Below, in pieces: positions 1 through 64,000 of a DNA stretch of 64,000 bases. Location of the stretch: contig NC_086097.1 of the NCBI RefSeq assembly GCF_963921235.1, positions 17,298,001 through 17,362,000 of the forward strand. The letters run 5' to 3'. Numbering within the stretch: the first letter of the stretch is position 1; each line of letters begins with the position of its first letter. This DNA is from Mobula hypostoma. Lineage: Eukaryota. The translations under genes were made by a program, and so were the position numbers. The notes under the pieces are model-generated. The model had not been told where the DNA came from and searched no databases. It worked only from the letters and a program-made list of their open reading frames with translations.

Positions 1-2003
1 CCAGGCTGCTTCAGAGCTTTTTAACAGTCAAGCACATGGTGTGGTCTGGAATCAAAGGTATACAGGCCAGGCCAGGAGGGCAACTTTCTTTCCCTGAAGG
101 GTATAACTGGACTAGGATGGTTTTTCTGACAACCTGGTTGGTTTTGTTGTACGTTGGTAAATTTGTTTATGATTGTCATGTGTGCTGAGATACAGTGACA
201 AACTGTTGGTTGATAACTAGTGACCGTTAGTGAGATCAGTTGAAGTTAATTTAGATCCTCAGCTGGTCCTCAGGATTTCTTGGCCAGATCTGTGAATTAA
301 TACTTTATTAATTTAACCACCAAACCAGGGCTTGACCTTCATTCAGTTCCTCATCACTATAAATGTACTGATGATGGAGTAAATGGAATAAAAACCAGTT
401 TCTAATTGTTTTGCGCTCATCCAGAAATATAACCAGGCCCTTCTCAGCACGAGTCACTCATGTGATCGTAGTGTCTTGAGCTCTTCAGATAGTGCCATTC
501 CCTACTGGAGCAGTGAAACTCGGCATCATTGCCTCAGTCGCCACCATTCTTGGACAGTCCCAGAATAACAATGTCATTGTGGGACTGGAACCCACAAAAA
601 TAAATCCTGTTTAACCTTTTTATCATTTACATCTCTAAATTACCAGTTGTTTGATCAATAATCTGTGCAGCTCCAATCAGAGGTCTGTGAAATCTGATCC
701 CTCCTTCCTCCTCAAACCCTAGACTCAACTCGGTCCTCGAGTTTCTGTTTATATCCTGATGAAGCACAATAGTGCATGAGTCCTTGGGCTTATGATTAAA
801 CTGGCTGTTGATCCACTGCCTACCTACTAGGCCACAGAGACTTTCTTGGCTGCTCAGACTTTTTAAGAACCAATGGTGTCATCTGACCTGCATGAAGTAA
901 CTCAGAGCAGCAGTTCCACTGGACCATAAATCCCATCGATGCATGAAACTGCTGAATATAAAAGGAATTAAAATTGAAAGTGCATGGCAACCAATTGAAG
1001 TTAAGAAGCCAGAGCAAACAACAACTTCCTTTAATCACAGGAAACCACAAAACTCATGTTGTCAAAGCTGATCATCAGCATTGCAGAAACCTTATGAAAA
1101 TTCAGACCAAATCTTGTGAACAATCTTACAAATCCCTGGTAATCTCCTGGAGCATTGGAAGCAGTGGGGATTTAGAAGGGGAATGAGAAGAATGGGTCTT
1201 TGTGCTCCTTCATGCGAAAGTGCAGAATATATATCGGTCCTCTAGGGCCTGTAACAGTTCCCAGTTATATCAGCTAACTTGCTTGGAATAGTATATGTGG
1301 GTCTAGATTTCTCTAACAAATCCACAACTTCACAGGAACAACTGAGATTCCCAGCTTTAGCTGGGTTGTTGTTGGACTAGTCTCATTCTTCAGTATTCAG
1401 TAAAATTAAGACAGCCTGTGCATTCTCCCCGCGGTATCTCTCTACAATAGGATTGCTTCAGTATAGGACAGATGAAACAAGTTTAGCCATTCACCAACAA
1501 CTTGCGGCACTTTAAAAAAACAATGTCTCTAACTTGAACTAAAACTATTCAAGATTGGGACATTGTATTTGTGGGCTGCCCTCATAAAGTCGATATGGAG
1601 GGTCTTTTTTTCAAATATGAGACTGACAATGTTGGGCTCATGAGAGATAGAGCCTGAACTAAAAGTTAAAAGATTGCACAAGAACAAAAATTAACAACCT
1701 CAGGAGGCAGTTAAACAAATGCTCCAGATTCCAATATCTGCAGTCTCCTGTGTCTTCTTCTAAAACCAGCAATGATGCAGGGAAGGTCATTGAATTGTTT
1801 GTGAAGCCTAACCAACAAGGTCACATCTGCGGTTTTAGAAAGATGATGGACTCATTTCTTTCTTCATCACCCTGACCTTTGAAGCTGTGAGACCTAAAAT
1901 GAACTCATCATGTACAAAAGGAGATCCAAAAAACTGTTGGTTCAGTAGGTCAACAACGGGGGCTTTCTTGACTTAACAGAGATTCTGATCATCATCCCTT
2001 CCC

Positions 2004-2385
2004 TTACCTATCGAATATTGAAAGGCCAAGGTAGTGTGGCTGTGGTGAGGATGTTTTCTTTAGTGGGGGATTCTAGGACAAAGGGCACAGCCTCAGAATA
2101 GAAGGACATATTTTTGGAGCAGAGATGGGGAAAATTTGTTTTTAGCCAGAGGGTGGTGAAGCTGTGAAATTCATTGCCACAGACGGCTGTGCAGGCCAAG
2201 TCATTGGGTATATTTAAAGTCGAGGTTGATAGGTTCTTGATTAGTAGGGGTGTTTAAGGTCACGGGGAGAAGGCGGAAGAATGGGGTTAAGAGGGATAAT
2301 AAATCAGCCATGATGGAATGGCAGAGCAGACTCCATGGGCTGAATAGCCTAATTCTGTTCACATGTCTTATGGTCTTATGGTCTG
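2004..2385 (+). mobile_element. CR1 LINE 3' end fragment
   Basis: Degenerate CR1 ORF2 C-terminus (RTKGHSLRIEG...FSQRVVKL*NSLPQ) followed by 3' UTR and (TCTTATGG)n tail. Confidence 0.9.
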
Positions 2386-2589
2386 TCTGAGACCAGCTTC
2401 ATATACTGAACAAGCAAGACAACACACCATGGTGCACGAGTACAAGATGCATAGGTGAGAGACAGAGCTAAAAGTTATTTTTTGAATGGTTTGATAAATA
2501 GGACATATCTGCCATTCAGGCAATCGGCAGATGCACGTAACTTTGCCTGCAGTCAAATTTAGCAATCCTACCCCAACAGCTTAAAAAGT

Positions 2590-2930
2590 GGTGAAGTGGA
2601 GGAGATACTGTATGTGGGGGGGTGGAAAGGTGGAGAATGGAGAGGCAGGGTTTTGGAAGGGAGTGGAAAGAGTAGAAGCATTGGAAGCTGGGGATGGGTG
2701 GAAAATAGAGAGGTGGAAATGAGAGTGATGGAGAGCAAGGGATGGAGATGAAAGGAAGGAAGCATAGTGAAGCAATTGAGTGGCGAGGGAAGGTGTGGGT
2801 TTTGAAGGGGTCGAGAGTGAAGTGGAGTGTTGAAAAAGGATAGGATGGAGTGGGGAGGAATGGGGGGATGGAGAGTAGAAGGAAGGATAGTTGAGAGTAG
2901 AGTGGAAAGGAATGAGACTTGAGGACCACC
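2590..2930 (+). repeat. purine-rich (G/A) low-complexity tract
   Basis: Dense GGA/GGAA/GGGG runs; explains the spurious P/S/L/F-rich minus-strand ORFs 2516..2932. Confidence 0.8.
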
Positions 2931-3282
2931 ACGAGAGGTTAGTTTTAACTTAAAAAGACCCTACCTGAAAACGGTTCCCTGCTTTGAGATCTGCAAAGGT
3001 GGGTCCTCTTTCATCTACACATAAGCTCACATAACGTGAAGATGAGCATTTTATGAGTTGGCCTTGCTGTCCGTAGACCACAGTGTGCATAAGAATCATG
3101 GAGCTGGTAATCAGTACAAGACATCACCATATACCTTGAAGTACCCTTACAGTCAGACAGGGAATAACCAGAAAGAAATAATACGTGGATACAGGATTCC
3201 GAAATCCTGTAGCACACCTCTTGGGGATTTCAACTGCATTATTCGTAGAAATGTTGCAACATGTGATACAAAGCAACCAATT

Positions 3283-3640
3283 ATTGAAAGGACTAGATAA
3301 AGTGGATGTGGAGAAGATGCTTCTTCTAGGGGAGAGTCTAGGACCAGACAGCATAGCCTCAGGATAGAAGGATATCCCTTTAGAACAGAAATGAAGAGGA
3401 ATTTCTTTTGCCAAAGGGTGGTGAAGCTGTGGAATTCATTGCCACAGACATCTGTGGAGGCCAAGTCATTGGATATCTTTAGAAGGAAAATAGGTTCTTG
3501 GTTAGTCAGGGCGTCAAAGGTTACGGAAAGAAAGCCAGAAAAATGGAGTTGTGAAGGAAATTAAATCAGCCATGATCAAATGGCAAAGAAGACTCAATGG
3601 GCTAAATGGTTGAAGTCTGTTCCTATGTCTCATGATCTTA
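3283..3640 (+). mobile_element. CR1 LINE 3' end fragment
   Basis: LKGLDKVDVEKM...FFCQRVVKLWNSLPQ, plus 3' UTR homologous to 2004-2385. Confidence 0.9.
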
Positions 3641-4633
3641 ATTATTTCTTCTAGCATAAATTTATACGAGATATGCACAGAACTAAATGCTACTTCAGAG
3701 TACCATCCTGCAGTTCTTTTAAAGACCCTGCCTTTGAAATCACTTCTACATGTTCAGCTCAATTTTCTGCTTGGCTGTTTGTCAAAAGTGCACAGTACAG
3801 TGGTCTGACAACAGCTTCTTGTTTTTAGTACATACCATGGCATCTGGGTGTTTTATATTCATCAACACAAGGCTGTACCATCTGCAAATGTTAATGCCAA
3901 TGGACACGCTGTTCACACACAAATTTGTTTTATAGCTCTGCATGAGACAAACTATTCAACATTGGCACTAATTAAATCAAACTACATCTGATCTTAATAA
4001 CATCAAAGGCTGTGTAAAAAAGCAAAAATAAACATCAGTTCCAAACTTTGACTTTGGACAATGGAGTGATCAGTTCTGTTGCTGGAGTGGTGACTGTGGT
4101 CCCAGAAGAGGGGTGAAAGAGGACTTCTTCAGCTGACTTGTGTTCCAGCTACTTGCATCTCATGACACCTCTGAACTCTGATCATGCTGCTAATTGTTGA
4201 ACTGATATGCAGAGAGCAGCTATCTCAGGTTCAGATTTATTTGTCTCATGTACATTGAAGCACACAGTGAACTGTGTCTTCTGTGTAAACAGCCAACACG
4301 CCTAATGATTGCAGAGGGCAGTCTGCAAGTATCACCACACATTCTGGCACTACCGTAGCTTGCCCACAATGCTCGGCAGGACAACATGGACCAAACAAAA
4401 CAGAACACAAGAAGACACTAAGCAACAGCAAAAGAAACCCCTTTCCTTCCTCCCTCTCATGTACCTACATTCCTCTAACCCCAGGCCTCTGGGCCTCCGG
4501 TCTCCAGGCAAGTCATCAGTCTTCATTTTCTGGACTTCTGATTGACTTTCCATCTTCAGTCTTCAGTATTGGCCCCTGGAGTGGCAGATAATGAAATCTC
4601 ACAGTTCAAGCAACCTGAGTTTAGTTTTTTTTT

Positions 4634-4920
4634 AAGATTAGCCTTATCTGTCGCATGCACATCGAGACATTGAAACATACAGTGAAATGTGTCATTTGCA
4701 TTAGTGACTAACACTGTCTGAGGTTGTGCTGGGGGCAGCCCGCAAGTTCTGAAGCCAATGTAGCATGCCCTCAACTTACTAACACTAACCCATACTGTGC
4801 ATCATTGGAATGTGGGAGGAAACCGACGCTGTCACGAGGAAGTTTTACACACTCCTTACAGACAGCACCGGGAATTGAACCCTGATCTCACAGCAGCTAC
4901 TGTAAAGCTTTATGCCACCA
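4634..4920 (-). mobile_element. tRNA-derived SINE
   Basis: Minus-strand B-box-like GGTTCAATTCCC and V-domain-like GGTTTCCTCCCACATTCC; tail related to the copy at about 4228-4400. Confidence 0.7.
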
Positions 4921-4929
4921 GGCTGCCCA

Positions 4930-5175
4930 CAGTTCACGGGAGCTGTATGTGTGGAGTTTGTGCACTTTCCCTGTGACCTCCTGGGTTTGTCCCAGGTGCT
5001 CTGGTTTCCTCCCACATCCCAGAGACATGCAGGCTGATAGGTTAATTGGGTGTTGTAATTTGCCTCTGAAGAGTAGGGGTCTGGAAGGGACAGTTGATTA
5101 AAAGGGAATGGGACTGTTCTGTGGGCTGCTGTGGACTGATGAGCTGAGATGGTCTTTTTCTATGTTGTATGGGAA
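4930..5175 (+). mobile_element. V-SINE-like fragment
   Basis: GGTGCTCTGGTTTCCTCCCACATCCC...AGGTTAATTGG central domain shared with 19594, 22222 and 40173. Confidence 0.75.
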
Positions 5176-5925
5176 TCTGTTATATGAATACAGCAGGCAG
5201 ACAGTAACTCCCTAAGGAGCTAGTGTAAATGTCTCATCAGCTTTACAGAGAGGATGGGAGGGTCAGTGTAGAAAAAGAAGCTCTCGGTATGTTTTTACAT
5301 TTATTTATTTTAAATCTATTTTGACACTGTCTCCAAGTATCGGGAACAATTACAACTCTATCGATGTTTGCTTGGAGGTTCCCTAGGAGGAGAGAATTCC
5401 CAGCAGGAAGACAGATAGTGGTAAACCAAATGGATTTTATACAACGAATGGATTTTTGTGGGAAAAATCTGTTTAGTTTATCACAATCCGACAGGGCAGA
5501 AAATCAACTGTTCAGCCTATAGGTGACTCCAGAAGCACTCCATGTGGCAATTCTCAAATGCGATGTGATGTCTGAATAACAACTCAGCACTAATTTGCCA
5601 GTGGTAGTAGTAGTGGAGCACTCAGGTTGAGTGTGATGTTCTCTTAAGGGGTTAAATACCGGTGAGTCCTCAAGTAGCTGAAGAAACTGATCTGGGACCC
5701 ACATATTCCGGTCTTCCTGCCCTTTCACCGAGCAGGGTGAGCAGAGTAGATGTTAACTAAGGACTTCATAAATCTTCTCCCTCTGCCACTTGCTGATTAC
5801 CACAGGACTGAATATGGGATGTAAGGGTGGATTCCCTTATTGGAGAATGGTCTGTGCATGACTTTGTTTAATGTGGGGAAGCTGATTCACGTAGTCCTTG
5901 ACAGATTGGGGTCAGGACCCCGTGG

Positions 5926-6262
5926 CTTCTGGTTTCTGGTCACTCTTTTTTTTTGCTATTTTGTTTGATTTTGATCAGGTTGGCCTGCAAATAAGAACAC
6001 CATGGCACTAGATTGAACTAAACTGAGCTGTACTGAATATGCCTGGACTCTTTCGATGACTTTGTAGGTTGGTGCTTTATATTCTGTGTTTTTCACTCTT
6101 TTTTTCTGCTGTTTGCACAAGTTCTTTCTTTTTTGTGGCTTGGGGGTTTGATGTTTTTCCTTGAACGGGTTCGATGGTTTTCTTTCTTTCATGGCTGTCT
6201 ATGGAAAGACAAATCTCGGGGTTGTATACTGCATACATACTTTGATAATAAATAATCTTTGG
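5926..6262 (+). mobile_element. non-coding retroposon 3' tail (T-rich, TGATAATAAA end)
   Basis: Related to tails at 7660-7890 and 56500-56770; interrupts an RTE-like relic (5850-5925, 6263-6300) that is related to 33330-33440. Confidence 0.6.
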
Positions 6263-6829
6263 CATGGAAGGCAAGAGGACTAGGGACTATTCTCTGCTGC
6301 AAAAGGAATCCCCTGCCCCAGAGAACTGGAGCAGAAGCAGTCAAATCCCAATGGACCGCTCAGGAAGAAGACCCCTTAAGGAGTCCATCACACTCCTTAT
6401 TGCACTTTGAAAGTGGAATTTAGGATGTCAGCAGATGAGCCGGACACCATGGGCTACCCTGTCTTTGGACTGTTATTTTAATCAGAGTATTGCTGGTCCA
6501 GTTGAGATTCTAGTCAGTAGTGACCCTGAGATGGGTCCTGGCATCTGCAAATCTAACTGTATAAAAAATTCCTTCTGAGTGTGAATGAGGCCAGTCAACC
6601 CATCATGTCTATGCTAGCTCTCAGTGCAATTCCATTTGTCCCTCTCACTTACTTCTTTGTAATTTATTCTTTCTCATCTGTTCATCCCTTCTACCATCCC
6701 TGATTTTCCCACCATCCACCCACATCAGGGCTAATTTAACAAAGCCCAGCAGCAAGGTTTTGAGATGTGTGAAGAAACCAAAGCAGCTAGAAGTGGTAAA
6801 CAAAAAAAAAAGACCAAAGTACCTGGTGG

Positions 6830-7890
6830 GGGGGGGGGTCACTATCAAAATCAGGTCGCTGAAGAAGATGGCGCCAGTGAACAACGCGACAAAGGCATCA
6901 ACTCAGAATGGGTCATGAAGCAATTCCTTCCTCTTCTTTTACATCTTCTTTTTGTTTCAGATGTGGTTCTGCTACTGTTAAAGCCTGTTAGAGCATTCTG
7001 ACAGTGTGATTTCAGGCCAATCGGATGACCTGGTGCATTGCTGTCTCTGAGAGTGTTCCATGAGGCTGCGGCAAAAGCATGCCAGGAAGCCAGGAGACAG
7101 GGCGCGGCCCATGATCAACTCCATCTTTCGCCGATTAAAGCGTCGAGGAAGATTGAAATCTTCAAGGCAAGTGCGAAGGGTAGGGGAGTGTTCAGCACCG
7201 TCTACCAGCCTCTCGCTTGCTCTCACTGGAGAATGTGGCCGTGTGCGGCAGTTTCTCACTCTCCCATGCTCCCTGCTCCCAAGAGAAGGTTTTTGCATTT
7301 GAGGATCTCTCTCTCCCTCGACGCTGTTGGCAGATGGTGATGGAGCAAGGTTTATTCGATGCATATTGTAGATTTGGATTCTACTTCAAGTTTAGACCAT
7401 AAGACATAGGAGCAGAAATAGGCCATTTGGCCCATCGAGTCTGCTCCGCCATTCAATCATGGCTGATCCTTTTGTCTTCTCCTCCTCAACCCCAGTTCCC
7501 AGCCTTCTCCCCGTAACCTTTGATGCCATGTCCAATCAAGATCCTGTCAATCTCTGCCTTAAATACACCCACGATGTGTATTATGATGTCTTCTAGTTCT
7601 GGTCGCTCTTTTTTGTAACTACTGTGAGGTGATTTTTGAATTAGGGTGGCGTGGAGAAAATGAACACTGATGTGAACTGTACTGAAATATGCCCCGTTGA
7701 TTTTGTGTTTTATATTCTCTGTTTTCACTTGCTTTTTTTTGCTGTCATTTGCATGTTTTTTTTATGTGGTGGGGAGGGGGGAGGTTCGATGTTTTTCTTT
7801 GAATGGGTTGGTTCCATGGCTCTTCTTTTCTTCATGACTGTCTGTGGGAAGACAAACCTGGTGATAAATGCACTTTTCATCTTTGAATCT
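6830..7890 (+). mobile_element. non-coding retroposon with AAGATGGCG head, interrupted by a CR1 tail
   Basis: AAGATGGCG at 6865, CpG-rich body and T-rich tail; minus-strand CR1 3' UTR at 7394-7572. Confidence 0.55.
7394..7572 (-). mobile_element. CR1 3' UTR/tail
   Basis: GACCATAAGACATAGGAGCAGAA is the reverse complement of the CR1 (TCTTATGG)n tail. Confidence 0.9.
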
Positions 7891-8684
7891 ATGCAGTAGC
7901 ATCTTTAATATTGTGCTTCTACAGATAATCACCACACTGTCAGTGATAATTTTGTTTCAAGTTGTGACTAGAATTCCAGTAAAAACTGATGATAACAGTG
8001 AACTTTATTTTGCTGACGTTGAGGATTTATGGTCTTTGCTGAATGTTCCAAGTTAAACTGAAGCAAGTGTGTCTGATTTTACCCAACAGCCTCCTCAGTA
8101 ATGGATGTATGAACTTCCATTATTTCTGGGAAGTCAAGTTTTGCCATTTATTGCACATTTATGATTCATGTAAACATCTTTAACTGAAGAAGTTTCATGG
8201 CAATGTTTACCTGGGCACGCTGAGCAAGATGAATTTTGACAGTGTTCTGTTGTCAAAGGGACTGGCAGGAAAAGATATGCTGTAAGTAAATAACTTTAAT
8301 GGGGACTGTGAGATTTTAAAACATTTTGTATGTCTTGGGAACCTTTCACTTTGCAGGTGCTTTAAATTACAGGCCACCCAGATGTTCTTAACCAGGCCAA
8401 TGGGTTTCTGTTGGAATTTCTACAATTATTTGGTAACCAGCAAACTCTTGGTGAGTGAAAGAAATCTTCCTGAAGCTAAAAATCTCTAGTATGCTTTAAA
8501 GAAGCATAGTAAATCTATCACTTTATATCTGCCTCTTAAGGGGGAAATGATGAATGATTGTGACTTTATGACACAAATTAGCCTTGTCACTCTGTAGCTG
8601 TGGAAGCCAATTTAGATAGAGCTGTTTGTCCAGAGTGTATTAATCTTTATAAAGAGTGGGTTAGAGGAATGGGAAGCTTTTTGT

Positions 8685-9085
8685 AATTGTCCAGGGCTTT
8701 GGTATGATCACAATTGGAGTATCTTTGTCTACCTTGCCAAAGATGTACTTTGCATATAGATTGTGCAGTGAAGATTCACCAGTCTTGTTCCAGGGATGTC
8801 AGGTTTACCATCAGAGAAGGGGGTAAATATTCTCGGTTTCTAGTCTTTAAGTTCTAGAAGAATGAGAGATTTCATCAGTGTTGAACACACCTTACAGGTC
8901 AGATGCTTTCCCTGAGTGATGGGTCTAAGACTGAGGCAGAGTTTGAGAATAAGGAGTAAGTTGTGAAATGAGGAGGAATTTCTTTACTCAGTTTGTGGTG
9001 AATCTGAGAAATTCTATATCCTGGGCTGCTTTGGAAACTCCATCAAAATAGTGATCGACAGATTTTTTTACACATTAAAGGCTGT
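8685..9085 (+). mobile_element. old CR1 ORF2 C-terminal fragment
   Basis: Degenerate ALV*SQLEY...RFTSLVPGMSG...RRNFFTQ. Confidence 0.65.
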
Positions 9086-9739
9086 TGGATCTGGAGATGA
9101 TGTTGTCCAGGAGGATCTTCAGAAGTCAATTTTATGGTTATAGCCATTTTATTTAATGCCCATCATGGTACAGGTTAGGTCGGTCAGCCTGCACCAGTAA
9201 GCAAGGCAGTGAAGTAGCAATGGACCTATAACTGTAAGAAGCTGTAAGTGATTGTACTTGGCTGTAACAAAGGAATGTATGCACACGGCTTGCTTTTATA
9301 CTGCAAACTGGTTTGGCCTAGTTTTAGAAAAGTAAGCCTACTTGGCAGGTACTGAATGTATCACTCTTCAGCAATGTTCCCTTTAATTAGTAATGTCCAA
9401 TGTGCACAAAAATCTTGTGCTGTGCAATTTTTTGCCCAGTGACAACATGAGTGCGCTGAGTAATTTTTAAAAATTAAAACAGTATTAATAAGTCAGTTCT
9501 AAAATCTGCAGACAAATTATTGCAAACTTCACCTTGTCGATATGATCTGAATCAGAAACTGGAAAAGGAAATATGATTGTGTACGACTGTGAAATACAGT
9601 TAACATGCCAAAGAGGCAAAGGATGGCAACCTTTGTTTGCAGCTTTGTGTGCCAGTAGAAAAAGATGAGTGCACATGCACACACGCACAACTTAGAGGGA
9701 ACATTGCTCTTCAGACAAAGAAACTACAGAACCTAATAT

Positions 9740-10490
9740 ACTACAAGTCACTAAAGGTCTACAGACAAACAGTGATTAAACAAACAAACAGAAATTGTGG
9801 TTATTGGCGGCAATAAAAAAGTGTGAGCCTTAGAAATAAACTTGATCATCTGGCCTTCCAAATCAAGCCAGAAGTAAGGAATTTAGGCATTTTTTTAACC
9901 CTGAGCTAAATTCAAATCAAATACTAACCATATTATTCAGAGAGCTTTCTTCCATTTAAGGAACATTGCAAGAGTTTAATTTCCTATAGCATCTCAAGAT
10001 GCAGAACAATGGATACACACTTTAGTTTTTAGCTGATTAGACAACTGTCATGCACTCTTTTCAGGACTGCCTAAGAAAGATATAAATCAGCTGCAGCTTG
10101 TTCAAAATACAGCAGCAAGAATCTTAACCAAAAAAGAGAAAATCTAAGCACATTTCATTGTTTTGGCACCATTACACTGCCTACCCACGTCCTTCAGGAT
10201 CAATTTTAAAATACTCTTAATTGTATATAAGGCTCTGAATAATCAAGCTCCTCCACATATTTTGACGTTTCAATCACCTTACATCCCCAATCATAATCTG
10301 AGGACTGCGAACGCTAGTTTTCTGCGTGTTCCTCGTGCCAAACATCCAAGAACTGTTGATGCGGCCTTTTGCTCTTATGCTCCAAAAATCTGGAATGCTC
10401 TACTGACTCAGAAAGGCCAGGTTAGTACTGCAGAATGTTTTAAAGCACTTCTAAAAGCCTACTTTTTAAAATTTGGCCTATTATAGGACT
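9740..10490 (+). mobile_element. L2 (LINE2) ORF2 C-terminal fragment
   Basis: AFFHLRNIARV, DAEQWIHTLVFS*LDNCHALFSGLPKKDINQLQLVQNTAARILT and LHCLPTSFRINFKILLIVYKALNNQAP (ORF 10163..10486) are hallmark L2 motifs. Confidence 0.9.
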
Positions 10491-10529
10491 ACTTAATGCC
10501 TGTTGACATTGATTACCTTTATATAACAA

Positions 10530-13413
10530 CATATACTGGCACCAATGACAAACGTAAACAAGGTGAGGAGGTCCTGAAGAGAGATTTTAACGAGCTAAGT
10601 AGAAAGCTGAACCTCCAGGGTATAATCTCTGGATTGCAGCCTGTGCCACATGCCCATGAGGATAAGAATAAGATGAGTTGGCAGGTGAATGTGTGGCTGA
10701 GAAGCCGGTGCTAGGGACAGAAGTTAAGATTTATGGATCACCGGGATCTCTTCTGGGAAAGGTACGACCTGTTCAAAGGGGAAGGGGTAACACCTGAACC
10801 CAAGGGAAGTTCAATATCCCTGCAGGCAGGTTGGCTAGGGTTGTTCAGGAGAGTTTAAATTAAATTGGCAGGGGTTGGGTGCCAGAGTGATGGTGTTGAG
10901 GCTGAAGTAGTTTGCTTACAAAGGTAATACGTATTGAGAATCCGAGCAAGGGGAGGATGATGATAGGGAACAAATGCTGTCGACAGGACGAGTTGCAATG
11001 TAAAAGGTTGAAAGGGGTGAATATGGCACTGAAGTGTTATATTTGAATGCACAGAGTATACGGAATAAGATCGATGAACTTGTAGCGCAGTTGCAGATTG
11101 GCAGGTATGATGTTGTAGGCATCACTGAATCATGGCTGAATGAATATTATAACTCCAAAGGGACACAATATACCAAAAGGACAGGCAGGAAAGCAGAGGG
11201 GATGGCAATGCTCTGTTGGTAAAAAATGAAATCAAATCAAGAGAAAGAGGTGACATAGGGTCAGAAGGTGTTGAATCTTTGTGGCTAAAACTAAGGAACT
11301 GCAAGGGTAAAAAGACCCAGATGGAATTAGTATACAGACCCCCAAACAGTAGTAAGGATGTGGTCTACAAACTACAGTGGGAGATAGAAAATGCATGCCA
11401 GGAAGGCAATGTTACAATTGTCATGGAGGATTTCAATAAGCAGGTTGTTGCCGGATCCCAAGAGGGGGAATTTCTAGAATGCCTATGAGATGGCTTTTTA
11501 GAGCACCTCATGGTTGAGCCCGCTAGGGGAATCAGCTATTCTGGATGAACTGAAATTGATTAGAGAGTTAAGGTAAAAGAACCCTTAGCGGAGGTGATCA
11601 TAATATGATCAATTTCACTCTGAAACTTGAGATGGAGAAGCTAAAATCAGATGTATCAGTATTACAGTGGAGTAAAGGGACTATAGAGGAACGAAAGGAC
11701 AAAATTGTTGGACTGAGCTACGATGGTGCTCGACAGCGACCTCTTCGAGCTCATCTGCAAAAACAGATTAATTTCACCTTAATGTCTCTCTTTTTCCTTT
11801 TCAAGGTATATAAAGGTTCTGTCAAAGACCCTGACCTAGATCTACACTCAAACTTTGATGCTTTGCAGTGATGGGGCTCACCGACAGGCGGTTTTTTGAT
11901 ATCCCAAGGACACAACCAAGAAGACAAGCATGACTTCTGAGCCTTTGTGGCCCTGCAGTGGAGTTGATTCTGTGCTTAGGCCACTGACTGAAGCATCGTA
12001 AGAGAAAACAGAACATCAGGAACAGTGGATTAGCTGTCTGGGGCATTATAGTCAGATCGTACTCTTTCTCTCTCTTTTTCTTTCGTTGGTTGGGGAAAGT
12101 TTCTTGCTGATTTTCGAGTTGCAGAACTTGGAAAAAAAAGTGACACAGCAAACTTTAACACCGTAAACTAGCGAGTTGTTTGTTTTTGTTGGTCTCCCTT
12201 CCCGCCATTAAAGGGTGACAGCTCTCTGCCCTTTTATTAGAGAAAGAGACAGAACCTATGTTATGTTGAAATGTCTGGTGAACAATTAATTTTTGTTGTA
12301 CTGTAGATCATGGCCTTTCTTGGGAGCTTTGCTATTGTTTGCTTTCTGGGTGGAGAGTGCTGATGCTTTTGTTTTGCTGAAGTAAGTGGGGGGAGGGGAG
12401 GGTCATTGTTTGGCTGCTGCTTCTGCTTGGGGGGGTGCTTTGGAGTTTTAACAATTTTTACTGTCACTCAATTCTTTGAGGTACTCTTCTGTTTTCATGG
12501 ATGCATGTGATGAACAGGAATTTCTGGCTGTGTACTGCATATATATTCTCTGATATTAAATGGAACTACTAAACTATGGGAAAGGAGAGGCCAGAATTGA
12601 TTGGAAAAGAACACTGGCAAGGATGACAGCAGAGCAGCAATAGCTGGAATTTCTGGAAGCAATTCGGAAGGCACAAGATATATACATCCCAAAGAGGAAG
12701 AAGTATTCTAAAGGCAAGATGACACACCCTGGTTAACAAAAGAAGTAAAAGCCAACATAAAAGCCAAAGAGAGGGCATACAATAGGGCAAAAATTTGTGG
12801 GAAGTTAGAGGATTGGGAAGCTTTTAAAAACCAACAGAAGGCAACTAAAAAGTCATTACAAAGGTAATGGAATAAGAAAGTAAGATAGCTAATAATATTA
12901 AAGGGGATACTAAAAGTTTCTTCAGATACATAAAGTGTAAAAGAGAGGCAAGAGTGTACATTGGGCCACTTTGGATATCGAAAACAATGCTGCAGAGGTA
13001 GTACTGGGGGACATGGAAATGGCAGATGAAATGAATAAGCATTTTGCATCAATCCACTGTGGAAGACACCAGCAGTATGGTGGAAGTTTTAGGTGTCATG
13101 GGTCATGAAGTGTGTGATGAGGTCTGAAAGGTTTGAAAGTAGATAAGTCACCCGGACCAGGGTTCCGAAAGAGGTGGCTGAGGAGATTATGGAGGCATTA
13201 GTAATGATCTTCGAAGAATCTATAGTTTCTGGAACAGTTCCAGAAGACTGGAAAGTTGCAAATGTCACTCCATGCTTCAAGAAGGGAGCGAGGCACAAGA
13301 AAATAAATTATAGGCTAGTTAATCTGACCTCAGTAGTTGTGAGGATGTTAGAGTGGTTTCAAGGTACTCGGATGCATGTGATAAAATAGGCCATAGTCAG
13401 CATGGTTTCCTCA
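10530..13413 (+). mobile_element. degenerate CR1 LINE: ORF1 SGNH-esterase remnant plus ORF2 APE endonuclease and start of RT
   Basis: ORF1 GTND...IISGLQPVP...WLRSRC...DLFWERYDLFK; ORF2 LYLNAQSIRNKIDEL...VGITESWL, VYRPPNS, VPEDWKVANVTP; many stops and frameshifts; interrupted at about 11690-12574. Confidence 0.9.
11690..12574 (+). mobile_element. non-coding retroposon inserted in CR1 ORF2
   Basis: CR1 sequence stops after AGTAAAGGGACTATAGAGG and resumes at ATGGGAAAGGAGAGGCCAGAATTGATTGG; insert has a GATGGTG head and a T-rich tail ending TGATATTAAATGGAACTACTAAACT. Confidence 0.65.
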
Positions 13414-13599
13414 AGAGAGCAAAGACGTGAATCTAAGGAGAGAACCAGCAAGACCCGGAATTCATGTTGGTGTCTCAGCTTGTCAGCTATGGACCTGGAG
13501 AGTGAAGCAAAGGACAGGTTATCTGAATATTGGCGCATTGTTGCTGCAGTGTCACCCTGGTCCACGGAGGGAATGAGTTTGTGCAGATTCAGCTGGTCA

Positions 13600-15106
13600 T
13601 TTAAAACTTTCATAATTGCACAATAGAGAGTAATCTCTCTGGTTGCATCACGGCCTGTTATGGAAACACCAATGCCCGAGAATGGAAAATCCTGCAGAAG
13701 GTAATGAGTGCAGCCCAGTCCTTTACAGGTAAAACCCTTCTCACCACTGAGCACATCTACAAGAAGTGCTGTCACAAGAAAGCAGCATCCACTATCAAGG
13801 ACCCCCACCATCCTGACCATGTTCTCTTCTCAGTGCTACCATCAGGAAGGAGGTACAGGAGCCTTCTTTTGCATATTGGTTGCTTGTCAGTCTTGGTGGG
13901 TAGTTTTTCAAAGTTTAAAGTACATTTATTATTAAATTCTGTATACCATTGTCATGTGATCGGCAACAATGAATTATCAATTGAGGCAAGTTTCATAAAA
14001 ACAAACAAACATTTATTAAACTCTGCTCAACAATAGCGAGAAGTATCCAAACAACTAACTTAACCTGAAGTTAACTACCATACGGCAACTCTGGAACAGT
14101 TCTTAAAAGGGTAAATGCGAAAACAGTTCTTAAAGTGGTAAATTCAAACCCAGTCTTAAAATGGTAAATTTGAAAGTCCAAGTGATTTACACAGTCAATA
14201 AGGAGAGACTTCTCTGGAAACAGATTTCTTCGAAGACATGACGTTACTGCTGATTCTCCAAAGGCTTCACGGCGAAGGAAATAATATGGCTTAAAGGAAC
14301 TGACCTTTTCCTTGCGAGGGGACACTGCACAAACTTCTCTGCCCTTGCAGGAGTTATCTCAGATGCAGGTCACCACTTCTGAATGAATGCTCGATAAGGT
14401 CGATCCTCTATAAAACCGCTAAATGACTCCAACTTTATTCTGATCCTTCAGGTTCCCGTCCTTTAATAAGGTCTTCACTCTCCAATACTACTGTAAAGGT
14501 AAATCAAAGATACACCAACAAAGCTGGCAGCGATTGGTGAAACTGCCGGCACAACTATTTTACCTTACAATTAAAAAGTAGAACTCCTCTTTAAAATGAA
14601 ACTACGTCATGAGACAAATACGCAGCATAACGGAGTAACTAACGAAGCAAAGAACAACTCAACTGAAACTAACTGCGTCACACCAGGGGTCTCCTTTATA
14701 CCTGTTGAGAACAGGTCATCATGTGACCTCACACTGGTGGGAAAATTACATCATGTGACCTCCACAAGACCATTACATCATGCTCATAAGACAGTCACAA
14801 GATAACCATGGGGTATGTAACACCCATATACAACCTTGAGATTTGTCTTCTTACCAGCAACCACAAAACAAAGAGACACAATAGAAACCATTTTAAAAAA
14901 TCATCGAACACCCAAGGTGCAGAAAAAACAAATCATGCAAACAATAAAGGTAAGTAAATAATATTTAGAACTGAAGTTCACGAAAATGAGTCTATTGATT
15001 CAATTGTTCTTCTTTGATCTACTGTGAATGGCTGCAAGAAAATGAATCTCGGGGTAGTATATGGTGACAAACACATACTTTGATAATAAATTTACTTTGA
15101 ACTTTT
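13600..15106 (+). mobile_element. Rex1/Babar-like LINE 3' end, split by nested insertions
   Basis: NCTIESNLSGCITACYGN...KAASTIKDPHHPDHVLFSVLPSGRRYRS; tail resumes at 14990-15106 ending TTTGATAATAAATTTACTTTGAAC. Confidence 0.85.
13950..14822 (-). mobile_element. solo LTR (873 bp, Gypsy/BEL-like termini)
   Basis: Minus strand TGTTACA...CATGACA; flanks ACCAT/CCCAT (4/5 TSD); minus-strand TATAAA near 14695-14700 and AATAAA near 14012-14017; cleanly splits another repeat tail. Confidence 0.8.
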
Positions 15107-15444
15107 GAATTCCTCCAGCAGGTCTGTTGCTCAAGATTCTAGAATCTGCAGTACTATGTAAACAGTATTTACTCGCCCAGCACAGGGACCAATAACTAAA
15201 CGCCTTTGAAGTAGTGCCTTAGAACCCTTTAAATCACTTGGGATGGCAGGCGAGGTCTTGGATTAGATTATAACTCAAGACTAATACCTCGGACCTTGCA
15301 ATTCTCCCTTAGTATATGCTGGTAATCTCATTTTAGATTTTTGAGCAGGATTTAAACTCATAAGTTTCTATCTCAGATGAAGTTTATTGCAAATTCACTC
15401 CTGACACCATTGTTGACCTCAAATGTTGTCTCTAATGAATGCTA

Positions 15445-15783
15445 GCTGGCCTGTTTCCTATGGTGGGGGGGACTAAGACCGGATGACACAGCTTCAGAGT
15501 AGAGGGGCGTCCTTTTAGAATGGAGCTGAGGAGGAATTTCTTTAGCCAGAGGGTGGTGAATCTGTGGAATTTGTTGCCACAGGCAGCTGTGCAGGCCAAG
15601 TTATTGGATATACTTAAGGCAGAGATTGATAGATTCTTGACATGTCAGGGCATGAAGGGTTACTGGGAGAAGGCAGGAGATTGGGGCTAAGAGGAAAATG
15701 GATCAGCCATGATGAAATGATGGAGCAGACTCGATGGGCCAAATGGCCTAATTCTGCTCCTATGTCTTATGACCTTATGGTCA
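15445..15783 (+). mobile_element. CR1 3' end fragment
   Basis: FFSQRVVNLWNLLPQ, plus 3' UTR and tail. Confidence 0.9.
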
Positions 15784-17073
15784 TTTCAGCGTTTTCTGAT
15801 TTTAACTGACAGAGATTGATTGCCAGAGATGGTCACATGACTTCAAGTGGAAGCCAGACTGGACGAGTCTTTATGTTTTTCCATCTCGTAATTCCTCAGT
15901 GCCTGGAGTTTCCCTTTTTCAAGTTTCCATTTATGCCATTTTCCTTTTACCCTCAGCGAAAAAAAATTATATCTGGCACATCTGAGCATTCGCTAATCCT
16001 CAATATAGTGAAAACAAACCACAATCCCATACATTCAAAAAGCCAAAGTGTCCTCAGAAGTACCTCAGTTGTGTTTGCCAAAAACAACAGGCTTAAAATT
16101 ATGTGCTTTGGCATATGAACACTCAATGCATATACGTGAAATACTTAATTAACAGTGTCAGTAATTTTAACAGGAGCACGACATAAAATATAAACAAAGA
16201 ACATATAATAAGCCTGCAAATATGAATACTCAAATGATGAAAGCAATGTTCCTATAATCTTTTAAATGCATTACTTTCAGGCCTGATTAAAATTTATGTT
16301 GGCATTTTGCTTTGATACCGGAAGATCAATCAGACAGCAAAAGCTGTTTATAGGATGAACCTGCCTTTTTTGTTTCCTTTCAATTTGGAAATTGATTGTT
16401 CTAGATGTGTACTTTGCAGAATATAGTAGAAAGCTAGCCAAAAGACATCAGCAGCATATTTTTTTTAGCAAGAAGTAGTGTCGGCCCCAAAAGCTGACAA
16501 TTTGTTTATGACTCTGATTACGAGCCCTGACATAAAAGCAGTTACTTGGACCTTGTCACTTCAGCGACAGGCATGTTAAACTTCAGTAGTCCTCATGAGA
16601 AGCAGGGAAGATGTCTCCATTGGCTGCAGCCATTACCAGAACAACAAAGAAAATGATGATTGTGGTTGGAACTGTAGGAGGCTAATGATCTTAGAAGTCA
16701 AGCTCCTGTTTATTGTCATACGCAGGAATATATGTATGCACAGGCGCAATGAAAAACCTGCGGCAGAACCATCGGCACATAGCATCACATAAGCAGCATT
16801 CACAAGAAAAACATAAATTAGTAAGAAATTATTCATTTTTTACAAGAAAAAAAAATCACAACTGTAACAAAAAAAGAAACAAACTGCACTTCAGTGCAAA
16901 GTGCTCAGAATGGCCTTCGTGTAGTGGTGATCAGGGATTTGCTGGATTGTTCAAGAACCGAATGGTTGAGGGGACTAGCTGTTCTTGAACCTGGTGATGT
17001 GGCACTTCAGGATTTTGAACCACCTAGCTAATGGTAGCTGTGAAAAGATGGCATGGCCTGGATGGTGGTGAAT

Positions 17074-17133
17074 CAAAGGTTCCCAGCCATTTTTATGCAA
17101 TTAGGTCTGTGGACCCCAGTTTGGGAAACCTTG
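17074..17133. mobile_element. hAT/Charlie-type MITE remnant
   Basis: Imperfect TIR CAAAGGTTCCCA / TGGGAAACCTTG; flanks GTGGTGAAT / GTGGTGAT (about 8-bp TSD); related half copy at about 59905-59958. Confidence 0.65.
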
Positions 17134-17309
17134 GTGGTGATCTTAGATGATAGATGTGATCTTGTTGAAGTGGTGCCTCCCGTGGATGCTGCCAACGGTG
17201 GGGAAGGATGTGCCCGTGATGTTCACTAGCCTCTGCAGCTTCTTACATTCCTGCGCATTCGGATTGCCATACTAGACAACGATACAACCATTCAGGATAC
17301 TTTCAACAG

Positions 17310-17850
17310 TCTTGGGCACCTTACTTAAGAAAGGATGTGCTGACGTTGGAGAGGGTACAGAGAAGATTCACTAGAATGATTCCGGGAATGAGAGGATTAA
17401 CATATGAGGAACGTTTGTCTGCTCTTGCACTGTATTCCTTGGAGTTTAGAAGAATGAGGGGGGACCTCACATTTCGAATGTTGAAAGGCATGGGCAGAGT
17501 GGATGTGGCAAAATTGTTTCTCATAGTGGGGGAGTCTAGTACGCGAGGGCATGACTTAAGGATTGAAGGGCGCCCATTCAGAACAGAAATGCGAAGAAAT
17601 TTTTTTAGCCAGAGGGTGGTGAATCTATGGAATTTGTTGCCACGGGCGGCAGTGGAGGTCAAGTCATTGGGTGTATTTAAGGCAGAGATTGATAGGTATC
17701 TGAGTAGCCAGGGCATCAAACGTTATGGTGAGAAGTGGGGAGAGTGGGACTAAATGGGAGAATGGATCAGCTCATGATAAAATGGCGGAGCAGACTCGAT
17801 AGGCCGAATGGCCGACTTCTGCTCCTTTGTCTTATGGTCTTATGTTCTTA
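17310..17850 (+). mobile_element. young CR1 3' end
   Basis: Open ORF 17337..17753 (LERVQRRFTRMIPGMRGLTYEERL...FFSQRVVNLWN), plus UTR and (TCTTATG)n tail. Confidence 0.95.
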
Positions 17851-18857
17851 TATTTATAGAGGTTTGTTACAGTTTTTTGTGACAAGCAAAACAGTCCTTA
17901 ATCTTCTATGAAAGTTTAGGCTCTGGCACATGTTCTTTATGGCTGCTTTATGTGCTGGGCCAGGAAAGGTCATCTGATATGTTATCAAAGGAATTTAATG
18001 CTGCTCACTCTCTCCACCACCGATCCCCCGGTGTAAATTGGTGCATGCTTGCCTTCCTTCCCCTTCCTGAAGGGAACTAAGCACGTAACCTTGAGATGTA
18101 ACCGTATTGATGGTCATTGTGGAGGAGATGTTGTTAGTAATCCTCAGTGACTGAGGTCTGCTGATGGAGGAGTCAACTATCCCATTGCAGAGGGAGGTAA
18201 GGAGGCCCAGTACTTGAAGCTTGAAGTTTGGATGGGACGATTGTGCTAAACACCCAGCTGCAGTCAATAAACAGCAGTTTGAGTTCCTTTCTGTTGCCCA
18301 GATGGTCCAGAGCAGATTGAGGAGCCGGAGAAATTCCTGCTGATCTGTTGTGGCAGTAGGCAGATCCAGGTCTTCTCTGTGGCAAAAATTGAATTCAAAG
18401 GTACATTTAATGTCAGAGAAATGTATACAATATACATCCTGACATTCTTTTTCTTCACAACCATCCACAAAAACAGAGGAGTGCCCCAAAGAATGAATGA
18501 CAGTTAAATGTTAGAACCCCAAAGCCCCTCCATCTCCTCCCTCCCATGAGATTAGATACACACTATAACTAACCTTTCAAAGCACTTCATTATTGTTGAT
18601 GTAAATGCAATCAAATGGTAGTCATCGAGGCAGATCACTATGCTCTTGTTGGGCACTGGTACAATCATTTTTTTTTGAAGCTGTGGGAACCTCAGACCAC
18701 TGAACTAAGAGTTTAAACATCTGTAAATACTTAAGCCAGTTGGTCCATACTTGATCAGATACAATATCTGAATCAGACAGCTATCGTGGGATCACCCTTT
18801 TGAAGGAGCATGAATGTCAGTCCTCTGAAGTCATCTGAAAATGTGGAGTGTGTGTAC

Positions 18858-18913
18858 GAGTGTGTGTGTGTGTGTGTATGTGTGTGTGTGTGTGTGTGTG
18901 TATGTGCGTGTGT
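18858..18913. repeat. (TG)n microsatellite
   Basis: About 55 bp imperfect TG repeat. Confidence 0.95.
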
Positions 18914-19593
18914 TCTCCTCATCAAAGTCTGCATAAAAGACATTCAGCTCATCCAGGAGTGATCAGTCATTGCCACTTACGCTAACCAACCTCGACCTGT
19001 AGGAAGTTATATTGTGCAAGTCCCATCACAGCAGTCGAGTGTTCATCTGTGATTCCAGTTTAGTCTGAAATTGCCTCTTTGCTCGTGCAATAGTTTTCCG
19101 GAGGTTCTACCTGGACGTCTGGGATTCCAGTCCTAAATGACACACAAATAATTGGAACCCTATCCTCCTCCCTAAGTGTTCACTCTCTCTGCCACCAACC
19201 AGTCTTGGACTTAGTATGTATCATCTACAAGTTCATTGCCACAACTCGCCAAGGCTTTTACAACAACAATCTCCAGGGTTTGGAAGAACCTGGGAACCAA
19301 GTGCATGGGTTACCACTGCCTGCAAGCTTCCTTCTGTTTCACACTCCATCCTGACTTGTATTGATATCATCTCCTCTTTAATGTTGCTGTCATAAAACTC
19401 TGGAACTCCTAACTAACAACACCTTCAATTGATGCCTGAGCCATTCCCCACTTCCACAAACATAATGTAATGTTAACAGCATTCATGCACAGGATAAGGA
19501 AGGCCCATCAATATCCTGACTGTTAGGATGGGGGGGGTGTGTCAATGACACAACCAACTGGGCAACATTCCACTTTACCTACAGTACCCATTT

Positions 19594-19870
19594 CACGGTA
19601 GCGTAGTGGTTAGCGCGATGCTATTACAGCTTGGGGTGTCAGAGTTTGGAGTTGAATTCCGATGCCACCTATAAGGAATTGTATGTTCTTCCTGTGGCCA
19701 CATGGGTTTCCTCCGGAAGCTCTGGTATCATCCCACATTCTAAAGACCTACTGGTTAGTAGGTTAATTGGTCATTGTAAATTGTCCTGTGATTAGGCTGG
19801 GGTTATATAAGTGCGTTGCTGGGCGGCGCTGCTCATTGGACTGACAGGACCTGTTGCATGCTGTATCTCG
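19594..19870 (+). mobile_element. tRNA-derived V-SINE-like element
   Basis: A box TAGCGTAGTGG, B-box-like GTTGAATTCC, V-domain and CR1-like tail. Confidence 0.85.
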
Positions 19871-20121
19871 ACGTTCTTTCCTACATACATACATACCTAG
19901 ATAAGTAAATAAACAAAGTATGCAGCAGCTGAAAATACAAATATTTCAGATATAGTTGCACTTTGGGGGTTGTTTGGAAACAGGTTACTTTGCAAAAGTT
20001 TCTAAATATTTCTAGATTTCAGATTGTAAGTGGACTTTTTAAAATCCCTAAACAGAAGGAAAAGTACAAAAACTCAAGATTTTCTACAGGTGCTGGGAAT
20101 CCAGATTAACACACACAAAAT

Positions 20122-20480
20122 CTGCTCCCACTGACACCTCCCAGCCTGCACGTGCAGGCACTTCCCAGTCACCACCCGGCGAATGATATTCACCTGTCAA
20201 TCATTCCAAACTCATCACCTGCAGCATATTTAGCCTCAGTTCTCATCCACAGTCCTTGCTCACTCAACAAAAAAGACAGCCTCAACCTGTTGCTCCTAGC
20301 GTTCTCTCTCCCTGCCTAACGTTTACCTTCTTGTCTGTTGTGTTTAGTTTCTGGTCCCTCTTGTTTTGTGGCCTCTTGTGGCATGGTACTTTGTGATCTA
20401 TAATTCAAGTTATCATGCTCAGGCCAACCTTGAACTTGTATTACTCCAACCTTCTGATGTTATGTTGCTGCACTTCCTCC
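20122..20480 (+). mobile_element. possible LTR fragment
   Basis: CACCTG repeats, then TATTTAG and a pyrimidine-rich stretch, as in fish Gypsy LTRs; termini not found. Confidence 0.3.
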
Positions 20481-20689
20481 CTGTCCAGCAGTTTAACAAT
20501 TACCCATCGATGACCTCACTTAGTAAAACAAAAGGGAATTCTAGGAACACTTGGGCAAAGCCACCTCAGAGTGAAACAGATTTAACGTTTCAGTTCCATA
20601 ACCCGTTGTTGGAATAGATCTTAGACTGAAGCACTGTTTCTCTCTCTGACCTGCCAGCATCTGTGAGTATTTTATATTTCCACCTTAGT

Positions 20690-21130
20690 TAGAACATAGA
20701 TCATGGAACATTACAACAAAGTACAGGCCCTTTGGTCCATGATGTTGTGCTGACCTTTTATCCTACTCTAACATTTATCTAGCCCTTCCCTCCTACATAG
20801 CCCTCAGATTTTCTATCATCCTAGTGCCTACCTAAAAGATTCGTGAATGCGCCTAATGTATCTGTCTCTACCACTACTTCCGGTAGGGCATTCCATGATC
20901 TCACCACACTTTTTTTAAAAAAAACTTACTTCTGACATCCTCCCTATACTTTCCTCCAATCATCTTGAAATTATACCCAATGGTATTAACCACACTGGGT
21001 AAAGTCTCTAGCTACCCACTAAATCTATGCCTCTTATCATCTTGCACACCTCTATCAAGTCACCTCTCATTCTCCTTCGCTCCAAAGAGAAAAGCTTTCT
21101 CAGCCTATCTTCATCAGATGCTGTCTCTCA
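20690..21130 (-). mobile_element. CR1 3' end fragment
   Basis: AGAACATAGATCATGGAACA tail and antisense ORF2 C-terminus. Confidence 0.8.
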
Positions 21131-22221
21131 TTCCTTGCCTAAGAGCTGAAGCTCAGATCCACCAAGAGTCCGATTGAAGATTCTACTCCCTCCTTTTTCA
21201 TTTGTCTTTCACTTCCATTTGTCACTATCCTCGGCTGCTGCTTCATGCACACTCATACTGTAACTACAGTAGAAAGCATTTCCAATGCTTCCCTTTGCTA
21301 CATTGCTCAAGCACTCAATTTGAGTCCAAGCTCCACACACCAAAGCCTGAATTTTCAGGACACGTGATTCCTCTTGAGCCAGAGCATTTGAGGAGTCACA
21401 CTGGCAATTTTTTTTACCTGGAGCACCTGGAAGTCAGAGTCCATAAACAGATGCCCTGATCAACAAGCACTGAAAACCAACTAAAGAAATTGAATAACAC
21501 AAGAGATTCTACAAATGTTGGAAATCCAGAGTAGCAAATACAAAATGCTGGAGGAACTCAGCAGGTCAGGCAGCTTCTATGAAGAAGAATAAAGAGCCAA
21601 AGTTTCAGGCCGAGATATATCTTTATCGGTATAAAGAAATAGATATGCCAGTTCACAGTATTTCTTACACAAAGTCCTCAATGTATTCCTGTGAGCAAAG
21701 TTCCTGAGGGGATTTATGACAGCTGTAACGGGCAGCAGAATGGGAATTTTGTGGACAATATTTGAAGGAGATTCAGCGACGAAGAATTGACCCATTGTCC
21801 AGTTTTGGCACCAGTCTACACACACATAATACAAATGGAATTGTCTCTACTTAATGAATATGACGATAAGAATTTGAAACAAGCAGATGCTCAGATTTAT
21901 AATGATGATAAGTTGACAACAGTGAATAAGTCGGGCACAGAAATTTAATGGCGAGATGTTTGAGGTGATGAGACTAATGCATTAAATCTGATTACTCATT
22001 CTTTCTTCATGTTCCCACATCCTATATCTGATATGATACCAATGACTCACCCTGAATATTTGCTTTTATTGCAAGATGTTAAGAATAACTTCCTGCTCCA
22101 GGAATAGCATTTTGAAAAAAAAAGACTATCTGAACTTAGGCAACACATACTAATGAAGTAAGCAATAAACTGATTATGTAGAGATCTATGTATTCCCTTT
22201 TGTCAATGTGAAGGTTCATTA

Positions 22222-22485
22222 GGGTGGCAGGGTATTGTAGTGGTTAGCACAATGCTTTACAGTACAAGTGGCCTGGGGCCAATTCTTAACTCTGCCTGTA
22301 AGGAGTTCTTACATGCTCCCCGTGACTGTGTAGGTTTCTGCCTGGTGCTCTGGTTTCCTCCCACAGTCCAAATACACACCGGTTGGCAGGTTAATTGGTC
22401 ATAGTAATTTGTCCCGTGATCAGGATAGGGTTAAATTGGAGGTTGCTGCGCGGAGTGACTCACTGGAAGGGCCTACACCACACCT
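22222..22485 (+). mobile_element. tRNA-derived V-SINE-like element
   Basis: GTAGTGGTTAGCAC head; GGTGCTCTGGTTTCCTCCCACAGTCC...AGGTTAATTGGTC. Confidence 0.85.
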
Positions 22486-23324
22486 CACAGAAAGAACGAA
22501 ATACAAACGTTTGTAGATATATAGCTTGGGATATTTTGCACTTATCAGGTTAAAAGATGTTTTTTTTCCTCTAAACTGTGTAAATTTATAATAGGTAGTG
22601 ATATGCTTCTTAGAGAATTATTTGCAAGGCATCTTGTTACCATAGCAGGTGAAGAGTACAGTGAGATACAGAAGCCCCATTGTTTCTCCATAGTCCCTGA
22701 GCTAAAATATGCATCCAAATGTTTTATTAGGATAGATACCAACTGCTATTTCCTCTTTTAATGAGATACATTGCTGTCTATGTTTTTGCCAACTCTTCTG
22801 TTCCTTTCCCCTCTGTGGAATACCTTCCTTCTTTGTTGGATGTGTCCACTGGTTTTTTGTTGCACAGCCCATTCCCTACCACTATAATTCATCCAAATTG
22901 CCATTGCTCATATGTAAGGCTCCACACTGAGTATTGGCAGGCAGTTTCACTGTGGGATACATGACTGCTGGGCAATTGAACCTGTCTCAATGCAATGTTT
23001 TCACATGTGCACCTCCTAACAAGCATTGCTGGCCAGCATTTAGAAGCTGGAAGGTTTCCCAAGTTTTTTTTTGGTTGCTCATTATATTGCCCCAGCCCAC
23101 TGGAACATCCCTACAGTCACCCTGAATAACATCAGCTAACGCAGATCACTCCTGGGAGCACAGCTACGATCTTCCTCTCTGCAGTGCTCAACCAGTCATT
23201 GAAAAGGCCTCATGTATCCATAAGTACCGAATTATAAACCATATATGTAGCCTTGTTAGAAAGTCTAAAAAATGCAGGCAATATTTATAAACAAAGGCTT
23301 ATTTATAAATAAAGGCTCCTTAAG

Positions 23325-23886
23325 GTTGTTATAGCCAGAGCTGGTAGGGCGATAAGTTTCCACTACTTTTAAAATGCTCCCAAAGGCATGTGTCTCAAAT
23401 AGCCTCCAACAACCAAATCCAGCCTCTGGCCTTCATGAATGGCTCACCTACTAACCCCAGCAGAACTGTTTCCACTGTTAAGTGAAGGAGTAAAGGCAGG
23501 TTACTGGTGCCTTATTCCCAGTCACGTCGGGCAGTTGAGGTTCGTCAGCCCTCATTGGCAGTTCATCTCGGAAAAGGAAAACTCTGATCTCAAACCTATA
23601 CCCACTCATGGGGAAGGCTTCGGGAGTAAACCCTGAGGAAAAATCCGGAGCTGGAGTCCGTAAGACAATCATGTGTTGAGTTCAACGCTGACTGAGAACT
23701 CCTTCAATCGCTGGTGCCAAACTGTATTGGTCTCTGCCATTTCTTTGGACTTATCAGCTGCATGGAGAGTGTGGGCCTGTTGCACGGGCAACAGATTGCT
23801 CTCCAAATCATACTGTCCTGGTTTGTGTATCACGTAGGCAGCTTGGATGCAATATCCATGGTCAACCCAACCAATGGAGGGCCTCC
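23325..23886 (+). mobile_element. non-autonomous element, probably RTE-UTR-derived
   Basis: GC-richer non-coding block; 23710-23830 is homologous to the body of the SINE at 49331-49642; RTE assignment is by recall. Confidence 0.5.
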
Positions 23887-24585
23887 TTGATAAATAAGAG
23901 AGCAAAGGCTGAGAAACCAGTGAAAAGTTTTGAGTTTCTTTCTTTATTCTAACTGGAGATTCAATTGTCAAAACTTCTTATTCCATCAGTTCATCACCTA
24001 AGGAGCAGAGAAAAATTTTGGAGCATTAGAAAATCTGTTGGGCACATTAATCATTTTTTCCTGCATGAATCTGACTTTATACATTTTCCTTACAATATCA
24101 ATGTAGTCATGTCAACCCATTGAATTTATCCCCATTTTCCCATCAAATTCCACCCTCCCAGATTCAGTCACTCATCTAAATAATGGGGACAATTTTCAGC
24201 AGTCCATTAACCTGCACCAATATGCGAGAAAATTGGTCCACACGGAGGAAGCTGGTAAAGTCACAAGGAGAATGTGCAAACTTCACATGTGACAGCCGGA
24301 TAGCTCTGAAAGTCTGGATTGAATATAAGGTCTGGAGCTAAGAGGTACAGGCTCTACTAGATGCAACATTCAACCATCTTAGATAAATCTTTAAATGCGC
24401 GTCAAAGGCAAAGAAGGAAGATAATTTCCATTAAATGCCAATTAATATTTATAGCACAAGAATGAAAATAAAATGTATGTTGAGAGTAATAAAGTAGCAC
24501 AGCTGGAGAAGACTGCAGTAGATATTAAAATATGATGTTGCTCTCTTAATGAATGTATTGACTGAAACGTGTTAATATTTCATGT

Positions 24586-24780
24586 AACTGGATGGTGGTG
24601 TAATGGCATTAGCAATGGACTTCGAGGCAAATGGTACCAAGTTGAATCCGGCCAGCTCCTTCCACACTTCCCATCGTGCTGAGCTTCAGCTCGTGAAAAA
24701 GACAGTTAAATGCTATGGAAGTGGCAAAAATGCCACCCAATGTGATCCAAGGCATGAAAAGGATCAACAACAGCAACAAT
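24586..24780 (+). mobile_element. tRNA-derived SINE with (CAA)n tail
   Basis: TGGTGTAATGG A box, GTTGAATCC B box, CAACAACAGCAACAA end. Confidence 0.7.
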
Positions 24781-25694
24781 ATTTCAGTTGGTGCTTGTCG
24801 GAAGCATATCTGTAAGTGAGCATTCTGAAATTATCAAAAGCGTAGGGCCAAGCATTTGCTCTTCTTAGAAAATACATAAGCTTTTTTGTTTAACAATGCA
24901 TTAATTTGCCTCATATGACCCAACTAAACATATTATTTAGCTAAGATAAATATAATTATTTTAATATATTGTTTTATACTAATGGAAAATTTTATATTTT
25001 AAGAGCTGAGATTCTTGCTCTGCCTACCACATCTTTCATCCATTAACTTTACAGTGTAAAGTTTCCAAATTTTAGCAGGATTTAAAATGAGACATTGCAG
25101 TGATTAGGGTTGCTTGGGGGGTGAGTCTCAGCACAGCATCAGAGTGGATCAGAGGTAAAGAGGAATTTCTTTAGTCAAAGGATGGTGAATCTGTGGAACT
25201 CATTGCTACAGACTCATTGAAGATGAGGGAGAGAAGGAGGGGTGAAAGAGTACAAGCTAGAAGGTGAGGCCAGGTGAGGGGGAAGGTAGTGGGGGATGAA
25301 TCTGGGAGGTTATAGGTAGAAAAGGTAAAGAGCTGAAGAAAAAGGAATCTGGTAGTAGAGGAAAGTGAACCATGGGAGAAAGGAGAGAAGTGATAGTCAG
25401 GTAAGGAAAAGAGAAAATGTAAGAGGGAGCCGGAATGGAGAATCAATAACGAGAGGAGGGGGAGGCTGTGAAATTACCAGATATTGGAGAAATTGATGTT
25501 CATACAGTTTGTGTAATCCCTCTTCATTTTATAGGATAGATGACCCCTCCTCTCTGTTTACTGATTCTTGGCTAATTTCCCAATCTAAAAAATAATGGGC
25601 CTTCATCCTTAACTTTAGCTAATGTTGGTTTATTCCTACTTGAGTTCCATATACAGTGAATTCTGGTTAACTAGGCCATCGGTTAGTCAGGGCA

Positions 25695-26207
25695 ACACAC
25701 ACAAAATGCTGGAGGGATTCAGCAGGCTAGGCAGCATCTATGGAAAAGAGTGCCGTTGACATTTCGGAGGAAAAAAACGAGGAATAGATTTTAAAGGTTG
25801 GGAGGAAGGGAGGGAGAAACACGAGGTGATATGTGAAACTGGGAGGGGCGGAGGAAGTAAAGAGCTGGGAAGTTGATTGGTGAAAGAGTCAGAGGGCTGG
25901 AGAAGGGGGAGTCTAATAGGAAGGCTATGGAAGAAAGAAAAGGGGGGGGGGCAAAGAGCACCAGAGAAGGGTGATGGGCAGGCAAGGAGATGAGCTGAAA
26001 GAGAGTGGGGAATGGTGAAGGTGGGGGGCATTACCAGAAGTTCGAGAAATTGATGTTCGTGCCATCAGGTTGGAGGCTACCCAGATGGAATATAAGATGT
26101 TGTTCCTCCAACTTGAGAGTGGCCTCACCACAACAGTAGAGCAGGCCATGGACTGACATGTCAGAATAGGAATGGGAGGTGGAATTAAAATGGATGGCCA
26201 CTGGGAG
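25695..26207 (-). mobile_element. Penelope-like element 3' part (GIY-YIG C-terminus plus tail)
   Basis: PVAIHFNSTSHSYSDMSVHGLLYCCGEATLKLEEQHLIFHLGSLQPDGTNINFSNF (ORF 26031..26279); inverted tail copy at 28856-28957. Confidence 0.85.
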
Positions 26208-28850
26208 ACATAGAAACATAGAAACATAGAAAATAGGTGCAGGAGTAGGCCATTCGGCCCTTCGAGCCTGCACCGCCATTTATTATGATCATGGCTGATC
26301 ATCCAACTCAGAACCCAGCCTTCCCTCCATACCCCCTGACCCCTGTAGCCACAAGGGCCATATCTAACTTCCTTTTAAACATAGCTAATGAACTGGCCTC
26401 AACAGTTTGCTGTGGCAGAGAATTCCACAGATTCACCACTCTCTGTGTGAAGAAGTTTTTCCTAACCTCGGTCCTAAAAGGCTTCCCCTCTATCCTCAAA
26501 CTGTGACCCCTCGTTCTAGACCTCCCCAACATCGGGAACAATCTTCCTGCATCTAGCCTGTCCAATCCCTTTAGGATCTTATACGTTTCAATCAGATCCC
26601 CCCTCAATCTTCTAAATTCCAACGAGTACAAGGTCTTTCTTCATATGAAAGACCTGCCATCCCAGGAATCAATCTGGTGAACCTTCTTTGTACTCCCTCT
26701 ATGGCAAAGATGTCTTTCCTCAGATTAGGGGACCAAAACTGCACACAATACTCCAGGTGTGGTCTCACCAAGGCCTTGTACAACTGCAGTAGTACCTCCC
26801 TGCTCCTGTACTCGAATCCTCTCGCTATAAATGCCAGCATACCGTTCGCCTTTTTCACCGCCTGCTGTACCTGCATGCCCACTTTCAATGACTGGTGTAT
26901 AATGACACCCAGGTCTCGTTGCACCTCCCCTTTTCCTAATCGGCCACCATTCAGATAATAATCTGTTTTCCTATTTTTGCCACCAAAGTGGATAACTTCA
27001 CATTTATCCACATTAAATTGCATCTGCCATGAGTTTGCCCACTCACCCAACCTATCCAAGTCACCCTGCATCCTCTTAGCATCCTCCTCACTGCTAACAC
27101 TGCCACCCAGCTTCGTGTCATCCGCAAACTTGGAGATGCTGCATTTAATTCCCTCATCCAAGTCATTAATATATATTGTAAACAACTGGGGTCCCAGCAC
27201 TGAGCCTTGCGGTACCCCACTAGTCACCGCCTGCCATTCTGAAAAGGTCCCGTTTATTCCCACTCTTTGCTTCCTGTCTGCTAACCAATTCTCCACCCAC
27301 ACCAATACCTTACCCCCAATACCGTGTGCTTTAAGTTTGCACACTAATCTCCTATGTGGGACCTTGTCAAAAGCCTTTTGAAAATCCAAATATACCACAT
27401 CCACTGGTTCTCCCCTATCCACTCTACTAGTTACATCCTCAAAAAATTCTATGAGATTCGTCAGACATGATTTTCCTTTCACAAATCCATGCTGACTTTG
27501 TCCGATCATTTCACCGCTTTCCAAATGTGCTGTTATCACATCCTTGATAACTGACTCCAGCAGTTTCCCCACCACCGACGTTAGGCTAACCGGCCTATAA
27601 TTCCCCGGTTTCTCTCTCCCTCCTTTTTTAAAAAGTGGGGTTACATTAGCCACCCTCCAATCCTCAGGAACTAGTCCAGAATCTAACGAGTTTTGAAAAA
27701 TTATCACTAATGCATCCACTATTTCTTGGGCCACTTCCTTAAGCACTCTGGGATGCAGACCATCTGGCCCTGGGGATTTATCTGCCTTCAATCCCTTCAA
27801 TTTACCTAACACCACTTCCCTACTAACATGTATTTCGCTCAGTTCCTCCATCTCACTGGACCCTCTGTCCCTTACTATTTCTGGAAGATTATTTATGTCC
27901 TCCTTAGTGAAGACAGAACCAAAGTAATTATTCAATTGGTCTGCCATGTCCTTGCTCCCCATAATCAATTCACCTGTTTCTGTTTGCAGGGGACCTACAT
28001 TTGTCTTTATCAGTCTTTTCCTTTTTACATATCTATAAAAGCTTTTACAGTCCGTTTTTATGTTCTCTGCCAGTTTTCTCTCATAATCTTTTTTCCCCTT
28101 CCTAATTAAGCCCTTTGTCCTCCTCTGCTGAACTCTGAATTTCTCCCAGTCCTCAGGTGAGCCACTTTCTCTGGCTAATTTGTATGCTACTTCTTTGGAA
28201 TTGATACTATCCCTAATTTCTCTTGTCAGCCACGGGTGCACTACCTTCCTTGATTTATTCTTTTGCCAAACTGGGATGAACAATTGTTGTAGTTCATCCA
28301 TGCAACCTTTAAATGCCTGCCATTGCATATCCACCGTCAATCCTTGAAGTGTCATTTGCCAGTCTATCTTAGCTAATTCATGTCTCATACCTTCAAAGTT
28401 ACCCCTCTTTAAGTTCAGAACCTTTGTTTCTGAATTAACTACGTCACTCTCCATGTTAATGAAGAATTCCACCATATTATGGTCACTCTTACCCAAGGGG
28501 CCTCTCACGACAAGATCGCTAATTAACCCTTCCTCATTGCTCAAAACCCAGTCCAGAATAGCCTGCTCTCTAGTCGGTTCCTCGACATGTTGGTTCAAAA
28601 AACCATCCCGCATACATTCCAAGAAATCCTCTTCCTCAGCACCTTTACCAATTTGGTTCACCCAGTCTACATGTAGATTGAAGTCACCCATTATAACTGC
28701 TGTTCCTTTATTGCACACATTTCTAATTTCCTGTTTAATACCATCTCCGACCTCACTACTACTGTTAGGTGGCCTGTACACAACTCCCACCAGCGTCTTC
28801 TGCCCCTTAGTGTTACGCAGCTCTACCCATATCGATTCCACATCTTCCCG
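26208..28850 (-). mobile_element. young 5'-truncated CR1 LINE (partial APE endonuclease plus complete RT)
   Basis: Uninterrupted frame within ORF 26604..28982: VYRPP, MGDFN, SDH, YRPVSLTS, YLDFQKAFD, GVPQGSVLGP, KFADD; 13-bp deletion near 26632 shifts the C-terminus to ORF 26308..26631; (TTTCTATG)n tail. Confidence 0.97.
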
Positions 28851-30045
28851 GAAAAGACAGTACTCTTTTCCATAGATGCTGCCTGACCTGCTCAGTTCCT
28901 CCAGCATTTTCTGTGTGTTGCTTGGATTTCTAGCATCTGCAGATTTTCTCTTGTTTGTGATTGGGTTAATCAGGGCAGCCACTTACTTGAGCAACTCTTC
29001 TCGAATAAAAAGTAATTGCAAATATAGCTGGGTTTTGTTTCATTTATTTGGAAGACTATGCTGCTTAATTGGGACAGGAGACTTTTGGCAAACACTTTCT
29101 AACTAGGATCAGTTGTGTGCACTTGTAGGTCGTCAGACACTTCCCCGTGTTTAGAACTAACAGTTTTTAACTCGTGTCAGTTGCGTGTGTTTATGTTCAA
29201 AAAGCAGTGATTTTGACACTGATAATTGGCGGGAAATAAGCAGTAAGACAATTCAGAATTATTTTGTTCACTGTGGTTTCAAGCATTCAGACTTGGAGAT
29301 GCCAGGATGGCCAAGAGTGAAAATGAAACAATTTTACAATTTCAACAAGTTACAGACTACAAAGTATTTGAAGGTATCGACAATCATCTTGAATGTTACA
29401 ATGAAAATTAAGATTTCATGAATACAATTACCGAAAGCATTGTCTAAATGCAGTCCGTTATCTGCACTAGGTGTTGGCACTGATTTTGTTCACTTACAAT
29501 CAAAAGAACACAGCAGCGTACACAGGATGAATTCCTCCATTGATAACTATTAGGAACTAATACCCACTTTTATAGTACTGTAGAAGTATTGCTAGTGTTC
29601 GAATTTGTTCTGTAATTCATTTAAATAGATAATTTCTTACTCAGTTAAATGGTAGTTTATCTTTTTTATACGTTTTTAACTATTTCCATGAAACTTCGGC
29701 TAATTGGGTAGCCACTTAATTGGGACAAATGTACTGATCCCAATGTGTCCCAATTAACCAGTCCATGGTAAATTGTGTCCATAGACTTTCTCCTTTTTTG
29801 CTTCTTTGAAAAAAGTTATTCAGGTTCATCAGGCATAATATACCCTTTAGAAACCATGCATTAGCTCTTCTTCATTAGCTGTAAAATTTCAAGGAGTTCA
29901 GTCACTTATTTTCAAATCAGCATTATTTTGTTAATAAGGCATTTATGTTGTCTGCCCAGAGTTTTCTCTTTCACTCTTCATTGTGATATCAGTATTATTT
30001 TCATGCCAAAGGAGCAATTCTAGAATCAAAAGATCATTGCAGATT

Positions 30046-30660
30046 ATTAACACAAGAGATTCTGCAGATGCTGGAAATCCAGAGGCACACATAAAAATCT
30101 GGAAGAACTCAGCAGGTCAGGCAGCATCTATGGATGAGCATATGTAGTCAATGTTTCAGGCCAAGACCCCGCACCATGAGAAGGAATTTGTGGGGAATCT
30201 GTGGAAGTCTTTGCCACAGATGGCTATGGAGGCCAAGTCATTGAATTTATTTAATGTGGAGGTTGATAGGTTTTTGATTAGTATTGGCATCAAACGTTAC
30301 GGAGAGAAGGCAGGAGTATGTGTTGAGAGGGAAAATAAATCAGTCATAATGGAATGGCAGGACAGACTCAATGGGCTGAATGGCCTTTTCTGTTCCACTA
30401 TCTTATGGACATAAGGACTGGAAAAGAAGGGGGAAGAAGCAAGAATAATATGGTGTTGGAGGGGAAGGAGTAGCAGCAGAGATCATGGAGGGGGGGCAGT
30501 GAGGGGGGGTCTCACTGTCGAAGAAAATATTTGAACTTCTTCAGGGTAGGCATCCCCCAAAGAGACTTTGCAGTGGAGCTGCAAGTCGTAAATATGAGAT
30601 TCTGAAGATGCTGGAAATCCAGAACAACACCCACAAAAAGCTGGAAGAACTCAGCAGGAC
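30046..30660 (-). mobile_element. PLE tail fragments with an inserted CR1 3' end (30171-30410, plus strand)
   Basis: AACACAAGAGATTCTGCAGATGCTGG...TTTCAGGCCAAGACCC | CR1 | ATAAGGACTGGAAAAG. Confidence 0.75.
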
Positions 30661-30764
30661 ATAGTTAGAGCATGTGGACTATTCTCTCTTACTTTGTCTA
30701 TAGCCCTGGGATGACTATAGGGGAAGTAAGGAAATAAGTACTGACGCTGGAGTACTTTCCTTTC

Positions 30765-31405
30765 GAGTCATAAAGTCACAGAAAAGTATAGCACCGAAAC
30801 AGGCTCTTTGGCCCATCTAAGCCATGCTGAGCCATTTAAACTGCCTACTCCCATTGGCCTGTACCAGGACCGTAGCCCTCCATACCTCTACCATCCATGT
30901 ACCTATTCAAGCTTCTCTAAAACATTGAAATTAAGCTCACATGTGCAAGTTGTGTTGGCAGCTCATTCCACACTCTCATGACCCTCTGAGTGAAGAAGCT
31001 TTCCCTCATTTTCCCCTTCAAGTTTTCACCTTTCACACTTAACCCATGACCTCTAGTTGTAGACCCACCGAATCACAGTGAAAAACCCTGCTTACATTTA
31101 TGCCATCTAATCCCTTCATAATTTTGTACGCCTCTATCAAATCTTTCTCTGTACTCTTTCAACCTTAGTTACTTCTTTCTTGTAGGCAGGTAACCAAAAC
31201 TGCACACAATACTTGAAATCAGGCCTCACGAATGTCTTATACAACTTCAGTATAACATCATATCTCCTGAATTCAATACTTTGATTTATGAAAGTTAATG
31301 TTCGAAAAGCTTTCTTTATGACCCTATTAACCTTGTGGCGCCACTTTCAATGAATTATGGCCCTTTCGTTCTGCCACATCCTCAGCATCCTACCGTTCAC
31401 TGTTT
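30765..31405 (-). mobile_element. CR1 3' fragment
   Basis: Antisense LYKTFVRPDFKYCVQFW and 3' UTR. Confidence 0.85.
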
Positions 31406-33329
31406 AGTGCCATGATTTTCCTCATTGCTGTTATTTTGTTTACACCAATTTGTTGGATTCATTCCAATCATATTCCTCTACTTTAAATAGTGATCTAAGA
31501 AAACTAATCAGTGAGTCAACCATTTTCCTCTTTTCAGTCTCTCTTGCTCTATAACTGACTCCTTAATCTAGCAACCCTTTGTGTGTTACCTTGGCAACCC
31601 TGAACTCATCCTTTTCAAAGATGATCACCACCCCTCCATAACTCCCTCTGGAATGTAAAACTAAATTGTTTTCTCTCTTTCCCAATTCCAATAATATGTT
31701 TTAAAATTAAATCAGATTCTGTTTTTACAACTGCTATCTGATGTGTTGAACATTGCCAGCAAACTTTGTTTCATTTTTAGGGTTGAGACGATGCAATGAA
31801 GACCAATTTGATCAATGTTGGGTCATTTAGCTGAAGGCATTAGTCAAAAATTCTCACTTAATGAAATAGGCCACTGTGAGGTTGCCATCTTCCATTCTGC
31901 CTTGTCAATGTCTAACCGTGCAAGACAGTGGTGTATCACAGGGATATCTAAGCCTATTTAACGTAAAAAAAACAGTTTGAACATATCTTGGGAAAGTGCA
32001 GGAGAATAGATGTTTCTTCAAAGAACTGGCACGTAGTCAATTAGCTGAATGGATTCCTTGAAACAGTTTATTCTATTCAGAGTCTGCTCCAACATCTGAA
32101 AGCCTGTGCTGGCAAACTGTCATGCATACACTGCAAAGCCTCAGTTCTCTACAAGTGCTTGTGAACTGAGGAAAACCATCATCTCCCTACTTGCCATTGC
32201 CTCACCAGAGTTCCTCCATCGATTTTGAGGTCCTGCAAATATCCTTCTGGATCCATGGAATCAATTGTCAGCAAGGCATAGTCAACCTGGATGAAGCTTG
32301 AAAAGTGGAATTAAACTCACAAGAGGTTTTTCTTATGAAGAAAACCAGACATTTAAATTTGCTCTGCCAACAAACCACAAGGCTCTGATGTGAGGGTTCT
32401 TATAATATTCAAAAGGCACCTGGATGAATCTTTGAAAAGCTAGACAAAGAGCTGAGAAGTGGGATTAATTTAAACAGTCCAATTTAACCAAATGGGCACA
32501 ATGGGATAAACTTTTCTAATTCTATAAATACTGACACAGAATTAATAAAAGCTACTGTAGGAATCAAACGGAGATAGAAACTGCTTTGGAATTGAATAGT
32601 GCCAAAATATTGTGTATACATTTTAAGAATTTCTACAATCAGCAAATAAAGATTGAAAATGCAATGCAGCAAGAAGACAAAGTGCATATTGTGCTTTCAA
32701 AGTAGGAATTTAAAATGAAACAGATCTTTAATATTCTTGGTTAACACTCCATTGCCTGCAGCAGTGAAGTTGGCAGTTCCTGTCAAACCTCAGCTGACTG
32801 TCTCTTCTTAATCTCCAGCTGACTACGCAGTCTTATTTAAAGTATTATAGGGCTGGTCACAACCCTCTCTGTAACTCAGCTGCGCCTTGAGAACAATTCT
32901 CTGGTTATATTTCTTTCTCCGTGAGCTGAGGTGTAACTTATTTCACTTGTGCACAATGGTCAATTATGTCATCATATGTTAACTTCCTGTAGTAGGTCAT
33001 AAAAAAAAACTGGATCCAGTGCAATGGAATGGGAAACCAGAGAGGTACCAACATGAAACGTTCCAGCAAAAAATGTTCTTGTTTGATGGAAAATAGCTTG
33101 TAATGATTAGACTAGAAACTTTGACAATATAGTGAGGTAGTTGTTTGCAGGCCAACTCCAGCTTCAGAAAACTGGGTTGGATCCTATTTTCCTGTGCCAC
33201 TGGTGTGGAGATTGCCCATTCTCCAAGTGTTTACAGAGTAGTAGTACGATCTTTTCAGTCAAGTATGATGATCTCCTGAGGACTTGTTTTCCAGGGTGCT
33301 AGGGTGGGTTCCCTTAATAGAAATCACCA

Positions 33330-33665
33330 GTGCATGACTGTTTAACATGCACAGGCAGCCACCACATGATCTTTGACTGGTCAGGGTCAGGATCTAGTGG
33401 CAGGGTATGCAAGATGATTAGGATCTTTCACTATTGCAGCTTTCCTCCACCTTCGCTGCCATTGTGTTGTGTCACCATTTTCTGCCAGCTCCACCACTGA
33501 AGTCTTGTTTGACTCTGTCTTTGTCCGAAACTTTTCCCTTGAACGGACCACCGTGGGTGACCCTAACGGAAGTACTAAATGGTTAAACTCCAGTCAGCAT
33601 CACTCTTGGGATCTCAGAAACATAAAAGCTTCTCCACCATGACAAGGTGACGATCCTCGGAGAAG
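33330..33665 (-). mobile_element. RTE/Expander 5'-UTR-like relic
   Basis: Minus strand CACCTTGTCATGGTGGAGAAGCT...GGGTCACCCACGG resembles RTE 5' ends (by recall); related piece at 5850-5925. Confidence 0.5.
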
Positions 33666-34320
33666 GACCACATAGGTTTTCCTCAAGTGCTCTAGTATCC
33701 TCATATGTGCCATCAGGTTGGAGGCTACCCAGGCGGAATATAAGGTGTTATATCCCATTCCCATTCTGACATGTCTATCCACGGCCTCCTCTACTGTACG
33801 CCAGAGAAAGCAGGATCTCCCAGTGGTCACACATTTTAATTCCACATCCCATTCCCATTCTGACATGTCTATCCATGGCCTCCTCTACTGTACGCCAGAG
33901 AAACCAGGATCTCCCAGTGGCCACACATTTTAATTCCACATCCCATTCCAATTCTGACATGTCTATCCACGGTCTCCTCTACTGTAAAGATGAAGCCACA
34001 CTCAGGTTGGAGGAACAACACCTTATATTCCGTCTGGGTAGCCTCCAAGCTGATGGCATGAACATTGACTTCTCTAACTTCTGCTACTGCCCCACCTCCC
34101 CCTCGTACCCCATCCATTATTTGTTTTTATACACACATTCTTTCTCTCACTCTCCTTTTTCTCCCTCTGTCCCTCTGACTATACCCCTTGTCCATCCTCT
34201 GGGTTCCCACCCCCCCCCCCGTTTCCTTCTCCCTGGGCCTCCTGTCCCATGATCCTCTCATACCCCTTTGCCAATCACCTGTCCAGCTCTTGGCACCATC
34301 CCTCCCCCTCCTGTCTTCTC

Positions 34321-36802
34321 CTAGATTGGGTGAACCAAATTGGTAAAGGTGCTGAGGAAGAGGATTTCTTGGAATGCATGCGAGATGGTTTTTGAACCAA
34401 CATGTCGAGGAACCAACTAGAGAGCAGGCTATTCTAGACTGGGTTTTGAGCAATGAGGAAGGGTTAATTAGCAATCTTGTCGTAAGAGGCCCCATGGGTA
34501 AGAGTGACCATAATATGGTGGAATTCTTCATTAAGATGGAGAGTGACATAGTTAATTCAGAAACAAAGGTTCTAAACTTAAAGAGGGGTAACTTTGAAGG
34601 TATGAGACGTGAATTAGCTAAGATAGACTGGCAAATGACACTTAAAGGATTGACGGTGGATATGCAATAGCAAGCATTTAAAGATTGCATGGATGAACTA
34701 CAACAATTGTTCATCCCAGTTTGGCAAAAGAATAAATCAAGGAAGGTAGTGCACCCGTGGCTGACAAGAGAAATTAGGGATAGTATCAATTCCAAAGAAG
34801 AAGCATACAAATTAGCCAGAAAAAGTGGCTCACCTGAGGACTGGGAGAAATTCAGAGTTCAGCAGAGGAGGACAAAGGGCTTAATTAGGAAGGGGAAAAA
34901 AGATTATGAGAGAAAACTGGCAGGGAACATAAAAACTGACTGTAAAAGCTTTTATAGATATGTAAAAAGGAAAAGACTGGTAAAGACAAATGTAGGTCCC
35001 CTACAGACAGAAACAGGTGAATTGATTATGGGGAGCAAGGATATGGCAGACCAATTGAATAATTACTTTGGTTCTGTCTTCACTAAGGAGGACATAAATA
35101 ATCTTCCAGAAATAGTAGGGGACAGAGGGTCCAGTGAGATGGAGGAACTGAGCGAAATACATGTTAGTAGGGAAGTGGTGTTAGGTAAATTGAAGGGATT
35201 GAAGGCAGATAAATCCTCAGGGCCAGATGGTCTGCATCCCAGAGTGCTTAAGGAAGTAGCACAAGAAATAGTGGATGCATTAGTGATAATTTTTCAAAAC
35301 TCGTTAGATTCTGGACTAGTTCCTGAGGATTGGAGGGTGGCTAATGTAACCCCACTTTTTAAAAAAGGAGGGAGAGAGAAACCGGGGAATTATAGACTGG
35401 TTAGCCTAACGTAGGTGGTGGGGAAACTGCTGGAGTCAGTTATCAAAGATGTGATAACAGCACATTTGAAAAGCGGTGAAGTCATCGGACAAAGTCAGCA
35501 TGGATTTGTGAAAGGAAAATCATGTCTGATGAATCTCATAGAATTTTTTGAGGATGTAACTAGTAGAGTGGATAGGGGAGAACCAATGGATGTGGTATAT
35601 TTGGATTTTCAAAAGGCTTTTGACAAGGTCCCACACAGGAGATTAGTGTGCAAACTTAAAGCACATGGTATTGGGGGTAAGGTATTGATGTGGATAGAGA
35701 ATTGGTTAGCAGACAGGAAGCAAAGAGTGGGAATAAACGGGACCTTTTCAGAATGGCAGGCGGTGACTAGTGGGGTACCGCAAGGCTCAGTGCTGGGACC
35801 CCAGTTGTTTACAATATATATTAATGACTTGGATGAGGGAATTAAATGCAGCATCTCCAAGTTTGCGGATGACACGAAGCTGGGCGGCAGTGTTAGCTGT
35901 GAGGAGGATGCTAAGCGGGTGCAGGGTGACTTGGATAGGTTGGATGAGTGGGCAAATTCATGGCAGATGCAATTTAATGTGGATAAATGTGAAGTTATCC
36001 ACTTTGGTGGCAAAAATAGGAAAACAGATTATTATCTGAATGGTGGCAGATTAGGAAAAGGGGAGGTGCAACGAGACCTGGGTGGGTGTCATTATACACC
36101 AGTCATTGAAAGTGGGCATGCAGGTACAGCAGGCGGTGAAAAAGGCGAATGGTATGCTGGCATTTATAGCGAGAGGATTCGAGTACAGGAGCAGGGAGGT
36201 ACTACTGCAGTTGTACAAGGCCTTGGTGAGACCACACCTGGAGTATTGTGTGCAGTTTTGGTCCCCTAATCTGAGGAAAAACATCCTTGCCATAGAGTGA
36301 GTACAAAGAAGGTTCACCAGATTGATTCCTGGGATGGCAGGACTTTCATATGAAGGAAGACTGGATGAACTAGGCTTGTACTCGTTGGAATTTAGAAGAT
36401 TGAGGGGGGATCTGATTGAAACGTATAAAATCCTAAAGGGATTGGACAGGCTAGATGCAGGAAGATTGTTCCCGATGTTGGGGAAGTCCAGAATGAGGGG
36501 TCACAGTTTGAGGATAAGGGGGAAGCCTTTTAGGACTGAGATTAGGAAAAACTTCTTCACACAGAGAGTGATGAATCTGTGGAATTCTCTGCCACAGGAA
36601 ACAGTTGAGGCCAGTTCATTGGCTATATTTAAGAGGGAGTTAGATATGCTCTTGTGGCTACGGGGATCAGGGGGTATGGAGGGAAGGCTGGTGCAGGGTT
36701 CTGAGTTGGATGATCAGCCATGATCATAATAAATGGCGGTGCAGGCTCAAAGGGCCGAATAGCCTACTACTGCACCTATTTTCTATGTTTCTATGTTTCT
36801 AT
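34321..36802 (+). mobile_element. young 5'-truncated CR1 LINE with disabled ORF2
   Basis: ORFs 34374..34670, 34689..35414, 35415..36269, 36082..36300 and 36322..36723 are nearly identical to the 26208-28850 copy; stops at 34668, 35412 and 36298, frameshift near 36082. Confidence 0.97.
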
Positions 36803-36862
36803 CATTTTGGATCTCCCCCTCACCCTCCCACTTTCAAATCTCTTACTAACTTTCCTTCAGTT

Positions 36863-36898
36863 AGTCCTGACGAAGGGTCTCGGACTGAAACGTCGACC
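36863..36898 (+). ncRNA. minimal hammerhead ribozyme motif (PLE-associated)
   Basis: AGTC-CTGACGA-AGGGTCTCGGACT-GAAAC-GTC-GACC; core intact, stems I and II each carry a mismatch. Confidence 0.6.
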
Positions 36899-37817
36899 GT
36901 ACCTCTTCCTAGAGATGCTGCCTGGCCTGCTGCGTTCACCAGCAACTTTGATGTGTGTTGCTTTATTAGTAGGTTAACTGGTGACTATAAATTACCCCTA
37001 GGGCAGGTGAGTGGTGGAAGGATTATAGTGGGAGATGGAAGGGAGTTGTTTATGGAGATCACATGGAAGATATTAATTATGGACACTGAAGGACTTGTTC
37101 CTATGTGTTGTGGCACCATGGCTACATATTTTCAAGACATTGGTCAGTGACACATAAACGTTCTGAAGGAATTCACTGACCTCAAATGCTGATTCTGTCT
37201 CCTGTCTCTCCATCCACAGTTGCTGCCAGATCTGCTAAGTATTTCCAGCAACGTTGTTTTTAATTCTCCATCTGAAGCGTAGCAGAACAATGAAGCTCGC
37301 TGTTGCAAATGGTAATTCATTCCAAGTTAATTGCTAATTTAAAATATGTGATTCGTAGAATTTTATTAACTTAAAGACATGATGTAGGGCTAGGGAATGC
37401 AAACAAGTCATGATCTCCTTGTATGGGAGAACAGAAGAAGGGGCTCCTTGCAATAAGTGGCTTATTCTCATTCCAGTTCTTCTGTGGTAATACTTACCAT
37501 TGAGGATGAGTTTCTTTCATGTTTTAAAAATATTCAAGCAGGAGTGTTATGGCACGATATTTGCTTCAATTTGCTACAGTATGTTCCAAAGTAGGTGTTT
37601 TGAATAAAATTTGATCAGGCCTCAAAGTTTCCTCCATCAGGATGTATGAAGTAACACATACGAAATATTGGAGGAACTCAGCAGGTCAGGCAACATCCAT
37701 GGAAATGAATAAACAGTCAATGTTTCAGGCTGAGACACTTCATCAGTACTCAGGACCCAATAATGTGTGTGTGTTACTCTGGATTTCCAGCATCTGCAGA
37801 AACTCTTGTGTTCAAGG

Positions 37818-38415
37818 TACAGTATACTGACGTTTCTACAGATGTGCAACAGAGTGGGTTCTAGCGTTCTGTATCACTGTATAGCAAGATATTGCATTGT
37901 GGCAGGCCGGAAGGCTCAACAATGGGTAGTCAATGGGTAGCCAACATCTCATCAGCACCAGCCCACCTGCCATCAAGGACATATATACAGATAGGTGCTG
38001 GAACAGGGCCAGTAACACCATGAAGGATCCCACCCATCCTGCTCATGGATTGTTTGTCCCACTCCCATCAGGGAGGAGACTATGTACCATCCACGCCACG
38101 ACTATCAGTTTCAAAGCAGTCACTTTCCCCAAGCAATAAGGCTGATCAACATCTCCACCTACTAACCCACCCCACCATCACTACTTTATCATTCCCTGTC
38201 AGAGTCACCTTATGTACAGACACTCCTGTACTTCGAGTCATTTTATGAATATACTATCAATGTATATAAGCTATCTTATACATTTAAATTTATTGTGTTT
38301 TTATATTTTTATGTTCTTGATCTATTGCGTTTTTTTTTGATGCTGCATCAGATCTGGAGTAACAATTACTTCATTCTCCTGTACGCTTGTGTGCTGAAAA
38401 TGACATTAAACAATC
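37818..38415 (+). mobile_element. Rex1/Babar-like 3' end
   Basis: DIYTDRCWNRASNTMKDPTHPAHGLFVPLPSGRR (ORF 37933..38139), plus tail ending TGACATTAAACAATC. Confidence 0.85.
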
Positions 38416-38419
38416 TGGA

Positions 38420-39425
38420 AGAAGAATAGCAAGGTTGTGTTCATGGACTATTCAAAACTCTGACGACGGAGGGGAAGGTGCTGTTCCTAAAATGTTGCGT
38501 GTGGGCTTTCAGGCGCCTGTACCTCCTCCCTGTGCTAGTAATGAAAATGAGCACATCTCATATGGTGAGGACAGAGCTGGCTGAGTCAACAACCCTCTTT
38601 AGCCTCTTTCAATCCTGTGCCTCAGAGCCTCCCTACCAGGCAGAGATGCAACCAGTCAGAATGCTTCCATGCTACATCTAGAAATTTGCTGGAGTATTTG
38701 GTGACATAATAAATCTTCTAAAACTCCTATGGAATTTGTCACCACCGTGGAACCTAGGCGGGCAGCTGAGAGAGTCGGCACTCACATTCATAAGTATTTG
38801 TGATTGTATTTAACTCCCTTCCTTTCATTTCAGCCTTGTCAAATCTTGACTGAAGCAAAGTGACAACAACACTCCCTGTTTCCTAAATCCACGTTTCAGG
38901 AAGGAAGATTACAGTTTAGATTGACAGTGCAAAGGAGTGATATTAGTTTAGTATTAAGTTACTGCTTCCGAGCCACAGTAATGGTGTTAGATTTTAGTTT
39001 GAGAGTTTTCGTTAGCGGCTCTGTTGGCCTAGCATTTACTATTTCTTCTTTTGTTCTGTACAGTTATTACTAACTCTCCGTGAACTGTTCATCTTGCTGC
39101 TGGTGTCTCTCCCTCAGCACCCGGGCCATCTCCGCAAACCCTATCACAAGTACTGTAGAGCCAATGGCATGCCTTCGATGTGATTGTACAAATGTGTTGA
39201 GCCCAGGATAGATCCACTGAGATGTTGATACCCAGAAACTTCCAGCTATTCACCCTTTCCACCACTGACTTCTTCATGAGGACTAGTGAGTGTTCTCCTG
39301 ACTTCCTCTTCCTGAAGACCAGAACCAGTTCCTTGGTTTCGCTGATGTTCAGTGCAAGGCCGTTGTTGTGACACCACTCCACCAGCCTCTTCACAGCCAT
39401 TTGAGATTCTGCCAACAACAGTGGC
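38420..39425 (-). mobile_element. Rex1/Babar-like RT fragment
   Basis: LVEWCHNNGLALNISETKELVLVFRK...VERVNSWKFLGINISVDLSW (ORF 39089..39418); split by the insert at 38737-39148. Confidence 0.85.
38737..39148. mobile_element. candidate solo LTR (412 bp)
   Basis: TGTCAC...ATCACA termini; interrupts Rex1 coding sequence; no clean TSD. Confidence 0.45.
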
Positions 39426-40172
39426 TTCCCATCAGAACAGATAATTGTGCAGATGTAAACAATGCACCAAGTGCTTCTGCACTAGAAAGGATTGCTCGAG
39501 GGGATCCTTCACTCTCGATTGTTAAGATCTGGATGGGTGTTTTGGATTAGGGAGAGGACATGGAAGAGCACTATTCCAAGCTGCAAAGGACTCTCACTTT
39601 GAAATTAATATCTTAAAGTCATCCACTTTCATGCTTGTTGAAGGATTAACAAATACACACACACAAACACACATTACAGCAAATGCATAAATTATAGAAG
39701 TGAGAGTTGGAAATGTTTACGCTTGCCTGTATAGTTAACAGGAGCCATGGGAGCTGGCCTTGACCCAGTGCTTCAGTTCCTGCCAGGATCCCCAGTGTTG
39801 ATAGATAGAGCCTGAACAAATCAGAAAGTAAGGAACAGCTATTTATCAAGCAAACATCTGTAACTGAGTCTTTCTGCATGAGCAGCAACTGTTACCATTT
39901 TAGACATTCTTCTTTGTAACTTAAATCTGGGCTACATTCTTGGAATGCTAATTTATTCATGAATCTTCAGTAAGATTATTGGCGACAGTGCATCAGGGTG
40001 ATGTGGCCCCTAAATCCACTGTGCCTGTTACCAATCAAAGGGGTCAGAGGTCTTACTTTTTAATCTGGAACATCTTGGTCAGAGCTGAAGTATCCGGTTA
40101 AAGAAATAGGTTTTACTTGCAGCCAGGTAGGAGGGGAGATTTGAATCAATGGTGCAGCACTCTTACCAATTA

Positions 40173-40580
40173 GGGGCGGCTTGGTAGCGTAACGTTTGCA
40201 GTGCCAGCGAGCCAGGATCAAATCTCGCACCTGTAAGGGGCTTGTACACTCTCCCTGTGACCATGTGGGTTTCCTCCCTGGTGCTCCCTCATTTCAAAGA
40301 TGTAGGGGCCAGCCAGCACTGGACTTTGAAGCTGACGGTCCTGAGTTCAAGTCCGGCCAGGTCCCAACCTGGGCAGCAACAGTATCGGTACAGAAGAAAG
40401 GCCTGGAAATCTACTTCCAAATCTTTCCACGAGAAAACTATGGACAACTACACTACCTAGGGTCACCATGAGTTGATGATGACTCGAAGGCACTCAACAA
40501 CAACAGGGGTTAGTAGGTTGTGTAGATCACACGGGTGTAATCGGGCCAGTAGAGCCTGTTACCAAGCTGTATCTCTAAAT
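40173..40580 (+). mobile_element. V-SINE-like element carrying a nested RTE-tailed SINE (40309-40504)
   Basis: Inner element has B box GAGTTCAAGTCC and tail GGGTCACCATGAGTTGATGATGACTCGAAGGCACTCAACAACAAC; flanked by AGGGG/AGGGG. Confidence 0.75.
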
Positions 40581-40651
40581 GAAAGAATAGACTACCAATT
40601 TACATTAGAGGTAATTGAGGCATTCATGGGACGATATAGAGGTGTTACATA

Positions 40652-41078
40652 CACTCACTTAATTAGGTACTTCGGTGCTCCTGCTCGTTAATGCAAATAT
40701 CTTATCAGCCAATCATGTGGCAGCTACTGCAATGCATAAAAGCATGCAGACATATTCAAGAGGTTCTGTTGGTGCTCAAACCAAACATCAGAATGAGGAA
40801 GAAGAGTTTGGAATGGTTGTTGGTGCCAGATAGGGTGGTTTGAGTATTTCAGAAACTGCTGATCTCCAGGGATTTTCATGCGCAACAGGCTCTAGAATTT
40901 ACAAAGAATGGTGCAAAAGAAAAACATCCAGTGAGTGGCAGTTCTGTGGGTGAAACCACTTTGTTAATGAGAGAGGTCAGAGGAAAGTGGCTGGATTGGT
41001 TCAAGCTGACAGGAAGGCCACAGTAACTCAAGTAACTACCTGTTACAAAAGTGGTGTGCCGAAGAGCATCTCTGAGTA
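40652..41078 (+). mobile_element. Tc1/mariner transposon fragment (left end plus N-terminal HTH)
   Basis: TA|CACTC...TTAGGTAC end; GMVVGAR*GGLSISETADLQGFS...RIYKEWC...LVNERGQRKVAGLVQADRKATVTQVTT. Confidence 0.85.
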
Positions 41079-41202
41079 AAGTATACTGTATATGCTGGTC
41101 CATGGAGTTGTAGAAATCCCCAGAATGCCTGGATCTTTATTCTGAAAGCTTGCTTTTTACTTTACTTAGCCAAGTAGTTGATATTGAGTGCTATGAGTAT
41201 AT

Positions 41203-41330
41203 TGACGAAGGGTCTCGGCCTTAAACGTCGACTGTACCTCTTCCTAGAGATGCTGCCTGGCCTGCTGCGTTCACCAGCAACTTTGATGTGTGTTGCTTGA
41301 ATTTCCAGCATCTGCAGTATTCCTGTTGTT
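41203..41330 (+). mobile_element. young PLE tail starting inside the hammerhead core
   Basis: TGACGAAGGGTCTCGGCCTTAAACGTCGACTG..., nearly identical to 36868-36962. Confidence 0.85.
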
Positions 41331-41547
41331 TGAGTATATTTTGTTTGTTTATGTATAGTTTTCATAAATTCTATTGTAGTTCTTTATATTCCAGTGAATG
41401 CCTGCAAGAGATTGAATCTCAAGGTAGTACTGTATATAGTAACATAAATACTTTGATAATAAATTTTACTTAGTTTCAATTTAGACGTTCTTAAATTTCA
41501 TAATCTATTTATCACTTAGAATCTGTATCTATTTTCAGTCAGGTAGC

Positions 41548-43485
41548 TTAGACACAGAAACAGGCCCTTCAGCCCATCCAGTCAATGGCGAATTATTAAT
41601 CCGCCTAGTTCCAACGACCTGAACCCAGACCATTGCCTTCCAAACCTCTCCATCTATGTTCCTATCCAAATTTCTCTTTAATGTTGAAATTAAACCCCTA
41701 TCTACCACACACTAGCAGCTCATTCCACACTCTCACCACCCGAGTAAAGAAGTTCACTCTCATGTTCCCATTAAATATTTCACCTTTCACCCTTAACCCA
41801 TGACCTCTAGTTGTAGTCTCGCCCAACTTCAGTGGAAAAAGCCTGCTTGTATTTTACCCTATCTATAATATTGTATACTTCTATCAAAACTCCCCTCAAT
41901 CATCTATATTCCATGGAATATCGTCCTAACCTAGTCAACCTTTCCCTATAGTTCAGGTCCTCAAGTCCTGGCAAAATCCTTGTAAATTTTTGCAGCACTC
42001 TTTCAATCTTATTTACATCTTTCCTGTAGGTAGGTGACCAAAGCTGCACACTATACTCCAAATTAGGCTTCACCAACAGCTTATACAACTTTGACATAGC
42101 TGCCCAACTCCTGTACCCAGTACATTGAGTTATGAAGGCCAATGTGCCAAAAGTTTTCTTTACAGCCCATCTACCTGTGATGGCCCTTTCAAGGAATTAT
42201 GTACCTATATTCCCAGATCCCTCTGTGCTGCCATACTCCTCGGTGCCCTACCATTCACTGTGTAAGACCTACCCCGGCTGGTTCTACTAAAGTGCAACAC
42301 CTCACATTTGACTGCATTAAATTCCATCTGCAATTTTTCAGCCCATTTTTCCAGCTGGTCCAGATTCCACTGCAAGCTCATCCACTATACCCCCAATCTT
42401 GATGTCATCCACAAATTTGGTGATCCAGTTAACCACATCATTTATCTAGATCATTAATCTAGATGACAAACAACAAAGGACCTGACACCAATCCCTGAGG
42501 CACACGACTGACTAGTCACAGGCCCTCAGTCAGAGTCGTAAACAAGTGCCACCTCTGTCTGGCTTCCTCTGCGAAGCCAATGCATAATCAATCCTATGTA
42601 CTACCACACCTTGAATGCCAAGTCACTGAACCTTCTCGATCAACCTCCCATGCAGTACCTTGTCAAGGACCTTGCTAAAGTCCATGTAGACAATATCCAC
42701 TGCCTTGCCTTCATCAACCTTCCTAGTAACTTCCTCAAAAAATTCTCTAAGATTGGTTAGACACAACTTATTGTTCACAAAACCATGTTGACTATCCCTA
42801 ATCAGTCCCTGTCTATCCAGATACTTATATATCCAGTCTCTTAGTACACCTTCCAATAACTTTTTCACTACTGATGGTAAGGCTCACATGCCAATAATTT
42901 TCTGACTTATTCTTGGAGCCTTTCTTAAACTATGGAAGAACATTAGCTATTCTCCAACCATCCAGCACCATACCCGTGGCTAAGAATGATTTAAGTATCT
43001 CTGTTGGGGGCCCCTGCAATTTCTGCACTAGCTTCCCACAAGGCCATAGGGAACACATTGTCACGTCCCAGGGATTTATCCAACCTAACTTGATTCAAGA
43101 CAGCAAACACTTCCTCCTCTGTAATCTGTATTGGGTCCGTGACCTTGCTGCTGCATTGCCTCACAGCTATAGACTCTATATCCATCTCCTGAGTAAATAC
43201 AGAGGCAAAAAATCTGTTTAAAATCTCCCCACCTCTTTTGGCTCCATGCACAGATTACCACACTGATCTCCCAGAGGACCAATTTTGTTCCTTGCTATCC
43301 TTTGTCCCTTATACTGTATATCTGTAGAATCCTATGGATTCCACTTCACCTTGTCTACCAGAGCAACCTCCTGATTTCCTTCTTAAGTCTTCTCTTGCAT
43401 TTCTTATACTCCTCAAATACCTCATTTCTTCCTGCCTGCCTATATCTGCAATGCACCTCCTTTTTGTTAACCAGGACCTCAATAT
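41548..43485 (-). mobile_element. older CR1 subfamily, RT to 3' end
   Basis: LIRDSQHGFV...CLTNLREFFEEVT...VYMDFSKVLDKV (42623..42868); LYKLLVKPNLEYSVQLWSP (41900..42142). Confidence 0.92.
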
Positions 43486-43494
43486 ATATCTCTC

Positions 43495-44046
43495 GCACAT
43501 TGGTAAGGCCTAATTTGGACTACAGTGTGCAGTTTTGGTCACTTACCTACAGGAAAGATGCCAATATGATTAAAATAGTGCAGAGAAAATGACAATGGTG
43601 TTGGCAGTACTTGAGAACCTGAGTTACAGAGAAACGTTGTATAGGTTAGGACCTCACTCCCTAGAGAGTAGGAGAATGAGGAGAGATTTGTTAGAGGTAT
43701 TCAAAATTATGAGGGGGTAGATAGGGTAAATGTAAGCAGACTCCTTCCACTGAGGTTGGATGAGACTAGGACTAGAGGTCATGGGTTAAGGGTGAAAGGT
43801 GAAATGTTTAAGGGGAGCATGAGGGATTCAGAGAGTTGTGAGAGTGTGGAATGAGCTGCCAACAGAAGTGGTGGATTCACATTCAATTTCAACATTTAAG
43901 AGAAATTTGGATAGATACATGGATGGCAGGGGTATGGAGGGCTTTGCGTCAGGTGCAGGTCAATGGGACTGGGCAGGTTAATAGTTTTGCACAGACTAGA
44001 TGGGCCAAAGGGTCTGGGTTTTTTTTTGTGCTGTGTTACTCTATGC
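43495..44046 (+). mobile_element. CR1 3' end
   Basis: TLVRPNLDYSVQFWSLTYRKD...TRGHGLRVKGEMF, plus tail. Confidence 0.9.
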
Positions 44047-44616
44047 AAAGAAACATGATCCAAGGTTGACACAGACTTTATCTTCAGAATATGCCTAACT
44101 CCTTCATATGGGGATAGATTTAAACCCAGCTTGCTGCCTTTCCAGATGATACTTTTTCATATGAAGAAATACACAAGGCAAGTACATGGATTTCAAGCTT
44201 AAACAATGCCACAGATGCTCCTTCTCATTTTCTGCCTTTCAGTTACGACATTCTTCAAATCAACAGAGCAAGTTTCTGAGTATTTAATGAGAAGCAAAAA
44301 TGACATCATTCTCTTCTGTCAATAATTCATCTAATGTTTAAGTTCTCTTCCTCATTCATCCTTTTTGCTTTCTTGCAAGCAAAATCCATTCTTCTAAACT
44401 TTTTAATTTTGGCTTGGCTTATATTTCTGTCATATAATTCAGCATTTTAATCTAATAAAAATTTAGCTGGCATATGTGTTCAAAGATTTACATAGTGTCA
44501 TAGAGTCCTACAGCATAGAAACACTCTTCAGCCCACTGTTTCCATGCCAACCATGTACCTATCTATACTAGTCCAATTTAGCCCATTGTCTATGTGACGT
44601 AATGTAATGTATACAT

Positions 44617-45198
44617 GGGAAGAGAAGATGGCAGCGCGCCTGCGTGTGCGCAGCCCTCCGGTGAAAAATGATATCGTATCTGTTAAATAGGGGCCGTGGA
44701 CAATTCTGACTTGATGGAGAATGGACGTGAAAGCACAGAGGAACATCTGGAGAAATTTCTGAAACGCCCGTTCGCTGCTGTCGTTACTGTGTGGTCAAAA
44801 TCTCCAGACTTGCCTGCTTTCGGCGACCGAGAAGGAGGTCGAATCGTTCGGAGAGAGATGGCGCTCAGTACTTGGTGTCGGAGAGCTGATCAGAGCTCGT
44901 ACTTTTCGGATGACTCAGAGTCGGATTGTGGTCGGCATGGCAGGGAGAGTTTTTCTTCCTTCTCCCATCTGCGTGAGATGTGGGACATTTGAGAAACTTT
45001 GAACTTTATTGTGTTCATGGACTTCTTCATCAAGTTATGGTATTGTGCACTGTTGTAACTATATGTTATAATTATGTGGTTTTGTCAGTTTTTTCATTCT
45101 TGGTCTGTTCTGTGTTTTGTGGTATCACACCGGAGGAAATAATGTATGCATTACTAAATGACAATAAAAGAGGACTACGTGTGTTCATAATCTAATTC
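44617..45198 (+). mobile_element. young non-coding retroposon (AAGATGGC head, TGACAATAAA...AATCTAA tail)
   Basis: CpG-rich; clearly homologous to 63294-63937; inserted in an old minus-strand CR1 (44488-45760). Confidence 0.75.
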
Positions 45199-45894
45199 AG
45201 ACACTTATCCATTTGCTTCTTAAATATTGCAAGATTACCTGCCTCCACACAGTTTCACAGGCAGAGCATTGCAGATTGTAACTATCCTCCTGGTGAAAGA
45301 AAATCTTCTTCAGACTGTTTCTAAACCTTTTATTCCTCATCTCCACCTAGTCCTTCTGGTCATAGACAGCTGTGCAATAGGGAAATGTTTCCTCCGATTC
45401 AACCTATCTTTGTCTTCCAGTGTTTTGTGCATTTCTCTCAAATCCTATTTTCAGCCATCTCTTCCAAGGAAGACAAGCGCGGCCTTTTAAGTTTCATGTT
45501 ATTTCTGAAACATTTCCTCCTGAGCAATATCCAAGTGAATGACCCCTGCACCCTCTCAGGTCTTTCCTATAGCACAGCAACCAGAACTCAACACAATATT
45601 TCAGCTGCAGCATTATCAACATTCCATGCTCTTATAATCAGTACCCCAGCTGATGAAGGCAAGTAACGCATACAGTATATCTTCTTCACCACTCTATCTA
45701 CATGTGCTACCACTTTCCGGGATCATTGGGCTAGTATACCACAATTCCTACAATTCTACCATTTCATGGGATATATCCCAACATTATTCGACAACCCCAC
45801 CCCCTCCCCATTGCATATTGATTCCCTCAATAACCTTAAATCTTTAAATCACTAACATGTTCTACATTAACCTTGTTCATTCATTCCTGATATG

Positions 45895-46263
45895 CCCTGT
45901 TGTATGATGTGGGCAATCATGATTTTTCCATGACCAGCATTGATCATGGTAATATTTTCTACAGAAGTGAAGTGGTTTGCTGTTGCCTTTTTCTGGGCAG
46001 TGTCTTTACAAGATGGGTGATGCCAGCCATTATCAATTCTCTTTGGAGATTTTCTGTCTGGAGTCAGTGATCACATAGCCAGGATTTGTGATATGCACCA
46101 GTTGCTCATATGACAATCCACCACCTGCTCCCATGTCTTCACATGACCCTGATCAGGGGCTAAGCAGGTGTTACACCTTGCCCAAGGGTGATCAGCAGGC
46201 GAGCAGAGGGAAGGAGCGCCTTACACCTCCTTTGGTAGAAATATATCTCTGCTCTGCCACCCC
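45895..46263 (-). mobile_element. non-autonomous SINE-like element, possibly RTE-related
   Basis: Discrete GC-richer block starting GGGTGGCAGAGCAGAG on the minus strand, with AGAAAAGGCAACAGCAAACCACTTC resembling RTE-UTR motifs. Confidence 0.45.
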
Positions 46264-46439
46264 ATCTCATGAACTAAATAACTTCATCAACAAGTTGTCA
46301 CGGTTATCATCACAGTAACCCAAGACTCTCATTATCAGAGACATTGTGTTGTTCTTGCCATCCCTCCCCACTCTCTGTAACTTAAAATTAATGTTGATTT
46401 CCTTTTTTATTTGCAATTCTGACTGGGGATCTTCATATT

Positions 46440-47762
46440 AGAACATAGAAACCTACAGCACATTACAGGCTCTTTGGCCCACAATATTGTGCTGACCACG
46501 TAACCTACTCTAGAAACTGCCTAGAGTTACCCTACCACTTAGCTCTTTACTATTCTGGGCTCTATGTGCCTACCTAAGTCTCTTAAAAGACCCTGCTGTA
46601 TCCAGCTCCACCACAGTCACCAGCAGTGGATCTCATGAATCCACTCCTTCCTGTGTGGAAAAACTTGCTCCTGACATCCTCCCTGCACCTACGTCCAAGC
46701 ACCTTAAAACTATGCCCCCTCGTGTTAGCCATTTCAGCTCTGGGAAAAAGCTTCTAGCTATTAGCATGATCAATGCCTCTCATCATCTTATTTACCTCCA
46801 TCAGGTCACACCTCATTCTCCATCGCTCCAAGGAAAAAAGGCTGTGTTCACTCAAACTATTCTCATAAAGCACGCTCTCCAATCCAGGCAACATCCTTGT
46901 AAATCTCCTCTGCATTTTCTCTATAGTATCCACATCCTTCCTGTAGTGAGGTGACTAACGCTAAACATAGTGCTCTAAGTGGGGTCTGAGCAAAGTCTTG
47001 TATAGCTGTAACATTACCTCATGGCTCTTGAACTCAATCCCACAGTTGATGAATGTCAACACACCATACGCCTTCTTAACAACACTGTCACCCCGCGCAG
47101 CAGCTTTGAGTGTCCTATGGACACAGACCCCAAGATCTTGCTGATCCTCCACGCTGCCAAGAGACAAGTAATATTATATTCTCTTCAAATTTGACCTACC
47201 AAAGTAAACCACTTCACACTCATCTGGGTTGAATTCTACCTACCACTTCTCAGTCCAGTTCTGCATCCTATTGATGTTCCGCTGTTACCTCTGACAACCC
47301 TCCAGACTATCCATGACATCCACAACCTTTGTGTCATCAGCAAACTTATTAACCCATCCTTCTACTTCTTCATCCAGATCATTTATAAAAATCAAAGCGG
47401 AGGGGCCCCAGAACAGATCCCTGTGGGACATCACTGGTTACTGACCTCCATGCAGAATGCAACCCAATCTACAACCACCCTTCTATGGGCAAGCCAATTC
47501 TAGATCCACAACGCAAGGTCTCCTTGGATCCCATGCCTCCTTACTTTCTGAATGAGCCTTGCACAGGGAACCTTATCAAAAGCCTTACTGAAATCCCTAT
47601 ACTCTACATTCACTGTTTTGTTACATCCTCAAAGAATTCAATCAGGCTCGGAAGGCATGACTTGCCCTTGACAAAGCCATGCTAACTATCCCTAATCAGA
47701 TTGTATCTCTCCAAATGGTCACAAATCCTGCCTCTCAAGATTTTCTCCAACAACTTGCCCAT
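46440..47762 (-). mobile_element. CR1 RT to 3' end
   Basis: DLGVCVHRTLK...GIEFKSHEVMLQLYKTLLRPHLEH (46961..47167); antisense QHGFVKGKSC; GAACATAGAA tail. Confidence 0.92.
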
Positions 47763-49330
47763 CTTTTTGGTCCATTAACTCTGTTTCTCTTTTCACAGAT
47801 GTGGCCTGACCTGCTGAATGTTTCCAGCATTTTCTGATGTATTGGCTTTCAATGACTTGTGTATGGAGTATCTGTTTGCCTTTAAACATCAATATTACCT
47901 GCCTTCCCATCGTTTAACAATACTCTGCTTTTCTCTTTGGTGTATTATATTCCATCTGTCAAGTTTACCCACTCACTCAGTTGTTTGTCTGTTTAAGGCC
48001 TTCCTGCCTCACGCACAATCCCACCTCTGTTTGCAGCACCCGCAACTTTGAAAATATACCTCAGTCCAATCACTGATACAGTTTGAGAATAACTTTGCCC
48101 CAGTACCAAATTCCACGGCATCCCAGCATCTGTCCCTATATTGTGCTCTCCGAAGTCAACACATGCTACTGCATGGTGCACTCTATGACTGTGTTAAGCT
48201 TTCGATCCAAAGTTTATGGCAGTTAATTTTTGCTGCAATAAGTAAATAAAATGGTATTTTGGTTGAACTGATTACAAGCAGGCCTTTGTACCTGCTCAAT
48301 ATCGCCATAAATACTTCTAAGGCAGTTTTATAATAATAAAAAGAGTTATTGTGTAAATTACATCTGTGGATTCAGATCACAGCTGTACCATGTAATCTTA
48401 CAAAACTCTGTGATGACAGCTTACTTGATTATAATACGGTGTTTGAATCACTTCAACCATTACATTATAAGGTATCACTTATTCCAAATCTACTTTTCTC
48501 TGTTTAAAACGTGATGACTGCGAATGGATTACAGCTGGTGACCATTCTCAGGTAACCACTAATTGGTCCATCGTTGAGGGAAGCAACTTGGGTATTTGTC
48601 TTGGTGCTAATATTTCAGGGTTGACCTGAACTAAATATCCTGTGATCCTCCACACTCAGAGACCAGAGGACACAGAGAAATACCAAGGATGATTAAGTTA
48701 TAGAAATTTCAGTGAGCTAATTTGTGCCAAGAATCTCATCTTTGTTTATTTCCATGGAATCTGTCATCCTCTGGGATGGACATTATTCTGGAGCAGGGTT
48801 ATTTGAATGTGAGCTACACTATTCCTCTCAACAGCTGTTTTACGTTTTATGCAGAAAGAGAAAAGGAGGTAAAGGAAGATTTATCATTTTCCTCAGTGGA
48901 GACCAGATTTATAATGAAGGAAGTGACAGGGTGGTATTTTACATAATATATACAATTCTACTCTATAAGCTGCTCTGATGCAGCCTGGAGGCAGAAAGTC
49001 TCATTGTCCCTCGAAAAGCAGTTACAGCTGTTCCACTAAAACAGAGGATCACTACCATAGAGATCTTTTAGCCACAGAGAAAAAAAAAATTCTGGAAGGT
49101 ACTCACAAGAACTTTGAGAGAATTTGCTCATTTTAACGATGAACACATCTGAAATAAAAGCTTCTTATTCATGTATGAGATTGTACTTGGGCGCCAGCAA
49201 GGTCCTGTTCAAGAACCCATACTGCATGGTAAGCTCAGTGTGTTTCAACAAAATCCATGTCATCAGCATTAGTGTTAGGCAGAACTATTTTTCAACGAAG
49301 CATCATTTGCAAAGAGATAAAGGCATATAA

Positions 49331-49642
49331 AAAAAGGCATCTGTTAGTCTTGCGAGACCATGGATCTGCATCTGGAAAGTCTTCGCTCTCCAGGGCGCAG
49401 GCCTGGGCAAGGTTGTATGGAAGACCGGCAGTTGCCCATGCTGCAAGTCTCCCCTCTCCACGAGACCGATGTTGTCCAAGAGAAGGGCAAGGTCCGATAC
49501 AGCTTGGCACCAGTGTCGTCGCAGAGCACTGTGCAGTTAAGTGCCTTGTTCAAGGACACAACACACTGCCTCAGCTGGGGATCAAACTCATGACCTTCAG
49601 ATTGCTAGTCCAATGCCTTAACCACTTGGCCACATGCCCACA
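49331..49642 (-). mobile_element. tRNA-derived SINE with CORE-like segment
   Basis: Minus strand A box TGGCCAAGTGG, B-box-like GAGTTTGATCCC, then GTTGTGTCCTTGAACAAGGCACTTAAC; 7-bp TSD CATATAA (49324-30 / 49643-49). Confidence 0.85.
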
Positions 49643-50189
49643 CATATAAGTACATTGAATACATACTACATGTCAACACAAAAGGAAAATACTGTGGAAA
49701 TCTGATTCAGAAAACAAGGGTAGGAAATACTCAACATCCAGGCAGTCAGAAATGAAGCTAATGTGACTGAGCTGAAATATTGGCACTGTTTCTTTCTCCC
49801 TGGAAGCTACCTAACCTGCTGTGTAACTGCAGCATTTGTAATATATAAATAAAAATGCTTACTTTGCATAAGATTTTATCAATCAAACAGTAAGCATTTT
49901 TCTTTGTACCATGTATTATGTGCTCTGATATCTGAGTTGTTTGTTTTAATGTTAGCATTTATAATGTTAAAAATGCAGAATGATGAGTTTTTATTTAGGC
50001 ATTAATTGTAAGTACAAACCTCTCACCAATAGGCAACACATTTATAAGCTAGAGTCATAAAGTTACACACCATGAAAAAATGGCACTTTGGAAAGGCTTA
50101 GTGAAATATCAGCCTTACACAAGCAAATGGTCTTGCACAGATGAGAATCTCGGTTGGTATGGACTAGCTGGGGCAAAGGGTATTATGAT

Positions 50190-51080
50190 TCTCTGGCCCA
50201 ACTCATCCATGTGTACCAAGGTGCCTTCCTGAGCTTATTCATTTGCCTTTTCATGTCCCTCTAAACCATCCTTATCCGTTCCCACCCAAAAGTCGTTTAA
50301 ACATAGTAAATATACGTATCTGCCTCTATTATTTCCTCTGCAATGTGCTCTATATACATACCACAGTCTGTAGAAATGGTGTCCCTCAAGTTCCCATTAA
50401 ATTTTCCCCCTCATTATAAACCTATGCCCTCTAGCTTTAGACTCCCCAGTCTGCGAAAAATACGGTGACAATTTTTTTAGCTATGATTGTCATGATTATA
50501 TAAATCTCTTTAATGTCACCCTTCAGCCTCTTGCACTAAATGAAAAACAGTCCTAGCCTAACCAAGCTTTCCTTATAACTCAAACCATCCATTCCCAGCA
50601 ACATCCATGTGAACAACAGGAATTCTGCAGATGCTGGAAATTCAAGCAACACACATCAAAGTTGCTGGTGAACGCAGCAGGCCAGGCAGCATCTGTAGGA
50701 AGAGGTGCAGTCGACGTTTCAGGCCGAGACCCTTCCTGACGAAGGGTCTCGGCATGAAACGTCGACTGCACCTCTTCCTACAGATGCTGCCTGGCCTGCT
50801 GCGTTCACCAGCAACTTTGATGTGTGTTGCTTGAACATCCATGTGAATCCTTTTTGTATCCCCTCCTGCTTAATCATATCTTTCCTGTAATATGGTACCA
50901 GGATTGCACAAAATATTCCGGTTGAATTTCCAGAAACGTCGTGTACAGTTGTAACATGGCTTCCCAACTCTTGTACTCAGTTTCTTAGTTTATAAAGGAA
51001 AGTGAACCCTACACCTTGATTGAACATCTGGCTGTTTTTCTCCTACCAGGGGACTACGTAATTGTATCACTTAATCTCTT
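50190..51080 (-). mobile_element. old CR1 3' fragment hosting the hairpin insert
   Basis: Antisense ILVPYYRKDMIKQEGIQKGFTWM. Confidence 0.75.
50614..50835. mobile_element. fold-back (hairpin) PLE-tail insertion
   Basis: Arms 50641-50735 and 50741-50835 are reverse complements at 94/95 positions; loop CTGAC; 14-bp TSD AACATCCATGTGAA (50600-13 / 50834-47). Confidence 0.95.
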
Positions 51081-51501
51081 GGTTCTACGAAGCTTCCCAG
51101 GCCCTTGGATGGAGAAGGGATCAGTACATAGGAGGCTATGTATCTCTGTGTTGCACCACCGAGTGCTTCCCTGCCCTCAAAATGACCCAGTCCTAGTACT
51201 CATGCAAGAATTTGACCTCTCAGTTCCCTTCAACTGAGTGAGATTGTGCACTCTGGCTGCCATTTTTCAGGATAAGTGTCTTGGAATTGGGAGAGGTCAA
51301 TGAAGAGGAATATTTCAAGCCGCAAGACACTCTCACTTTGAAAATGATACCTTAAAGTTATGAACTTTCATGCCCGGTGAAGAATTATCTCTCTCTCTCT
51401 CACTCTCACGCACACAACCACTACAACCTCCCCCACTCACGCCCAACTTTGTCTAAATTTCACTCACTTCCATTGTTAGGAGAGTTGGGTACTCCTCAAG
51501 G

Positions 51502-51747
51502 CAACACACATACAATACGCAGCCGGCCCGGCAGCATCTATGGAAAAGAGTACAGTTGACATTTCAGGTTGAGACCCTTCATTAGGACTGGGTGAACCAG
51601 GACTGGGAGACTCAGTCCTGATGCAGGGTCTTGACCCAAAACGTCGACTGTTTACTCTTTTCCATAGATGCTGCCTGGCCTGCTGTGTTCCTCCAGCATT
51701 CTGTATGCATTACTTTGGATTTGCAGCATCCGCAGATGTTCTTAGTT
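51502..51747. mobile_element. older fold-back PLE-tail insertion
   Basis: Minus-strand tail to CCCTTCATTAGGACTG, a short spacer, then plus-strand CAGTCCTGATGCAGGGTCTTGACCCAAAACGTCGACTG tail. Confidence 0.8.
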
Positions 51748-53967
51748 AGTCCTCAACGTTTTTTCTCTTTTTGCTCTACTTATTTAACATTATATATATC
51801 TTGCTGTAATTTACAATAATGATAATGTTTTTATTGTTATGTATTGCAATGTATCTGCTGCATATCCATAAATTTTATGACATATGCCAATTATATTAAA
51901 CCTGATTCTGATTCTGAACATTGCTATCATTGAGAGTCCACTTATCTGTCTGGCTAGTAGAGATATCTTCCTCTTTTGGCTTCCCAGCACCCCGCAGCTG
52001 TGATATGCTGATCTAGAAGTTCATTCCAATAATATTTTAAGTGTGATTACAAGTTATTGTTTATTCGTTCTTCCCAGAGCTAAATGTTATTAAGACAATT
52101 TGTGGATCACTCTGCATCATTCTGGGAAACTCAACTGGACACTTCATGGGATGAGTCATTCTTACACCCGATATGTTTTCCTTGCAGGGTACATGAAGTG
52201 AAATCTTTGTCAGTGCTATGTTCATTTTGTGTCTTTGCAGGGTGGGATCATTAAGACCCCATCTTCAAACTCCTGACCCCCCCCCCTAAGTGTATAGGGT
52301 TGTAGCCTCTGACCTCACAATCCCACTAGATTCAACTCCATAGCTCAGTACTCACTTTTCCAACACAAGAACCCTACCATCCCTGAGACCCAGTCCTCTA
52401 TCTTCCAATCTTGCCCTCTCCCCTCCTACGATTCTCTGAAGCACAGCTTCTGCAGAACAAAAAAACAGAGATGTTATTTTCCTTAGCCAAAACCAGTAAC
52501 AAGTGTTCCAACTAACTCATCACAGAACTTCTGCCACTCACAATAAATGTTTTATAGTTGTGGGAGGTGTGAGAAAATCTGCGATGTTCCTTATTCAGAG
52601 ACTATTTATAACTAAAGGTTCCAATGGCCATACGGGAGGAATACAAAAGTTCACATTGATTTACAAGTTAATGGATGGCAGACCGAAGTGCTGACAGTGA
52701 CTGCTTTTCAATAAGCCTTTTACATTCTACGCCCTAAACTACAAGAGAACTGTTGAGCCTTTGTTGTAGGGGAAGAGCCTCCATATTGTCTGCAGACTTC
52801 TGCAACTGCTATTCTTCATCCTGTGAACTTCAATCTTATCATTGATTTAGAGGATCAAAATTCAAAAATGCACTCTCTGAAGTTACTTTTATTTTCATTT
52901 TTCAGTTAAACTTTGAATTTTTTTCTTTTCTCTTTCGTGACATTTTTTTGCTCACTTTGCTGAATAGACTGAACTGCGTCAATAGTCCTCATAGCCTAAT
53001 GCTAGACAAAATCCTGAACTGCCTGGCTCGTCAGTCACTTGGGGGAATCATTATTTAGCAGTTGAGCAGGAGTTACAGGAGAGACATCAGCAATGGGAGA
53101 GCTGGATAGCATTCTCTCCCCGATCCAAAAATACTGACAATTTCAGAACAATTTCATTTCAGGAAACATAACCCAGAAGGACAGAATATCTCTGGGGTTT
53201 GTGTTTCCTTCAGCCAAGTACACATCAGGAAAGGACTGACTGAGGCACATAAACCTTTCTGCGAGCTCATCAATGCTCCTGTGTGACCAGTCAGATTCTG
53301 ATGAAATATTTTGCTTTTCTAAGGCAAAGGCTCAGTGAATGATTGGTGAACATTAAATTACTTGGGCCAATAAATTTAATTAACAACCCAATTTAGGATC
53401 TCTTTAGTCTTGTGTCCAACACTCAACCCAGTGAATTACTGCAGTGTCAATAACCAAAGAACAGGAGTATTGATGCTTCTTTTAATCTTTCATTGTCTTT
53501 GTCCAGGGCTAGAGGAGTCATAAAAGACACATACACTGGGTGGGTCAGCAGTAAAACATGCCAACTTTTCTATGTGGGATGATTTTCAAAGCAGTTTGAC
53601 AGCTGGAATACCAAGAAGGGACAGATGGAGAAAGGCATCAGGGAGGCTGGAGCGAAAAAATTGGAGCATGGGAAATCATCCAGAACCAAGAGAGTCATTG
53701 TCCTTCGATCAAGAAATGATTTGGAGTGTTGCATGCCTTCAGAATCCTGGAGGTGAGATAGAATAATTCACTACAAAGAGAAAATGAAAAATAATTAAAA
53801 CATCAGCAATGGTGTAATGGTCCCTGAATTGAATGTGGTAACTTGGCCAGACATAGAAAAACATATCACTTTTATCTGCAGAAGTTTCTGTAGTCCAACT
53901 TATAAAGCTGTTTTTTTAAACATAGATTTTTTTTAAAAGCTAGATCTCTTCCCCTTCTTCAATTATT

Positions 53968-54535
53968 AACGCAGAAAAGGTTTACAAAGATGCCGCCTGG
54001 TTTAGAAGGCAGGTGCTATCATGAGAGCTGGACAAACCGGGTCTGCGCCCTATGGAACAGTGGAGGCTGAGGGGAGATCTGATAGAGGCTAACAAGATCA
54101 TGAGAGGTACAGACAGAGTAGACAGAGATTATCTGCTCCCCAGGGTAGAAATCTCCAGGGGATGTGAGGTGTGAATTTTTTACTCAGAGTCTTGGATGTC
54201 TGGAATGCACTGTCTGGTATGGTGGTAGAGGCAAATACGTTAGAGGTTTTTAAGAGACGTTTAGATAAGCACATGAATATGTGGAAGATGGAGGTATATG
54301 GACATACTGTTCAAATTCCTTACTCACTCTTCCTTCAGTTAGTCCTGACGAAGGGTCTCGGCCTGAAACGTCGACTGCACCTCTTCCTACAGATGCTGCC
54401 TGGCCTGCTGCGTTCACCAGCAACTTTGATGTGTGTTGCTGGGATTAGTTTTAGTTCTTTTAATATACTTTTTAGCTGATTCAGCACAATGTTGTGGGTT
54501 AAAGGGCCTGTTCCTTTGTTGTACTGTTCTATGAT
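53968..54535 (+). mobile_element. old CR1 3' end, interrupted by a young PLE tail (54311-54440)
   Basis: RRLRGDLIEANKIMRG...VWNALSGMVVEA; CR1 UTR resumes GGGATTAGTTTTAG. Confidence 0.8.
54341..54376 (+). ncRNA. minimal hammerhead ribozyme motif (best-preserved copy)
   Basis: AGTC-CTGACGA-AGG GTCTCGG CCT-GAAAC-GTC-GACT; stem I AGTC/GACT, stem II AGG/CCT, predicted cleavage after C54372. Confidence 0.7.
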
Positions 54536-57294
54536 CAATATATTTTGTGTCAAGTTCCTTCTGTTTCATATTTTTGTTGTTAGCATACCATCTGTGATCT
54601 TCTCTGCTGTCCATGGGGTACTCCACATCCATGATGGTTAGTCTCTGGAGGGTTGTTGTTGCCTTACATGCGAAGCTCCTTACTTTTTAAAAACTTCTTA
54701 TCAGTTCAAATGTTGCATTTCCATCTCATGATTCAAGGTCACCTGACCTTACTGGATCAACTTCTTATTGGCTCTGGTACAGGGCTACAACCAGCATTGT
54801 TCTATGGCCTTTGTCCTCAGCCTTGTGCTTTTTGTTCTTTTCCACTCTGACCAGTTCAAACCAGTTAAACTAGGTGACCCAGACACCGAACCACCTCCTG
54901 TTCCTTCTGAAAGCTGTCTATTTTACATAATAAATAGCTACATTTCTGACAATAGTCTCAGGTGTAGCAAGTCATTAGCAGAAAACCATCCTAACACAGT
55001 CACACAACCAAATCCAATTAAATTTAAGGCAGCTTTTCTTCTTCAATAATCTCCTCCTTAAACCCACCCTCCGCCACCTCCAGTTTAAATTCCATGTGTA
55101 ATATTTTGGAGGATCAAGAACCAAGAACCATCCTTGTGTCCACAATCCAATCCTCTGATTAAATTATCCCAGAGCAAGAAATTAGTTTAATCAGTTCACA
55201 AAATAGCAGCTGCAAGAACAGTCTCACAAAATGGCTGCCTCCATTCTTGTTCAATGATTGTCATTAATTCTGGCCAAGATCTTGATCTTAAAAATGTCTT
55301 GGCTTAGCTTCTAATGGTAATGCATGGTAATAAGAGCATCATCAGCTGAACATCACAATGCCGTTTGTGTTGTCGGTATGCGTTTTCTCTTCAGTTTCAC
55401 TGATTCTGACTTGTATTGTGACATACAGGAATTTACTCTGCCATGATGGGCTGGCTGTATGTGACAATTTCTAATTCTTTCAAAATTGCAGTTTTTAAAG
55501 TGGTAATCTAGTTATCTTGCTGAATGAATTTTAATTAATCTGTCATTCTTATCTAATATGTAAATTCATTCTTTACAATGACAGGTACAAGTTGGACAGT
55601 AAAAGCTGAGATCAACTGAAAAAATAAACCCCTAGGAGGGAGATAAAATCTCTTTTCAATTTTAATTGCTTCCTCAGCAATTTTAGGAGTTTGATGTTCA
55701 GCAAAGATTGATGACTTCGTCAACTATGATCACTTCTCTAGTGTTATGAGAGTGGATGATCTCTTTCTGATTGGATATCTTCCCATATTGAGAGATTTAA
55801 TCCTGTTCTGAGATTGGTTTGCACGCAGGAGCAGTAAGTAATATACATACAAGAAAGATTCGTTTAGCAGATAAATGTTATCCTCACATGTAAATCATAA
55901 ATTGACACTGACACCTCACTGCCTTGCTGAGGCATCATTGTGCTATTGGATCAAACTTTGCTTTAAGTAAAACTCTCAACCATCTTCCCACCCAGACAAA
56001 ACATATGTGATCCCTTGCTGCTGTTTGAAGAAGTCTGGATGAATTCTGTTCACAGCCCTGCCAACATATATCCAAAAATCATCACTACTAATGTAGATTC
56101 TCTTGACATCTATGCTCACTATGGTTTGCAGAACCTTGCTATGTGTAAGTTAGTTGTTGTGTTTGTATTTAGATAACAGTGGCTAGACTTTATAAGTACT
56201 TCATAGACCACTGAGTGCTTTGGACATTCTGGGAAAAAGAATGACACTTTACAATGAGAAATACTGATCTTGGTCTAGTGCCTGACACTGTACAACTATT
56301 TAGGATTATTGATATCTAATACCTTCCTTTTTGGTGCAATCACATTTTTTTAGATTAGTATTTCTTCTTCATTCTTCACATGCCTGATGACCACAAAGTT
56401 TAGATGTTAGACAATAGTATTCACCGCAAAAAATACTTGAGTTGGTCTTTTTGGATCCAGGCTCTTCGGCACAGAACTTGCTCTGCAGCTGAGGCCTGCA
56501 GTCATTGACACAACACTAAACTGAGCTGACTCGGTGACTGTCACTCCTGGACCATTTTGGGGCCTCTGGTTTGATGTTGAATATTCTCTACCGTCTTTTT
56601 GTCATTTGCATGATTTGTTCTATTTTTCACATGTTGGGTGTTTCTTGTTTTCTTTGTACGGGTCCCATGGTGTTTCTTTGTTTCATGGCTGCCTGTAGGA
56701 GGACGAGTCTCAGGGTTGTGTACTGTATATACTTTGATAAAGGATGTACTTAGGAACTTTGAATCTTTGAAACTTTACATACAAAATATGCATTCAAAGC
56801 TCATAAACTTGAATGGATATTGCTTTTTAACTTAGAAAATTATTTATGGATGTCTGGCAGGTTAAGGATTCAATAGATACCAAACTTTATACTAACCATG
56901 TTTTACCTGCTTCCCTCCTGTAGTCACTAATAGACTCCTACAACCCTCAAAAAAATCTCCAGCTACCATCGGTTTGCTCATTGAGCAGCCTGTCTACAAT
57001 TGGGACATGTGTCAACTATATCATTGGGTCTCCCCTCAATAATCTCCTGTAATCATAGCCACCCTTGCAAATGTTGACCCATCCTATGACTGTGAGTACC
57101 TCTTCCTATAACCTCTCCCCTTCCATCAGTTCAAACATGTGCCCTTGTGAGCCAGCTTACAAAGTACAATGTTCCTCATAGGCACATACCTGGCCATTTG
57201 TATTCTGCCCAATATCCAAGAAACCTGTTCTCACAGCAACCAGCATAACCCACAGCTCCTCACCCATGAACTCTACTATTCAAAAACTGATAGT

Positions 57295-57450
57295 TTTTGA
57301 ATAGATAGGGCATCAAAGGATATGATGAGAAGGCTGGTGTATGGAGTTGAGTGGGATCCAGAATCAGGCATGATGGAATGGCAGAGCAGACTCAATGGGC
57401 TGAATGGCCTAATTCTGCTCCTACGTCTTATTGTCTTATGGTCTTATGAA
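57295..57450 (+). mobile_element. CR1 3' UTR/tail
   Basis: ...CTAATTCTGCTCCTACGTCTTATTGTCTTATGGTCTTATG. Confidence 0.9.
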
Positions 57451-57499
57451 TTACTTTCAAGACTATCCTATTGCATGTCATTTAAAATTCAACAATATA

Positions 57500-57789
57500 C
57501 ACTCAATGGCCACTTTATTAGGTACCTCCTGTATTAGGATTATTAATATCTAATGCCTTCATTTCTGGTGGTAATCTCATTATCTTTTGAGATGAATATT
57601 TCTTCTTCATTCTTAATGTTGGGACATGCCTGATGACAGTGAAGTTTTATTAGGTACCTCCTATACCTAATGAAGTGGCCACTGAGTTCATTGTCTTTGG
57701 CAGCTGCAGCCCATCCACTTCAAGGTTCAATGTGTTGTGTGATCATTGTAATGTGTGGTTATCTGAGCTACTGCCACCATCCTGTCAGC
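57500..57789 (-). mobile_element. Tc1-derived MITE-like end plus transposase fragment
   Basis: TA|CACTCAATGGCCACTTTATTAGGTA ... TACCTAATGAAGTGGCCACTGAGT inverted pair; 57700-57790 is antisense transposase of the same family as 40652. Confidence 0.8.
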
Positions 57790-58545
57790 TTTAACCACCC
57801 AGAGGCACGCTGGAAAGTGTGTTTTCACTTCGACCAAGATAAGGACCCATGTTGTCCAGCATAGGAATGTGAGTCAGCCAATCAGGATTGTGGGATGTGA
57901 GAGATCTTTCTAGAGAGCTGTGGGGAAGAGTTTTCTGAGGGAGGGTAGTCTAGTTAGGGGTCTTTTGGTGGGAGATGCGGAGTGAGTCAGAAGGGAAGAT
58001 GCCATTGGAAGAACAATCCCTGTTGCTAGAAATGCTTTGAATGGCTCCAAGGTGGAAGGGCAATACTCCTGAGAGAGAGAGCCAGTTTGCTCAACCTGCT
58101 CTTCAAGGGGAGTTTGTAAATGTGGTGGGTGCTTTCACTCAGACCGTGGGTCCAGCACGTGAATAAAAGATACACCCCTGAATACTCCAATATGAGGTCC
58201 AGTGGTTGTGTGCACATTGGACTGGTTTAACTGTAATGGGCCTTTTATTCTCTTTTCTTTTCTTTCCTATTAACTTGTTAAGCTGATATTGGTAAATGTA
58301 ATCTCACTCTAATTAATGTGGTCTTTGTTCTGTTATTTCTTGCCAACTGAAATCTGTGTTTGGGCAGTATTTACACAGTCTTTGCTCAAATCGAGGTTTC
58401 TTTAATTGGAACCCCAAATGATACCAACCCAAGATGTATTATATTTAGGTTATGGAAAGTGGCCTTCACACTGCCGAGTCACGTGGCTGTTGGCCGAGTT
58501 AGCTATCGAGCCAAGTTTGCATACGTGCCCAGTGCGAGGGTTACA
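57790..58545 (+). mobile_element. candidate solo LTR (about 756 bp)
   Basis: TTTAACC...GGTTACA (6/7 terminal inverted match); CCAAT box near 57878, two TGAGTCA sites, AATAAA at 58162; no clean TSD. Confidence 0.6.
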
Positions 58546-58555
58546 TACAGTATGG

Positions 58556-59492
58556 CAATGACACAGATGATGAAGTTGATAGCTCTTTGACCAATTTTGT
58601 GGACAATATGAATATAAGTGGAAGTTCAGGTAGTTTTGAGGAAGCAGAGAGGCTACAGAAGGACTTAGACAGATTAGGGAATGGGCAAAGAAGTGGCAGA
58701 TGGAATAGAGCTTTGGGAAGTGTATAGTCATGCACTTTGATAGAAGAAATAAAAAAGCATAGACTACTTTCTAAATGGAGAGAATATTAAAAAGTCTGAG
58801 GTGCACATTGACTTGGGAGTCCTTGTGCAGAATTCCCTAAAGGTTAATTTGCAGATTGAGTCTGTGGTGTGGAAGGCAAATGTAAATTCAGCATTCATTT
58901 CGAGAGGACTAGAATATAAAAAGCAAGGATGTAATGTTGAGGGTTTATAAGGCACAGGGGAGACCTCACTTGGAGTATTGTTAGCAGTTTTGGGCCTCTT
59001 ATCTAAGAAACGATATGCTGACATTGGCAAGGATTCAAAGGAGGTTCACAAAAATGATTCTGGGATTTAAAAGTTTATTGTATGAGGAACGTTGGAGGGC
59101 TCTGGGCCTGTACTCACCAGAATTTAGAAGAATGGGGGGAGGGTGGAATCTCATTGAAACCTATCGAAGGTTGAAAGGACTCAATAGAGTGGATATGGAG
59201 AGGACGTTCCCTATGGTGGGAGAGTCTAAGACCAGAGGACACAGCTTTTTTAACCAGAGAGTGGTGAATTTGTGGAATTCATACCCACAAGCGGCTGCAG
59301 TGGCCAAGTCATTGAGTATACATAAGGTGGAGGTTGATAAAGTCTTGATTAGTTAGAGCATGAAAGGATATGGGGGGGTGGGAGCTGTGGGGCTGAGAGG
59401 GAAATGGATCAGCCTTGATGAAATGATGGAGCAGAATGGATGGGCCAAATGGCCTAATTCAGCTCTTATATCTTATGATTTTATGGTCTTAT
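58556..59492 (+). mobile_element. CR1 RT C-terminus to 3' end
   Basis: LQKDLDRLG...LARIQRRFTKMILG...FFNQRVVNLWNS, plus tail. Confidence 0.92.
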
Positions 59493-61384
59493 ATTGTTAA
59501 CAGAAAATGCAATCTTGAAAAAGGCATGTACTGCAGAAGGTGGGCAAATACTTTCAGGAAGCCAAGGCAACTTAATGATACATGCAGATACATGAAGGAA
59601 ATGGGCTGAATTACACAAGGTAGTCCGCAGCACAGTGCAAAAAAATGGCAAGGAAAGAAAGTACACACATTGAATCAATACACTGAAAATTTTGGTGGAC
59701 AAAGAAACCACAGAAATAACCTGGTAGTGCAATTGCTGAAGATAAAGCCACAGAAAGACAAAAGCACACAAGAATTTAAAAAGTAATGAAAAACAAAAGG
59801 GGAACATTGATTGGGGTATAGATAGAGCACCTTGTGCTGTTCACTTAGTCCCTAATAGAAGGGACATTAAAACCATAGAAGATCTAATGAAGATACACTA
59901 ACACAGGACCCCTACCATTAACAGAGAGGTTCGTGGACCCCAGGTTGGGAAACACTGCACTAGCTAAATCTGGAAAGAGCTCCAATGTTTATAACAGAGA
60001 ACAATTTACTAGAAATTGAAAAATAAAGAAACATTTTAACAGTCCCGAAATTTTTCTCCAGTTGGAGAATGAGTAATAGGAGGTCACCTCTAGAAGTACA
60101 AATTGAGGAGTGAGTTTGTAGGTATTTCAAGGGGGTTGCTCAGGCTAGAAACAAATTGCCAAAGGGAGTGATTCAAATAAAGGCAACTGAAGCCATTTAA
60201 ACAGAGGAAGAGAGCATGAAAGAGAGAGTGAGAGAGAAAGGGAGGGAGAGAGGAAGTGAGGAAGAGCGAGAAGAAGAGGTAGGGAAGAGGTTATGGAAAT
60301 ACTTTTGGATCCTTCTAGTAAAATTATGTCTCAATGAAAATGAACTACCTGTCCTCCTCCTATGCTACTAAACTAGGCTCTTAACTTATGATTTAAATAT
60401 AGGGTGCCTACAGTTTGGAAGTTGAGACATTAGACACACTGAATTTCAAGCTAAACAGTAGAAAACAATGTGTTGCTTTTTTGGCTCAGGAGGCAAAGTT
60501 GATCGCAGCCACAGACACTACACATATATAGAAAAGCGTGACTCATAACCACTGATAAACACAATAAGAAAACATATTGGAGATAAATTTTCCAAGTCCA
60601 CTCTGGTGGCCGGGAACCCTGCCCGCTGGCAGGAAGCCTATGACTTCACAAAAAACTCAGAAAGTTGACCTTACTGAGTGACACATATGCGCTTAGGGAC
60701 CACAGGAACTAATAACCATATCAGTGCAAGCTAACTGTGTGAGTTTTTTAAAAGGAATGTTTGTACTTCAACAAAGCAAAGTCCTAATTCATTCCGTATA
60801 AATGGATACTGATAATTTCAGTTTTTGTAGGCAGCATGAATAAGAGAAGATCTTGGACTCACACTTGAACATTTCTCACAGTTAATAGCTTTTCAGCTAC
60901 TTTCATTGACGGTTCTGTCATCTTGCTGTATGTCATTGAGATCTTCAGTACCAGTCTAGTGAAACATTTAGCACATTACTAACTTTGACGATCTATAGAA
61001 GAGAACCAGTCAGGGCTGTTCATGGATAATATAACAGACTTTCTGCTGGAGGAACTCAATGTGTTGACCAGCCACTATGGGAGGAAAGGGATTGTCAATA
61101 TTTCAGGTCAAAACCCTGCATCAGGACACTCTGAGTCAATCCTGACACGTTCCTTCTGTTATCGTTGAGTGATTCCCCCCATTCTCTCTTGCCTTCTTTG
61201 TCCTACTGTCAAATCAGGCCAACAGCCTATTGAGCTTCTCCAGCAAATTGTTTGTTACTCCAGATTCTAGAATCTACAATCTCTTGTGTCTCCAATTTTG
61301 CACTGTACTGTCTGCCTGATTGTTTAGATAACATCGGACCTCAAGCAGAGGAAAGTTGGTAAACCAGTAAATTTGTTTATTATT

Positions 61385-61995
61385 GTCATAAGTTGAAGTT
61401 CCAGTTTATTGTCATTCAACTGTAAACATGTATACTGCCAAATGAAACAACATTCCTCCGGATCAAGGTGCATAACACGGAACATATAACTCACACCCTT
61501 AACACATAAAGTAATATTACCACTAGTAAATTAACAAATAATAAGGTGCATTTGTGACACAAGCTAAAAAGTAAACAGTATAACGCTACGAGCTCTTCAT
61601 ACATGATGAGACCTGGGTGTGGCAGGGGGTTGAGCAGTCTTACAGCCTGGCAGAAGAATCTGTTCTCCATCCTAACAGTTCTTGTCCTAATGCTACGGTG
61701 CCTCCTGCCTAATGGTAAGAGGGCCAAAGATATTGTTGGATGGTATGCGATGGTTCAATGCTAAAGGCCCTGCGTTCACAGCATTCCTGATAAATATCTC
61801 TGATGGGTGGAGGTGAGACCCCAATGACTCTCAGCAGTCATCACAATCTTTTCTTGGGATTTGCAGTCAGATGCCTTGCAATTCCCCTACCAGACAGTGA
61901 TATAGCTGGTCAGAACACTCTCAATGCTGCTCCTGTAAAAATTGTTCGGAATGGGAGGGTGGGGGAGCTTCACTCGCCTCAACTGCTCAAGAAGT
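61385..61995 (-). mobile_element. Rex1/Babar-like 3' end
   Basis: LLPLGRRHRSIRTRTVRMENRFFCQAVRLLN (61491..61727), plus tail. Confidence 0.85.
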
Positions 61996-61999
61996 GGAG

Positions 62000-63160
62000 T
62001 GTATTATCCCTCTCAACCCCATTCTCCTGCCTTATGCCTGCAATCTCTGATGCCCTTACTAATCAAGAACCAATCAAGCTCTGCTTTAAATATACCCAGT
62101 GACTTGGCTTCCAGAGCCCCTTGTGGTGATGAATTCCACAAATTCAGCATCTTCTGGCTGAAGAAATTCCTCCACAGCCCTGTTCTAAAGGAATGTCCTT
62201 CTGTTCTGAGGCTGAGCCCTCTAATCCAAGCTCTCCCACTGTAGGAAACATCCTTTCCACATCCACTCGATCTAGGCCTTACAATATTCAATAGTTTCAA
62301 TGAGATCCCCCCTCATTCTTCTAAACTCCAAAAAGTGCAGGCCTAGAAATGTCAAACGATCCTATTACCCTTTTGTTCCTGGGATCATTCTCATGAACCT
62401 CCTCTGGATGCTCTCCTATACCAGCAAATACTGTCTTGTATGAGGGGTCCAGAATTGCTCACAATACTCCGTGCTGTCTGACCAATGCCTTATAAAGCCT
62501 CAACATTACATCCTTGTTTTTATATTCGTCCTCTCAAAATGAAAGCTTTGTCATGGCAGTAGAAGAGACCATGGACTGACATGTCAGAATGGGAAAGATC
62601 ATGGCTTCCTTTACTGCGTCAATAAGGCCACACTCATTTGGGAGGAGCAACACCTTATATTCCATTGAGATGGCCTCCAATCTGATGGCATGAACATCGA
62701 TTTCTCAAACTTCTGGTAATGCTTCCTGCCCCCCCCCCCCTTTACAGTTCCCCATTCCTGTTTCCCTCTCTCACCTTATCTCCTTACCTGCCCATCACCA
62801 CCCTCTGTTGCTTATTCTGACTTCTTCCCCCTTCCTTTTCAGTTCTGATGAAGAGTATCAGCCCGAAACGTCAACTGATTATTCCCATCCACAGATACTG
62901 CCTGACCTGCTGGACTACTCCACTCCTCCAGCACACTATGTGTATTCTACCTTCCACTTCTTAGCTCATTCTCCTAATCTAGATCCTTCTGCGGTCTTCC
63001 TGCTCGCTCAACACTACCTGCACCTATCTTCTTATCATCTGCAAGTGTAGCCACAACATCATCAATTTTGTCTTCCAAATCATTGACATATAACGTGAAA
63101 AGAAGTGGCCCCTATGCTGACCCCTTCGGAACACCACTAGTCACCAGCAATCAACCAGAA
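62000..63160 (-). mobile_element. CR1 fragment split by a PLE
   Basis: GLSLRTEGHSFRT...FFSQKMLNLWNS (62013..62300); antisense VTSGVPKGSA at about 63110-63150. Confidence 0.85.
62549..62935 (+). mobile_element. Penelope-like 3' fragment with short 5' inversion and hammerhead-like motif
   Basis: EEQHLIFH*DGLQSDGMNIDFSNFW*; 62549-62597 is inverted; TCAGTT-CTGATGA-...-GAAAC-GTC-AACTGA at 62839-62878. Confidence 0.85.
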
Positions 63161-63293
63161 GTACATGTAGATCATTTCATGACAATAGTACTTCGAGAAA
63201 ACAATAACAGTCACAAAGAAAGTATACTACAGGCAGGCAATAACTTGCAAGATCATAACGAGGTAGATTGTGAAGTCAAGGGTCCATTATATA

Positions 63294-63937
63294 GCACAGC
63301 GGCCGCTCCGAAATGATATCGGTATTTGTAAGTAGGTACTGTGCACAATCCTGATTTGATGGAGACAGACGTGAGAAGCACAGAGGAACATCTGGAGAAA
63401 CTTCTGAAATGCCCGCTTCGCTGCCATTGTTACTGTGCAATCGAAAATCACCAGAGGGGAAGGCCCCAAATCCTCGGCTTTGCCTATTGCCTGTTACCGG
63501 GGCCGGGGTCGAAGCGCTTGGCAGAGACGGTGCTCGGTGCTCAGTGTCGGAGGGTTGGTCGGAGGCTCAAAGTTTTTGGACAGACTCAAGAGTCAGCTGT
63601 GGTTGGGTGCTTCCAGGATGCTGCATTGGCAGGTTTGCGGCGCTGGAAGCCCATGGCAGGGAGAGTTTCTCTTCCTTCTACCGTCTGCGTGAGATGATGG
63701 GACTTCCGAGAGAATTTGAGACTTTTTTTTACAGTGCCCATGGTCTGTTCTTTATCACATTACGGTATTGCACTGTTGTAACTATATGTTATAATTTTGT
63801 GGTTTTTGTCAGTTTTTTTAGTCTTGGTTTGTCTTGTCTTTCTGTGATATTCTGGAGGAACATTGTATTATTTATTAATGCATATATTTCTAAATGACAA
63901 TAAAAGAGGACTGCGTGTCCTCATAATCTAATCTAAT
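63294..63937 (+). mobile_element. young non-coding retroposon, same family as 44617-45198
   Basis: Shared AGCACAGAGGAACATCTGGAGAAA and CTAAATGACAATAAAAGAGGACT...CATAATCTAAT; inserted in a minus-strand Rex1-type tail. Confidence 0.75.
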
Positions 63938-64000
63938 TAGGGGACCATTCATTAGTCGTATCACACTGGGATAGAAGCTGTCCTTGGAGTCTGGTGGTAC

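Follow-up and report, generated by a model that had tools for sequence, protein, structure and literature searches.

Penelope-like elements (PLEs) have been described in an inverted form in which 5'-truncated pLTRs lie head to head, with palindromes at the junctions and TSDs of 8–10 bp (PMC3846280, PMC8557442), and in which one inverted pLTR may carry an optional 31-bp tail (PMC3846280); for endonuclease-bearing PLE insertions in general, an optional tail of 30–40 bp at one end is characteristic. In the available parts of these reports, Pen2a_Av and Pen2_Av from Adineta vaga share with the insert described here the head-to-head inverted pLTRs, the truncated inner end, the palindrome, the tail on one arm, the flanking TSD and the insertion into another retroelement. 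The insert differs in keeping only the last ~100 pLTR bases on each side, which gives a near-perfect hairpin, in its TSD of 14 bp (8–10 bp in the rotifer examples) and in its cartilaginous-fish-like host genome. For PAc, a Poseidon element of Anolis carolinensis, the accessible account has the PLE protein nicking and extending both strands and starting reverse transcription at two adjacent sites, the spacing of which gives the tail (PMC11167929). Common to PAc and the insert are two 3' ends about 30 nt apart, their position about 95–125 nt downstream of the hammerhead, the use of both strands and an uncut template; the clade probably differs, the homologues found here having the Cys-rich linker given as a Neptune/Nematis mark (PMC8557442). 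Metazoan PLEs also carry minimal hammerheads (min-HHRs) with CUGANGA, a bulged base, a 4-bp stem II, GAAAC-GUC and no helix III, pairs of which have already been noted on opposite strands 100–700 bp apart (PMC4209133); the family studied here shares this anatomy, with a 5-bp stem I in one of its copies (copy C), whereas the motif of the insert is truncated and mutated and has its core on one strand only. Non-LTR retrozymes (bioRxiv 10.64898/2026.07.22.740005) are likewise non-coding, pLTR-derived, hammerhead-bearing repeats, but those in the text available are head-to-tail tandems with a complete HHR in each unit; the insert keeps the one-sided tail and head-to-head arms typical of PLEs, and neither of its arms holds a complete motif.

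The window is the whole 64-kb stretch of DNA that was analyzed. Its sequence contains two arms (50641–50735 and 50741–50835) that form 94 complementary pairs over 95 positions, with the sole mismatch at 50722/50754 and a CTGAC loop between them at 50736–50740. A perfect 14-mer pair, the TSD, encloses 220 bp (50614–50833), and the final 2 nt of the right arm sit within the right TSD. The initial annotation had reported the 95-bp arms, their 94/95 match, the loop, the 220-bp insert and the 14-bp duplication, all of which we reproduced; to these we add a 27-nt 3' 'tail' of the element, present on the left arm only and unpaired with the right arm (29 nt including the TSD overlap). The tail matches that of copy B with a score of 58, compared with 10 for the right arm, and its 27 nt also match an extension on copy B and five older copies. 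The insert is thus composed of two 5'-truncated pLTR ends arranged head to head (Table 1, where arm starts are counted from the first C of the hammerhead core as 0). Its left arm is identical to copy C across the 91 nt compared, and both arms carry the same subfamily variants, only one private base differing between them. The 2-nt TC/GA at the inner junction fits either arm, and 2-nt overlaps between primer end and element are found at the outer junctions (AA at 50612–13 and 50834–35). We conclude that the insert is real, a tidy instance of an insertion form already familiar from PLEs, here pared down to the bare minimum. An origin as a product of aborted PLE integration had been suggested; a by-product of PLE integration it is, but not an aborted one, as a TSD on both sides marks a completed insertion of the known inverted, 5'-truncated form.

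Table 1. Coordinates of the insert, its host and the related copies in the 64-kb window
Feature	Position	Strand	Remarks
Left TSD, 14 bp	50600..50613		last 2 nt also match element beyond tail
PLE 3' 'tail', 27 nt	50614..50640	-	match to copy B tail 41300-41330
Left arm, 5'-truncated pLTR end, antisense	50641..50735	-	begins at core +5 to +7, without CUGAC
TC/GA microhomology, 2 nt	50734..50735		head-to-head junction
Broken minimal hammerhead	50736..50768	+	core, stem II, GAAACGTC, stem I 3' strand
Right arm, 5'-truncated pLTR end, sense	50736..50835	+	starts at -2 to 0; no tail; 2-nt TSD overlap
Right TSD, 14 bp	50834..50847
Decayed CR1-type LINE, ORF2 C-terminal region, host	50403..51017	-	limits approximate
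Copy B, one tailed arm, 10-bp TSD	41194..41340	+	5' end at core +1/+2
Copy C, intact min-HHR, 5-bp stem I	54310..54440	+	5' end about -35
Copy D, read as one long copy	33753..36963	+	continuity inferred via copy J; GIY-YIG ORF end and 3' region 33753-34323, inserted LINE about 34324-36802, pLTR end 36803-36963
Copy J, older, GIY-YIG C-terminus through hammerhead motif	62600..62912	+	continuous
Copy E, older, two-armed	51490..51756		tail on right arm only; 10-bp TSD with 1 mismatch
Copy I, older, two-armed	37646..37812		long arm starts at -4, no tail

The flanks of the insert translate on the minus strand as a LINE ORF2 C-terminus, whose frame continues across the site after one TSD copy is discounted (…KGFTWM / FTWMLLGMDGLSYKE…). 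They match the RT-bearing LINE of the window, with tblastn at E 1.3e-6 and with blastn at 60.8% over 176 nt, in which RVT_1 was found in the neighboring ORF. The description of the host as an old CR1 is borne out to the extent of a CR1-type LINE remnant, the clade name being a tentative one, based on sequence motifs and an 8-nt tandem 3' tail rather than on a phylogeny. Between 50570 and 50606 there are joints that run backwards and loose ends, and these look like CR1-type sequence, tandem or inverted, that derives from elsewhere in the genome. A Pfam search of the 139 non-repeat stop-to-stop frames of at least 62 aa in the window returned no families. Such a search overlooks short exons and long introns, and it is no proof that the site is intergenic.

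Judged by sequence, each arm represents the 3' end of an endonuclease-bearing (EN+) PLE. They are 95–100% identical to the young copies B (41203–41330), C and D (end 36963), and copy J, which runs unbroken from a peptide matching the end of the copy D ORF fragment into the hammerhead motif, ties them to a GIY-YIG end; their original assignment to Penelope terminal sequence is upheld. A search with the copy J peptide identified 7 proteins among 15 candidates, six of them from rays (Mobula, Hypanus). Four of the seven gave Pfam GIY-YIG matches at E 0.0005–0.002, below the curated cut-off, and the GIY-YIG fragment of the window itself gave no Pfam match; a full PLE ORF is absent from the window. 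The four homologues examined show an RT motif (YIDD) and, visible in P0001, P0002, P0003 and P0005, a Cys-rich linker between RT and GIY-YIG. Because a Zn-finger-like or Cys-rich RT–EN linker is given as the mark of Neptune/Nematis PLEs in the part of PMC8557442 available, the element is probably Neptune-like.

The family is very abundant, with 74,254 contigs of sequencing run X1 aligned to 50250–51200; summed contig depth was not taken as a copy number. We counted 18 arms in the 64 kb, many of them older and read by hand from decayed copies. Copy B has its 5' end within about 2 nt of the start of the sense arm of the insert and a similar 2-nt overlap at its 3' junction, and its GAAAC box reads TAAAC. 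A TSD was sought for copy C and was not found. Copy D bears at its 5' end a short inverted piece (33708–33749 matching 34017–34058) and a roughly 94-bp tandem duplication within the GIY-YIG coding end. Copy F (30048–30507) appears to be a PLE arm of greater length into which a LINE fragment (30190–30420) intrudes close to the core, the upstream part of the arm lying at 30410–30507. A pair of LINEs, 26210–28669 (minus strand) and 34322–36802 (plus strand), is 95.9% identical over 2483 bp, inverted and 5.6 kb apart, and each member abuts a PLE GIY-YIG-end fragment (25957–26208 and 33753–34323); both LINEs may have inserted into PLE sequence, or the pair may have arisen by rearrangement. Two further copies are two-armed: in copy E both arms begin at the stem I edge with a spacer between them, and in copy I a very short arm (about +85) bears the tail, the TSD of this copy being a weak 6/7 candidate. 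The copy E spacer is about 20 nt long and holds a repeated GGACTGGG word; this copy lies 650 bp from the insert.

We consider it probable that the insert records one retrotransposition event of an EN+ PLE, in which two 5'-truncated 3'-end copies came to lie head to head as two cDNAs made from opposite strands. Both target strands would have been nicked, 14 bp apart, and each nick would have primed its own short cDNA, the top-strand primer starting at the distal RT start, which would leave a tail, and the bottom-strand primer at the proximal RT start, which would leave none. Both cDNAs would then have grown to about 95–125 nt, halted at the hammerhead's 5' edge and annealed through the 2-nt TC/GA, with host repair filling and sealing the product, a dead copy that would be neither a mobile unit nor a ribozyme. 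We propose that the insert is nearly symmetrical because both cDNAs stopped at a favored stop region. L1 twin priming resembles this scheme in using two opposite-strand primers and in leaving a microhomology-joined inversion with a TSD, but there the cDNAs copy different parts of one RNA, whereas the arms of the insert cover the same segment, so that two templates or two passes would be needed. The two-primer model itself was drawn from in vitro work on the Poseidon element, and the accessible part of that report neither demonstrates formation of an inverted product nor maps points of 5' truncation (PMC11167929).

The distribution of tails bears on this scheme. All three two-armed copies in the window (the insert, E and I) have a tail on one arm only, and in both copies with unequal inner ends (the insert and I) the tail is on the axis-shorter arm. 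The alternative that survives best, although we regard it as unlikely, is self-priming, in which one cDNA or an antisense template folds back on the TC/GA around CTGAC and the tail is later trimmed. The antisense template for self-priming was reportedly proposed by Arkhipova et al. The natural TC-CTGAC-GA already provides a 2-bp stem and a 5-nt loop for folding back, the minus strand of the insert reads as the snap-back product, and the near-identity of the arms, which differ at a single private base as fold-back on one template would also give, speaks against two primers. In the accessible texts, junction palindromes are taken as self-priming in PMC3846280 and the tail is ascribed to endonuclease-mediated resolution in PMC8557442. 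However, the letters of the loop come from the right arm, which has no tail; under self-priming this arm would have been made first, but the arm copied from it contains 27 nt that it lacks. Copy I has the same polarity, and in both copies the tail sits on the axis-shorter arm, which simple folding back of the tail-less arm cannot yield. The 2-bp stem would also be very weak, and each outer junction has a primer-like overlap of 2 nt with the element. Trimming of the tail during resolution could rescue self-priming.

The initial annotation had also raised the possibility that the insert is a non-autonomous hairpin mini-element, mobilized by PLEs and always turning at the same axis, which is at odds with the scatter of junctions and which we consider very unlikely. 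The junction of the insert occurs once in the 64-kb window, and the 16 other arms end elsewhere. Among 15 of 510 joints, chosen by support and taken from a compilation that never reports the reference's own junction, there were 14 different left-arm ends (50633–50694), and the right sides fell at 50734 (nine), 50736 (one) and 50781–50804 (five), several joints having 1–5 letters that fit either side. As the joint ends are scattered, typical two-armed copies appear to be lopsided and to turn in many places. Pattern searches gave no matches in viral_contigs or metagenome_contigs; in genome_contigs the hairpin pattern matched 78 loci that share at most 19 nt with the arm, and these were set aside as chance prokaryotic hairpins. 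The insert does retain the cis region and the tail, and some other junctions recur in X1 at depths of 65–95, compared with about 12–13 for single-copy flanks (50655-G-50734 reaches 95.5), so that its own junction may recur too. Independent recurrence would nevertheless be expected from the abundance of the family together with a favored stop, and a 95-bp RNA duplex would bury the protein-bound region, to judge from the predicted fold and the available part of PMC11167929. It is possible that the junction of the insert has a few twins without any self-mobility.

The inner ends may have a bias of their own. In the set of 12 other short arms, which leaves out the two arms of the insert and four long copies (D, F, J and K), five have their starts between −5 and +9 (B, the two arms of E, the left arm of I, and O). 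The binomial P is 0.001–0.006 for an interval fixed by the insert and 0.06–0.16 for a cluster anywhere, values that depend on ends read by hand from decayed copies and in which the two arms of copy E are one event. The count of 50734 joints is inflated, as all starts at −2 or a little upstream of it fall together there, the reference beginning at that point; the in-between letters (G, TAG) of such joints place some of the starts inside stem I. Clustering of the 5' ends at the 5' edge of the motif, rather than at the cut site, is therefore suggestive only. On a tentative reading, which we hold possible but rather doubtful, the 5' hammerhead edge (about −6 to +7) and not the cleavage site is a preferred cDNA end, so that the axis would not be accidental; with the same reserve, the obstacle might be a folded or protein-bound barrier, or simply a discrete RNA 5' end. 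A literature search, which had most subscription papers outside its reach, returned nothing on 5' ends clustering at a PLE hammerhead or on ray members of this PLE family.

The hammerhead letters are readable on one strand. The plus strand alone reads CTGACGA...GAAACGTC, the minus strand having GTCAG at the place of the core, and both CUGANGA and GAAAC-GUH of the min-HHR core are thus found on the plus strand only. The core occupies 50736–50742, the loop being its first 5 nt, and is followed by the bulged A. Stem II (50744–50755) has a G-A mismatch at its second pair; position 50754 is a private C-to-A change, the family having C in 2.24M of 2.29M depth in X1. GAAACGTC lies at 50756–50763, and cleavage is predicted after 50763; this is 27 nt downstream of the first base of the core, and we therefore rejected the idea that the axis is the cleavage site. 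On the 3' strand of stem I (50764–50768), two of five partners remain as contiguous pairs, compared with five in copy C, so that neither helix I (4–5 bp) nor helix II of a min-HHR is preserved. Copy C, by comparison, has the core, the bulged A, a 4-bp stem II, GAAACGUC and a 5-bp stem I, which is the published min-HHR anatomy. Rfam gave no matches at the gathering score over the 64 kb, and at E <= 10 on the intact copy C gave three weak unrelated matches and no hammerhead family; the motif call accordingly relies on the published min-HHR features. Because the head-to-head turn removes most of stem I, no working ribozyme is predicted to be left in the insert. The description of a hammerhead core at the inversion axis is right in its letters, on the plus strand, and in placing the axis at the start of the core, but the motif is broken and buried in the duplex. 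Both arms run through the predicted cut site, which implies that the template was uncut RNA; RNA cleavage was dispensable in the PAc assay as given in the available text (PMC11167929).

Two features around the core were also observed. The young subfamily has CTGACGA where older copies have CTGATGA, so that ACG (50739–50741) replaces an ATG (62848–62850) where stem II begins; the PAc ORF begins at stem II (PMC11167929, in the part available). Just before the core there is a splice-acceptor-like pyrimidine run ending in CAG or TTAG (54330–54344, 36850–36866 and 62825–62844), and in Drosophila virilis Penelope an intron ends at helix I (PMC4209133, in the part available). The conservation of this AG proves nothing, because it also belongs to stem I.

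The hairpin as a whole is predicted to be very stable (−210.7 kcal/mol, z = −27, equaled by none of 200 shuffles), and the earlier claim that a transcript would form long dsRNA stands as a fold prediction. This stability and the presence of the insert in two species are what would speak for a functional RNA retained by the host, either as a ribozyme switch or as a source of dsRNA or siRNA, an explanation that we find extremely improbable: stem I keeps 2/5 pairs, stem II has the G-A mismatch and pair probabilities below 1e-18 within the full hairpin fold, and the insert sits in a dead LINE. The single arm mismatch matches the expectation of neutral decay (2.1 expected, P(<=1) = 0.38); gene conversion or selection keeping the arms alike was considered and is not needed, one mismatch fitting neutral drift.

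Contigs from four of 23 sequencing runs were aligned to 50250–51200; two of the runs, X1 and X2, are one sample, possibly the source of the window itself, and do not provide independent support. In organism C, the more distant of two related species compared, a 408-bp contig joins 50324–50599 to 50834–50965, an empty site with one copy of the 14-mer, and differs from the window by 6.1% substitutions (25/408). In the closer organism B, where the flanks differ by about 2.2% substitutions (17/776), the sequence on the left continues as antisense tail up to 50636, and on the right the sense arm, present from 50812, leads into the flank. This is a single, real insertion with a genuine TSD: the empty site in C and the outer junctions in B establish the duplication and the inverted layout in a second species. 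For the left TSD the evidence is the single copy in the organism C contig and the family contigs, which end at 50612. Most simply, the insertion would date to between two species splits, after that of C and before that of B; precise loss in organism C is possible, but less simple. Of the 'single recent insertion' originally proposed, 'single' is confirmed by the TSD and the empty site in C, and 'recent' applies in a relative sense only, given the outer junctions in B. The X1 and X2 contigs contain the right junction without differences, and in the small listed subset of contig pieces none spans the axis with 31 letters on each side, so that the exact 5-nt loop is read from the window sequence itself. 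That the palindrome is a false one produced by assembly is hardly conceivable, for although no listed contig spans the axis and the listed same-species pieces show the right junction and not the left, the flanks in organism B run into antisense tail and sense arm, a layout possible only with inverted arms; a private base and the tail also set the two arms apart, and an empty site exists.

As a locus, this dead copy of a very abundant repeat matters little. Its value is as a clean fossil of PLE integration, a process still not worked out, with an empty site, a one-sided tail, an overlap of 2 nt at each of its three junctions and a date between splits. If both target-primed cDNAs did stop at the motif edge, the result would be a near-perfect 200-bp hairpin; the ribozyme motif would act as a length gauge for PLE insertions, the genome would be seeded with many dsRNA-forming inverted repeats, and fossils of this kind would offer a direct genomic test of the two-primer, dimer-based integration model. 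Tail polarity across many copies would decide between two-primer synthesis and self-priming, and if clustering at the edge holds across the genome, the PLE hammerhead would have a function distinct from cleavage.
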